Source: a virus
Lineage: Duplodnaviria > Heunggongvirae > Uroviricota > Caudoviricetes
Length of the DNA stretch: 40,883 bases
Virus record (IMG/VR): IMGVR_UViG_2923334124_000004
Reading direction: 5' to 3' (one strand)
A model generated the notes under the pieces. The model was not told the DNA's origin, did not search any database, and worked only from the letters and a program-made list of their open reading frames with translations. A program made the position numbers and the translations under genes. This document shows positions 1 to 40,883 of this stretch, in pieces (position 1 is the first letter of the stretch; every line of letters begins with the position of its first letter).

Positions 1-390
1 TTACTCTTTTTTCTCCGTATCTGCATCGGGTTCATCAGCAAATAGCTTGCCCTGCATCCGATCCAGTTCTTCTTTTCTTACCCGCTTAACCACGCTGTAG
101 ACCCACTGAAGCGAAACACCAAATTTGCGGGCCAGTTCGTGGTGGTTGCGTCCGTTAAACTCCCTGAAGATTTCCCGGTCGCGCTGACTGACCTTCCATA
201 CCATGCCCATCGGGAAATAAACGTTTTGCCCGCCCCAGACCTGCATCATTCGGTTCGCGACGGCCTGACCAATCTGGTCGGCAACTTCGGGCTCAATATC
301 AATAATCTCGCGAACGGTCTCAGAGGTATGCTGTGCCAGTTCCACCAGGAGTTCCGGCCCCTTACTTCGAAACTGATTCAGGTCGCTCAT
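1..390 (-). CDS. mor: Mor/C-family transcriptional activator (middle/late operon regulator)
   Basis: 129 aa; C-terminal region GGQNVYFP...FNGRN..ELARKFGVS..WVYSVV is typical of Mu Mor/C activators; ATG at 388-390, stop TAA at 1-3 (minus strand). Confidence 0.65.
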   Translation of the reverse strand: MSDLNQFRSKGPELLVELAQHTSETVREIIDIEPEVADQIGQAVANRMMQVWGGQNVYFPMGMVWKVSQRDREIFREFNGRNHHELARKFGVSLQWVYSVVKRVRKEELDRMQGKLFADEPDADTEKKE

Positions 391-811
391 GTTTGACTCC
401 CGCAGCTCTGCGCTGCCACTTCTTCAGTTTCTCAATAACACTGCTTGCCTGTTCAGTACTGAGCCAGCGCAGGGCGCTGATGCCCGTTTCCCGCTTGATC
501 CACCTCGCTAATGCATTTTCTGAACGGTCACGAACAATGCCGGCAGCAGCCATTTCAAGCCATAGCGCACGAATTTTCCTGGACTGCGGATGGTTATCAA
601 GCGGTAAACCGGAGCTGGCTTTTCTGGCTGGTTTAACGCGAAAGCCTTTCTTTTTCATGGATTCCAGCACGCAGTTTAGTTGTGTGGTATCCATTCCTTT
701 GGTTGAGGCTTTACCGGTCAGCCCCTGTAACATCTGGCGGTAGGTGTCTTCATCCATACCCAGTTCATTACGGGCAATATGGATAAGCTGTATCAGGCGT
801 TTTTTCTGCAT
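362..811 (-). CDS. GemA-like protein (Mu gp16 family)
   Basis: 149 aa; position immediately upstream of mor and sequence character match Mu gp16/GemA-like proteins as I recall them; overlaps mor start by 29 nt. Confidence 0.55.
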   Translation of the reverse strand: MQKKRLIQLIHIARNELGMDEDTYRQMLQGLTGKASTKGMDTTQLNCVLESMKKKGFRVKPARKASSGLPLDNHPQSRKIRALWLEMAAAGIVRDRSENALARWIKRETGISALRWLSTEQASSVIEKLKKWQRRAAGVKHERPESVSK

Positions 812-812
812 A

Positions 813-1019
813 TCATCTCCTTTTTTTCAGTCTGTCGGCAACAATGTCGGTTGCAGCTGGCAGGGTGACTGGCCAGAACAACATGACGGCGGTCATGTAC
901 AGGATGTAATGCGCGGTGTCGTAGTGCCTGCCATAGCCCAGGGAACGATGAAGTCTTGCGCTGCATGATCCTGCGTACATATACCAGAAAAGAAAACAGA
1001 CAATGGTTTCAGTAGTCAT
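813..1019 (-). CDS. small membrane protein (hypothetical)
   Basis: ORF 813-1175 trimmed to internal ATG at 1017-1019 preceded by GGAGG; hydrophobic segments (FLFWYMYAG, ILYMTAVMLFWPV). Confidence 0.3.
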   Translation of the reverse strand: MTTETIVCFLFWYMYAGSCSARLHRSLGYGRHYDTAHYILYMTAVMLFWPVTLPAATDIVADRLKKRR

Positions 1020-1239
1020 TCTGAATACCTCCCCATTCGATATGAATATTACGGGCAGCAATGACAGGGTCGTTATTCCACCATGCACCTGACATGTATT
1101 TTTCAACCTGTTCGCGTCCGGCAATAACACCAATTGTGATCCCCGGCCTGACGTTCTTAAAAAAGGCGCGGGCAAAAAGGTATCTGGCAGATATTCGGCA
1201 GGCTTTTAATTTCCGGCTTTTACCTGATAGCGTAATCAT
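1009..1239 (-). CDS. hypothetical protein
   Basis: 76 aa ORF whose ATG overlaps the stop of the upstream gene (ATGA overlap at 1236-1239), suggesting translational coupling. Confidence 0.3.
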   Translation of the reverse strand: MITLSGKSRKLKACRISARYLFARAFFKNVRPGITIGVIAGREQVEKYMSGAWWNNDPVIAARNIHIEWGGIQNDY

Positions 1240-1919
1240 CTGGCCTCCAGTTTCTGTTGTTCCTGCCCACTGACCGGGCGGTGCAGTCTGACGTTCTGCC
1301 CTTCACGAAACCCCGCATAGCGCGAGGCGTCGCCATTGCGGCTTCTTCCCGGTTTACGCGCCCTGGTGGTTTGCGTCTGCGGGTATTTATGTTCCAGCCA
1401 CTGCTGCATCAGTTCACGCTCATCATCGGTCAGGGCAAAGGACTGTATTTCACTGATAACGGCCAGCACCCAGCCTTCGGCAAACTGGTCTCCACGGCTG
1501 GTGCGGGTGGCGGTTTTTATTCTTTTGTTCTGTGCACTGATATACTGCTGACGCGCCTTTTTCAGCTGACGGGCCAGCACTTCCCAGGTGTATGCAGCCA
1601 GTGCCGCACGTTCCCGGTTGCCGTAGAACCCCACAGACGGATGCGTGCCGGGGTGAATGATGGAGTTAACACCAAATACCTCGCGGATGATGTTCATCAG
1701 GCCCAGCATGTAGCGCGGTGGACGGAGACTGCCTGTCGGCCAGTAGTGACTGATGGTTTCATCAATATCACTCATAGCAATGTCGGAATGTGTGATGCCG
1801 TGAACATCCATCAGTTTACGGGCTCGGCGCAGTGCCAGAGCGGCCTCGTGCGGGTTGCCGGATGCGGCCAGCGCCAGCAACTTTTTCAGTTTCTCAATGT
1901 GTTTATTCTGGTCTGTCAT
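1236..1919 (-). CDS. DUF2786-like phage protein
   Basis: N-terminal KIEKLKKLLALAASGNPHEAALALRRARKLMDVHGIT resembles the DUF2786 motif; start set to ATG 1917-1919, which overlaps the upstream stop (ATGA); the track ORF extends to 1955. Confidence 0.5.
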   Translation of the reverse strand: MTDQNKHIEKLKKLLALAASGNPHEAALALRRARKLMDVHGITHSDIAMSDIDETISHYWPTGSLRPPRYMLGLMNIIREVFGVNSIIHPGTHPSVGFYGNRERAALAAYTWEVLARQLKKARQQYISAQNKRIKTATRTSRGDQFAEGWVLAVISEIQSFALTDDERELMQQWLEHKYPQTQTTRARKPGRSRNGDASRYAGFREGQNVRLHRPVSGQEQQKLEAR

Positions 1920-2131
1920 TGTTCTGTATCTCCGGTATTTTTCTGCCGTTTCCATGCCCGGACAGCGTCGGACAGCTCTTTCAGGCTGTATGCTGCTTTA
2001 AGCTTTTCCCATAACCACTGTGTTGTTATGTGCATCAGCAGGGCAGCCAGGGCTGCCCCCGCACTGAGGCATGTCGCCAGGCCAGTAAGAATCAGTGTCC
2101 ATGCGGTGATTTCCCTGAGTATGTCAGCCAT
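1916..2131 (-). CDS. small membrane protein (hypothetical)
   Basis: 71 aa with one clear hydrophobic segment (WTLILTGLATCLSAGAALAALLM). Confidence 0.4.
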   Translation of the reverse strand: MADILREITAWTLILTGLATCLSAGAALAALLMHITTQWLWEKLKAAYSLKELSDAVRAWKRQKNTGDTEQ

Positions 2132-2145
2132 TGAATGCCTCCCGG

Positions 2146-2442
2146 TTACTCGTTCGTGTAAATCACGCCCAGTCGTGCAGCCAGACGTTCCAGTTTTTTC
2201 TGTTTGTGGAAGTCAATCAGCCGGTCCATCCCCTGAAGGCGCAGTTGCTCTGTCATGATTTCCACGTCTGCCAGCTCTGCCGCGAGGTCACTTTCGCTGC
2301 CCTGTCCGTTCAGGTTGCGGGCGGCACTGGCCGCCAGTTCAGCGGCCTCTTCTGCCAGTTTCAGGGCCTGTGCGTCCGGCCCGAAACGCTGCAGGGCCAG
2401 ACGGTAGAGGGCGGTGCGGGTGAGTTCGGTGTTTCGTGTCAT
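2146..2442 (-). CDS. hypothetical protein, possibly MazG-like NTP pyrophosphohydrolase fold
   Basis: 98 aa; EEAAELAASAA...DLAAELADVEIMTEQL resembles the acidic helical motifs of MazG/HisE-like proteins; weak, by eye only. Confidence 0.35.
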   Translation of the reverse strand: MTRNTELTRTALYRLALQRFGPDAQALKLAEEAAELAASAARNLNGQGSESDLAAELADVEIMTEQLRLQGMDRLIDFHKQKKLERLAARLGVIYTNE

Positions 2443-2451
2443 GCCGCGCCC

Positions 2452-2724
2452 TCAGTGCTTCCGGCTGACGGTGATGTGCAGGCCGCCTTCTGCAGTGGTT
2501 TCCATCCGGTACGGCACCTCATGCTCTGCCGTGTGGGTGAGTGTGTTCATCAGTACCTGCAGGGCAGCCTCCTTTCCGTTGGTCGCCACAATGGCCTGTG
2601 TGGCCATGCTGATTAGCGCCGTCAGGACGTGCTTCACATCGGTGAGGTCGCGGCATTCACACTCGTTGACATAGTGTTCAACAAGGGTTCGGGTGCGCTG
2701 TCGTGCTTCCTGTGGGGTAATCAT
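2452..2724 (-). CDS. hypothetical early protein
   Basis: 90 aa ORF in the operon; start overlaps the stop of the upstream ORF. Confidence 0.4.
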   Translation of the reverse strand: MITPQEARQRTRTLVEHYVNECECRDLTDVKHVLTALISMATQAIVATNGKEAALQVLMNTLTHTAEHEVPYRMETTAEGGLHITVSRKH

Positions 2725-2915
2725 TGCGAGTCCTCCCTGTCAGGGCGGGAGAATTCCATGACGGGCACGTCTGCCGAAAAATGCTGGCTGCAGTACGGGC
2801 AGACCAGGGTGACGCGTACCGCAGGGATGTGGTATTTACCGGACATCACGGCGATGGCGCTGTGAAAACGCAGGGCTGTTATATCCCTCTCGCACTGAAT
2901 ACATTTAAATATCAT
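2721..2915 (-). CDS. zinc-ribbon protein (hypothetical)
   Basis: 64 aa with two CxxC pairs (C5/C8 and C39/C42). Confidence 0.4.
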   Translation of the reverse strand: MIFKCIQCERDITALRFHSAIAVMSGKYHIPAVRVTLVCPYCSQHFSADVPVMEFSRPDREDSQ

Positions 2916-3012
2916 GATTTAATTCTCCTCTGTTTCCGGCGTGCAGAAGCCCGCGGCGCTGACGTCGGAATAAAAAAGAAAATGTTTTTATTAAATAATT
3001 AACGTGGTGTGT

Positions 3013-3543
3013 TTACTGCACATCCTGCTCAAAAGGAATTATTGAAAAATCCTCAATGTCGCTTTTAATGGAAATACCGGGAATATTTTTCACGGCCTCT
3101 TTTTCATTCAGGATAGCGTCTTTATTTATTTCCTCTTTTACACGAATAAAGCGCTCAAGCCCCAGACGTCTCAGTAATTCAATAACATTATCCGCCCCAC
3201 GGATACTGACTGATGGCGGACGGTTTCGCCACTGCACCTCGCCGGTGGTGAGGTTAGCGAACTTCACCTTCCCGTTGCCGGTCAGTTCATCACGGTGTGC
3301 CTCACACCATGTCTGAATACCGGACTGCAGTTCGGCCATGCGTTTTTTCAGGCTCTCGGTGAGCGGGGCATAACGTGCGGTGATATCGCCAATGGCGTCA
3401 TTCATTTCTGTTTCAGCCCTGACCAGTTCACGTTGTGCGTCACCGAGTAGTCTGATTCCCTCAATGACCTCTTCACGTGTCCCCGGCACCCAGAGTGCTG
3501 CTGCGGCCTTGATACGTTTTGCACCTTTTGTACTTTTTGCCAT
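3013..3543 (-). CDS. gam: host-nuclease inhibitor Gam-like protein
   Basis: 176 aa; size, position downstream of the B-like gene, and sequence character fit Mu Gam. Confidence 0.7.
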   Translation of the reverse strand: MAKSTKGAKRIKAAAALWVPGTREEVIEGIRLLGDAQRELVRAETEMNDAIGDITARYAPLTESLKKRMAELQSGIQTWCEAHRDELTGNGKVKFANLTTGEVQWRNRPPSVSIRGADNVIELLRRLGLERFIRVKEEINKDAILNEKEAVKNIPGISIKSDIEDFSIIPFEQDVQ

Positions 3544-3570
3544 TTTTTATGATTTCTCCAGTTGTGCTGA

Positions 3571-3840
3571 TTACCACAAAGATTCCGGCCACACGACGCG
3601 ACAGCCGTGCAGTTCGAAAACGCCCTGACGGAAATATCCCCTGTGGTCATGTCCGGTATACAGATAACAGGCCTTTCCCTGCTCAAGCATGCGCATGCAA
3701 TGCGCACTCCGGGAAACGCGGATGACAGGTTTGTTACCCCTGATGGTGATGCTTTGTACATCCGTGTTCGTCGCCTTAAGCGCCATAATGGCTGACTGCA
3801 CTTTGCTGATTTGCTGGTTGATACCTGTGGTGGATTTCAT
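3571..3840 (-). CDS. hypothetical protein (occupies the kil-equivalent position)
   Basis: 89 aa ORF between the B-like and gam-like genes, same strand, tightly packed. Confidence 0.4.
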   Translation of the reverse strand: MKSTTGINQQISKVQSAIMALKATNTDVQSITIRGNKPVIRVSRSAHCMRMLEQGKACYLYTGHDHRGYFRQGVFELHGCRVVWPESLW

Positions 3841-3842
3841 TA

Positions 3843-5009
3843 TTAAACCCCTTTGACAACGTCAGCGTTGACCTGTGGAACCCCGATTTCAGCGGCCAGA
3901 TTCATGGCGGCTATTACCAGGTTACTGACGGCCAGCGGATACAGCAGGCTGACCATATTTTTACGGTGACTTCCCGGATTGCTCAGGCGGGCACGTATGG
4001 CATCCACTGCACCGGCGTCCATAATGTCCGTCAGCTGTTTACCGGCCCGTTGCAGTTTGAACGTCAGAAATTCTTCAAGGTTATTGTCCAGAGGCAGAAG
4101 TTCGACCACCTCACAGCGCTGAACGACTTCACGGACTTCCATATTGCGTTCAGACAGTTTTGTCGCCAGTTCCGGCTGGCCAATCAGCACGATGGACAGC
4201 AGTTTTTTGAAACCGGACTCCAGCTCAAAAAAGCGTTTGAGGTGTTTCAGTGTCGGAATGGGCAGACTGTGGGCCTCCTCAATCACCAGAACGTGGCTGA
4301 ACCCCGCCTGGCTGCTGTCTTTCAGGACGCGATGCAACTGGCGAAAACGGGCGTCCTGACTGCGTCTGATGCTTTCCAGTGGTGCGATGGTACTGATAAT
4401 GGCTTCGGCAATAGCTGCTGCCTTCAGGGTTTTCCCTTTCACATCGTTGTCTTCCATAGCGATGATGTATGGCTCGATAACAATTACCGGCGCATTCTCG
4501 CGGTTGATACGTTCAGTCAGGTCGCGGCGCAGCGTGGATTTACCCGCACCGGACTCACCGATGACGGCCATAAACCCACCATGACGGGCTGTCTGGTACA
4601 GCGCCTCACGCACGTAGCGAATGTCCGGGGTGGTGAACACATCATCAGAACCCTGCATGGCTTCGTCGGCGAACGGGTCACGGAAAAGACCAAACGCTTT
4701 TTTGGTTGCTGGAAATAACACCTGTTTTTTGAGTAACATATTCTCTTCCTCACTGAGGCTCGTTTTATCTGTGGTACCCGCTGTACGGGGCGTGGCCGCG
4801 CCCTGTACAGCATCAAAACTCTTCGTTGTATCAATCCCCTGACTTTCCAGCCAGGACGCAAGACGCCGGCGCACTTCTCCGGGGCTGGTGCGGGGCCACG
4901 CGTTATGATTCACAATCTGGGCCAGCGTGGCCTCAGAAACATCGACAGCTCTCGCCACCACCGCCTGTGGAATACGGGCCTCTTTCAGTTGCTGCTTCAG
5001 TACCAGCAT
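3843..5009 (-). CDS. MuB-like transposition ATPase (AAA+)
   Basis: Walker A IGESGAGKST; immediately downstream of the transposase; start set to ATG 5007-5009 preceded by AGGAGG (the track ORF begins at an upstream GTG, 5048). Confidence 0.8.
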   Translation of the reverse strand: MLVLKQQLKEARIPQAVVARAVDVSEATLAQIVNHNAWPRTSPGEVRRRLASWLESQGIDTTKSFDAVQGAATPRTAGTTDKTSLSEEENMLLKKQVLFPATKKAFGLFRDPFADEAMQGSDDVFTTPDIRYVREALYQTARHGGFMAVIGESGAGKSTLRRDLTERINRENAPVIVIEPYIIAMEDNDVKGKTLKAAAIAEAIISTIAPLESIRRSQDARFRQLHRVLKDSSQAGFSHVLVIEEAHSLPIPTLKHLKRFFELESGFKKLLSIVLIGQPELATKLSERNMEVREVVQRCEVVELLPLDNNLEEFLTFKLQRAGKQLTDIMDAGAVDAIRARLSNPGSHRKNMVSLLYPLAVSNLVIAAMNLAAEIGVPQVNADVVKGV

Positions 5010-5019
5010 GTTTCCCTCC

Positions 5020-6789
5020 TCAGTTGCCGTTAACAATGCTGATAACACTGCTGCGGGCCGGTGTGGTCAGCGTGGCCATGACTTCATCCAGTGCGGCTTC
5101 CGGTACGCCGTCCGGGTACTGTGCCGTTAACTGGCGGTAATGTTCCGGCGTCCAGGTAAGGCCGTCGGCGCTGAACTTATCGCGCAGGGCTTTCGCGGCC
5201 TCCACATGAGTCATGGGACGTTGTTCAGTGCGCGGCCCGCGTACGTCAGAGGCCTGACCACGCTTCGGCATATAGGCCGGAAGTGTGGTGTCGTCGATAT
5301 GTTTATACGGGTCAAGCCGCCCGCCGAACGGCAGCGCCTTCGCCTTGCGTGCGGCGGCTGCATCTGCGGCGTTGTCTGTACCGGTAACCAGCGCTTCGGT
5401 TTCTTTTGCCGCCATCTGTGCCGGGGTTTCCGGCAGGGCTTTGTAACTTTCGCCAAATACCGCCGCGCCTTCAGCAAAGCCAAACTCGTTCTTTCTGACC
5501 TCTTCGACCAGGAAGAACGTCTCGTGGCCGTCCTCACCGGTCAGAACCACCTGTGCCACATCGCTGCGCCATGGGTTACGGGTAATCATCAGTTTTTCAC
5601 CAACCAGTACGCCCGGTACCGTTGATACGTCAAATTCAGTGCCCCGGAACGAGACACGAAGTTTTGGCGTGACTTTGCGGAGTTCTGGTGCCGCCACAGC
5701 CAGTTCACGACATACCTCAACGGAAGGCGCTTTTTTCAGCTGCTCAGCAGTAATCTTCAGCCAGATATCCGTGCGGGTTTTACCGTGGCGGCTGTGAACA
5801 GCCGTGGCGTTAAAGTGGCTGCGCCATTTCGCGGCCAGCGCGTTGAGTTCTTCCAGACTGTGAACCGGCCGGAACTTCAGACCCGGCTCCAGCTTGCGTT
5901 CGATAATGTCACGCGCCTTTTCCACCTGTCCGGTGGCGCGGGCGTTATGCGGCTTGTGCGCTATCAGGTCGATGCCCAGTGAGCGGCACATGTTTTTCGT
6001 CATACCCGCGGTGTTTGCCGAGCCGGGGTCGAGATAGAGTATTTTCGGCACGCCGTGCAGCACGTCTGCGCCGCCACGCTCCTGCATGGCGTTGATAAGC
6101 ACAGAACACAGGTTCTCACCTGATTCCGCGCCCGTCACATACTCAACGTAAATCCAGCCGCTGGCATGGTCGGTAATCTCGTAACTCCACACGCGGTCAC
6201 TGGCGATACGGGCAAGGTTAGCGGGCTTGTTCTTGTAGAACTTCGCGCTGTCCATCACCTGCAGCCCTTTATGTCCATTGCTCAGGTAGTAAAGCGTGCA
6301 GAGTGAGGCGTCAATCTGCCAGACATGATTGGGATGCAGACTGGCCACTTCGGTATGTGGTGCAGGGGCATCCAGTTGTTCCGGGTGCAGGCCATAGTTA
6401 CGCAGAGCACGGCTGATGGCATCTTCAGACAACGGGAAAAACTCACTGGTGGTTTCATCTGTTCTGCCTGCGGTGATAAAGCCGTTAGCCCGCAGGGTTT
6501 CCACTGCATCTGCGATGGAATAGAGACGCTTACCGTTCTTGCGGGTGGCCTCACGCAGTGTGGCAGATATCAGCGCGGCTTCGTCGCGGGTCAGGGCGCT
6601 GCGCCCGGCATCGGCGCGTTTTTTGCGTTTATCAGTCACAGATACCTCCTTCAGCCTGCGCAGCAGAGTGGCGCGGGACATGCCAAGTTCAGCACAGGCA
6701 GCGTCGTATATTGCACCGCGTTTACCATGCCCCGCGTCACGTGCCGCGCGGGCTGTTTCAACCAGTTTTTCAGTCAGTGCCGGGGTCAT
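5020..6789 (-). CDS. DDE transposase, MuA-like (integrase core domain)
   Basis: 589 aa; N-terminal HTH region, integrase-core motifs (HVWQIDAS...YLDPGS), followed by the B-like ATPase; the right terminus carries Mu-like CATTTATCG repeats. Confidence 0.8.
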   Translation of the reverse strand: MTPALTEKLVETARAARDAGHGKRGAIYDAACAELGMSRATLLRRLKEVSVTDKRKKRADAGRSALTRDEAALISATLREATRKNGKRLYSIADAVETLRANGFITAGRTDETTSEFFPLSEDAISRALRNYGLHPEQLDAPAPHTEVASLHPNHVWQIDASLCTLYYLSNGHKGLQVMDSAKFYKNKPANLARIASDRVWSYEITDHASGWIYVEYVTGAESGENLCSVLINAMQERGGADVLHGVPKILYLDPGSANTAGMTKNMCRSLGIDLIAHKPHNARATGQVEKARDIIERKLEPGLKFRPVHSLEELNALAAKWRSHFNATAVHSRHGKTRTDIWLKITAEQLKKAPSVEVCRELAVAAPELRKVTPKLRVSFRGTEFDVSTVPGVLVGEKLMITRNPWRSDVAQVVLTGEDGHETFFLVEEVRKNEFGFAEGAAVFGESYKALPETPAQMAAKETEALVTGTDNAADAAAARKAKALPFGGRLDPYKHIDDTTLPAYMPKRGQASDVRGPRTEQRPMTHVEAAKALRDKFSADGLTWTPEHYRQLTAQYPDGVPEAALDEVMATLTTPARSSVISIVNGN

Positions 6790-6804
6790 AGCTTGTCTTC
6801 CCTG

Positions 6805-7122
6805 TTATCCGATTCTGGCGGCAATTTTTCTGGCGAGGTCGCACAGTGTTTCGCCATCGCAGGTTTTCACCACGGTATTTACCGGTTGCGGTGCAACTAC
6901 CGGGCGTAATGCTGACTGATTCTGCAGACGTCTTATCTGCTGCATCAGCATCACCTCCATCGTCAGTACAAACGGGTGCGTCTCCTGTGCGGGTACGCAG
7001 ATTTCACCGGAAGGGGTCACCACGCGGAAACCCTGCACCATCTCCGGCAGCAGATTACACAGTGCGTGCCCCAGTGCCTCCGGGCTGTCCATCAGGGTAT
7101 TTTGTGTGTTATTCGTATTCAT
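6805..7122 (-). CDS. hypothetical protein
   Basis: 105 aa ORF directly upstream of the transposase, same strand. Confidence 0.4.
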   Translation of the reverse strand: MNTNNTQNTLMDSPEALGHALCNLLPEMVQGFRVVTPSGEICVPAQETHPFVLTMEVMLMQQIRRLQNQSALRPVVAPQPVNTVVKTCDGETLCDLARKIAARIG

Positions 7123-8042
7123 TACTGCATATCCTCCGGTCGGTTGATTTCAGGTTCCGGTTCGGTCAGCCAGGCGGGGGCATCGTTACCCGATGGAGCG
7201 GCCTCAAGGTCAAACGTCTCACGTAATGCATGAACACTGCGTTCAATCTGGCAGACCAGACCGGCCATGAAATCTCTGGGGGTATCGATCATGTTTTTGG
7301 TGCAGTATTCACACAGGGTCTCAAAAACACTGGACAGCCGGACGGCGATAGCCGATTCGGCCTCAACCGCTAATGCCGTCACTTCCGCCCGCAATTTTTT
7401 CAGTTCTTCGTCTGGCGGCGGAGGTTGCAGGCGCGATTTCTTCTCCAGTTTTGTGGCCAGTTCGTTGATTTTTTCGTCCTTTCCGGCAAGCACCTGTTGC
7501 TGAGCTGCGTTGGTTTCGCGCGCTTCACGCAGGGCGGCCTTCAGTTCGCGGCTGGTCATGCGATCAATATCATCAAGCGTTGCACCGGCGACGGTTCCAC
7601 CATCAGCTAATGCGTCGAGTTCTTCGTCATCCAGAACCATCAGTTCATATAACTTGGTTTTTCCCAAAACGCTCAGCGCTGAGCGTTTTGGCTGTTCATC
7701 TCCATTGCCGAGAAATTTCACGCTGGCCTGCATCATGCGACGAGCTACCTGTGGTGCTAATCCGAGGTCGTTTTCCAGAATATTTGTGAAATCACCATGC
7801 GGTTCATTTTCTTTTAAGATGATCAGCCGCTTACCCGCTTCCAACATAGATTCAGCACTCTGCGCCATATAAAAACGTGCTTCGTGAACGATGCGTTCAC
7901 GTTCATAAGGCAGTCCATCACCAAACTGCTGCATGATCTCCATGCGATGCTGTGTCATGGCATTCAGGCTGACGTTGAGATCATCCGACAGCGGTACATC
8001 GGCGTTCAGTTCAGTGTTAATCGGTGATTTGGTACGTCCCAT
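7122..8042 (-). CDS. hypothetical early protein (acidic, coiled-coil rich)
   Basis: 306 aa ORF with long helical/coiled-coil stretches; no confident family assignment. Confidence 0.45.
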   Translation of the reverse strand: MGRTKSPINTELNADVPLSDDLNVSLNAMTQHRMEIMQQFGDGLPYERERIVHEARFYMAQSAESMLEAGKRLIILKENEPHGDFTNILENDLGLAPQVARRMMQASVKFLGNGDEQPKRSALSVLGKTKLYELMVLDDEELDALADGGTVAGATLDDIDRMTSRELKAALREARETNAAQQQVLAGKDEKINELATKLEKKSRLQPPPPDEELKKLRAEVTALAVEAESAIAVRLSSVFETLCEYCTKNMIDTPRDFMAGLVCQIERSVHALRETFDLEAAPSGNDAPAWLTEPEPEINRPEDMQ

Positions 8043-8052
8043 TGATTACTCC

Positions 8053-8367
8053 TTACAAACGACTACCTGAAATGACACGTTGGTTAATTTCGTTAATACG
8101 ATCCTGTGCACGTGCCATCTCGTTACTGTGGGCCATGGCGATCTGCAGTAACTGGATGCCCGGTGCAAAACGTCCGTTCTCCAGTTTCAGAGCCAGCCCT
8201 TCTTCAATGAGGGTGTTGAGTGCCCGGTTGATGTTTGCCGGTGACTCGTGCAGTGCTGTCGCCAGTTCACCGTTAGAAATACCGTTCAGGGCATGACCGC
8301 GCAGCGCTTTGAGTACCCGGAGGATGCGACTGCCGGAGCTTGAAACATTCGTCTTACTCATCTGCAT
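8053..8367 (-). CDS. winged-helix/HTH DNA-binding protein
   Basis: 104 aa; SRILRVLKAL...ISNGELATALHESPANINRALNTLIEEGL looks like an IclR/MarR-type N-terminal HTH. Confidence 0.45.
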   Translation of the reverse strand: MQMSKTNVSSSGSRILRVLKALRGHALNGISNGELATALHESPANINRALNTLIEEGLALKLENGRFAPGIQLLQIAMAHSNEMARAQDRINEINQRVISGSRL

Positions 8368-8413
8368 ACCTCTTTTGCGATATGTGATAACCTTTTACAA
8401 AGACTCAAAATAT

Positions 8414-8602
8414 TTAGGCCGCCTGAGCTGTTGATTTCAGTCCCAACTTCACGGCGATTTCATGGGATTTACCGTAACGGGCTTTGGTCTGCCCGTTGAG
8501 AACGCGGTATACCTCATTGCGGTTGTAGCCGTTTTCTTCTGCCCAGCGGGTGAAAGTGATCCCGCGCTGGCGGAAGAGAGCTTTGACTTGTTCTGCAGTC
8601 AT
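8414..8602 (-). CDS. Ner-like DNA-binding protein (Cro-like early regulator)
   Basis: 62 aa; first gene of the leftward operon, divergent from the repressor; strong SD (AAGGAGA) upstream of ATG 8600-8602; resembles Ner/Nlp-type HTH. Confidence 0.5.
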   Translation of the reverse strand: MTAEQVKALFRQRGITFTRWAEENGYNRNEVYRVLNGQTKARYGKSHEIAVKLGLKSTAQAA

Positions 8603-8654
8603 CGTTGTCTCCTTTGTTGATGCAATGATGTTTGCCTTATATGTGTTAGATTAT

Positions 8655-8672
8655 TGCTCATAATTATGAGCA
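8655..8672. promoter_or_regulatory. 18-bp perfect palindrome TGCTCATAATTATGAGCA, candidate operator
   Basis: Exact dyad symmetry in the 93-bp intergenic region between the divergent ner-like and repressor genes. Confidence 0.5.
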
Positions 8673-8695
8673 TATCAAGATAGAGATTCACTTTT

Positions 8696-9052
8696 ATGAG
8701 CAAAGATATAGGAGAGCGCGTTATTTCTGTGAGGAAGAAAGCAGGGTTGAACCAGAGAGAATTTGCAGCTCGTTTAGGTATTTCTAATGGTGGTATCAGT
8801 CAGATTGAAAATGGAAAGGCGATGCCTGGAGGGGAGTTTCTGTTAAAGATGCATCAAGAGTTTAATGTTGATGTAAATTGGTTGCTCACTGGAATGAGCA
8901 CAGATGGTATGACTAGAAACCAGAATCAAATTTCCCCAGAAAAACAAAAACTAATAGATACTTTTGACGACATGACACCAGACCAACAACGCTCATTTCT
9001 TGAGATTGGGCGATTCTATACTCAGCCAAAACCAGGAAAAATCGCAGGCTGA
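8696..9052 (+). CDS. XRE-family HTH repressor (prophage immunity repressor candidate)
   Basis: 118 aa; N-terminal NQREFAARLGISNGGISQIENGK is a classic XRE/Cro-CI HTH; divergent from the early operon; no S24 peptidase domain. Confidence 0.7.
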   Translation: MSKDIGERVISVRKKAGLNQREFAARLGISNGGISQIENGKAMPGGEFLLKMHQEFNVDVNWLLTGMSTDGMTRNQNQISPEKQKLIDTFDDMTPDQQRSFLEIGRFYTQPKPGKIAG

Positions 9053-9137
9053 TACTGACCCGGACACAAAGGACAGGTGGTTGATCTGGATGCTTTCAGA
9101 AAACATCGCCAGTGACATAGTGGAAGTTGTTTGGTTT

Positions 9138-9170
9138 ACCGGAAAGCATTGTGCTTTCCGGTTTTGTTTC
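9138..9170 (+). terminator. rho-independent terminator downstream of the repressor gene
   Basis: Stem ACCGGAAAGCA / TGCTTTCCGGT with 3-nt loop, followed by TTTGTTTC. Confidence 0.55.
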
Positions 9171-9933
9171 AGAAGTTGCAGATTAGCAGTTCACGGCGCG
9201 GCGTGGGTTTACCCGCCAGACTGTAGTTGATATTCACTGTCTGTATGTTCAGTCCAGTGAACACCTCGCGCATCTGCGGGATGTCGTTCACCGAAATTAT
9301 CATTTTTCCTCTGATGCACCGGGCCAGCTCTGCCAGCCGCGAGTAGTTCCCTTCAGGAAAATCCACACCATAGCCTTCCGTACCCAGGTACGGTGGGTCG
9401 CAGTAGAACAGCGTGTGCGGACGATCATAACGCTCAATGCACTGTTGCCAGTCCATGTGTTCTATGACTGTTCTGGAAAGCCGCAGGTGTGCCGCTGACA
9501 GTTCTTCTTCAATACGTAGCAGGTTGAAGCGTGGCGGGGATGTGGTGGAGGTACCGAAGCTGTGCTCTGCCACCTTGCCGCCAAACGCCTGCTTCTGAAG
9601 GTAGTAGAACCGTGCCGCACGCTGGATATCCGTCAGTGTTTCTTCCGGGGTGATCTGCAGCCATTTGTAGATCTGACGGCTGACCAGCGCCCATTTGAAC
9701 TGGCGGACAAATTCTTCCAGGTGATGCTTTACCACCCGGTACAGATTCACCAGTTCACCGTTGATATCATTGATGACTTCGATCTTGCCGGGTGTCTTAA
9801 GAAAATAGAGCGCTGCTGCCCCACAAAACGGCTCCACATAACATTCATGCGCCGGAAACAGCGGCAGAATGTGTTTTGCAAGGCGGCGTTTGCCACCAAT
9901 CCACGGCACGATGGGTAATGTCTGCATTTTCAT
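9169..9933 (-). CDS. Dam-family N6-adenine DNA methyltransferase
   Basis: N-terminal PWIGGKRRL...FCGAAAL (AdoMet-binding) and DPPY catalytic motif; start set to ATG 9931-9933 (the track ORF runs to 10023). Confidence 0.8.
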   Translation of the reverse strand: MKMQTLPIVPWIGGKRRLAKHILPLFPAHECYVEPFCGAAALYFLKTPGKIEVINDINGELVNLYRVVKHHLEEFVRQFKWALVSRQIYKWLQITPEETLTDIQRAARFYYLQKQAFGGKVAEHSFGTSTTSPPRFNLLRIEEELSAAHLRLSRTVIEHMDWQQCIERYDRPHTLFYCDPPYLGTEGYGVDFPEGNYSRLAELARCIRGKMIISVNDIPQMREVFTGLNIQTVNINYSLAGKPTPRRELLICNF

Positions 9934-10123
9934 AATCTGCAAGCCTTTTACAATTATTAAAAAATATGGCAGTCTGGTCAGGTCTCGCGAGACTGACTGA
10001 ACCTTGGTCGGCTCACAGCGCATTCCTGTGGGGCGATGACCAGCCCGGCTTTCGGGTGCCGGGCTGGTCGTTCTTTCATGATGCGGCAGGGATGGCGGGA
10101 TTTCTGTTAATGTGGTTTAGGGA

Positions 10124-10339
10124 TTATCCGGGGCGATTTTCTGACCTTATCCGGTCCAGGGCATAAGTAATACCTTCTGCAAAAACAGAAGTATCAAACT
10201 GCTTTTGTATTCCCTGAAAATGAAAAGCGGCACGACAGACACTCAGTTCTCCGCGGTATAACCGGATAATATCTTCCAGAACATTGTTCACTGCTTCAGC
10301 ACGGCGCTGATGTTCTGTTAACGTTAATCGGGGATTCAT
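10124..10339 (-). CDS. hypothetical protein
   Basis: 71 aa ORF; its start codon overlaps the start of the divergent ORF at 10338 (TCATGATG), so at least one of the two calls is uncertain. Confidence 0.25.
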   Translation of the reverse strand: MNPRLTLTEHQRRAEAVNNVLEDIIRLYRGELSVCRAAFHFQGIQKQFDTSVFAEGITYALDRIRSENRPG

Positions 10340-10742
10340 GATGCACTCCTTAAATGATGATTTTTATGTACTCACCGGCAAAATATTCTGCCGATTACTG
10401 AACACGCATCCGGCACCTCAGGTTTTGATTTATTCTGGTTTTTTCGATATCCCGGACCAGGTTGATCACGACCAGAAAAAGTGCCGGTGTTTTATTGATA
10501 CGCTGATATGGCTTCGGGATAACAGCTATATTCGTTACTCTCAGTTGCTGGCTGTGGGAGCGGCTGATGTCGTCCTCACGGAAAAAACGCTCTGTCTGCT
10601 CAATGCCATGCCGACCTTTCTGCAGCCCCGGCCCGTACCATTTAAAGAGTCACTTCTGGATGCAGTAAAAACCGGTGAAAATGCAGTCATCGCTGAATGC
10701 GTATCCCGGATTATGCGTTACGTGTTTAATGAACGTAAGTGA
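10338..10742 (+). CDS. hypothetical protein
   Basis: 134 aa ORF; its 3' end overlaps the 3' end of the convergent NTPase gene by 25 bp. Confidence 0.35.
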   Translation: MMHSLNDDFYVLTGKIFCRLLNTHPAPQVLIYSGFFDIPDQVDHDQKKCRCFIDTLIWLRDNSYIRYSQLLAVGAADVVLTEKTLCLLNAMPTFLQPRPVPFKESLLDAVKTGENAVIAECVSRIMRYVFNERK

Positions 10743-11446
10743 GGTTTATCCGCTGTCTGCATAATCCCGATAGCCAGTGCGAGGGGAAGTAATTCCGGGG
10801 AAACTCTTTCAAACAGCGATGCCCATTCTCCTCTCGCCATCACTCTGTCCAGCCCGCCCTCCAGTTGCATTTCAGCAATCTTCCTGATTTCCCGGAACAA
10901 CGCCGCTTTGATCTCTTCATGCTCAGCTTTATTTTCCGGTGTCAGAAGGTATTCGTCGAAGAACCGGGGAGGCTGGTTAATCGGGATGTGTTCCTGTTTG
11001 CCGTACTTCGGGGACGAACAACATTCTGTTGACTGACCAGTGAGTTTACGTAACTCCTTCATGAGCAGCTCCTGATCGTAAACTGTCATCAGTGCCGCAA
11101 TGGTGGCATGCAGTGCATCGGGCAGTATCCAGGGTTGCCGGCCCGTGGGGCATATAACATCCAGCAGCTCATTCGTCCGACAGATACGCTCCTCGCCGTA
11201 TGACAACAGGCCCTGTCCCGTGTATTCCTCCAGCCTGATCACTGTGCCAGCCCGTGGTTTCTGCCATGTGCTCAGATCATCCCCACTCATACGGCGCTCA
11301 CCGTCCACGTCTGCGGCGTCGACAATGACGCTGTTTCCGAATTCCTGTTTCACCACTTCCTCTATTCGCGCCAGTACGTAACTTTTACCGCTGCCCACAG
11401 GACCGGACACGGTGACAGTGATGACCGGATTCAGTGTCTGCGTCAT
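10718..11446 (-). CDS. P-loop NTPase / kinase-like protein (uncharacterised)
   Basis: 242 aa; Walker A GPVGSGKS near the N-terminus followed by hhhhD (VIVDAAD); no confident family assignment. Confidence 0.5.
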   Translation of the reverse strand: MTQTLNPVITVTVSGPVGSGKSYVLARIEEVVKQEFGNSVIVDAADVDGERRMSGDDLSTWQKPRAGTVIRLEEYTGQGLLSYGEERICRTNELLDVICPTGRQPWILPDALHATIAALMTVYDQELLMKELRKLTGQSTECCSSPKYGKQEHIPINQPPRFFDEYLLTPENKAEHEEIKAALFREIRKIAEMQLEGGLDRVMARGEWASLFERVSPELLPLALAIGIMQTADKPHLRSLNT

Positions 11447-11513
11447 ATCGTATTCTCCTCTGTGAATAATTCATCGTTTATCCTGCACATCCCGTATCCC
11501 CGGCTCTCTTAAC

Positions 11514-11527
11514 GCGCTTTAAAATCC
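11514..11527 (+). promoter_or_regulatory. candidate late-promoter element (GCGCTTTAAAATCC) upstream of the lysis cassette
   Basis: One of four intergenic copies of a CCTTTAwwAwC-like motif upstream of late operons. Confidence 0.3.
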
Positions 11528-11576
11528 TTCGCGCCCTGTATTTGTGATGCTGTCTCCACCAGATAAGGAGACACAC

Positions 11577-11927
11577 ATGAAAAACCTGAAAAAATTCATT
11601 CCCCCTGTTAAAAAACCTCGCCTCAGCGGCTGGCTGCTGACCTCAGTGCTGTTGCTGGGCACCATCGCTCTGGTCTCACCACAGCAGCTGCCTGTTGTGA
11701 TCTACAAGCTGGCACTCATCACGCTGGCAGCAGTGCTGGGTTACTGGCTTGACCGTTCGCTCTTCCCCAAAGCCCGTCCCGGTCAGTACCTGAAACATGA
11801 CGACAGGCTGATGGCTGAAGGGCGTTTCCCGGTACAGACCGGCCTTCACCTGGTGTTTTCTGCTGCGTTAATCCGCCGTGCACTGATTGTTGCAGCGGTC
11901 TGCCTGGCTGTTGCGATGGGGCTTTAA
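11577..11927 (+). CDS. holin-like membrane protein (putative)
   Basis: About three hydrophobic segments; directly upstream of the endolysin; start set to ATG 11577 preceded by AAGGAGA. Confidence 0.45.
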   Translation: MKNLKKFIPPVKKPRLSGWLLTSVLLLGTIALVSPQQLPVVIYKLALITLAAVLGYWLDRSLFPKARPGQYLKHDDRLMAEGRFPVQTGLHLVFSAALIRRALIVAAVCLAVAMGL

Positions 11928-11929
11928 TC

Positions 11930-12670
11930 ATGAACTGGCCGCAGATCACCTGGATTGTATGCATGTCCCTGAAACTGGCTTTCGAAGCCTTTCGGGTCTT
12001 CATCAGAACCGAACGCCTGTCAGTCCGCGCCGGGACCTTTCTGGTTCATATGGCATGGGTATTCTTTGTCGCAATGTTGCTCTGGTGTGGCGGCTTTTTC
12101 AGCCAGGCATGCGCAGCACAACCTCCGCAGGCTGCGCTGCAGTATCGCGATGATGTGATCCGTAATGCCCGGCTTGAATGGGGACTGTCTGCGCCGGTGG
12201 CCGATTTCGCCGCGCAACTGCATCAGGAAAGCGGCTGGCGACCTGATGCGATCTCGCCGGCTGGCGCTCAGGGACTGGCGCAGTTCATGCCTGCCACTGC
12301 CGACTGGATAAGCCAGTTGATACCGATGCTGAGCAGTCGTGAGCCGTTTAATCCGGCATGGGCTATCCGGGCGCTGGTCAGCTATGACCGCTGGCTGTGG
12401 CAGCGTGTCAGCGCCGCCAGTGACTGCGAGCGTATGGCCATGACACTGTCGGGCTATAACGGTGGTCTGGGCTGGGTACAACGGGACAGGCGGCTTGCAT
12501 CACAGAAAGGTCTGGACAGCACCCGCTGGTTCGGACATGTCGCCACGGTGAATGCCGGACGCAATGCGGCCAGCTGGCGGGAGAACCGCCATTATCCGCA
12601 GCGCATCCTGCGCGAACTGGCACCGCGATATCTCACATGGGGAGGCAGCAGTTGTGTGGCATCTGGTTAA
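11930..12670 (+). CDS. lytic transglycosylase (SLT-domain endolysin)
   Basis: ESGWRPDAISPAGAQGLAQFMPATADWI matches the SLT catalytic region; lies between a holin-like gene and the spanin genes. Confidence 0.7.
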   Translation: MNWPQITWIVCMSLKLAFEAFRVFIRTERLSVRAGTFLVHMAWVFFVAMLLWCGGFFSQACAAQPPQAALQYRDDVIRNARLEWGLSAPVADFAAQLHQESGWRPDAISPAGAQGLAQFMPATADWISQLIPMLSSREPFNPAWAIRALVSYDRWLWQRVSAASDCERMAMTLSGYNGGLGWVQRDRRLASQKGLDSTRWFGHVATVNAGRNAASWRENRHYPQRILRELAPRYLTWGGSSCVASG

Positions 12671-13304
12671 AAAGCTGCCGTGGCGCGGCATTCTGCTGGC
12701 CATTCTTATCAATGCCTTTCTGGTCGGCCTGTATGCCATGGGATACAGAAGTGGTCATGACTCTGCAAAGCGTGACGGTGATACCGCGCTAAGTCAGTTG
12801 CAGTCAGCATTTGACGCGTACAAAACGGAGCAGGCAACGCTTGAGAATGCTGCGCTGCGGGCCTGGGCCAGACGGTATCAGGAGCAGGTGGCCGCCGGGC
12901 AGCGGGCTGAAGCCGGTTATCTTGAGCAGATTGCTCAACTGGAGAGCCGGAACAAACAACTACAGGGGCAAATTAACGATGTCACACAGCGCTGGATTGA
13001 TGAAAAAGGTAAGAGTCATCCCATTGAGTGCGTGTTTACTCGCGGTTTCGTGCGCCAGTACAACGCCGCACTCGGATATGACAACGCATCCGTCGACACC
13101 GGTCATTCAGACTCAGTTGCCGCCACTGGCACCCGCTCTGGCACAGCGACCGGGCAACCTGAAACCACTGACACCCGGTTACGCGATTCGGGTGTCTCCC
13201 AGCGTGACGTTCTCGCCAACATCATCGACAACGCATGGCAATGTCGTCGCTGGCGGAACCAGATAAACGCGCTGCTGGATGAACGGGAAGGATTACAGAA
13301 ATGA
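12654..13304 (+). CDS. i-spanin (Rz-like)
   Basis: GTG 12654 preceded by GGAGG; N-terminal TM segment then coiled-coil rich periplasmic domain; contains an embedded +1-frame lipoprotein ORF. Confidence 0.55.
   Translation: MWHLVKKLPWRGILLAILINAFLVGLYAMGYRSGHDSAKRDGDTALSQLQSAFDAYKTEQATLENAALRAWARRYQEQVAAGQRAEAGYLEQIAQLESRNKQLQGQINDVTQRWIDEKGKSHPIECVFTRGFVRQYNAALGYDNASVDTGHSDSVAATGTRSGTATGQPETTDTRLRDSGVSQRDVLANIIDNAWQCRRWRNQINALLDEREGLQK
13000..13266 (+). CDS. o-spanin (Rz1-like lipoprotein), embedded within the i-spanin gene
   Basis: MKKVRVIPLSACLLAVSC signal/lipobox followed by a proline-rich short protein, entirely inside the Rz-like ORF in another frame. Confidence 0.55.
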   Translation: MKKVRVIPLSACLLAVSCASTTPHSDMTTHPSTPVIQTQLPPLAPALAQRPGNLKPLTPGYAIRVSPSVTFSPTSSTTHGNVVAGGTR

Positions 13305-13627
13305 CACTGCAGGTTGAATTCTGGACGGTGGTGAGTTTTCTGCTCACCTTCATGAGGTTTGTGGGAGGGCTCGCCAAATGGTTGTTCAGTAAAACAGAAG
13401 AACGCCAGGCGGCACGATTCGCCTCCCTTGAACAGGCCCTGCAACAATCCGCCTCCAACTGGGGCGAGCTGGAAAAAGAATTTATGCGATTTAAAGCGGA
13501 TTTACCGCTGAATTATGTCCGTCGAGAGGATTATATCCGTGGCCAGACAGTCATTGAGGCCAAACTGGACGCGCTTTATAACAAACTGGAAGTGGTACAG
13601 CAGTACCGCAATACCGGAGGTCAATAA
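13301..13627 (+). CDS. hypothetical membrane-anchored protein
   Basis: 108 aa; N-terminal hydrophobic segment then helical region. Confidence 0.4.
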   Translation: MTLQVEFWTVVSFLLTFMRFVGGLAKWLFSKTEERQAARFASLEQALQQSASNWGELEKEFMRFKADLPLNYVRREDYIRGQTVIEAKLDALYNKLEVVQQYRNTGGQ

Positions 13628-13938
13628 TGGTCGATATTACCCGGGTACGCCGCGAATCCCTGCGCTGGAGTCTGCTGGTTGCCCTGAACAAGACCCGCCC
13701 TTACACCGCCAGCGAGACGCTGCTGCTGGATGTGTCCCGTGCCATCTACCCGGACACCACACCGCTGGAACTGCGCCGCGAACTGGATTATCTGGCTGAC
13801 CGTAAAATGGTTGAGCTGGAGAAAAAACCTTCTGGCGACTGGTTTGCTGACCTGACCCGCCTCGGCGTAGACCTGGTGGAATACACCGTGGAATGTGGTC
13901 CGGGTATTGCCCGCCCGGAAAAGTACTGGAGTGAATAA
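13627..13938 (+). CDS. hypothetical phage protein
   Basis: 103 aa ORF translationally coupled (TAATG) to neighbours in the late operon. Confidence 0.4.
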   Translation: MVDITRVRRESLRWSLLVALNKTRPYTASETLLLDVSRAIYPDTTPLELRRELDYLADRKMVELEKKPSGDWFADLTRLGVDLVEYTVECGPGIARPEKYWSE

Positions 13939-14483
13939 TGGCCAGACGCAGCACAATAGAAAAGCTGCCGGAAGACGTGCGCCGCTGGCTTGAACGGGCG
14001 CTGACTGAATCCGGCTTCAGCGGGTATAACGAGCTGGAGTCACTGTTGCGTGAGCGGGGGTACGTCATCAGCAAATCCGCTATCCATCGCTATGGACAGA
14101 AGATTGAGCGCCGCTATGGTGCTATCCGTGCGGCAACAGAAGCGGCCCGCATGCTGACCGAAGGCGCAGCAGACGATCAGGATGCGCGTTCGGAGGCTGT
14201 GATAGCCCTTATTCAGACCGAGCTGTTCGAGAGTATTGTCCAGTTGCAGGAGGCGGAAGAAGGCGAAGTCGATCCTAAAGAACGCGTGGCCCTGCTGTCG
14301 AAGGTGGCGAAGAATGTGGCTACGCTGTCCCGCGCGTCCGTCAACCTCAAAAAGTTCCAGTCTGAAGTACGGGCCAGAGCGCAGCAGGCAGCCAGCAACG
14401 CCGAGAAAATTGCCCGTAAGGGGGGACTGTCAAGCGACGCAGTACAGGCGCTTCGTCGCGAGATTCTGGGGATTGCCACATGA
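13938..14483 (+). CDS. terminase small subunit-like protein (Mu gp27-like)
   Basis: 181 aa; position immediately upstream of the large terminase; helical, charged DNA-binding-like N-terminus. Confidence 0.5.
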   Translation: MARRSTIEKLPEDVRRWLERALTESGFSGYNELESLLRERGYVISKSAIHRYGQKIERRYGAIRAATEAARMLTEGAADDQDARSEAVIALIQTELFESIVQLQEAEEGEVDPKERVALLSKVAKNVATLSRASVNLKKFQSEVRARAQQAASNAEKIARKGGLSSDAVQALRREILGIAT

Positions 14484-14777
14484 CAAAATCATCCGGAGTG
14501 ATTTTAAACGCCGCTGGCGGCGGCCCCGAAGGGATGAGTCCCATGGACGGGAGGAATAACCTTGCTCCCGTTTTGCCTGATACCTCGGCGCTGGATGCCC
14601 CTCCCGTTCTGTTGCCTTACCAGCAGCGCTGGGTGGCAGACACCTCTCCGCTTAAGGTGATAGAAAAGAGCCGTCGTACCGGTATTACATGGGCTGAGGC
14701 ATCCGATAACGTACTGACCGCCGCCTCTTCTGCGCCAGCAGGCGGGATGAATGTGTATTACATCGCTTATAACCAGG
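14480..14777 (+). pseudogene. terminase large subunit, 5' fragment (interrupted by an IS66-family element)
   Basis: The reading frame runs into the IS at 14778; joining 14777 to 17318 restores one continuous frame (...YNQ-D-MTVEYIQ...) of about 531 codons. Confidence 0.7.
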
Positions 14778-14862
14778 GTAAGCGTAAACTGACCGCCGTA
14801 TGTAGCCATCAGACGAGAATTGGTAACTTAGACGCCCATCTGATATAGACGGACATCTAAGT

Positions 14863-15288
14863 ATGGAATTACAGGACTGGCGAAAAGAACCTCGTAAAAA
14901 CTATTCGAATGAATTCAAACTTCGTATGGTGGAACTGGCATCACAACCTGGAGCTTGTGTTGCACAGATTGCACGTGAAAATGGCGTCAATGATAATGTT
15001 ATTTTCAAATGGCTCAGGCTCTGGCAGAACGAAGGGCGTGTTTCGCGGCGTCTTCCGGTAACGACCTCTTCTGACACTGGCGTTGAATTATTACCTGTAG
15101 AAATAACGCCGGATGAGCAGAAAGAACCTGTGGCGGCCATTGCGCCGTCTTTATCCACTTCCACTCAGACCAGAGTCAGTGCCAGTTCCTGCAAGGTGGA
15201 ATTCCGTCACGGTAACATGACGCTGGAAAATCCATCGCCAGAGCTGCTCACAGTGTTGATCCGTGAACTGACCGGGAGGGGAAGATGA
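14863..15288 (+). CDS. tnpA: IS66-family accessory protein TnpA (orf1)
   Basis: 141 aa, first ORF of the IS; HTH-like N-terminus typical of IS66 orf1. Confidence 0.7.
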   Translation: MELQDWRKEPRKNYSNEFKLRMVELASQPGACVAQIARENGVNDNVIFKWLRLWQNEGRVSRRLPVTTSSDTGVELLPVEITPDEQKEPVAAIAPSLSTSTQTRVSASSCKVEFRHGNMTLENPSPELLTVLIRELTGRGR

Positions 15289-15635
15289 TCTCACTCCCAT
15301 CAGGTACCCGTATCTGGCTCGTTGCCGGCGTTACCGATATGCGTAAATCCTTCAACGGACTGGGAGAACAGGTACAACATGTGCTGAATGATAATCCCTT
15401 CTCCGGTCACCTGTTTATCTTCCGTGGCCGACGGGGTGACACCGTCAAAATTCTTTGGGCTGATGCTGATGGTCTGTGCCTGTTCACCAAACGCCTGGAG
15501 GAAGGCCAGTTTATCTGGCCTGCGGTACGTGACGGCAAGGTATCCATTACCCGCTCGCAACTGGCAATGCTCCTCGATAAGCTGGACTGGCGTCAGCCAA
15601 AAACATCCAGCCGTAACTCACTGACAATGTTGTAA
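15285..15635 (+). CDS. tnpB: IS66-family protein TnpB (orf2)
   Basis: 116 aa; overlaps orf1 by 4 nt as is usual in IS66; conserved IS66 orf2 character. Confidence 0.7.
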   Translation: MISLPSGTRIWLVAGVTDMRKSFNGLGEQVQHVLNDNPFSGHLFIFRGRRGDTVKILWADADGLCLFTKRLEEGQFIWPAVRDGKVSITRSQLAMLLDKLDWRQPKTSSRNSLTML

Positions 15636-15665
15636 AAAACTCCTGACCGCATTATAAAAACGGTC

Positions 15666-17279
15666 ATGAGTCAGAAATACCTCATTCGCATCGCAGAGCT
15701 GGAAAGGTTGCTCTCTGAGCAGGCTGAAGCCCTCCGTCAGAAAGACCAGCAACTGAGTCTGGTTGAAGAGACGGAAGCCTTCCTGCGCTCTGCACTGACA
15801 CGTGCCGAAGAAAAGATCGAAGAAGATGAACGGGAAATAGAACATCTGCGGGCTCAGATAGAAAAACTGCGCCGGATGCTGTTCGGTACCCGTTCTGAAA
15901 AACTGCGTCGTGAAGTTGAACTGGCTGAGGCTCTGCTGAAACAACGTGAACAGGACAGCGATCGTTACAGTGGGCGGGAAGACGATCCTCAGGTTCCCCG
16001 CCAGTTGCGACAGTCGCGCCATCGTCGTCCGTTACCGGCACACCTTCCCCGTGAAATACACCGCCTGGAGCCAGAAGAAAGCTGTTGCCCGGAGTGTGGC
16101 GGTGAGCTGGATTATCTGGGGGAAGTCAGCGCTGAACAGCTGGAACTGGTGAGCAGTGCCCTGAAAGTGATCCGCACAGAACGGGTAAAAAAAGCCTGTA
16201 CAAAATGTGACTGTATTGTTGAAGCACCGGCGCCGTCCCGCCCGATAGAGCGTGGTATCGCGGGCCCCGGATTACTTGCCCGCGTGTTAACGGGAAAATA
16301 CTGCGAACATCTGCCACTGTATCGTCAGAGTGAAATCTTTGCCCGCCAGGGTGTCGAACTGAGCCGGGCCTTACTCTCCAACTGGGTTGACGCGTGCTGC
16401 CAGTTAATGACACCGGTGAATGATGCCCTGTACCGTTATGTAATGAACACCCGCAAGGTTCACACTGATGACACACCGGTAAAGGTACTGGCACCGGGTC
16501 AGAAAAAGGCGAAAACAGGGCGTATCTGGACGTATGTCCGGGATGATCGCAATGTGGGTTCGTCATCTCCTCCAGCGGTCTGGTTCGCGTACTCGCCGAA
16601 CCGGCAGGGGAAACACCCGGAGCAACACCTCCGCCCCTTCCGGGGTATCCTGCAGGCGGATGCGTTCACAGGTTACGACAGGTTGTTCAGTGCAGAACGT
16701 GAAGGTGGTGCACTGACAGAAGTTGCGTGCTGGGCCCATGCCCGGCGAAAAATCCACGATGTATACATCAGCAGCAAAAGTGCGACGGCAGAAGAAGCCC
16801 TGAAGCGAATCAGTGAACTGTACGCCATCGAGGATGAAATACGGGGATTACCGGAGTCAGAGCGTCTTGCCGTCAGGCAGCAGCGAAGCAAAGTGTTACT
16901 GACGTCGCTGCATGAATGGATGGTGGAGAAGAATGGTACGCTGTCGAAAAAATCCAGACTGGGCGAAGCGTTCAGCTATGTACTGAATCAGTGGGATGCC
17001 CTCTGTTATTACAGTGATGACGGTCTGGCGGAGGCGGATAATAATGCTGCGGAAAGAGCGCTTCGTGCAGTCTGTCTCGGAAAGAAAAACTTTATGTTCT
17101 TTGGCAGCGATCACGGCGGCGAGCGTGGAGCACTGTTGTACGGGCTGATCGGCACCTGCCGTCTGAACGGTATCGATCCGGAAGCGTATCTGCGCCATAT
17201 CCTGAGCGTACTGCCGGAATGGCCTTCCAACCGAGTTGACGAACTCCTGCCATGGAACGTAGTACTCACCAATAAATAA
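15666..17279 (+). CDS. tnpC: IS66-family transposase TnpC
   Basis: 537 aa; N-terminal leucine-zipper-like coiled coil, CxxC...CxxC zinc motif (CPECG...CTKCD), and a DDE-type core, typical of IS66 transposases. Confidence 0.8.
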   Translation: MSQKYLIRIAELERLLSEQAEALRQKDQQLSLVEETEAFLRSALTRAEEKIEEDEREIEHLRAQIEKLRRMLFGTRSEKLRREVELAEALLKQREQDSDRYSGREDDPQVPRQLRQSRHRRPLPAHLPREIHRLEPEESCCPECGGELDYLGEVSAEQLELVSSALKVIRTERVKKACTKCDCIVEAPAPSRPIERGIAGPGLLARVLTGKYCEHLPLYRQSEIFARQGVELSRALLSNWVDACCQLMTPVNDALYRYVMNTRKVHTDDTPVKVLAPGQKKAKTGRIWTYVRDDRNVGSSSPPAVWFAYSPNRQGKHPEQHLRPFRGILQADAFTGYDRLFSAEREGGALTEVACWAHARRKIHDVYISSKSATAEEALKRISELYAIEDEIRGLPESERLAVRQQRSKVLLTSLHEWMVEKNGTLSKKSRLGEAFSYVLNQWDALCYYSDDGLAEADNNAAERALRAVCLGKKNFMFFGSDHGGERGALLYGLIGTCRLNGIDPEAYLRHILSVLPEWPSNRVDELLPWNVVLTNK

Positions 17280-17317
17280 GCGTCAATACGGTGCTCCGTT
17301 GACGCTTACTAACCAGG

Positions 17318-18615
17318 ACATGACCGTCGAATACATTCAGGCGTGTGCGATGTGGGCACGGGCATTCAACTATGCGGCCAGTGAAATTGAAGAAGGATTC
17401 TGGGAAGAGGACGACGACGACAAACACATCAAGACTTACACCATCAAATTTCCTGACTCCGGCTTTCGTATTGTTGCGCTCTCCAGCCGCCCGTCTAACC
17501 TGCGTGGCCGTCAGGGTATTATTGTTATCGACGAAGCGGCGTTCCATGAGCAACTGGACGAACTGCTGAAAGCGGCGCTGGCGATGCTTATCTGGGGGGG
17601 AAAGGTACGCGTTATCTCCACCCATGACGGTGACGACAATCCGTTCAATACGCTTATCGGGGATATCCGTGCCGGACGTCAGGGAGGCAGCATACATCGC
17701 ATCACTTTCCGGGAAGCCGTATCTGAGGGGCTGTTCCGGCGCGTCTGTCTGCGCACCGGGAAGGAATGGTCGGAGGCATCCGAGCAGGCCTGGATGGCAT
17801 CGGTGTACAAATTCTACGGTGCCGGCGCATCCGAAGAGCTTGACTGTATTCCGGCCAACGGTGGCGGTGCCTGGCTGTCCCGTGCCCTGATAGAGTCCCG
17901 CATGTCCGCTGATACGCCGGTATTGCGTCTGACCTGCAAGGAAGGTTATGAACTGCTGTCTGATGAGGTTCGCTTCCGCGAGACGCAGGACTGGCTTGAT
18001 GAGTATCTGAAACCATTGCTGGAGGCACTCCCCACTGATGCCCGCTCTTTCCTGGGGCGCGACTTTGGCCGTAGCGGTGATTTGTCGGTGGACTATCCCC
18101 TGCTGCAGGAGAAGAACCTGGTACGACGCGTGCCATTCGTACTGGAGCTGCGTAACGTGCCGTTCAGACAGCAGGAGCAAATCACCTGGTATCTGATGGA
18201 TGGCCTGCCCGGTCTGCTGGGTGCAGCGTTTGATGCCCGTGGTAATGGTGCCTATCTGGCTGAATACGCCATGCAGCGCTACGGCTCCGGCCGGGTTCAG
18301 CAGGTGATGCCAACCGAAGGCTGGTACCGGGAGCATATGCCTCCGGTCAAAGCTGCACTGGAAGACGGCAACCTGGTGGACTTACCAAAGGATGAAGACA
18401 CACTGGATGACCTGCGGGCCGTTCAGGTGGTGAACGGTGTCCCCCGCGTACCGGAGCAACGCTCAAAAGCAAAGGCTGACGGTGGTAAACGCCACGGGGA
18501 TTCAGCCATCGCACTGGCGCTGGCGTATTTCGCCAGCCGTGAAATTAACAAAGGGCCGGTGAAGGCAAGCTCACGCCGTCGTCGTCAGGCGGCCCGTATG
18601 CTGGAGGGATTCTGA
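17318..18615 (+). pseudogene. terminase large subunit, 3' fragment
   Basis: In frame with the 5' fragment once the IS and one TSD copy are removed; the C-terminal region is consistent with a terminase nuclease domain. Confidence 0.7.
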
Positions 18616-20111
18616 TGGCGAGGGGTATCTGGGTTTCACCCGATGAATTTGTTGCTTTTTCTGAGCCTCAGAAATCACTGACCGCGCAGATTGCCTCCCG
18701 CAGCCGCGCGATCGACTTTTACGGACTGGGCATGTATCTGCCCAATCCTGATCCCATTCTCAAGGCTCAGGGACGGGATATCCGTATCTACCGCGAACTG
18801 CGCACCGACCCGCTGGTCGGGGGCTGTATCCGCAGACGTAAAGCAGCGCTCAAATCGCTGGAGCGTGGACTGGAGCGTGGTCACGCCTCTGCCCGGGTCT
18901 TCCGTTTCATCCGCGACATGCTCGACGATCTGGATCTGTCCCGCATCATCGGTGAAATGAGCGATGCCGTGCTCTACGGGTATCAGCCCTGTGAAATCAT
19001 GTGGGGCCGTTCGGTCAGGTCGTGGGCGGTGACGGATATTGTCGGCAAACCGCCTGAGTGGTTTCAGTTTGATACGGACAACTGCCTGCGCTTTCGGGCG
19101 CGTGATGCGGGTGTGGAGGGTGAGCTGCTGTCACCGTCAAAATTCGTGGTGCCGGCACAGGATGCCTCGTATGACAATCCTTACGGTTTCCCGGACCTGT
19201 CCATGTGCTTCTGGCCGGTCGCCTTCAAGAAAGGCGGGATGAAATTCTGGCTCCGCTTTGCCGAAAAGTTTGGCTCCCCGTGGGTGATCGGTAAGCACCC
19301 GAGGGGCGCAAATGATGCAGAGATTGAAAAACTGCTGGACTCCATGGAGCAGATGGTGGAGGACGCGGTGGCCGCCATCCCCGATGACAGCAGTATTGAG
19401 CTCAGGGCAGCGGATGGCAAGGCAGACAGCAGCGAGGTATTTCGCGAGCTGATCACACTGTCACGCAGTGAGATCTCCATTGCATTACTCGGTCAGAATC
19501 AGACCACGGAAGCGAACAGTAACAAGGCCTCTGCACAGGCCGGGCTGGAGGTAACGGCTGATATCCGCGATGCGGATGCGGACATCATTCAGGCGGCAGT
19601 GAATCAGGTCATCAGAACGGTGGTCACCCTGAACTTCGGCGATGTGCCGTGTCCGGTCTGGGCCATGTGGGAACAGGAGGCCATTGATGACACCCGTGCC
19701 ACCCGCGACGAAAAACTCACCCGGGCGGGTCTGCGTCTGACCCCGCAGTACTTCAAGCGTGAGTACCAACTGCAGGACGGCGATATTGACGAGACACCAC
19801 CGTCGGAACGCCAGAATAACATGCTGCCGCTGTCATTTGCCGAGGCGATTGATGCTGATATTCAGGCTCAGCAGCAGCTTGACGACGCGCTGGACATTCT
19901 GATGAACGGAGGCGCGTTAAATGGCACGCTGGAACCCGTCCTGGCACCTCTGTTCAGGCGGGTCGAAAACGGGGTTAACCCGTCTGAGCTGCTGGGCGAA
20001 CTGGCGGAGCTCTACCCTCAGATGAACACGGACGATCTGCAGGAGCGGCTGGCCCGCATTCTCTTTGTGGCAAATATCCGGGGACGTCTGCATGAGCGTG
20101 ACAACGGCTGA
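18615..20111 (+). CDS. portal protein (Mu gp29-like)
   Basis: 498 aa; immediately after terminase; start overlaps the terminase stop (TGATG). Confidence 0.75.
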   Translation: MARGIWVSPDEFVAFSEPQKSLTAQIASRSRAIDFYGLGMYLPNPDPILKAQGRDIRIYRELRTDPLVGGCIRRRKAALKSLERGLERGHASARVFRFIRDMLDDLDLSRIIGEMSDAVLYGYQPCEIMWGRSVRSWAVTDIVGKPPEWFQFDTDNCLRFRARDAGVEGELLSPSKFVVPAQDASYDNPYGFPDLSMCFWPVAFKKGGMKFWLRFAEKFGSPWVIGKHPRGANDAEIEKLLDSMEQMVEDAVAAIPDDSSIELRAADGKADSSEVFRELITLSRSEISIALLGQNQTTEANSNKASAQAGLEVTADIRDADADIIQAAVNQVIRTVVTLNFGDVPCPVWAMWEQEAIDDTRATRDEKLTRAGLRLTPQYFKREYQLQDGDIDETPPSERQNNMLPLSFAEAIDADIQAQQQLDDALDILMNGGALNGTLEPVLAPLFRRVENGVNPSELLGELAELYPQMNTDDLQERLARILFVANIRGRLHERDNG

Positions 20112-20913
20112 ACTGGCGTACTGCATGACGCTTCCCCCGAAGCGGGCAATCAACTACCTGAAGTCCAAAGGATATCAGATTACCTGGGACTGGGAAGAAA
20201 TGTGGCAGGAGGCCCATGCCCGCGCCTTTACCGTTGCTAAAGTGACCCGCCTGGATATCCTGGAAGATATTCGCGGGGCACTGCAGCAGGCTGTCGATGA
20301 AGGAAAAACCGATCGCTGGTTCCGGCAGGAGCTGGAGCCGGTGCTGAAGCGTAAGGGATGGTGGGGACCACGTGACACGACTGACCCGGTAACGGGTGAG
20401 CCGGTCACCATTCAGCAGGGCAGTCCGTGGCGGCTCGATACCATCTTTCGCACCAATATGTCCGTACTCTACAGCGCCGGTCGTTGGGCGGAACAGATGG
20501 AAAACGTCGACGACAGGCCGTACTGGATGTATACCGGCATCAACGACAGCCATACCCGCAGGAGCCATCTGGCGCTGCATGGTCTGGTGCTGCGCTGGGA
20601 TGACCCGTTCTGGCAGGCATTTTACCCGCCGAACGGCTGGCGCTGCCGCTGTAGTGTTATTGCCCTGAGTGCGGCGGATGTACGTGCCCGTGGCCTGAAG
20701 GTTATCAGCTCCGGCTCTGCCATGGGCCAGGAACTGAAACTGGTCTCAGAGAAAACCGGCGAAATGCGGAACGTGGCCACCTTTAATACCGGCACCACGA
20801 AGGTGACCACCGACGTCGGCTGGTCTTATGCTCCGGGGGCAGCATACCGTCCCGACCTGGCCCGCTATCAGGGTACGCTTCAGCCACTGGCACAACAGGA
20901 ACTGAGAGGATAA
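20092..20913 (+). CDS. head morphogenesis protein (Mu F-like)
   Basis: Conserved NDSHTRRSHLALHG...PPNGWRCRC region typical of Mu F/SPP1 gp7 proteins; start set to ATG 20092. Confidence 0.75.
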   Translation: MSVTTAELAYCMTLPPKRAINYLKSKGYQITWDWEEMWQEAHARAFTVAKVTRLDILEDIRGALQQAVDEGKTDRWFRQELEPVLKRKGWWGPRDTTDPVTGEPVTIQQGSPWRLDTIFRTNMSVLYSAGRWAEQMENVDDRPYWMYTGINDSHTRRSHLALHGLVLRWDDPFWQAFYPPNGWRCRCSVIALSAADVRARGLKVISSGSAMGQELKLVSEKTGEMRNVATFNTGTTKVTTDVGWSYAPGAAYRPDLARYQGTLQPLAQQELRG

Positions 20914-20915
20914 CA

Positions 20916-21374
20916 ATGGCTTCCGATAACCTGGTCAGTATCACCATTAACGATAAGTCCCTGCGCCGGAGCCTCCGTGCGCTGGATCTTGCTGCCACAG
21001 ACCTGGAGCCCGCGATGCGCAAAATCGCCGGAACCCTGCTGGCGGAAACACAGTTTAACTTTCTTGATGAGGGGCGTCCGGGGTGGATGCCCTCGCTGGC
21101 AGCGGAAGAACGTGACGGGCAGACACTGCAGGATACCGGGCGTCTGATGGGGTCAGTATCAACCGACCATGACGACCGGCAGGCTGTTGTGGGGACCAAC
21201 GTTGTTTACGGTGCCATTCACCAGTTCGGGGGTAAAACGGGGCGTAATGAGTCTGTTGAACTTCCGGCCCGCCCGTTCCTGCCGGTGACGGGGGATGGAG
21301 AACTACAGCCTGAAGTGGTAATCCCCATCCTCGATACCATTGTCCGCCATCTTGAATCAGCGGCCCGTCGCTGA
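20916..21374 (+). CDS. virion morphogenesis protein (Mu G-like)
   Basis: 152 aa; position after the F-like gene; similar in size and character to Mu G. Confidence 0.55.
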   Translation: MASDNLVSITINDKSLRRSLRALDLAATDLEPAMRKIAGTLLAETQFNFLDEGRPGWMPSLAAEERDGQTLQDTGRLMGSVSTDHDDRQAVVGTNVVYGAIHQFGGKTGRNESVELPARPFLPVTGDGELQPEVVIPILDTIVRHLESAARR

Positions 21375-21429
21375 GTTTTCTCTCTTCAGGCGGGTGATTT
21401 ATCATTGCCAGCGAATGAGGGGCTGTATT

Positions 21430-21441
21430 ACCTTTATAAAG
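21430..21441 (+). promoter_or_regulatory. 12-bp palindrome CCTTTATAAAGG in a 214-bp noncoding gap, candidate late-promoter/activator site
   Basis: Perfect dyad within the only large intergenic gap in the head module (21375-21588); shares the CCTTTAwwA core with three other late-operon upstream regions. Confidence 0.3.
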
Positions 21442-21588
21442 GCTTTACAGCCTCTGTTTTATAACCGCCTCCGGTTCACCGCATTGCTTTCCCTGTCCTT
21501 CTCCCCTGATGTTTTCTAAAGCAGATTAAAATCGCCGGGCCTGCATTTCTCACAAACTGTCTCCGACAACATAACGCGGGACAGCAAA

Positions 21589-22704
21589 ATGTCAGCCATT
21601 CACATTTTTAAAGCCGGTACTCATACCGATATGCACGGCAAAAAACTGCCGTTCACGCCAGACGATCTTGCCGCCTGCGTGAAAGCCTATGACCCGTCCG
21701 TCCATGAAGCACCACTCGTGATTGGTCATCCCAGAACGGAAGACCCGGCGTGGGGCTGGGTGAAAGCCCTGTCGCTCAGCGGCGTCGATCTGATGGCAGA
21801 GCCTGCCCAGCTGGACCCGCAGTTTGCTGAGATGGTCACCGACGGACGATTCAAAAAAGTGTCCGCCTCTTTCTACCTCCCGGATTCACCGTCCAATCCG
21901 AAGCCCGGCGTGCTCTACCTTCGCCATGTGGGCTTTCTCGGGGCACAGCCACCTTCCGTCAAGGGGCTGAAACAGGTGTCCTTCAGTGAGCAGGAAGAAG
22001 GTGTGGTGGAGTTCGCCGACTGGCAGGCCATCACGAATGCCTCCCTGTGGGGAAAGCTGCGCGATTTTCTGATCGCCCGCTTCAGTCTGGACGAGGCAGA
22101 AAAAGTCCTGCCGGAATGGCAGCTCAACAGTCTGCGCGAAGAGGCGTACCGCGACACACTGTCGCAGGATGCAGCAGGTGCACAATTCAGTGAGACAGGC
22201 CCGGGGCCGTCTTCCGCAAGTAACGAGGAATCATCGATGACAAAAGAAGAGATTGAAGCCCTTCAGGAGGAGAACCGCCGCCTGAAGCAGCAGGCTGCTG
22301 ATCGCGATGCGCGTGATGCACAGGTCAGACAGGAGCAACTGCATAAGGACAATGTGGCCTTTGCAGAAAAACTGGTCGCAGAGGGCCGTCTGGCTCCCCG
22401 CGCCTCCTCCGTGGTGGTTGCCCTGCTGGATGCCGTCGCCGGTGGCGACAAGCCGGTGGAGTTTGCTGAGGGGGAAAGCCGCACACCGCTGGCCACCGCC
22501 TTTCGTTCATTGCTCTCCGACGGGGAGCCGGTGATGAATTTCGCCGAACAGGCCACAAAAGAGCGTGTCGGCGACACGGTGAAGGTGGATGTGGCAGAGT
22601 TTGCGGAAGCCGATCCTGAGCGTCTGGCCCTGCATCAGAAAGCAGTGGCCCTGTCCAAAAAAGAAGGCATCAGCTATGAGGCTGCTGTCGCACGCTGCCT
22701 GTAA
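21589..22704 (+). CDS. head maturation protease/scaffold (Mu I-like)
   Basis: 371 aa; N-terminal protease-like domain then a charged helical scaffold-like C-terminus; directly upstream of the major capsid gene. Confidence 0.65.
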   Translation: MSAIHIFKAGTHTDMHGKKLPFTPDDLAACVKAYDPSVHEAPLVIGHPRTEDPAWGWVKALSLSGVDLMAEPAQLDPQFAEMVTDGRFKKVSASFYLPDSPSNPKPGVLYLRHVGFLGAQPPSVKGLKQVSFSEQEEGVVEFADWQAITNASLWGKLRDFLIARFSLDEAEKVLPEWQLNSLREEAYRDTLSQDAAGAQFSETGPGPSSASNEESSMTKEEIEALQEENRRLKQQAADRDARDAQVRQEQLHKDNVAFAEKLVAEGRLAPRASSVVVALLDAVAGGDKPVEFAEGESRTPLATAFRSLLSDGEPVMNFAEQATKERVGDTVKVDVAEFAEADPERLALHQKAVALSKKEGISYEAAVARCL

Positions 22705-22718
22705 TTTAAGGAGAGAGC

Positions 22719-23672
22719 ATGTCTGATTACTTAAAAGGTAAACGTGTCGTTGATCCGGTACTGACCAGTATCGCCCGTGGCTATAAAAATGCCGCATTCA
22801 TCGGCGAACGTATTTTCCCCGTCGTGCTGACGGACAAGGAAGGCGTGCGTGTACCGACCTTCGGGAAAACCGCCTTTGTGGAATATGACACCGAGCGTGC
22901 CGTCGGGGCGGACAGCAATGTTCTGGTCCGTGAAAAAACAGGCACGCTGGACCTGGTGCTGGGTGAACACGATCTGGCTGCGCCGGTGGACTATCGCGAG
23001 CAGGCGGAGTCCATGTTTAACGAAGAGAGCAAGGCCATCCGTCGCGCCACGAATGGCGTGAACCTGCGCCGTGAACTTATCGCTGCCCGTCTGGCTCAGG
23101 ATGAAAAGGTCTACCGTACCGGGCACGTCAAAAAACTGACAGCCAGTGATCGCTGGGCCGGTGGTAAGGGGGACCCCATCGGGGTGATTGAAGCCGGTAT
23201 GGAAGCGGTCCGTACGGCCACGGGGCTGCGTCCTAACCTGATGACCATGGGGGCCGGCGTGATGGCGCTGCTGAAGTTCCACCCGGCGATTCAGGCCGCC
23301 ATCGGAGCCAACGAACGCAAGCGCATCACCACAGAAATCCTGCAGGACCTCTTTCAGATCGAAGAGATCGTCATCGGTGCCCCAGTCTCCCTGCCGTCCA
23401 TGAAAGCGGCAATGGATAAGAACAGCGTGCCGGCGGATATCTGGGGAGACAATCTGATGCTGCACTATGTCGGCAAACCGCAGCCGGGGGCGGACAGCGC
23501 GGACGAGAACGAGCCGTCCTTCGGCTACACCCTGCGTCGTAAGGGGATGCCTGTTGCCGACAAATACGACGGAGCCGGTGGCAAGGTGAAGTACTGCCGT
23601 TATACCGATATCTACAAAGTCGCCGTGGTTGGTGGCGATGCCGGGTATCTCATTACCGGTATCAGTAAATAA
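22719..23672 (+). CDS. major capsid protein (Mu T-like)
   Basis: 317 aa; position and size; preceded by AAGGAGAGA. Confidence 0.75.
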   Translation: MSDYLKGKRVVDPVLTSIARGYKNAAFIGERIFPVVLTDKEGVRVPTFGKTAFVEYDTERAVGADSNVLVREKTGTLDLVLGEHDLAAPVDYREQAESMFNEESKAIRRATNGVNLRRELIAARLAQDEKVYRTGHVKKLTASDRWAGGKGDPIGVIEAGMEAVRTATGLRPNLMTMGAGVMALLKFHPAIQAAIGANERKRITTEILQDLFQIEEIVIGAPVSLPSMKAAMDKNSVPADIWGDNLMLHYVGKPQPGADSADENEPSFGYTLRRKGMPVADKYDGAGGKVKYCRYTDIYKVAVVGGDAGYLITGISK

Positions 23673-23681
23673 GGAGGCGTT

Positions 23682-24020
23682 ATGGGAACCACTCAGCAGG
23701 TCATTCTGATCACAACCGTAACGGCAGGGGCAGCACTGGCACAGCAGCGTTTTGTCGGGGCAGATAATACCCCCTGTAAAGCCGGTGCCGCAGCGCTCGG
23801 GGTTGCCGAAGTGGATGCTGTTACCGGCGACAGCACGCCGGTGAGCGTTCTGGGCATTATTGCTGTCGAGGCCGGGGCCGCTGTCAGCCGTGGTGTGGCT
23901 GTTCAGTCAGATGCTCAGGCCAGAGCCGTGCCGCAGTCCGGCGACGGTAAATCCTGTGGTATTGCACTTGATGAAGCCGGGGGTGAAGGCGACGTCATTC
24001 GTATCCTGCGCGGGGTGTGA
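23682..24020 (+). CDS. small head-associated protein (DUF2190-like)
   Basis: 112 aa Ala/Gly/Val-rich protein immediately after the major capsid gene. Confidence 0.45.
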   Translation: MGTTQQVILITTVTAGAALAQQRFVGADNTPCKAGAAALGVAEVDAVTGDSTPVSVLGIIAVEAGAAVSRGVAVQSDAQARAVPQSGDGKSCGIALDEAGGEGDVIRILRGV

Positions 24021-24021
24021 C

Positions 24022-24468
24022 ATGTACTGCACCCTGGAGGATTTGCTTGCGCAGGTGCCGGAGCGGACGCTTATCGAGCTCACCAGTGAAGAGATGGACT
24101 TCGACTCACCTGCAACAGTGAATACCCGTGTGGTGGACAGCTGTATCCGCTATGCCGACGAGCTGATTGATGCCCATCTGCGCGGACGCTATATCCTGCC
24201 ACTGGCAGAGATACCGACTGTTCTGCGGGACATTGCCATCACGCTGGTCCGTTACCGGCTCTACGCCCGCCGCCCGGAAGGTGACCTCCCGGATACGGTG
24301 AAGGATGACCACAAAGAAGCGCTGCGGCAACTCAGGGAGTTACGTGATAACAGGCTCACGCTGGGGCTGCCGTCCACTCAGAAAGATGTGCCTGAGCCTG
24401 GCGAGTTTCGTGTACGCAGTCGCCCGGCCACTTTCGGCGGTCGTGACGGTTTACTGGAGAAATACTGA
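24022..24468 (+). CDS. head-tail connector protein (Mu gp36-like)
   Basis: Start set to ATG 24022 (overlaps the previous stop); position between the head and tail modules. Confidence 0.5.
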   Translation: MYCTLEDLLAQVPERTLIELTSEEMDFDSPATVNTRVVDSCIRYADELIDAHLRGRYILPLAEIPTVLRDIAITLVRYRLYARRPEGDLPDTVKDDHKEALRQLRELRDNRLTLGLPSTQKDVPEPGEFRVRSRPATFGGRDGLLEKY

Positions 24469-24932
24469 TGAACGTTCTGCCCGTCCTTGATGCGGTACTG
24501 GCCCGGTTACGCGAGAAGCTGCCGCAACTGCAGGTGGAGTACTTCCCGGAGAAACCGGCTGAATATCGCCTGAACCATCCGGTTGGCGCGTTGCTGTTGA
24601 GCTATGCCGGTTCGCGCTTTGACAGGCCGGATGATACCGGTGCGGTGATCCAGTCTCAGACTATCCAGCTCTGCGTCACGGTGGTCTTCCGCCAGCTCAA
24701 CGGTAAAAAAGGGGCGATTAATGTCCTGGATGCTGTCCGCCGCATTCTCGGTGGCCACACCCCGCCCGGCTGCCGCCGCCGTATCTGGCTGACCCGCGAG
24801 GTGTTTATCGGTGAAGTCAGGGGGCTGTGGCAGTACGCCCTCGACTTCGCGACTGAAAGCGTCTTTATCGAAGACAGCGATTTACCGTCCGGCCCGCTGT
24901 TAACCGAAGTGAACTATGAGGAAAGCGAGTGA
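24468..24932 (+). CDS. head-tail joining protein (Mu gp37-like)
   Basis: 154 aa; translationally coupled to its neighbours. Confidence 0.45.
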   Translation: MNVLPVLDAVLARLREKLPQLQVEYFPEKPAEYRLNHPVGALLLSYAGSRFDRPDDTGAVIQSQTIQLCVTVVFRQLNGKKGAINVLDAVRRILGGHTPPGCRRRIWLTREVFIGEVRGLWQYALDFATESVFIEDSDLPSGPLLTEVNYEESE

Positions 24933-25183
24933 TGAAAGAATACCGCTATTCCGGCCCGGCCAGCGGCGTCACGCTGTCGGACGGAACCGAAATCCTGCTC
25001 TGGCCGGGGAAGACGGTTTCCCTGCCGGAGGAGCATGACTACGTGAAGGTACTGGTGGCGCTGAAACATCTGACGCCGGTACCTGAAGAGACTAAACCCG
25101 CCGGCACACCGGCTGTGCAGTCACCAAAGCGCAGAAGCAGCAGTGACAGCGAAGTGAAAACGGAGGACACCCATGGCAGCTAA
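24929..25183 (+). CDS. hypothetical phage protein (Mu gp38-like position)
   Basis: 84 aa ORF immediately upstream of the sheath gene. Confidence 0.4.
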   Translation: MMKEYRYSGPASGVTLSDGTEILLWPGKTVSLPEEHDYVKVLVALKHLTPVPEETKPAGTPAVQSPKRRSSSDSEVKTEDTHGS

Positions 25184-26600
25184 CTATCTGCATGGTCCCG
25201 AAACCATTGAGGTGGAAAACGGTGCCCGCCCGGTTAAAACGGTGAAATCTGCCGTTATTGGCCTGATTGGTACCGCCCCGATGGGGGATGTCAATACGCT
25301 GGTACAGTGCCTGTCTGAGAAAGACGCAGCGGCATTTGGCAGCCAGTTCACCGGCTTTACCATTCCGCAGGCGCTGGATGCGATTTATGACCATGGTGCA
25401 GGCACCGTTCTGGTCATTAACGTCCTCGACCCGGCGAAACATAAAACGGCGATCGAGGATGAGGTGGTTACCTTTGACAAATCGACAGGGCAGGCCAGAC
25501 TGGCGCATCCGGTTGTCGCTAATGTGGTGGTGAAAAACAGTGAAGGCAGCACCACCCACACGGCGAACACGGACTACCGTGTTGATGCGCAGGCGGGTGT
25601 GCTCACGAACCTGGGCAAGGCTATTGAGGCCGGTGGCAGCGTGAAGGTGAGCTATGAGTACGCGGACCCGTCGAAGGTGACTGCGGCGGACATCATCGGC
25701 GGGGTGAACAGCGCCGGAAACCGAACCGGCATGAAGCTGCTTAACGACAGCTTCAACCTGTACGGCTATTTCGCCAAAATTCTGATTGCGCCGGTGTTCT
25801 GCACCCAGAAGAGTGTCGCAGTTGAGCTTATCGCCATGGCAGAGAAGCTGGGCGCGGTAACCTACATTGATGCGCCTGTCGGTACCACCTTTGCACAGGC
25901 TCTGGCAGGTCGTGGCCCGGAAGGCACCATCAACTTCAATACCAGCTCCGACCGCGTCCGTCTGTGCTATCCGCATGTGAAGGTATATGACCCGGTGACA
26001 AACACAGAGCGTCTGGAGCCGCTCAGCCAGCGTGCAGCAGGTCTGCGTGCCAGAGTCGATCTGGACAAGGGCTACTGGTGGTCATCCTCCAATCAGGAGA
26101 TTCTGGGGATCACCGGCGTGGAGCGCCAGCTGTCCGCGATGATTGATGACCCGCAGAGTGAGGTGAACCTGCTTAACGAACAGGGGATCACCACGGTATT
26201 CAGCAGTTACGGCAGCGGCCTTCGTCTGTGGGGTAACCGGACGGCAGCATGGCCAACGGTCACCCATATGCGTAACTTTGAGAACGTTCGCCGCACCGGT
26301 GATGTGATCAACGAGTCCATTCGTTATTTCAGCCAGCAGTACATCGACATGCCGATTACTCAGGCGCTGATTGATGCACTGACGGAGTCGGTCAACGCCT
26401 ACGGTCGCAAAATGACTGGTGATGGTGCGGTACTGGGCTTCCGTTGCTGGTTTGATCCGGCCCGCAATCCGGAGACGGAGCTGGCCGCCGGGCACCTGTT
26501 GCTGAGCTACAAATATACGCCACCACCGCCGCTGGAGCGACTGACGTTTGAGACTGAGATCACCTCGGAATACCTGTTAACCCTGAAAGGGGGCAACTGA
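25173..26600 (+). CDS. contractile tail sheath protein
   Basis: 475 aa; N-terminus YLHGPETIEVENGARPVKTVKSAVIGLIG is typical of sheath proteins; followed by the tube gene. Confidence 0.8.
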   Translation: MAANYLHGPETIEVENGARPVKTVKSAVIGLIGTAPMGDVNTLVQCLSEKDAAAFGSQFTGFTIPQALDAIYDHGAGTVLVINVLDPAKHKTAIEDEVVTFDKSTGQARLAHPVVANVVVKNSEGSTTHTANTDYRVDAQAGVLTNLGKAIEAGGSVKVSYEYADPSKVTAADIIGGVNSAGNRTGMKLLNDSFNLYGYFAKILIAPVFCTQKSVAVELIAMAEKLGAVTYIDAPVGTTFAQALAGRGPEGTINFNTSSDRVRLCYPHVKVYDPVTNTERLEPLSQRAAGLRARVDLDKGYWWSSSNQEILGITGVERQLSAMIDDPQSEVNLLNEQGITTVFSSYGSGLRLWGNRTAAWPTVTHMRNFENVRRTGDVINESIRYFSQQYIDMPITQALIDALTESVNAYGRKMTGDGAVLGFRCWFDPARNPETELAAGHLLLSYKYTPPPPLERLTFETEITSEYLLTLKGGN

Positions 26601-27121
26601 TGTCAAAGATTGAGATAAACCGCATCACGAATGCCAACATCTATCTGGATGGTACTAACCTGCTGGGACGGGCTGAGGAAGTTAAACTCCCCGATGTCTC
26701 CATGATTATGCAGGAACACAAGGCGCTGGGGATGGTGGGTAAGGTGGAACTCCCGGCTGGTTTTGACAAACTGGAAGGCGAAATCAAATGGAACAGCTTT
26801 TACCGCGATGCGATGCTGTCTGCCGCGAACCCGTACAGGTCGCTGGCACTGCAGTGTCGTTCCAGCGTCCAGCGCTACAGCTCGCAGGGGCTGATTGACG
26901 AAATCCCGCTGGTCACCTTCCTGACGATTATGTTCAAGAAGAACCCGCTGGGGACGTTCAAACAGCACGAGAACGCCGAGTTCTCCAGTAGCTTCACCTG
27001 CACGTATATCAGACAGGTACTGGATGGTGAAGAGCTGCTGCAACTGGACTATCTGGCCAACATCTTCCGGGTCGGCGGTGTTGATCAACTGACTGACTAC
27101 CGTATCAATATCGGGGGCTGA
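26600..27121 (+). CDS. tail tube protein
   Basis: 173 aa; position directly after the sheath gene. Confidence 0.65.
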   Translation: MSKIEINRITNANIYLDGTNLLGRAEEVKLPDVSMIMQEHKALGMVGKVELPAGFDKLEGEIKWNSFYRDAMLSAANPYRSLALQCRSSVQRYSSQGLIDEIPLVTFLTIMFKKNPLGTFKQHENAEFSSSFTCTYIRQVLDGEELLQLDYLANIFRVGGVDQLTDYRINIGG

Positions 27122-27123
27122 CG

Positions 27124-27405
27124 GTGAGTGTTGAACTGACGGATAAAGGAGGACGATGTGCGGCACTGGGCATGTCAAATGGTACGTGGTTTACCCTCCT
27201 TGATATTCCGGGGGTGGAAACCCTTTTTAATACCCGTAAAACCAATGACCCGATTGACTGCACACGTTCAAAGGCCCGCAAACTGGCGGATTTGATTGAA
27301 GCATGGGAGCCTCCCGACCACTGGTTCTCCGGCATCGGCAAATCTGAGGGAAAGACGCTTCTCATCGCTTTCCTGCGTAACTGCAAGGGGTTTCGCACTT
27401 GCTGA
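27124..27405 (+). CDS. hypothetical protein (between tube and chaperone genes)
   Basis: 93 aa ORF starting at GTG 27124; an alternative internal ATG exists at 27172. Confidence 0.35.
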   Translation: MSVELTDKGGRCAALGMSNGTWFTLLDIPGVETLFNTRKTNDPIDCTRSKARKLADLIEAWEPPDHWFSGIGKSEGKTLLIAFLRNCKGFRTC

Positions 27406-27411
27406 CATCAC

Positions 27412-27435
27412 AGGGGCTCCGGCCCCTTCTTCTTA
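27412..27435 (+). terminator. candidate hairpin/terminator (AGGGGC-TCCG-GCCCCT followed by TCTTCTT)
   Basis: GC-rich inverted repeat and a T-rich tail in the gap before the chaperone gene. Confidence 0.35.
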
Positions 27436-27439
27436 ATCT

Positions 27440-27450
27440 CCTTTAATATC
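27440..27450 (+). promoter_or_regulatory. candidate late-promoter element CCTTTAATATC
   Basis: Exact 11-mer shared with 33791-33801; located in the intergenic region upstream of the chaperone/tape-measure genes. Confidence 0.3.
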
Positions 27451-27502
27451 CGTCACGCGCTTCTCCCGACATACTGCCCTGAACTTACACAGGAGCACAA
27501 TC

Positions 27503-27838
27503 ATGTCACAGACCCCATCCGATACTTTTAAATTGTCTTATCCCTTCACCACTGCTGCAGGCACCAGAATTGAGCTGGTTGAACTGAAACGCCTGACGGT
27601 AAAAGACCTGAAGCAGGTGCGCAAAATCAGCAAAAACCCGGCAGACTGGGACGAACCGCTGATTGCCCGCAGTACTGGTCTTCTCCCGGAGGATCTCGAC
27701 AATATGGATCTGGCTGATTACCTGCAGTTACAGAAACGATTTCAGCTCATCACGGGGATGGGTGAGAGCAACCAGGGCGCTGACGCAGGCGCAGGGGCTG
27801 CTGGCGAGATGGTTCCGGTTTCAGCCGGGGGAGATTGA
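27503..27838 (+). CDS. tail assembly chaperone (P2 gpE-like)
   Basis: 111 aa; position immediately upstream of the tape measure; overlapped by a second ORF in another frame, as in G/GT and E/E' pairs. Confidence 0.5.
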   Translation: MSQTPSDTFKLSYPFTTAAGTRIELVELKRLTVKDLKQVRKISKNPADWDEPLIARSTGLLPEDLDNMDLADYLQLQKRFQLITGMGESNQGADAGAGAAGEMVPVSAGGD

Positions 27839-27920
27839 TGCCCTCGATACTGACGATCTGGAGATGTGGCTGGAGCAGGCTGAAGAGCAAATCAAAAGCG
27901 AGTACGGCGACAAATCATAG
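27663..27920 (+). CDS. frameshift extension of the tail assembly chaperone (E'-like)
   Basis: An ORF in the +1 frame relative to 27503-27838 stays open through the chaperone stop and ends 75 bp before the tape measure; the real product would be a fusion and the shift site is undetermined. Confidence 0.4.
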   Translation: MPAVLVFSRRISTIWIWLITCSYRNDFSSSRGWVRATRALTQAQGLLARWFRFQPGEIDALDTDDLEMWLEQAEEQIKSEYGDKS

Positions 27921-27995
27921 TACAGACAGCCGCCAGTAGCGGCTGTTCTGCGTTATCCCCTCACGTCTTTTCACCTTCCCCGGAGGTTAACCACT

Positions 27996-30947
27996 ATGTC
28001 GGGACAGTTTTCAGTCGGCGTTGTTATCGGCGGGATGATTGGCAGCACATTCCGTTCTGCAATGAGCGGTACCCGCCGTGCGCTTGATTCCCTGAGCGAT
28101 ACCTCACGCCGCCTGCAGGAACGTCAGAACGCTTTAACCCGTGCAACAGAACGTTATGGTCAACTGGGTTCTTCCCGGATGCAGCATCTCAACAGCGAGC
28201 TGCTGCGGGTAAGCCGCACCATGGAGCAAATTGAGCGCCAGCAGCGCCGTCTGTCAGCGGCATCCGCTACCAGTGATGCGCTGAAAGCTAACCGCATGGC
28301 GCTGTATGGTCAGGGGATTGAAGCGTATGGCATGGCACAGACTGTTTATCATACGGTTTCCCCTGCCGTTCAGCAGTCCATGTCTTTTCAGGACAAAATG
28401 ATTGATATGTCGATCACCGCAAAATATGACAATAAAACGCGGGATGCACTTGCCGGACAGATAAAAGGCTGGGCGCTTAAATACAATCAGTATCAGGATG
28501 AGCTGCAGGAGGCGATGGGTTCACTCATCAGCGACAATATTGATAATGTGTCAGATATCGGTTTTCTGATGCCGGATATTGCCCGCGCGGCAACGGCAAC
28601 ACGCACGTCTGCTCAGGACTGGGCAAAAGTGGCCGCAGTCTGGCAAAACTCCCTGAAAGGCGCGGCCAGAGATTTTGGTGCCGTTCAGAATATTATGGCT
28701 TATGCCGGTGACCAGGGGTCATTTGAAATCCCGGATCAGGTCAAGTGGATGCAGTCCCTGGCCCCAATGATGGCGGGTATTGCCAGTGGAAAAGAGGCTG
28801 TTGCTGAAATCGGGGCCAGTCTCCAGATAGCAAAAATCGGTGCAGGTTCCACCGACGAAGCAGCCAATAATTTTAAAAACTTTCTTACCAAAATTTTTGC
28901 CCGCGATACTCAGAAACAGTTTGCTGATCTGGGTATTGATTTGCAGGGATCTATTGCGAGTTATAAAGCTGCGGGGATCTCTCCGATTGAAGGGATGTTG
29001 AGTGTTATAGAACGTTACCTCAATGCCAAAAGCCCCGAAGCGCTGGCCGGCTTCAAATCAGCCATGAAAATAAAGAATGATACGGCAAGAGATGAGGCAC
29101 TTCAGGCTCTGGCGAAAAACTTTGGTCTGGGCGATATGTTCGCGGATATGCAGGTCATGGCATTTATCCGCCCGATGCTGGCCAACATGGACAGATATCG
29201 AGAGATCCGTGCCGGTGCTCTCAGGGCTGCGGATAACGATTTGCTTGCCAGTGCTTATGATCAGCGGCTGAAATCTCCCCTTGAAGCCACTAAAACACTT
29301 ATGGTCAGCAGTCGCGATCTGGCAATTACGCTGGGCGATCAATTAGCTCCATCTTTTATTTCTCTGACTCAGGACTTGCTCCCACTCATTCAGGGGACAA
29401 AACACTGGGTGGCGACTCACCCGCAATTTGTCAGTGGGGCTTTTAAGCTCATCAGTGCGCTCCTTGCGATTAAGATAGCGACTGTTGGTCTCAAACTGGG
29501 GCTGAATCTCCTTATTTCCCCCTTTGTGAACGTCTGGAAAACTGCTGTTTTACTCCGGACCAACTGGCATCGACTGACTACCGCACTCGGAGAAGGTGGC
29601 AAATTACGCTGGCTTGTCACTGGATTCAGCCGACTGACCAGCGGAGGACTGAAACTCAGCAAAGTTCTGGCGGGCAGCCTCGTTCGCGGTTTTATGAGCG
29701 CTGCACGTGCCGTTCTCTGGATTGGGCGAGCGCTGATGATGAATCCCATCGGTCTCGTTATCACCGCTGTCGCGGCAGCAGCTTACCTTATCTACCGCAA
29801 CTGGGGGGCAGTCAGTGGCTGGTTTAAACAGCGCTGGGCTGACATTCAGGAAGCCTTTAACGGCGGTATCGCGGGAACTGGTAAGCTGCTGATTAACTGG
29901 TCGCCGGCAGGCCTGCTCTATAAAGCCTTTGCGGCTGCGCTGAAATATTTCGGCGTTACTCTGCCGGCAAAGTTCACCGACTTCGGTGGCCATCTTATCG
30001 ACGGTTTGATTAACGGTATCAAAAACAAATGGGGGTCGCTCAAATCCAGTGTAACCGGAATGGGTGACAGCATCAGTAGCTGGTTTAAACAATGCTGGGC
30101 TGACATTCAGGAAGCCTTTAACGGCGGTATCGCGGGAACTGGTAAGCTGCTGATTAACTGGTCGCCGGCAGGTCTGCTCTATAAAGCCTTTGCAGCTGCG
30201 CTGAAATATCTTGGTGTTGATCTGCCGGCAAAGTTTACCGACTTCGGTGGCCATCTTGTCGATGGTCTGATTAACGGTATCAAAAACAAATGGGAGTCGC
30301 TCAAATCCAGTGTAACCGGAATGGGCGACAGCATCAGTGGCTGGTTCAGCGAAAAGCTGGGCATTCATTCGCCGAGCCGCGTGTTTATGGGCTTTGGTGA
30401 CAATATCGCGCAGGGGGCCGCCATTGGCCTGCAGCGGACCACTCCGCTTGCAGCTCTGGCCGGGCAGCGAATGGCCAGTGAACTGCTCCCCAGAATGCCC
30501 GTGAGCATTCAGGGGCCAGAAATACGGGATAACACTTCAGGTGTTCGCTTCAGTATGCCGTTGCCCGATATCAATGGGTTTATGTCGTCTGCTAAAAATG
30601 CGATCGGAGCCGTAATCAATAGTTTGTCTTCCATGCCCGCTATTCCGCTCTCCACCCGGGCATCGATTTTACCAGGGCAACGTCTGGCAAATGAGATGAC
30701 ACCGGATGTTCCCCGTATCCCCTCGCCTGAAATCCTGGCTGCCGGATATTCAGGCCGTGGTGCAGCTGCAACCGGCGGTGGAACGTCTGGTGGTATCCAG
30801 GTCAGCTTTAATCCTCAGTTTTTCCTCAATGGCAGGGAAACCACAGCGCCTGCAGGACTGACTGGTGCCCTGAATATGAGTCTGCATGAGCTGGAAAAAA
30901 TGCTGGAGCGTCTGCTGGCTCAGAAACAACGTAAGGAGTACCGCTGA
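27996..30947 (+). CDS. tail tape measure protein
   Basis: 983 aa; long helical protein with hydrophobic segments; follows the chaperone pair; contains an internal 261-bp tandem duplication. Confidence 0.85.
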   Translation: MSGQFSVGVVIGGMIGSTFRSAMSGTRRALDSLSDTSRRLQERQNALTRATERYGQLGSSRMQHLNSELLRVSRTMEQIERQQRRLSAASATSDALKANRMALYGQGIEAYGMAQTVYHTVSPAVQQSMSFQDKMIDMSITAKYDNKTRDALAGQIKGWALKYNQYQDELQEAMGSLISDNIDNVSDIGFLMPDIARAATATRTSAQDWAKVAAVWQNSLKGAARDFGAVQNIMAYAGDQGSFEIPDQVKWMQSLAPMMAGIASGKEAVAEIGASLQIAKIGAGSTDEAANNFKNFLTKIFARDTQKQFADLGIDLQGSIASYKAAGISPIEGMLSVIERYLNAKSPEALAGFKSAMKIKNDTARDEALQALAKNFGLGDMFADMQVMAFIRPMLANMDRYREIRAGALRAADNDLLASAYDQRLKSPLEATKTLMVSSRDLAITLGDQLAPSFISLTQDLLPLIQGTKHWVATHPQFVSGAFKLISALLAIKIATVGLKLGLNLLISPFVNVWKTAVLLRTNWHRLTTALGEGGKLRWLVTGFSRLTSGGLKLSKVLAGSLVRGFMSAARAVLWIGRALMMNPIGLVITAVAAAAYLIYRNWGAVSGWFKQRWADIQEAFNGGIAGTGKLLINWSPAGLLYKAFAAALKYFGVTLPAKFTDFGGHLIDGLINGIKNKWGSLKSSVTGMGDSISSWFKQCWADIQEAFNGGIAGTGKLLINWSPAGLLYKAFAAALKYLGVDLPAKFTDFGGHLVDGLINGIKNKWESLKSSVTGMGDSISGWFSEKLGIHSPSRVFMGFGDNIAQGAAIGLQRTTPLAALAGQRMASELLPRMPVSIQGPEIRDNTSGVRFSMPLPDINGFMSSAKNAIGAVINSLSSMPAIPLSTRASILPGQRLANEMTPDVPRIPSPEILAAGYSGRGAAATGGGTSGGIQVSFNPQFFLNGRETTAPAGLTGALNMSLHELEKMLERLLAQKQRKEYR
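29820..30341 (+). repeat. in-frame tandem duplication, 2 x 261 bp (87 aa each), inside the tape measure gene
   Basis: The units 29820-30080 and 30081-30341 align with about 16 mismatches by manual count (roughly 94% identity); protein repeats WFKQ(R/C)WADIQEAFNGGIAGTGKLLINWSPAGLLYKAF... Confidence 0.85.
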
Positions 30948-31831
30948 TGTTTGCCGTACTGGGTGATATTGAGTTTGAGCTGATTACCTACTGGGACGGC
31001 TTCGAGGCCACGTTCGGCGTCGATTATGCGGAGCATGCCCGCATCGGGGGTAAGCCTGGTCTGCAGTTCGTCGGCGACAGGCTGGACGAAATCCAGATAA
31101 CTCTGGTTTTCCATCAGCATTATTGTGTACCCGATGTGGAGCTGGCGAGACTGCGAACAGCCATGAAAGCCCATCAGGCACTGGCGCTGGTCTTCGGCAA
31201 CGGTGACTATCGCGGCTGGTTCGTGATCACCGATGTGACTGCAACCAGCGAGCAGACTGACAGTACCGGCAACGTGCTGGCTGTCAGTGCCACCGTGTCT
31301 CTCCGGGAATACACCGGTGACCCGAAAAATCCTCTGCAACCACCGGCAATACGCACGAAGCTCCCGGGTGTCGGGGCGGTCTCCGGTGCCATACCTTCAC
31401 CTTCAGGGGTGGCGCAGTTCATCCGCAACGGCGTCAACTATGCGAAACAGGCGCAGTCTGTACTCCAGACCACTATCAGCGCCGTTCGGGTGACACAGAA
31501 AATGAAGGATAACCCCGTTGTCGCACTGACCCGTGTGCCGGGGCTGATGAGCGGACTGGGTAATATCTCCGGGGCTCTGGGGAAAAGTGTTCCGGCGTTT
31601 AACGCACTCTCTGAATCCATGCCCGATGCCATCAGTCTGGCCAGAACAGCCAGCGAAGCAGCCACGTATGTACAGCAGGCACAGTCTGCGCTGAGTGGTG
31701 TGGACAAAAGAAATATTGCAGGTGCTCTGGATACCGTTTCCGGGCAGCTTAACGCCGTCGGCACAGCATTCAACCGCATGTCTCCGGGATTAAGTGCAAT
31801 GGCCGCCAGAATACTGACGAGGAGTGTGTGA
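30947..31831 (+). CDS. tail protein (P2 gpU-like)
   Basis: LVFGNGDYRGWFVITD resembles the conserved core of P2 gpU-type tail proteins; carries a C-terminal extension. Confidence 0.55.
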   Translation: MFAVLGDIEFELITYWDGFEATFGVDYAEHARIGGKPGLQFVGDRLDEIQITLVFHQHYCVPDVELARLRTAMKAHQALALVFGNGDYRGWFVITDVTATSEQTDSTGNVLAVSATVSLREYTGDPKNPLQPPAIRTKLPGVGAVSGAIPSPSGVAQFIRNGVNYAKQAQSVLQTTISAVRVTQKMKDNPVVALTRVPGLMSGLGNISGALGKSVPAFNALSESMPDAISLARTASEAATYVQQAQSALSGVDKRNIAGALDTVSGQLNAVGTAFNRMSPGLSAMAARILTRSV

Positions 31832-32043
31832 TGTTTCTTGAACATGTTACCCGTGACGGAGAGCGCTGGGATTCGCTGGCATGGCAGTACTACGGTGACC
31901 CGCTGGGCTATCCCCGGATTATTGCCGCCAATCCGCACGTGGCCATCACGCCGGTGCTGCCCTCCGGGCTGTTGTTACTGATCCCGGTGATTGAGGCTGA
32001 AGAAGCCCGTACAGAAGAGGATATTGCCCCATGGCTGAGATAA
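31831..32043 (+). CDS. tail protein X (P2 gpX-like)
   Basis: About 70 aa; WQYYGDP...IIAANPHV resembles gpX; start ATG 31831 overlaps the upstream stop. Confidence 0.55.
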   Translation: MFLEHVTRDGERWDSLAWQYYGDPLGYPRIIAANPHVAITPVLPSGLLLLIPVIEAEEARTEEDIAPWLR

Positions 32044-33185
32044 ACAGCACTGCGCAAGTCACATCAGCGTTAACCGGCGTCAGCGATGTGCTGACACCGG
32101 TGTTCACTCTGTGGTATCTGCAGAAAAACATCACCTCTGATATCGCGCCTTATGTCACCCGTGTGACCTGGAGCGATAACATCAAAAATGAGTCCGATAC
32201 CATTGAGGTGGAGCTGGACGACACCGATGGCCGCTGGCTGGATAAATGGTATCCGGGCAAGGGTGACACGCTGACGCTGAAAATGGGCTATCAGGGCGAG
32301 AAGCTGCTGTCCTGCGGTACGTTCTCTATAGACGAGATCGAAGTGAGTTCGCCCGCTTCCGTTGTTTCTATCCGTGGGGTGGCCACCTCGGTTAACAGTG
32401 CCCTGCGGACTAAAACCAGTCGTGGTTTTGAGAACACCACGCTGGCAGCTGTTGCGGGGCGGATTGCCAGAAAGCACCGGCTGAAACTGGTGGGCAGCAT
32501 TGAGTCCATCAGAATCGACCGGGTGACCCAGTATGCTGAAACCGACGTGGGTTTTCTGCGCCGGCTGGCCAGCGAGTATGGTTATGCAGTGAAAGTGGTC
32601 AGTGACCAGCTGATTTTTTCTCATCTGGCCACACTGCGCAGTCAGGAGCCGGTCAGGCAGTTAAAACCGCAGGATGTGGCCCGCTTTTCCCTGCGTGACA
32701 CCATCAACCGGGTCTATAAATCTGCAAAGGTAAAACACCAGAAAAGCAGCAGTAAAAAACTGATCGTCTACGAAGCTGATGGTGGTACCCGTGAAAGCGA
32801 CAAAAAGCTCAAAGGTGGTAAGGTTACCAGCGCTGACTCACTTAAAGTTAACAGCCGCGTCAGCGACCCGGACAGTGCCCGGATTAAAGCGGATTCAGCA
32901 CTGGCCAGACATAACGAATACCAGCAGAACGGCTCCCTGACGCTGACGGGAACACCTCAACTGACAGCAGGCAACAAAATTGAACTGGTGAGTTTTGGGC
33001 AGTTATCCGGGCCATGGCTCATAACCACTGCCCGCCATGCGTTTGACCGTAACAGCGGCTACACCACAGAGCTGGAAGTGGCACGGGGGCCAGTCACAAG
33101 AGGGAAAAAACAAAAAACTCAGAAACTCACGGTTTATCACCCGGATGGCAGTACATCGACGGTGATTAAGGAGAAGAAAAAATGA
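32031..33185 (+). CDS. baseplate hub / late control D-like tail protein
   Basis: 384 aa; position between the X-like and V-like genes matches the gpD (Mu P-like) slot. Confidence 0.65.
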   Translation: MAEINSTAQVTSALTGVSDVLTPVFTLWYLQKNITSDIAPYVTRVTWSDNIKNESDTIEVELDDTDGRWLDKWYPGKGDTLTLKMGYQGEKLLSCGTFSIDEIEVSSPASVVSIRGVATSVNSALRTKTSRGFENTTLAAVAGRIARKHRLKLVGSIESIRIDRVTQYAETDVGFLRRLASEYGYAVKVVSDQLIFSHLATLRSQEPVRQLKPQDVARFSLRDTINRVYKSAKVKHQKSSSKKLIVYEADGGTRESDKKLKGGKVTSADSLKVNSRVSDPDSARIKADSALARHNEYQQNGSLTLTGTPQLTAGNKIELVSFGQLSGPWLITTARHAFDRNSGYTTELEVARGPVTRGKKQKTQKLTVYHPDGSTSTVIKEKKK

Positions 33186-33778
33186 CTGGTGTCACTCGTC
33201 AGGTCGGTACGGTCAGTGCCGTTGATGCCGACAGGGTTCAGGCCCGCGTTCGTCTGCCTGAATGCGATAACCTGCGCACAAACTGGCTTAACGTGCTGCA
33301 GCGCAATACCCAGGATAACAAAGATTACTGGCTCCCTGACGTGGGGGAGCAGGTTGAGGTGCTGCTCGATGCCAACGGCGAGGATGGTGTTATTCTGGGC
33401 GCGGTGTATTCAGACGTCGATAAACCACCGTTCAGTGACAAAAATATCCGGGGAACCCGGTTTGCTGATGGTGCAGAGTACAGCTACAACCGGAAGACGC
33501 ACACTCTGATCATCCGGGGCGGCATTGAGCATATTGTCATTGAGTGTGGTGCTGATGTGGTATTGAAAACACAGAAAGCCACGATTGACGCACCGGAAAC
33601 CGAACTTACCGGAGATCTGCGTGTCAGGGGTAAGCTGATTTACGAAGGAGGCATGGCGGGTTCTGGTGGTGAAGGTGTTACCGCGACCATCCATGGCAAT
33701 ATCGAGATTAAAGGGAATGTCCATGCCACGGGCAGTATGTTGTCTGATGGCGAAAACTCCAGCCACCACTCCCACTGA
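33182..33778 (+). CDS. baseplate assembly protein V (spike)
   Basis: 198 aa; gpV-like N-terminal OB-fold region; position before gpW. Confidence 0.7.
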   Translation: MTGVTRQVGTVSAVDADRVQARVRLPECDNLRTNWLNVLQRNTQDNKDYWLPDVGEQVEVLLDANGEDGVILGAVYSDVDKPPFSDKNIRGTRFADGAEYSYNRKTHTLIIRGGIEHIVIECGADVVLKTQKATIDAPETELTGDLRVRGKLIYEGGMAGSGGEGVTATIHGNIEIKGNVHATGSMLSDGENSSHHSH

Positions 33779-33790
33779 GCTTTTTAAACG

Positions 33791-33801
33791 CCTTTAATAT
33801 C
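33791..33801 (+). promoter_or_regulatory. candidate late-promoter element CCTTTAATATC
   Basis: Exact 11-mer shared with 27440-27450, in the gap upstream of the W-like gene; followed by the hairpin GGGGGC-AATACT-GCCCCC (33815-33832) abutting the ATG. Confidence 0.3.
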
Positions 33802-33832
33802 AGCGTTCCCGCACGGGGGCAATACTGCCCCC

Positions 33833-34180
33833 ATGAAAACAACCTCAGTATTCTGGCAACCAGCCCTGCAGGCTCCCGGCGAAATTGTCCGGGGGCTGGA
33901 TGATATCCGGCAGGCGATTCAAATTATCCTGCGGACTCCCCGCGGCAGCGACCCGCATCGCCCGGAGTTCGGCAGCAATCTGCATCTTTATATCGACTGG
34001 CCTGTAGACCGGGCCATTCCGCATGTGGTGCGCGAATCCGTCGATGCCATCCGGCGCTGGGAGCCCCGCTGCCAGCTTATGTCAGTTAAACCCGCCGTCG
34101 ACGGCGAACATCTTACGCTCCGGGTGAGCTGGAAAGGCTCAGACGGACAGACCCGGACTCAGGAGCTGCTATGGCGCTGA
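33833..34180 (+). CDS. baseplate protein W (GPW/gp25 family)
   Basis: 115 aa; IRQAIQIILRTPRGSDPHRPEFGSNLHLYIDWPVD matches the GPW/gp25 motif. Confidence 0.75.
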   Translation: MKTTSVFWQPALQAPGEIVRGLDDIRQAIQIILRTPRGSDPHRPEFGSNLHLYIDWPVDRAIPHVVRESVDAIRRWEPRCQLMSVKPAVDGEHLTLRVSWKGSDGQTRTQELLWR

Positions 34181-35274
34181 CAGAACCCGATTTTATTGAA
34201 CGCGATGCCGACAAAATCACGGCAGAAATGATTGCGAAGTATGAAGCGGATACCGGCAAAACGCTGTACCCGGCACAGGCAGAACGTCTGCTGATTGATC
34301 TGTGGGCCTATCGCGAAATGCTGGTCAGGGTTGCGGTACAGGAGGCAGCAAAGCAGAATCTGGTCGCCTTTGCCCGTGAGCCGATGATTGATTACCTCGG
34401 TGAACTGGTCGGTGTATACCGTCTTGCCGCGCAGCCTGCCACCACCACGCTCCAGTTCTCCGTAGATGAGGCACTGGCCATTGATGTGCTGATCCCGGCA
34501 GGCACCCGCGTCAGCGCTTCCGACAGCGTTATTTTTGCCACCGATACAGATGTGGTACTGAAGGCCGGATTGCTGCTGGTCAATGTCACGGCCACCTGTA
34601 CCGAACCCGGTACCGCTGGTAACGGCTGGCAACCTGCGCAGGTCAGTCAGTTACTCGATGAGATTGATAACGTTAACCTGCTGGTGAGCAATCTGATGGC
34701 CAGTTCCGGCGGTTCAGAACAGGAAGACGATGACAGGCTCCGGGAGCGTATCAGGCTGGCCCCGGAGTCATTCACCAATGCCGGAAGCCGTGGCGCATAC
34801 CGCTTTCATGCCATGCAGGCCCATCCCAACATTGTCGATGTTGCTGTGCTTTCCCCGGTTCCCGGGACCGTAGATCTGTATCCGCTGCTCAGTACCGGTC
34901 TGCCGGACGGCGGTGTTCTCACGCTGGTAGAGAGTTTCTGCTCTGATGAGAAAGTCAGGCCACTCACTGATACAGTGCGGGCTAAAACACCAGTGAAGGT
35001 GGATTACACCATTGAAGCCAGGATTACGATCTATCGTGATCAGGATGCCAGGTCTGTAAAAGATGCCGCTAACAGCGCCATACAGAACTGGGTGGCATCA
35101 CGTGCCGCCACGCTGGGGCGCGATATTGTCCCCAGCCAGATTATCAGTGCATTGTCCGTTTCCGGGGTGTACCAGGTTGAACTGGTGACACCGGCACTGC
35201 GGGTGGTGGCAGAAAACGAATGGGCAAACTGTACGGCAATCACTCTTAACATGACTGGAGTGTCTGATGACTGA
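34171..35274 (+). CDS. baseplate protein J
   Basis: 367 aa; position and size after gpW; overlaps its neighbours. Confidence 0.75.
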   Translation: MALTEPDFIERDADKITAEMIAKYEADTGKTLYPAQAERLLIDLWAYREMLVRVAVQEAAKQNLVAFAREPMIDYLGELVGVYRLAAQPATTTLQFSVDEALAIDVLIPAGTRVSASDSVIFATDTDVVLKAGLLLVNVTATCTEPGTAGNGWQPAQVSQLLDEIDNVNLLVSNLMASSGGSEQEDDDRLRERIRLAPESFTNAGSRGAYRFHAMQAHPNIVDVAVLSPVPGTVDLYPLLSTGLPDGGVLTLVESFCSDEKVRPLTDTVRAKTPVKVDYTIEARITIYRDQDARSVKDAANSAIQNWVASRAATLGRDIVPSQIISALSVSGVYQVELVTPALRVVAENEWANCTAITLNMTGVSDD

Positions 35275-35845
35275 GCCATTACAACTCCCGCCACCGCTTG
35301 AGGGTGATATCAGTCTCAGGACGCTGGGAAGACTGGCAGGACGGCTGGATAACATCGACCTGAGCGTACTGATGGTCTTTCTCGTCGATATCGTCGACAG
35401 TTCCGCGCTGCCATGGCTGGGCGAGCAGTTCTCACTGTCTGGCGATGGCTGGGAGCTGGCGGAATCGGACGATGTTCGCCGCATGCTTATAAAAGCAGCC
35501 ATCGAACTGCACCGGTATAAAGGGACGCCGTGGTCAATCCGGGAAGTTATCCGCCGTTTTGGCTTTGGTGAAGTGGATCTGATTGAAGGCACAGGTCGTC
35601 TCAGTTACGACGGCAATCGCAGCTATAACGGACTGTTTGTTCATGGAGATGCAGCCGCCTGGGCAGTTTATCGCGTTATTCTGAAACAGCCCATTACTAA
35701 CGATCAGGCCGCGATGCTGCGTCAGACGCTGGCTGCATTTGCACCGGCCCGCTGCCATCTGGCCAGCCTGGAGTATCAGTCTGTGGCCATTCGCTATAAC
35801 AATACCGCCATCCATGATGGCAGTTATAACCACGGGAGCAGTTGA
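35267..35845 (+). CDS. tail protein I (P2 gpI-like)
   Basis: 192 aa; between the J-like and fibre genes. Confidence 0.65.
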   Translation: MTEPLQLPPPLEGDISLRTLGRLAGRLDNIDLSVLMVFLVDIVDSSALPWLGEQFSLSGDGWELAESDDVRRMLIKAAIELHRYKGTPWSIREVIRRFGFGEVDLIEGTGRLSYDGNRSYNGLFVHGDAAAWAVYRVILKQPITNDQAAMLRQTLAAFAPARCHLASLEYQSVAIRYNNTAIHDGSYNHGSS

Positions 35846-37095
35846 TTATGGGAAACCTGAATGAAACAGAAAAGTGGGAAGAAAATATCTATCAACTGGA
35901 GACATCAGATCCGGTTCTGGGTGGTGCAGACGGGATATCAAATCGAGCCCCCCGGCAACTGGCAAACAGGACGAAATGGCTGAAGAAGAAAACGGAGGAA
36001 GCCGCACAGTCACTGGCTGAACACGTACGTTCCCGTAACCACCCGGACGCGACACTGACAGCTAAGGGGTTCACCCAACTGAGCAGTGCCACCAACAGCA
36101 CCTCTGAAACGCTGGCCGCCACACCAAAAGCGGTCAAGGCTGCATACGACCTGGCAGCCGGCAAGGCGCCTGCCAGCCACACTCACCCGTGGAGTCAGAT
36201 AACGGGAGTGCCTGCGGCTTCACTGACGGCAAAAGGCACCGTACAACTGAGCAGCGCCACGGACAGTCAATCAGAAACTGAGGCTGCCACGCCGAAGGCG
36301 GTCAAGGCTGCATACGACCTTGCAGCCGGCAAGGCGCCCGTCAGCCACACTCACCCGTGGAGTCAGATAACGGGAGTGCCTGCTGCCTCGCTGACGGCAA
36401 AAGGCACCGTACAATTGAGCAGTGCCATCAACAGCACGTCTGAAATACTGGCCGCCACACCGAAAGCGGTCAAGGCTGCATACGATCTGGCAAACGGAAA
36501 ACAACCGGCAGATGCCACGCTCACTGCTCTGGCAGGACTTGCCACTGCAGCAGATCGGTTGCCTTATTTTACCGGAGCAGACCGCGCAGAGCTGGCAACC
36601 CTTACAGCTATTGGTCGCGCTATTATCGCTAAGGGCAGTATAAAAGATGTCCTCAATTACCTTGGTTTGGGGGAAGGCTCGGCGCTGCCCGTTGGTGTAC
36701 CTGTTCCGTGGCCCACTGCCACACCGCCAGCAGGCTGGTTAAAGTGCGACGGGCGCGCCTTTACAAAAGAACAATATCCTGTTCTGGCCAGAGTCTACCC
36801 GACCCTCCGTCTTCCCGATTTACGCGGTGAGTTTATCCGTGGATGGGACGACGGGCGAAAAGTGGATACAGGGCGCGATCTGCTTTCACGGCAGGATGGT
36901 ACAAGTTTTTCTCATTACGCAGGTAATTTTGACATTGGGTCTGGTCATTCAATCAATAACTATGACCAAATCGTTGACAACCAACCTGGATTCTCCCGTT
37001 TTTCATTTGCAGGTCCTTCGCGAGGCGATGGGGTTAATTATGTGACCATTCGTCCCCGTAACATTGCGTTTAATTACATCGTAAGGGCGGCATAG
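35842..37095 (+). CDS. tail fibre protein; constant N-terminal part fused to variable C-terminal cassette a
   Basis: 417 aa; three 56-aa fibre repeats; the C-terminal region begins at a Gin-type crossover-like site and is shared with two other cassettes. Confidence 0.8.
   Translation: MIMGNLNETEKWEENIYQLETSDPVLGGADGISNRAPRQLANRTKWLKKKTEEAAQSLAEHVRSRNHPDATLTAKGFTQLSSATNSTSETLAATPKAVKAAYDLAAGKAPASHTHPWSQITGVPAASLTAKGTVQLSSATDSQSETEAATPKAVKAAYDLAAGKAPVSHTHPWSQITGVPAASLTAKGTVQLSSAINSTSEILAATPKAVKAAYDLANGKQPADATLTALAGLATAADRLPYFTGADRAELATLTAIGRAIIAKGSIKDVLNYLGLGEGSALPVGVPVPWPTATPPAGWLKCDGRAFTKEQYPVLARVYPTLRLPDLRGEFIRGWDDGRKVDTGRDLLSRQDGTSFSHYAGNFDIGSGHSINNYDQIVDNQPGFSRFSFAGPSRGDGVNYVTIRPRNIAFNYIVRAA
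36055..36530 (+). repeat. tail-fibre tandem repeats (about 2.8 x 168 bp) within the fibre gene
   Basis: Period of 168 bp confirmed from GGAGTCAGAT at 36191 and 36359; protein repeat TAKG..QLSSA..S.SE..AATPKAVKAAYDLAAGKAP.SHTHPWSQITGVPAASL. Confidence 0.8.
36650..36675 (+). other. Gin/Hin-type crossover-like site 1 (TCCTCAATTACC-TT-GGTTTGGGGGAA), inside the fibre gene
   Basis: 12-2-12 layout whose right half GGTTTGGGGGAA resembles the gix/hix half-site GGTTTTGGATAA as I recall it; marks the start of about 200 bp shared by all three cassettes. Confidence 0.5.
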
Positions 37096-37114
37096 AAACG
37101 TTGGTTTGGGGGAA
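37089..37114 (+). other. Gin/Hin-type crossover-like site 2 (GGCATAGAAACG-TT-GGTTTGGGGGAA), direct orientation
   Basis: Same right half-site and TT core as site 1; overlaps the fibre stop codon; begins the homology of the silent cassette. Confidence 0.5.
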
Positions 37115-37567
37115 GGCTCTGCATTGCCTGTTGGTGTACCGGTTCCATGGCCCACCGCCACACCGCCAGCAGGCTGGTTACAGTGCAACGGAGCTACGTT
37201 CACCAAAGAACAATATCCTGTTCTGGTCAGAGTCTACCCGACCCTCCGTCTTCCCGATTTGCGCGGTGAGTTTATCCGTGGATGGGACGGTGGTCGCAAG
37301 GTTGATACCGGGCGTGCGCTACTTTCATTTCAGGAAGGGACTATCGTATCCGGTTTTGATGATAATGATACCGGAGATATCAGTTCGCTCGGCTCTACAC
37401 AATACGGATTTGGTGACGCTTTAACCTCTAATCAACTGGGGGTCTTAAATGGCAAAAAGTGGATATTTGATGCATCCTCTAAAGGTGCACAAAGATATGA
37501 CTGGTGGGCTTATGTATCAGCTCGCCCCCGCAATATCGCATTTAACTATATCGTGAGGGCGGCGTGA
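37106..37567 (+). other. silent alternative tail-fibre C-terminal cassette b (promoterless, no start codon of its own)
   Basis: Begins GEGSALPVGVPVPWPTATPPAGWL... like the expressed fibre C-terminus, then diverges; in phase with the fibre constant part relative to the TT core; the track M is a TTG artefact. Confidence 0.55.
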
Positions 37568-37573
37568 TACCGT

Positions 37574-38188
37574 TCAGCCGGCAAGCGCCAGTGGCGCTTC
37601 CGGCCAGCTGATTTCAGGTGCCTTGCTGATATCCAGTGCGTTCAGCTCGTCGATATAATCCAGCACGGCGTTCAGTTTTGCCGTTTCTTCTGGTTTCAGA
37701 CTGCGACCAGCACGCAGTTTGAGGTTGATAAGATCGACGGACGCCATCGCCTGTTTCACCCGTTGCTGGCGTTGCTGTCTGGCAACCTCCAGTTCTGCGG
37801 CTCGCTGCCGTTCAGTATCGGTTACCCACGCCTCACCGTTCCAGGTATCCCATGGCGTGGCTGGCTGTTTTGTGGTGGTGTCCGCCGGGTAATCACCCGG
37901 TTGGGTAATCAGAACGGGGTTACCGTTCTCCGTGCTGTATACCGTCTCGCCGCGGTGATCAGGCACATGCTCCCACCCGTTCAGCGTGGCAGTCCGGCAA
38001 ACCACGTAACCCGAAATTGCTTCCGGCGGTGCATCGGCGCACGAATGTGCCGGAGTACCCACCCCAAGGGCGAGATACTCCACAGAGGATGAGGTGTATT
38101 CCCGGGTTTCCTCGTCATAGTGATATACAGTGATATCGCCCGCTACAGTGGCGATACCGTTTTCATCCAGAACTGCAGTGTTACTCAT
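37574..38188 (-). CDS. tail fibre assembly protein (Tfa/U-like)
   Basis: 204 aa; VYHYDEETREY and C-terminal DYIDELNALDISKAPEISWPEAP are typical of Tfa chaperones; start overlaps the stop of minus-strand cassette c (TAATG). Confidence 0.7.
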   Translation of the reverse strand: MSNTAVLDENGIATVAGDITVYHYDEETREYTSSSVEYLALGVGTPAHSCADAPPEAISGYVVCRTATLNGWEHVPDHRGETVYSTENGNPVLITQPGDYPADTTTKQPATPWDTWNGEAWVTDTERQRAAELEVARQQRQQRVKQAMASVDLINLKLRAGRSLKPEETAKLNAVLDYIDELNALDISKAPEISWPEAPLALAG

Positions 38189-38691
38189 TAAACTGCCCTC
38201 ACAATGTAATTAAGTGCAATGCTACGGGGTCTGACAGTGATACCCTTCGCATACCCGCTTCTGATAGAGGTCAGAATAGTAGCCTGCATACCATTGTCTG
38301 ACATTGCCACGACAGGATCGCTGAATGTTGTCCCGTCCGGCATTTTAAAGCTGCCCTCACGAAGGTCTGTAATGGAATCTTCATTGTTGAATCCCATGCC
38401 GACTATCCCCGAGGTTCCCGTAGTGTCCTGGTTATAATAATCCAGCATTGCTGTTCTTAACAGCGTTGCCCCTTGTGCGGACAGCAACTTACGTCCTGTA
38501 TCAACTTTGCGCCCGTCGTCCCATCCACGGATAAACTCACCGCGTAAATCGGGAAGACGGAGGGTCGGGTAGACTCTGGCCAGAACAGGATATTGTTCTT
38601 TTGTAAAGGCGCGCCCGTCGCACTTTAACCAGCCTGCTGGCGGTGTGGCGGTGGGCCACGGAACAGGCACACCAACGGGTAGCGCCGAGCC
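38188..38691 (-). other. silent alternative tail-fibre C-terminal cassette c (inverted orientation)
   Basis: The minus-strand frame reads GEGSALPVGVPVPWPTATPPAGWLKCDGRAF... from the crossover site and then a distinct C-terminus; it would fuse in frame to the fibre constant part after inversion. Confidence 0.6.
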
Positions 38692-38717
38692 TTCTCCTAA
38701 ACCAACGTTTATCTCTC
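38692..38717 (-). other. Gin/Hin-type crossover-like site 3 (reads GAGAGATAAACG-TT-GGTTTAGGAGAA on the minus strand), inverted orientation
   Basis: Inverted counterpart of sites 1 and 2 with the same TT core; lies about 55 bp upstream of the invertase gene. Confidence 0.5.
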
Positions 38718-38771
38718 AAATCCTCCCCACATTATCTCAGTACTTTAACCACTCAAAAGGGAGTATTTTTA

Positions 38772-39344
38772 ATGCTGATTGGCTACATACGTGTGTCAAC
38801 AAATGACCAAAACACAGATTTGCAACGCAATGCATTAATGTGCGCAGGATGTGAACAGATTTTTGAGGACAAAATGAGCGGAACCAAGTCGGAACGACCA
38901 GGCCTGAAACGCGCTTTAAAGTGCCTTAAAAGAGGGGATACATTGGTGGTCTGGAAGCTGGATCGGTTGGGTAGAAGAATGAAACACCTCATTGCTCTCA
39001 CAGAAGAGCTACGCGCAAAAGGTGTCAATTTTCGCAGTCTGACGGATTCAATCGATACCAGCACTCCGATGGGAAGGTTCTTTTTTCATATGATGGGTGC
39101 ACTGGCAGAAATGGAGCGTGAACTGATAGTTGAGCGCACGCTGGCTGGACTGGCTGCTGCGCGAGCACAAGGAAGAGTTGGAGGACGTCGCCCGAAACTG
39201 ACGAAGGAGCAGCATGAGCAGATCGCAAGATTGCTCCAGAAAGGGTATGACAGAAAGCGGCTGGCAATTATCTATGATATTGGACTGTCAACGATCTACC
39301 GCTATCACCCTGTTGGGACTGTCATAACGCAACCTGAAATGTAA
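38772..39344 (+). CDS. serine DNA invertase (Gin/Pin/Hin/Cin family)
   Basis: MLIGYIRVSTNDQNTDLQRNAL...VVWKLDRLGR...MGALAEMERELI is the resolvase/invertase catalytic domain with the active-site serine; C-terminal HTH; ATG 38772 preceded by GGGAG. Confidence 0.85.
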   Translation: MLIGYIRVSTNDQNTDLQRNALMCAGCEQIFEDKMSGTKSERPGLKRALKCLKRGDTLVVWKLDRLGRRMKHLIALTEELRAKGVNFRSLTDSIDTSTPMGRFFFHMMGALAEMERELIVERTLAGLAAARAQGRVGGRRPKLTKEQHEQIARLLQKGYDRKRLAIIYDIGLSTIYRYHPVGTVITQPEM

Positions 39345-39376
39345 TTCTTTTTCAAATAATGAAACGCCGCGTGGAT

Positions 39377-39429
39377 GCCATTTATCGCACAAGATAGAGT
39401 GCATTTATCGCGCGGCGCATCATTCTTCA
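39377..39429 (+). repeat. prophage right terminus with two direct CATTTATCGC repeats (candidate transposase binding sites) and terminal ...CTTCA
   Basis: GCCATTTATCGCAC (39377-39390) and TGCATTTATCGCGC (39400-39413), 23 bp apart; the last bases CATTCTTCA resemble the Mu right end. Confidence 0.55.
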
Positions 39430-39527
39430 TGTGAATCATCCGTTGATTAATTATATATAAACATTATGTATCAACAAGTTACATTGATAATTAACGCTAC
39501 CATTAATAAAAATACCCCACAAGGTCC

Positions 39528-39556
39528 GAAAAAAAACGCCGGCAATGTGCCGACGT
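39528..39556 (-). terminator. rho-independent terminator of aroA (host)
   Basis: The minus strand reads CGGCACATTGCCG GCG TTTTTTTT about 45 bp downstream of the aroA stop. Confidence 0.5.
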
Positions 39557-39599
39557 CTTTGAAAAGAAAGGATTGTCTATGTTATCGCCCGTTATTCAT

Positions 39600-40883
39600 T
39601 CAGCCGGGTTGACTTATCCGCGCCAATTGCTCGAAATAGTCTGGAAAAGTTTTAGCGGTACATTTTGGATCAAGAATCGTCACAGGCGTATCTGATAATG
39701 CGACCAGCGAGAAACACATCGCCATCCGGTGATCATTATAAGTGGCGATCTCAGCAAATTTCAGTTTTTCCGGTGGCGTAATGCGAATGAAATCATGCCC
39801 CTCTTCGACTTCCGCACCGACTTTACGCAGTTCTGTTGCCATCGCAAACAGGCGATCGGTCTCTTTAACACGCCAGTTATAGATATTGCGCAGCGTGGTG
39901 GTGCCTTTTGCAAATAACGCCGCGGTGGCAATGGTCATCGCCGCATCGGGAATATGGTTCATATCCATATCAATGGCGTTCAGTTCACCACGCGTGCAGG
40001 AAATATAATCATCGCCCCAGCAAATGGTCGCGCCCATTTTTTCCAGAACATCAGCAAAGCGAATATCACCCTGCATACTGTTGCGTCCAATGCCGGTCAC
40101 TTTTACAGTGCCGCCTCTGATTGCTGCTGCTGCCAGGAAATAAGAAGCCGAAGATGCATCGCCTTCAACCAAATAAGTGCCCGGAGACTGGTAAGACTGC
40201 CCCCCTTTTACGACAAATTGTTGATAGTGCTGATTTTCAATTTCAACACCAAACGTCTTCATCAGATTGAGGGTGATATCGATATAAGGTTTAGAAACCA
40301 GATCGCCTTTAATACGAATCACCGTATCTTCCGGCGCAAGAGGCGCAGTCATTAACAGTGCGGTGAGGAACTGGCTGGAAACGGAGCCATCAACATCAAC
40401 GTTGCCGCCAGTAAAGCCGCCCTGTAAACGCAATGGCGGATAATTTTCTTGTTCCAGGTAAGTGATCTTCGCCCCGCCCTGGCGCAGCGCATCCACCAGA
40501 TGACCAATCGGGCGTTCTTTCATTCGCGGTTCACCGCTCAGTACAATATCATTGCTACCCAGGCAAAGTGCTGCCGCCAGCGGACGCATTGCCGTTCCGG
40601 CGTTACCGAGGAACAACTCCCGGGCACTTTCTGCGTGTAATGGACCACCGTTACCGATAATTTCGCAACGCGTACGATCGGCTGAAAGCGTATAGCTTAC
40701 CCCTAACGCTGTTAATGCATTCAGCATATGGCGCACGTCATCGCTATCCAGCAGATTGGTTAATACTGTTTTGCCGTGTGCTAATGCCGCCAGCAATAAA
40801 GCGCGGTTAGAAACGCTCTTGGAACCGGGCAGATTAATAGTGCCATCGACACGAGCGATGGGTTGTAACGTTAGGGATTCCAT
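39600..40883 (-). CDS. aroA: 3-phosphoshikimate 1-carboxyvinyltransferase (EPSP synthase)
   Basis: 427 aa, full length (ATG at 40881-40883); N-terminus [35 protein letters not shown] and overall sequence match enterobacterial AroA. Confidence 0.95.

Follow-up and report, generated by a model that had tools for sequence, protein, structure and literature searches.

We analysed a window of 40,883 nucleotides of viral DNA, in which we found the tail-fibre module of the BcepMu-like transposable prophage Phi2 of E. coli ST131 (Table 1). The fibre ORF (35842-37095, plus strand) encodes three Phage_fiber_2 repeats and a Collar domain (Pfam), and its expressed end, cassette a, runs from the collar domain through a 72-aa variable insert to a terminal RPRNIAFNYIVRAA motif. 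As the original prediction had proposed, this fibre ends at 37095 and is followed by a second crossover site and by the silent cassette b. The prediction was equally accurate in describing a single Tfa-like gene on the minus strand, coupled to cassette c and converging on cassette b: the tfa ATG overlaps the TAA of c as TAATG, has a Shine-Dalgarno sequence of its own (GAGGG, 7 nt before the ATG), and the tfa stop lies only 6 nt away from that of b. By Pfam and by tblastn of the entire window, tfa is the sole Caudo_TAP gene present, its product scoring 94.9 bits against this family (PF02413) at a cut-off of 22.1. Those of its 1495 homologues that have a source name are called tail fiber assembly protein or phage tail protein, and an AF2 model of the Tfa (pLDDT 79.9) consists of a beta-rich N-domain (residues 1-123) and a helical hairpin (125-184).

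Table 1. Features of the Phi2 tail-fibre module, in window coordinates.
Feature	Position	Strand	Description
Constant N-terminal part of tail-fibre gene	35842-36663	+	Ends at centre of crossover site s1
Three 168-nt Phage_fiber_2 repeats	36053-36556	+	Inside constant fibre part
Crossover site s1	36650-36675	+	TCCTCAATTACC-TT-GGTTTGGGGGAA; central TT 36662-36663
Cassette a	36664-37095	+	Pfam Collar, E 3.2e-15; expressed tip in present isomer
Crossover site s2	37089-37114	+	GGCATAGAAACG-TT-GGTTTGGGGGAA; central TT 37101-37102; direct repeat of s1
Cassette b	37103-37567	+	Collar-domain ORF without N-terminal part of its own; silent here
tfa (tail-fibre assembly chaperone, 204 aa)	37574-38188	-	Pfam Caudo_TAP, E 5.6e-27
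Cassette c	38188-38703	-	Inverted here; Pfam Collar; only tip with tfa directly after it
Crossover site s3	38692-38717	-	GAGAGATAAACG-TT-GGTTTAGGAGAA on minus strand; plus-strand central AA 38704-38705
Serine DNA invertase, Gin/Pin/Cin/Min type, 190 aa	38772-39344	+	Pfam Resolvase, E 8.2e-51; HTH_7, E 1.3e-12

All three crossover sites are 26 bp long with a TT/AA core, lie in opposite orientation around invertible DNA and fit the consensus table published for the Phi2 prophage of strain EC958 (Forde et al. 2014, PMC4134206). The locus in that paper is the same, with sites given as TCCTCAATTACCTT/GGTTT.GG.GAA and GAGAGATAAACGTT/..., an invertible segment of 2067 bp, Phage_fiber_2 in the constant part and Collar in the invertible part. 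Our s1 agrees with its Phi2_5prime entry (Table 3 of PMC4134206) and the left half of s3 with Phi2_3prime, whereas s2 is absent from the table, which lists two sites for Phi2. A figure legend of the same paper depicts three prophages as mirror-image pairs, each a fibre gene with its cognate "minor tail fibre gene", and the passages available to us make no mention of s2, the third cassette, four isomers or a single tfa. Within the module, the stop codon of cassette a (TAG, 37093-37095) falls in the left half of s2. To the right of each site homology extends for 229-231 nt, far beyond chance, with a and c 94% complementary, b and c 86% complementary, and a and b 85% identical as direct repeats.

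The serine invertase recombines s3 with either s1 or s2, both of which point the opposite way, and after a first inversion it can also recombine s1 with the then inverted s2. In every isomer the constant shaft of the fibre continues in frame into one of the tips a, b and c, and the in-frame fusions of the N-terminal part (N) to the three cassettes are 417, 428 and 445 aa long. A formal enumeration of inversions for three sites and three tips yielded exactly four isomers. In A the fusion is N-a, while tfa and cassettes b and c are silent; in A2 it is again N-a, but c and tfa lie downstream in its own orientation; B carries N-b, and C carries N-c with tfa behind it. All three sites are active, and complete E. 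coli genomes contain sequences 100.0% identical across 3601 nt to each of the four predicted isomers, including those built by exchange at the central dinucleotide of s1 and the two, A2 and B, that require s2. Using junction queries of 632-716 nt (E ≤ 1e-300), we counted 135 genomes with N joined to b, 235 with N joined to c, 138 with c next to the invertase and 90 with b next to the invertase. At an identity of at least 99%, these strict junctions numbered 119 (isomer B), 187 (C), 103 (A) and 87 (A2), respectively. Counts from 3.6-kb queries of whole isomers (163, 235, 213 and 176 records at a coverage of at least 80%) were discarded as confounded, because A and B, as well as A2 and C, share long same-strand stretches that the search joins. 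Inversion of Phi2 in culture is also seen in the EC958 PacBio reads (PMC4134206). For annotation, the Phi2 switch of ST131 has three sites and four isomers, as opposed to the two-site description, and assemblies that differ at this module do so for a biological reason.

These isomers place tfa in very different positions relative to the fibre operon. The gene is antisense to the operon in A and B, which make up about 45% of sequenced lysogens. It lies directly downstream of c in the same direction through the TAATG overlap, and of a in isomer A2 only. Cassette b and tfa meet at their 3' ends, and b can therefore never run in the same direction as tfa.

The module is a three-site inversion system of the p15B Min type at the 3' end of a tail-fibre gene. 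The Min multiple-inversion system of plasmid p15B, which forms 240 isomers, was reportedly described by Sandmeier and colleagues in 1990-1992. Like the Phi2 module, it has a serine invertase of the Pin/Min type with more than two crossover sites, one constant fibre gene, one tfa and a set of cassettes of about 430-500 nt, some in tandem and some inverted; it differs in having six sites and a P1-like plasmid as its carrier, against three sites, four isomers and a BcepMu-like transposable prophage here. Of the roughly 8 small ORFs in a published gene table for a region 99% identical to p15B min, a single one is tfaE (PMC5786510), and plasmid NZ_CP102949, with six collar cassettes and one Tfa, has the gene layout published for p15B min. 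The better-known switches of Mu (G segment, Gin), P1 (C, Cin), e14 (P, Pin) and pro483 have the same recombinase family, 26-bp sites, and a constant N-terminal part with alternative C-terminal parts, and the P2-like phage pro483 has the inverted c-tfa-invertase arrangement as well, but in these four there are two cassettes, and every cassette has a co-oriented Tfa to itself (U/U', tfaE/tfaP, pro483 ORF32/ORF33). The premise that every tip in a Mu-type segment comes with its own chaperone therefore describes these four elements correctly, but does not extend to the layout of p15B Min, and the Phi2 module likewise departs from it, with one Tfa, three cassettes and no remnant. A literature search on phage PhiKM found no paper.

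Comparison with relatives, which had been proposed as a check, showed that the layout with several cassettes and a single tfa recurs. A prophage in FORC_031, at a different chromosomal site, carries cassettes x, b and c with one tfa, and plasmids of about 90 kb with phage genes have a module that is 96.5% identical, which in p13ZX36-90 comprises a, b and c with one tfa and is attached to a different fibre shaft. The single-tfa layout was further seen in plasmid pCUVET20-PYO4.3 (four cassettes), in an S. Typhi plasmid (two cassettes) and in a P2-like prophage (five cassettes). Altogether, four backbones of phages or plasmids carry at least six independent modules that combine one tfa with multiple cassettes, and having one tfa per module is a normal, widespread and economical design rather than the residue of a loss. 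In each single-tfa module examined, one cassette meets tfa 3' end to 3' end (here b, in a P2-like element x and in the S. Typhi plasmid y), and the gaps between cassettes in related arrays are mostly about 10 nt, with one of 39 nt. One further locus, L093, combines both situations: a non-collar tip comes with a small Tfa of its own, and one collar-type Tfa is common to two collar tips. At two other loci, modules with two collar tips have one Tfa per tip, and sharing is therefore not universal.

To characterise what a shared chaperone could recognise, we compared the tips with known structures and with each other. The expressed tip (cassette a) matches the T4 gp37 tip (PDB 2xgf) with an E value of 6.5e-15, an alignment that also includes the C-terminal NIAFNYIVR motif. 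In T4 gp37, the collar domain D10 is split (residues 811-881 and 1010-1026) and D11 is inserted into it (PMC6957217). Cassettes a, b and c share this architecture, in which a split collar and a C-terminal strand surround a variable insertion: the common scaffold consists of about 65 N-terminal residues and the C-terminal strand RPRNIAFNYIVRAA, and the inserts span 70-100 residues, against about 128 aa for D11. On a scale reaching 9, conservation scores are 6-9 for the collar and the end motif, and the insert scores 0-2. All three tips resemble the T4 gp37 tip in miniature, built on an invariant collar scaffold.

We examined co-variation in 50 tip/Tfa pairs taken from a scan in which each bacterial species was represented by one genome. 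Median identity was 44% among Tfa N-domains and 12% among tip inserts, and the distances of the Tfa N-domain followed those of the collar (Mantel rho 0.47) far more than those of the insert (0.11), in a test that is correlative and based on phylogenetically related loci. Even tips served by Tfa N-domains at least 70% identical to one another had a median insert identity of only 13%. As for the mode of Tfa-tip binding, our searches found no solved structure or fold match, and the AF2 model of the Tfa returned no informative match in fold searches. We also asked if the N-domain of the Tfa might derive from a collar domain by divergence; BLASTP gave E 0.001 over 64 aa, but the profile-profile comparison aligned only an 8-residue motif (VPDHRGE versus LPDLRGE) at a probability of 4%, and we regard the idea as unsupported.

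The cassettes that lack a Tfa of their own were also examined for selection. Purifying selection acts on both a and x, with omega values in the variable insert of 0.07-0.25 for a, relative to diverged copies, and of 0.02-0.07 for x. Cassette b differs by 0 synonymous and 1-4 non-synonymous substitutions, too few for dN/dS, and its ORF is intact, its protein remaining at least 99% identical in elements in which cassette a shows a dS of 0.25.

Taken together, these observations suggest, with a probability that we put at roughly 0.6 from sequence comparison, that the single chaperone is specific to the collar class of tips and is common to a, b and c. The Tfa, a member of the lambda Tfa / T4 gp38 family, would recognise the invariant scaffold, and would therefore be specific for the class of tip rather than for one cassette and able to fold all three. 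Of the options put forward in the original prediction, the use of the single Tfa in trans by a and b fits the evidence best, based on the common gp37-type scaffold, the co-variation of the Tfa N-domain with that scaffold, the recurrence of the layout on four backbones, and the shared collar-type Tfa of L093; we infer that the Tfa acts on a and b in this way. Such an exchange of partners has a precedent in T4 gp38, which lambda Tfa can replace (Montag 1989, as cited in PMC9659904). The Tfas that accompany b-like tips in other genera count against sharing, as their N-domains are only 34-35% identical to that of the Phi2 Tfa. So do the antisense position of tfa in A and B, for which a sigma-70 scan of the module gave no promoter, and its permanent opposition to b. 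Collar tips nevertheless appear to be exchangeable inserts served by one class-wide chaperone, and if this is true, host range could be changed by swapping the tip and keeping the chaperone.

An unlikely alternative is that two of the isomers are dead ends, the Tfa being strictly needed and made only when tfa is co-oriented with the fibre operon, in C and A2. Lysogens in states A and B would then release fibre-defective particles, b would be unusable, a passenger or reserve copy, and the "partly crippled state" of the original prediction would be right in effect, as something built into the design rather than a recent loss. A sigma-70 promoter scan is in keeping with this, having produced no hit in 35500-39400 and none that would drive tfa leftwards, as are the permanent opposition of b and tfa, the exclusively non-synonymous differences in b, which are compatible with relaxed selection, and the requirement of T4 gp37 for gp38 (PMC6957217). 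The commonest isomer is moreover C, the classical tip-plus-tfa arrangement (187/496), but isomer frequencies drawn from clonally related genomes are uninformative on virion fitness. Against dead-end isomers stand the cassette that abuts tfa in all single-tfa modules examined, the strong purifying selection on x, which occupies a b-like position, and the intact, well conserved ORF of b. It is distinctly unlikely, on the other hand, that a and b need no Tfa for folding, for instance through strong trimerisation of the shaft, and that only c needs the chaperone to which it alone is coupled. Extended coiled-coil duplications in T4 gp37 reportedly bypass gp38 (Qu and colleagues, 2004), which speaks for this option, and in our species-wide scan about half of the collar tips had no co-oriented Tfa downstream (58/121 had one). 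Both Tfa-less cases that we checked proved to be remnants, however, with host genes on their flanks (orphan fragments or the ends of prophages), and were rejected as evidence of chaperone independence. All cassettes moreover keep the collar scaffold and C-terminal motif found in c, and in other genera a-like tips at three loci and b-like tips at two loci all have an overlapping Tfa gene downstream. The suggestion that a and b are chaperone-free is disfavoured on these grounds, the a-like and b-like tips of Xenorhabdus and Photorhabdus each having a Tfa of their own.

The presence of such genes beside related tips could also be read as a trace of recent degenerative loss, in which a and b formerly had their own tfa genes, these were deleted, and the arrangement is now decaying. 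This we regard as highly improbable. The codons for the IVRAA residues that end a and b do keep a GAGGG-like sequence, which after c is the ribosome-binding site of tfa, but the conserved protein motif accounts for this. A deletion between s1 and s2, by which a chaperone had been proposed to be lost, would remove a itself and not a tfa, and tblastn with 50 Tfa proteins against the whole window gave nothing convincing outside 37574-38188. The intervals 37095-37110 and 37568-37573, singled out earlier as places where tfa remnants might survive, correspond to gaps of only 0-10 nt and yielded none. Nor does a crippled state agree with a stop codon of a that lies inside s2, with tight cassette-site-cassette junctions and a single tfa conserved in independent elements, or with omega values of 0.02-0.25 across a and x.

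If a cassette abutting tfa is a design rule, we would tentatively suggest one of two outcomes: either an orientation-independent promoter lies inside the c-tfa unit, supplying Tfa in trans, off the antisense strand, in the roughly 45% of lysogens concerned, or collar tips fold without Tfa in these fibres. Either outcome, if true, would alter the accepted view that a chaperone needs to be expressed together with its tip. As for other signals around tfa, a hairpin resembling a terminator at 37665-37684 does not exceed shuffle expectation, and an alignment of the spacers between s3 and the invertase revealed no feature peculiar to single-tfa modules: L093, a locus with two Tfa genes, has an identical 65-nt spacer.

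Beyond the serine-invertase switches, T4 and lambda differ from the Phi2 module in having no DNA inversion. The R64 shufflon (Rci, PilV tips) is alike in inverting many 3' cassettes onto one constant 5' gene part, but it is unrelated, using a tyrosine recombinase, producing a pilus adhesin and having an array without a chaperone gene. At the DNA level, the c-tfa unit is about 67% identical to stf-tfa of phages HK97 and HK106.

The single-chaperone fibre locus is real, and the original prediction described it accurately: one tail-fibre assembly chaperone gene (tfa), the layout of the alternative collar-domain tip cassettes a, b and c, the TAATG at which the tfa ATG overlaps the cassette c stop, and the convergence of tfa on cassette b were all confirmed in the window. 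A homology of 229-231 nt that encodes the collar domain follows each of the three crossover sites (s1, s2 and s3), the cassette a stop codon lies within s2, and only 6 nt separate the tfa end from the cassette b stop. The remnants of a lost chaperone gene that had been suspected did not materialize, as neither a second tfa nor a tfa remnant was found in the window.

Features of the invertible fibre module and of the insertion element in the same prophage
Feature	Position	Strand or orientation	Details
Fibre gene	35842-37095	+	three 168-nt Phage_fiber_2 repeats, Collar domain at end
Crossover site s1	36650-36675		26 bp, TT core; read directly from sequence
Crossover site s2	37089-37114	as s1	26 bp, TT core; read directly from sequence
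Crossover site s3	38692-38717	inverted	26 bp, TT core; read directly from sequence
Cassette b	37103-37567		after s2
tfa	37574-38188	-	Caudo_TAP, E 5.6e-27; sole tfa
Cassette c	38188-38703	inverted
Invertase	38772-39344		resolvase/HTH_7
IS66-family element	14778-17309		inside Mu gp28-like large terminase gene (14480... / ...18615); ORFs match HTH_Tnp_1, TnpB_IS66, DDE_Tnp_IS66
IS66-family terminal inverted repeats	14778-14801 and 17286-17309

We constructed the possible inversion isomers by exchange at the central dinucleotides of the crossover sites, and formal enumeration yielded exactly four, with all fusions in frame and fibre lengths of 417, 428 and 445 aa. Complete E. coli genomes contain every predicted 3601-nt isomer at 100.0% identity; for counting, queries specific to each junction were run with a stringent E-value cut-off. 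Since all four isomers and their junctions occur in genomes, s2 is a working site, and the switch thus comprises three active sites and four isomers. In approximately 45% of sequenced lysogens (isomers A and B, 222/496) tfa is antisense to the fibre gene, a frequency that is descriptive only, the genomes being clonally related.

Inversion isomers and genomes carrying their diagnostic junctions (N, constant N-terminal part of the fibre gene; > and <, reading direction)
Isomer	Arrangement	Junction	Genomes	At least 99% identity
A (state of the window)	N-a> b> <tfa <c	c beside invertase	138	103
A2	N-a> c> tfa> <b	b beside invertase	90	87
B	N-b> <tfa <c <a	N/b	135	119
C	N-c> tfa> <b <a	N/c	235	187

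The T4 gp37 receptor-binding tip, known from crystal structure 2xgf, is matched by the expressed fibre (E 6.5e-15) as far as the final residues NIAFNYIVR. In gp37, the collar domain D10 consists of residues 811-881 and 1010-1026, with the needle D11 inserted into it (PMC6957217). The cassettes share this tip plan, with ~65 conserved residues followed by a variable insert of 70-100 residues and then RPRNIAFNYIVRAA, an end motif that hardly varies across most of the 121 collar tips (80 loci) recovered by scanning one genome per bacterial species. For this tip family, a variable segment of 30-70 aa and a conserved downstream assembly protein of 184-207 aa have been described (PMC9659904). The c-tfa unit shows ~67% DNA identity to the stf-tfa genes of HK97 and HK106.

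The single tfa had been taken as a possible sign of a partly crippled state, and it was proposed that relatives be compared. Collar cassettes lacking a Tfa, accompanied by a single tfa, recur in related modules: x, b, c in a related prophage at another chromosomal site (strain FORC_031; L087), where x, like y below, is a further cassette; a, b, c on the ~95-kb plasmid p13ZX36-90 (L089), whose fibre shaft is different and much longer and whose module is 96.5% identical; x, c, b, a on plasmid pCUVET20-PYO4.3 (L092); y, c on an S. Typhi plasmid (L091); five cassettes in a P2-like prophage (L088); and six on plasmid NZ_CP102949 (L090), which has the p15B min gene layout. For a region 99% identical to p15B min, the published gene table has one tfaE among ~8 small ORFs (PMC5786510). 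The same c-tfa core with extra Tfa-less collar cassettes thus recurs across several independent elements, and the module is an unremarkable example of the Min/Pin-type multi-cassette fibre switch. Tandem cassettes lie only ~10 nt apart in most arrays (39 nt in L092), and substitution ratios in the variable inserts of the Tfa-less cassettes a (omega 0.07-0.25, dS 0.12-0.30) and x (omega 0.02-0.07, dS 0.6-1.9) indicate purifying selection. The recurring layout, the tight gaps and this selection argue against a crippled state. Recent chaperone loss is the least likely explanation; the suggested route, deletion between s1 and s2, would take out cassette a itself.

The favoured reading of the single chaperone is a shared Tfa that is specific for the tip class. 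In the N-terminal domain of Tfa (residues 1-115), which is well conserved, median pairwise identity across 50 tip/Tfa pairs is 44%, and the tip inserts are essentially unrelated (12% identity); N-domain identity tracks collar identity (Mantel rho 0.47, p 0.001) and far less insert identity (rho 0.11). Where two Tfa proteins are at least 70% identical in the N-domain, the inserts of the tips they serve share a median of 13% identity, and the Tfa closest to that of the window (65% N-domain identity) is partnered with a tip insert only 15% identical to that of c. Within one module on plasmid pS143-4 (L093), a non-collar tip is followed by a small dedicated Tfa, and a single collar-type Tfa accompanies the two collar tips. 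These patterns, correlative and short of proof, fit a Tfa that would recognise the constant scaffold and so be tip-class-specific and not cassette-specific. Lambda Tfa has been reported as able to substitute for T4 gp38 (Montag 1989, cited in PMC9659904). We infer that a and b are served by this Tfa and that every isomer produces it. Counting against sharing, collar/collar modules with a Tfa for each tip also occur (L026, L036), as do a-like and b-like tips of Xenorhabdus and Photorhabdus with their own Tfa; given the latter, a and b probably arrived in this module without their original partners. Folding of a and b without any chaperone, as the original prediction envisaged, is a less likely alternative to a shared Tfa, as is the idea that some isomers are dead ends.

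A shared Tfa would also have to be supplied in the inverted isomers A and B, where tfa is antisense to the fibre operon. Cassette b and tfa meet tail-to-tail and no crossover site separates them; b is therefore never co-transcribed with tfa, and one cassette occupies this position in every single-tfa module examined. The gene has a ribosome-binding site of its own (GAGGG, 7 nt ahead of the ATG), and therefore only a transcript is needed. Our scan detected no sigma-70-type promoter reading tfa from the right, and the 65-nt spacer between s3 and the invertase held no feature peculiar to single-tfa modules. A terminator-like hairpin with a T-run lies at 37665-37684 (+), ~100 nt past the b stop and inside antisense tfa; terminator-like hits in the module region, this one included, do not exceed shuffle expectation in number. 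In isomers A and B the predicted hairpin would halt transcription of the fibre operon.

Tfa was modelled with AF2 (pLDDT 79.9) as a beta-rich N-domain and a helical hairpin; the model gave no informative match to solved structures, and a PDB sequence search with Tfa returned nothing. A resemblance of the N-domain to the collar domain (BLASTP E 0.001 over 64 aa) was not supported, as profile comparison left 8 residues at 4% probability. A conserved PD(H/L)RGE motif common to the N-domain (Tfa residues 74-81) and the a, b and c collar domains may reflect chance or local mimicry. Nearly all listed Tfa homologues (P0001-P0120) carry PF28596 as a second precomputed Pfam family beside PF02413.

The module with its invertase (36659-39344) is 96-97% identical in ~90-kb E. 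coli plasmids with phage genes (L089, L092) whose fibre shafts are unrelated, which points to horizontal movement as one unit between the BcepMu-like prophage and plasmids. Within the c-tfa unit (37574-38703), the variable part of cassette c, the tip coupled to tfa, is near-identical DNA in L087, L089, L091, L092 and L094, a further module (dS about 0.007, in contrast to 0.25 for a and 0.6-1.9 for x), which could reflect recent c-tfa spread or an extra DNA constraint such as an embedded promoter. More tandem runs, made up of collar cassettes or of complete fibre genes and poor in or devoid of Tfa genes, occur at L014, L015, L031 (Escherichia sp. MOD1-EC7003), L062, L053, L069, L071 and L079, split across short contigs of draft assemblies; in each of the last four, from Photorhabdus, no more than one Tfa was detected beside 3-5 collar-tip genes.

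E. coli ST131 genomes (e.g. JJ1886, O25b:H4) carry a 100% identical region; it adjoins aroA at the right end of the prophage, and the element is known from strain EC958 as prophage Phi2. A simplified version of the locus has already been published: Forde et al. (2014; PMC4134206) report an alternative PacBio contig at Phi2 and tabulate a pair of crossover sites along with an invertible segment of 2067 bp. "Escherichia phage PhiKM" (GenBank, classed Bcepmuvirus) is 100% identical over the parts its record covers. At the right end of the window, the fibre gene comes after a Mu-like tail and baseplate block (Baseplate_J, Tail_P2_I). The IS66-family element is absent from PhiKM and occupies the terminase position in only 3 of 5426 complete E. 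coli genomes; the copy in the window is probably packaging-defective through this interruption, and most ST131 copies probably are not. Directly past the aroA stop, a hairpin with a T-run was spotted by eye at about 39530-39560 (-); if it is the serC-aroA terminator, as it reads by eye, host read-through into the right end of the prophage is unlikely.

Follow-up and report, generated by a model that had tools for sequence, protein, structure and literature searches.

The segment at 39377-39422 of the window, that is, of the whole 40,883-bp stretch of DNA that was analysed, is very probably where a transposable prophage of BcepMu-like type, published as Phi2 of the E. coli ST131 clone, has its right attachment end. 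The prophage reads 5'-TGAT...ATCA-3' and its last base is the A of the terminal CA at 39422 (...GCGCATCA). It is flanked by a 6-bp target-site duplication, TTCTTC, whose right copy lies at 39423-39428 and corresponds to nt 3-8 of the ycaL open reading frame on the minus strand. The window contains this single prophage, running from its leftmost gene, a Mor-family late activator (1-390, minus strand; Pfam Mor, E 1e-43), to the right end, and then the host gene aroA. The right end thus belongs to a known phage family and to a named prophage, and its biology is ordinary and already known. The prophage itself had been published; what is corrected is the junction, together with the duplication, the family and the outcome for the host.

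The position of the junction was determined by comparison with genomes in which the site is empty. A 401-bp junction query was run against 5426 complete E. coli genomes and found matches in 5313 of them, with full coverage in 358 only. In the remaining matching genomes, which carry the empty site, the alignment begins at query base 123, corresponding to window position 39422, and other queries agree. In other words, host sequence begins at 39422/39423, seven bases earlier than the original prediction, which had placed the end of the element at 39429 and the junction at 39429/39430. In strain DA33135, the empty site reads ...CAGCAATAATTTAGTATTCTTCATGTGAATCATCC..., in which CAT is the annotated ycaL start codon on the minus strand, and the sequence across the target is ...GTATTCTTCATGTGA. 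At the right junction in the window, phage sequence ...GCGCGGCGCATCA, ending in ...CATCA, is followed by TTCTTCATGTGA. The left end of the prophage is located 163 bp beyond window position 1, as the window begins at the Mor stop codon, and no inverted counterpart of the right end turned up in a search of the window. The left junction was therefore read from strain 4/1-1, which carries the identical insertion. There, ...GTATTCTTC is followed by TGATTAGACTTGAGATAAATG, the phage side opening with TGATTAG; in a longer reading, ...TTTAGTATTCTTC is followed by TGATTAGACTTGAGATAAATGACAGGG. TTCTTC is present at this left junction and TGTGA, which had been proposed as a 5-bp target, is absent. The stretch ...CTTCA, previously read as a Mu terminus, is host DNA, complementary to the beginning of ycaL (ATG AAG AA, minus strand). 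The likeness of this host start, ATGAAGAA, to a Mu tip puts a terminus called by resemblance to Mu off by 7 bp. A MuA-type end at 39429 is ruled out by the empty-site and left-junction comparisons.

One base, A39422, is ambiguous if only the ycaL locus is considered, as the empty site has an A in this position too. Its assignment was settled by insertions at unrelated E. coli sites, namely in irp2, cbtA and ssuB, which share the same tips and have exact 6-bp duplications (CCTGAG, GTTCAC and TCGAGA, respectively). The tips TGATTAG...GCGCATCA are found at all four E. coli loci, and in copies inserted elsewhere the similarity to the window stops at 39422 (query_to 523-526). Likewise, a relative in Serratia nevei is flanked by the duplication CATAGC and one in Erwinia tracheiphila by AGATGC. 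All six independent insertions of this phage type (four in E. coli, one in Serratia and one in Erwinia) have 5'-TGAT…ATCA-3' tips and a 6-bp duplication, which places the prophage end at 39422. No paper was found that states the exact Phi2 ends, the 6-bp duplication or the split of ycaL. The three sister prophages knock out genes in other E. coli lineages: irp2, encoding the yersiniabactin synthetase HMWP2, in cS91a, the toxin gene cbtA in MLI121, and ssuB in 30348_1#195.

The right end itself is built of two imperfect direct repeats of 23 bp. Tandem direct repeats past the invertase had been part of the original prediction, and a string check of the window located them where predicted, with GCCATTTATCGCAC at 39377-39390 and TGCATTTATCGCGC at 39400-39413. 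They belong to an inner repeat, R2 (39377-39399, plus strand; core CATTTATCGC at 39379-39388), and a terminal repeat, R1 (39400-39422, plus strand; core at 39402-39411), whose 3' end is the prophage tip. No third binding site inward of R2 was seen by eye. Are these repeats sites for the transposase? The exact 10-mer CATTTATCGC occurs at only two sites in the window, 39379 and 39402, which are 23 bp apart, and by arithmetic any given 10-mer should have about 0.08 exact copies on the two strands of the window. When one mismatch is allowed, there are 4 copies compared to 2.45 expected, which is not unusual. This ordinary count would agree with the pair being a chance or regulatory repeat, for instance part of a gin terminator or an operator, and the significance of the motif therefore comes from its position and from its conservation in related phages.

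Read inward from the tip, the right end of the window prophage is TGATGCGCCGCGCGATAAATGCACTCTATCTTGTGCGATAAATGG and its left end is TGATTAGACTTGAGATAAATGACAGGGAATAAGTGAGATATTTATGG, while BcepMu reads TGAAGAGAGGTGAGATATTTCCAAGGGAGAACGCGCGATATTTCC at its left end and TGAAGCGCGGCGCGATATTTCAGCACGTCGACGCGCGATAAATTC at its right end. All four ends contain G[A/C]GATA[A/T][A/T]T (GMGATAWWT) twice, first at nt 12-20 and then at nt 35-43, with a period of 23 bp. R2, read from the tip, has GCGATAAAT at nt 35-43, in the register of both BcepMu ends and of the left end of the same prophage, where the two sites are inverted. The variant left end of the E. coli prophage in ssuB, which also has two extra small genes beyond Mor, retains the register. 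Further evidence comes from a search of species-representative genomes with the two-site end pattern, for which about 9 chance matches were expected by calculation. The pattern was found in at least 120 of these genomes, mainly Beta- and Gammaproteobacteria. Protein similarity within 8-kb blocks linked 22 of 120 pattern-matched loci to phage genes, and many of these blocks contain little phage-side sequence next to the match, so that the family-wide count is suggestive rather than exact. A chance or regulatory repeat would not be expected to keep the same register at both ends of one prophage, in the ssuB variant, in BcepMu at only 68% transposase identity and in so many genomes, and that explanation is highly improbable. 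Position and conservation instead point to R1 and R2 as putative transposase-binding sites. Imperfect direct repeats of 23 bp have been proposed as the transposase recognition site in phiE255 and BcepMu (PMC2920897).

The right end was found in 593 genomes, in 358 of which, out of the 5426 examined, it forms the identical junction at ycaL; in the other ~235 it lies elsewhere. Carriers of the ycaL junction include EC958, JJ1886, JJ1887, JJ2434 and other O25b:H4-ST131 strains, with 100% identity to the junction query in EC958, JJ1886 and further ST131 genomes. A single junction in 358 genomes, together with a serine recombinase encoded beside it, might suggest a site-specific prophage with an attachment site at the ycaL start that has integrated there by repeated targeting. 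However, the recombinase, encoded by the last gene before the right end (38772-39344, plus strand; Pfam Resolvase, E 1e-50, and HTH_7) and annotated in strain 4/1-1 as a 573-bp recombinase, is a small invertase of the Gin/Hin type that flips a tail-fibre segment. It is the sole recombinase found, and no integrase with a fixed attachment core accompanies it. Furthermore, near-identical phages reside in irp2, cbtA and ssuB next to unrelated 6-bp duplications, and the right end occurs at other places in the ~235 further genomes. Where carriers of the ycaL junction are named, they are ST131 strains, for which common descent suffices: Phi2 was reported for ST131 clades B and C and as absent from clade A (PMC4659465). 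The recurrence in 358 genomes therefore reflects clonal inheritance and not site specificity, and targeted integration is very hard to sustain as an explanation.

The identification of the transposable prophage as Phi2 agrees with published descriptions of this element. The right end lies next to the invertible segment that was published for prophage Phi2 of EC958 (PMC4134206). EC958 Phi2 is the same element, and a deposit of it under the name Escherichia phage PhiKM (PQ738613) is assigned to Bcepmuvirus. Over 90% of the first 25 kb, the sequence of PhiKM is 100% identical, as is its transposase; a literature search for PhiKM returned only phiKMV-type false matches. The window copy differs from EC958 Phi2 and PhiKM in having its terminase gene interrupted by a 2.5-kb insertion of the IS66 family.

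This IS66-family element (14778-17308; 2531 bp) has three open reading frames, inverted repeats GTAAGCG...CGCTTAC and an 8-bp duplication, TAACCAGG, at 14770-14777 and 17309-17316. Its junction is common to 3 of the 5426 E. coli genomes (Esc30, Esc31 and BLSE177-2012), and identical copies of the element are present in lambdoid phages. It splits the large-terminase gene, so DNA packaging by the window copy is probably impossible and this copy is probably unable to make particles. The tail-fibre segment (36664-38703; ~2.05 kb) is inverted relative to strain 4/1-1, with gix-like crossover sites …GGTTTGGGGGAA at 36664 and …GGTTTAGGAGAA on the minus strand at 38703, and a third at 37103. This inversion is consistent with Gin-mediated switching; an invertase and an invertible tail-fibre segment were described for Phi2 of EC958 (PMC4134206). 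An orphan DNA adenine methyltransferase gene (9169-10023, minus strand) is the counterpart of M.EcoMIV in EC958 Phi2, an enzyme whose recognition site was given as undetermined and which was reported absent from ST131 clade A (PMC4659465).

The family assignment comes from the transposase, the gene order and the ends. The DDE transposase is encoded at 5020-6789 on the minus strand, and rve is its only Pfam match. It is identical to BcepMu gp09 at 394 of 581 residues (68%, E = 0) and 56% identical to the transposase of Pseudomonas phage B3, and BLASTP detected no similarity to MuA (best E 0.48). In a tblastn search of 50,697 phage records, the transposase matched BcepMu- and B3-type phages; Mu was not among the matches listed (40 of 69 records), nor among the Escherichia matches listed. 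Next to it, an ExeA-like AAA+ ATPase (3843-5048, minus strand; Pfam AAA_22, E 4e-20) occupies the position of the BcepMu gp08 'DNA transposition protein'. It is the gp08 counterpart and a functional analogue of MuB. The early genes, encoding the transposase, the ExeA-like protein, Gam, GemA and Mor (Pfam Gam and Mor were found), are oriented leftward, and those for lysis, head and P2-like tail rightward, in an order that is colinear with BcepMu.

The window prophage thus shares with the Burkholderia phages BcepMu (NC_005882) and phiE255 leftward early genes that end in GemA and Mor, rightward late genes with a P2-like tail, TG...CA tips and two 23-bp repeats per end in the GMGATAWWT register. 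Like a BcepMu-type phage, it has a gp09-homologous rve transposase and is found at many unrelated insertion sites. The tips differ, as they are TGAT.../...ATCA in the window prophage and TGAAG.../...CTTCA in BcepMu. The right arm differs as well, with gin and the invertible tail-fibre segment in place of the acyltransferase gp53 of BcepMu. TG...CA termini and a Tn552-like rve transposase have been stated for BcepMu relatives (PMC2628397), and replicative transposition with variable host DNA on packaged genomes was reported for BcepMu and phiE255 (PMC2920897). BcepMu gp09 is annotated as 'Tn552/IS1604 rve transposase', after elements that are small transposons and not phages. Tn552 duplications are reported to be 6-7 bp. 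The BcepMu prophage of B. cenocepacia NCTC13227 (270179-306926) has no flanking duplication, its flanks being ...gagcatg on one side and aattgga on the other, which leaves the type phage without a demonstrated 6-bp duplication. The missing duplication may be due to a later rearrangement. The papers on KS10, phiE255 and the Shewanella and Pseudomonas Mu-like phages do not give a duplication length for BcepMu.

The right end had been predicted to be a Mu-like terminus. This was correct in that the prophage is transposable in the style of Mu and carries tandem sites, but its type is BcepMu-like, with an rve/Tn552-type transposase and not MuA. Mu (AF083977) is likewise transposable, with TG...CA tips, transposase sites in tandem over its final ~50 bp, and gin with an invertible tail-fibre segment near the right end. 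In Mu, however, com and mom lie between gin and the end, the early genes are oriented opposite to those of the window prophage, and MuA is unrelated in sequence to the window transposase. Mu-type ends contain 22-bp CGAAA(A) sites, three per end, whereas the last 80 bp of the window prophage contain no CGAAA and two sites are evident. The 9-mer CATTTATCG occurs once in Mu, in the second right-end MuA site from the tip, and the rest of the end differs. The target duplication of Mu is 5 bp. A MuA-type right end finishing in ...CTTCA at 39429, with a TGTGA duplication and a harmless position in the aroA-ycaL spacer, is practically untenable: although the Mu end reads ...GCCGCTTCA, its second right-end site contains GCATTTATCG and the window reads ...CATCATTCTTCA (39418-39429) followed by TGTGA, the bases at 39423-39429 (TTCTTCA) are host sequence in every empty site, neither the left junction nor the copies elsewhere fit such an end, the transposase is not a MuA relative, and all six paired junctions have duplications of 6 bp and not 5.

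How would the BcepMu-like prophage have arrived at this site? In the model suggested by the gene content and the ends, the rve-type DDE transposase would bind R1 and R2 and the matching inverted sites, L1 and L2, at the left end. It would then pair both ends, aided by its AAA+ partner, and the 3'-OH of each terminal CA would attack the target with a 6-bp stagger, the repair of which would leave the 6-bp duplication.

The two host genes at the insertion site fare differently. The gene aroA, encoding EPSP synthase, is intact (39600-40883, minus strand; Pfam EPSP_synthase, E 1e-148; RefSeq annotation), and the insertion is ~177 bp past its stop codon, in agreement with the ~170 bp originally predicted. 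A terminator on the aroA strand had also been predicted. It was recovered by RNA folding at about 39529-39560 as an intrinsic terminator with a 12-13-bp stem, a 3-nt loop and a U8 tract, and this region is 100% identical in empty-site genomes. No terminator was detected by the consensus scans, either close to aroA or at the left end; for aroA, the reason may be that A-U pairs can extend the stem into the U tract. It had further been proposed that the element occupies the intergenic region 3' of aroA without disturbing aroA or its terminator. This was borne out for aroA and its terminator, which are untouched, but the insertion falls within codons 1-3 of ycaL, in the target GAAGAA.

Since the target is nt 3-8 of ycaL, the promoter and ATG of the gene stay at the right end, and the remaining part of the gene is found ~37-39 kb away at the left end. 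The orphaned start codon is found at 39428-39430 on the minus strand, and the same ATG is annotated as the ycaL start in an empty-site genome. From it, the ycaL leader and ATG read into the phage end as a fusion ORF of 41 codons (39305-39430, minus strand), antisense to the 3' end of gin. A weak promoter-like site at 39463-39490 on the minus strand, with 9 of 12 matches in a consensus scan, is a candidate ycaL promoter. At the left junction, the remainder of ycaL is identical in sequence and has no in-frame ATG, GTG or TTG before native codon 7. RefSeq annotates it (39327-40109 of the strain 4/1-1 locus) as starting at a non-canonical ATT within the left end of the phage, giving 783 bp and 260 amino acids as opposed to 765 bp and 254. 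The remainder lies directly downstream of the leftward early/middle operon of the phage. A consensus scan detected no terminator between Mor and the left tip, which makes phage read-through into ycaL conceivable. Because ycaL is separated from its promoter and ATG and has no canonical start before codon 7, it is likely, judging from the sequence, that its expression is reduced or depends on the prophage.

It may be, though this is put forward tentatively, that ycaL is cut from its promoter, ribosome-binding site and ATG in all ST131 genomes with Phi2 at this site. Similarly speculative is the idea that the insertion is not neutral, with YcaL lost in a pandemic lineage or expressed only by prophage read-through. 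The ycaL product is an M48 lipoprotein protease linked to the surveillance of outer-membrane protein assembly. Literature searches found no paper mentioning both ycaL and ST131, and no relevant paper on a Mu-like element together with aroA and ycaL.

A correction of 7 bp thus alters the inferred duplication, the family assignment and the consequence for the host gene. The ST131 prophage Phi2 now has exact boundaries, 5'-TGAT...ATCA-3' with a 6-bp duplication, and enterobacterial BcepMu-like phages produce 6-bp duplications as compared to 5 bp for Mu. In ST131, the start codon of ycaL is where a prophage that marks the lineage interrupts the gene, and an envelope phenotype is conceivable.
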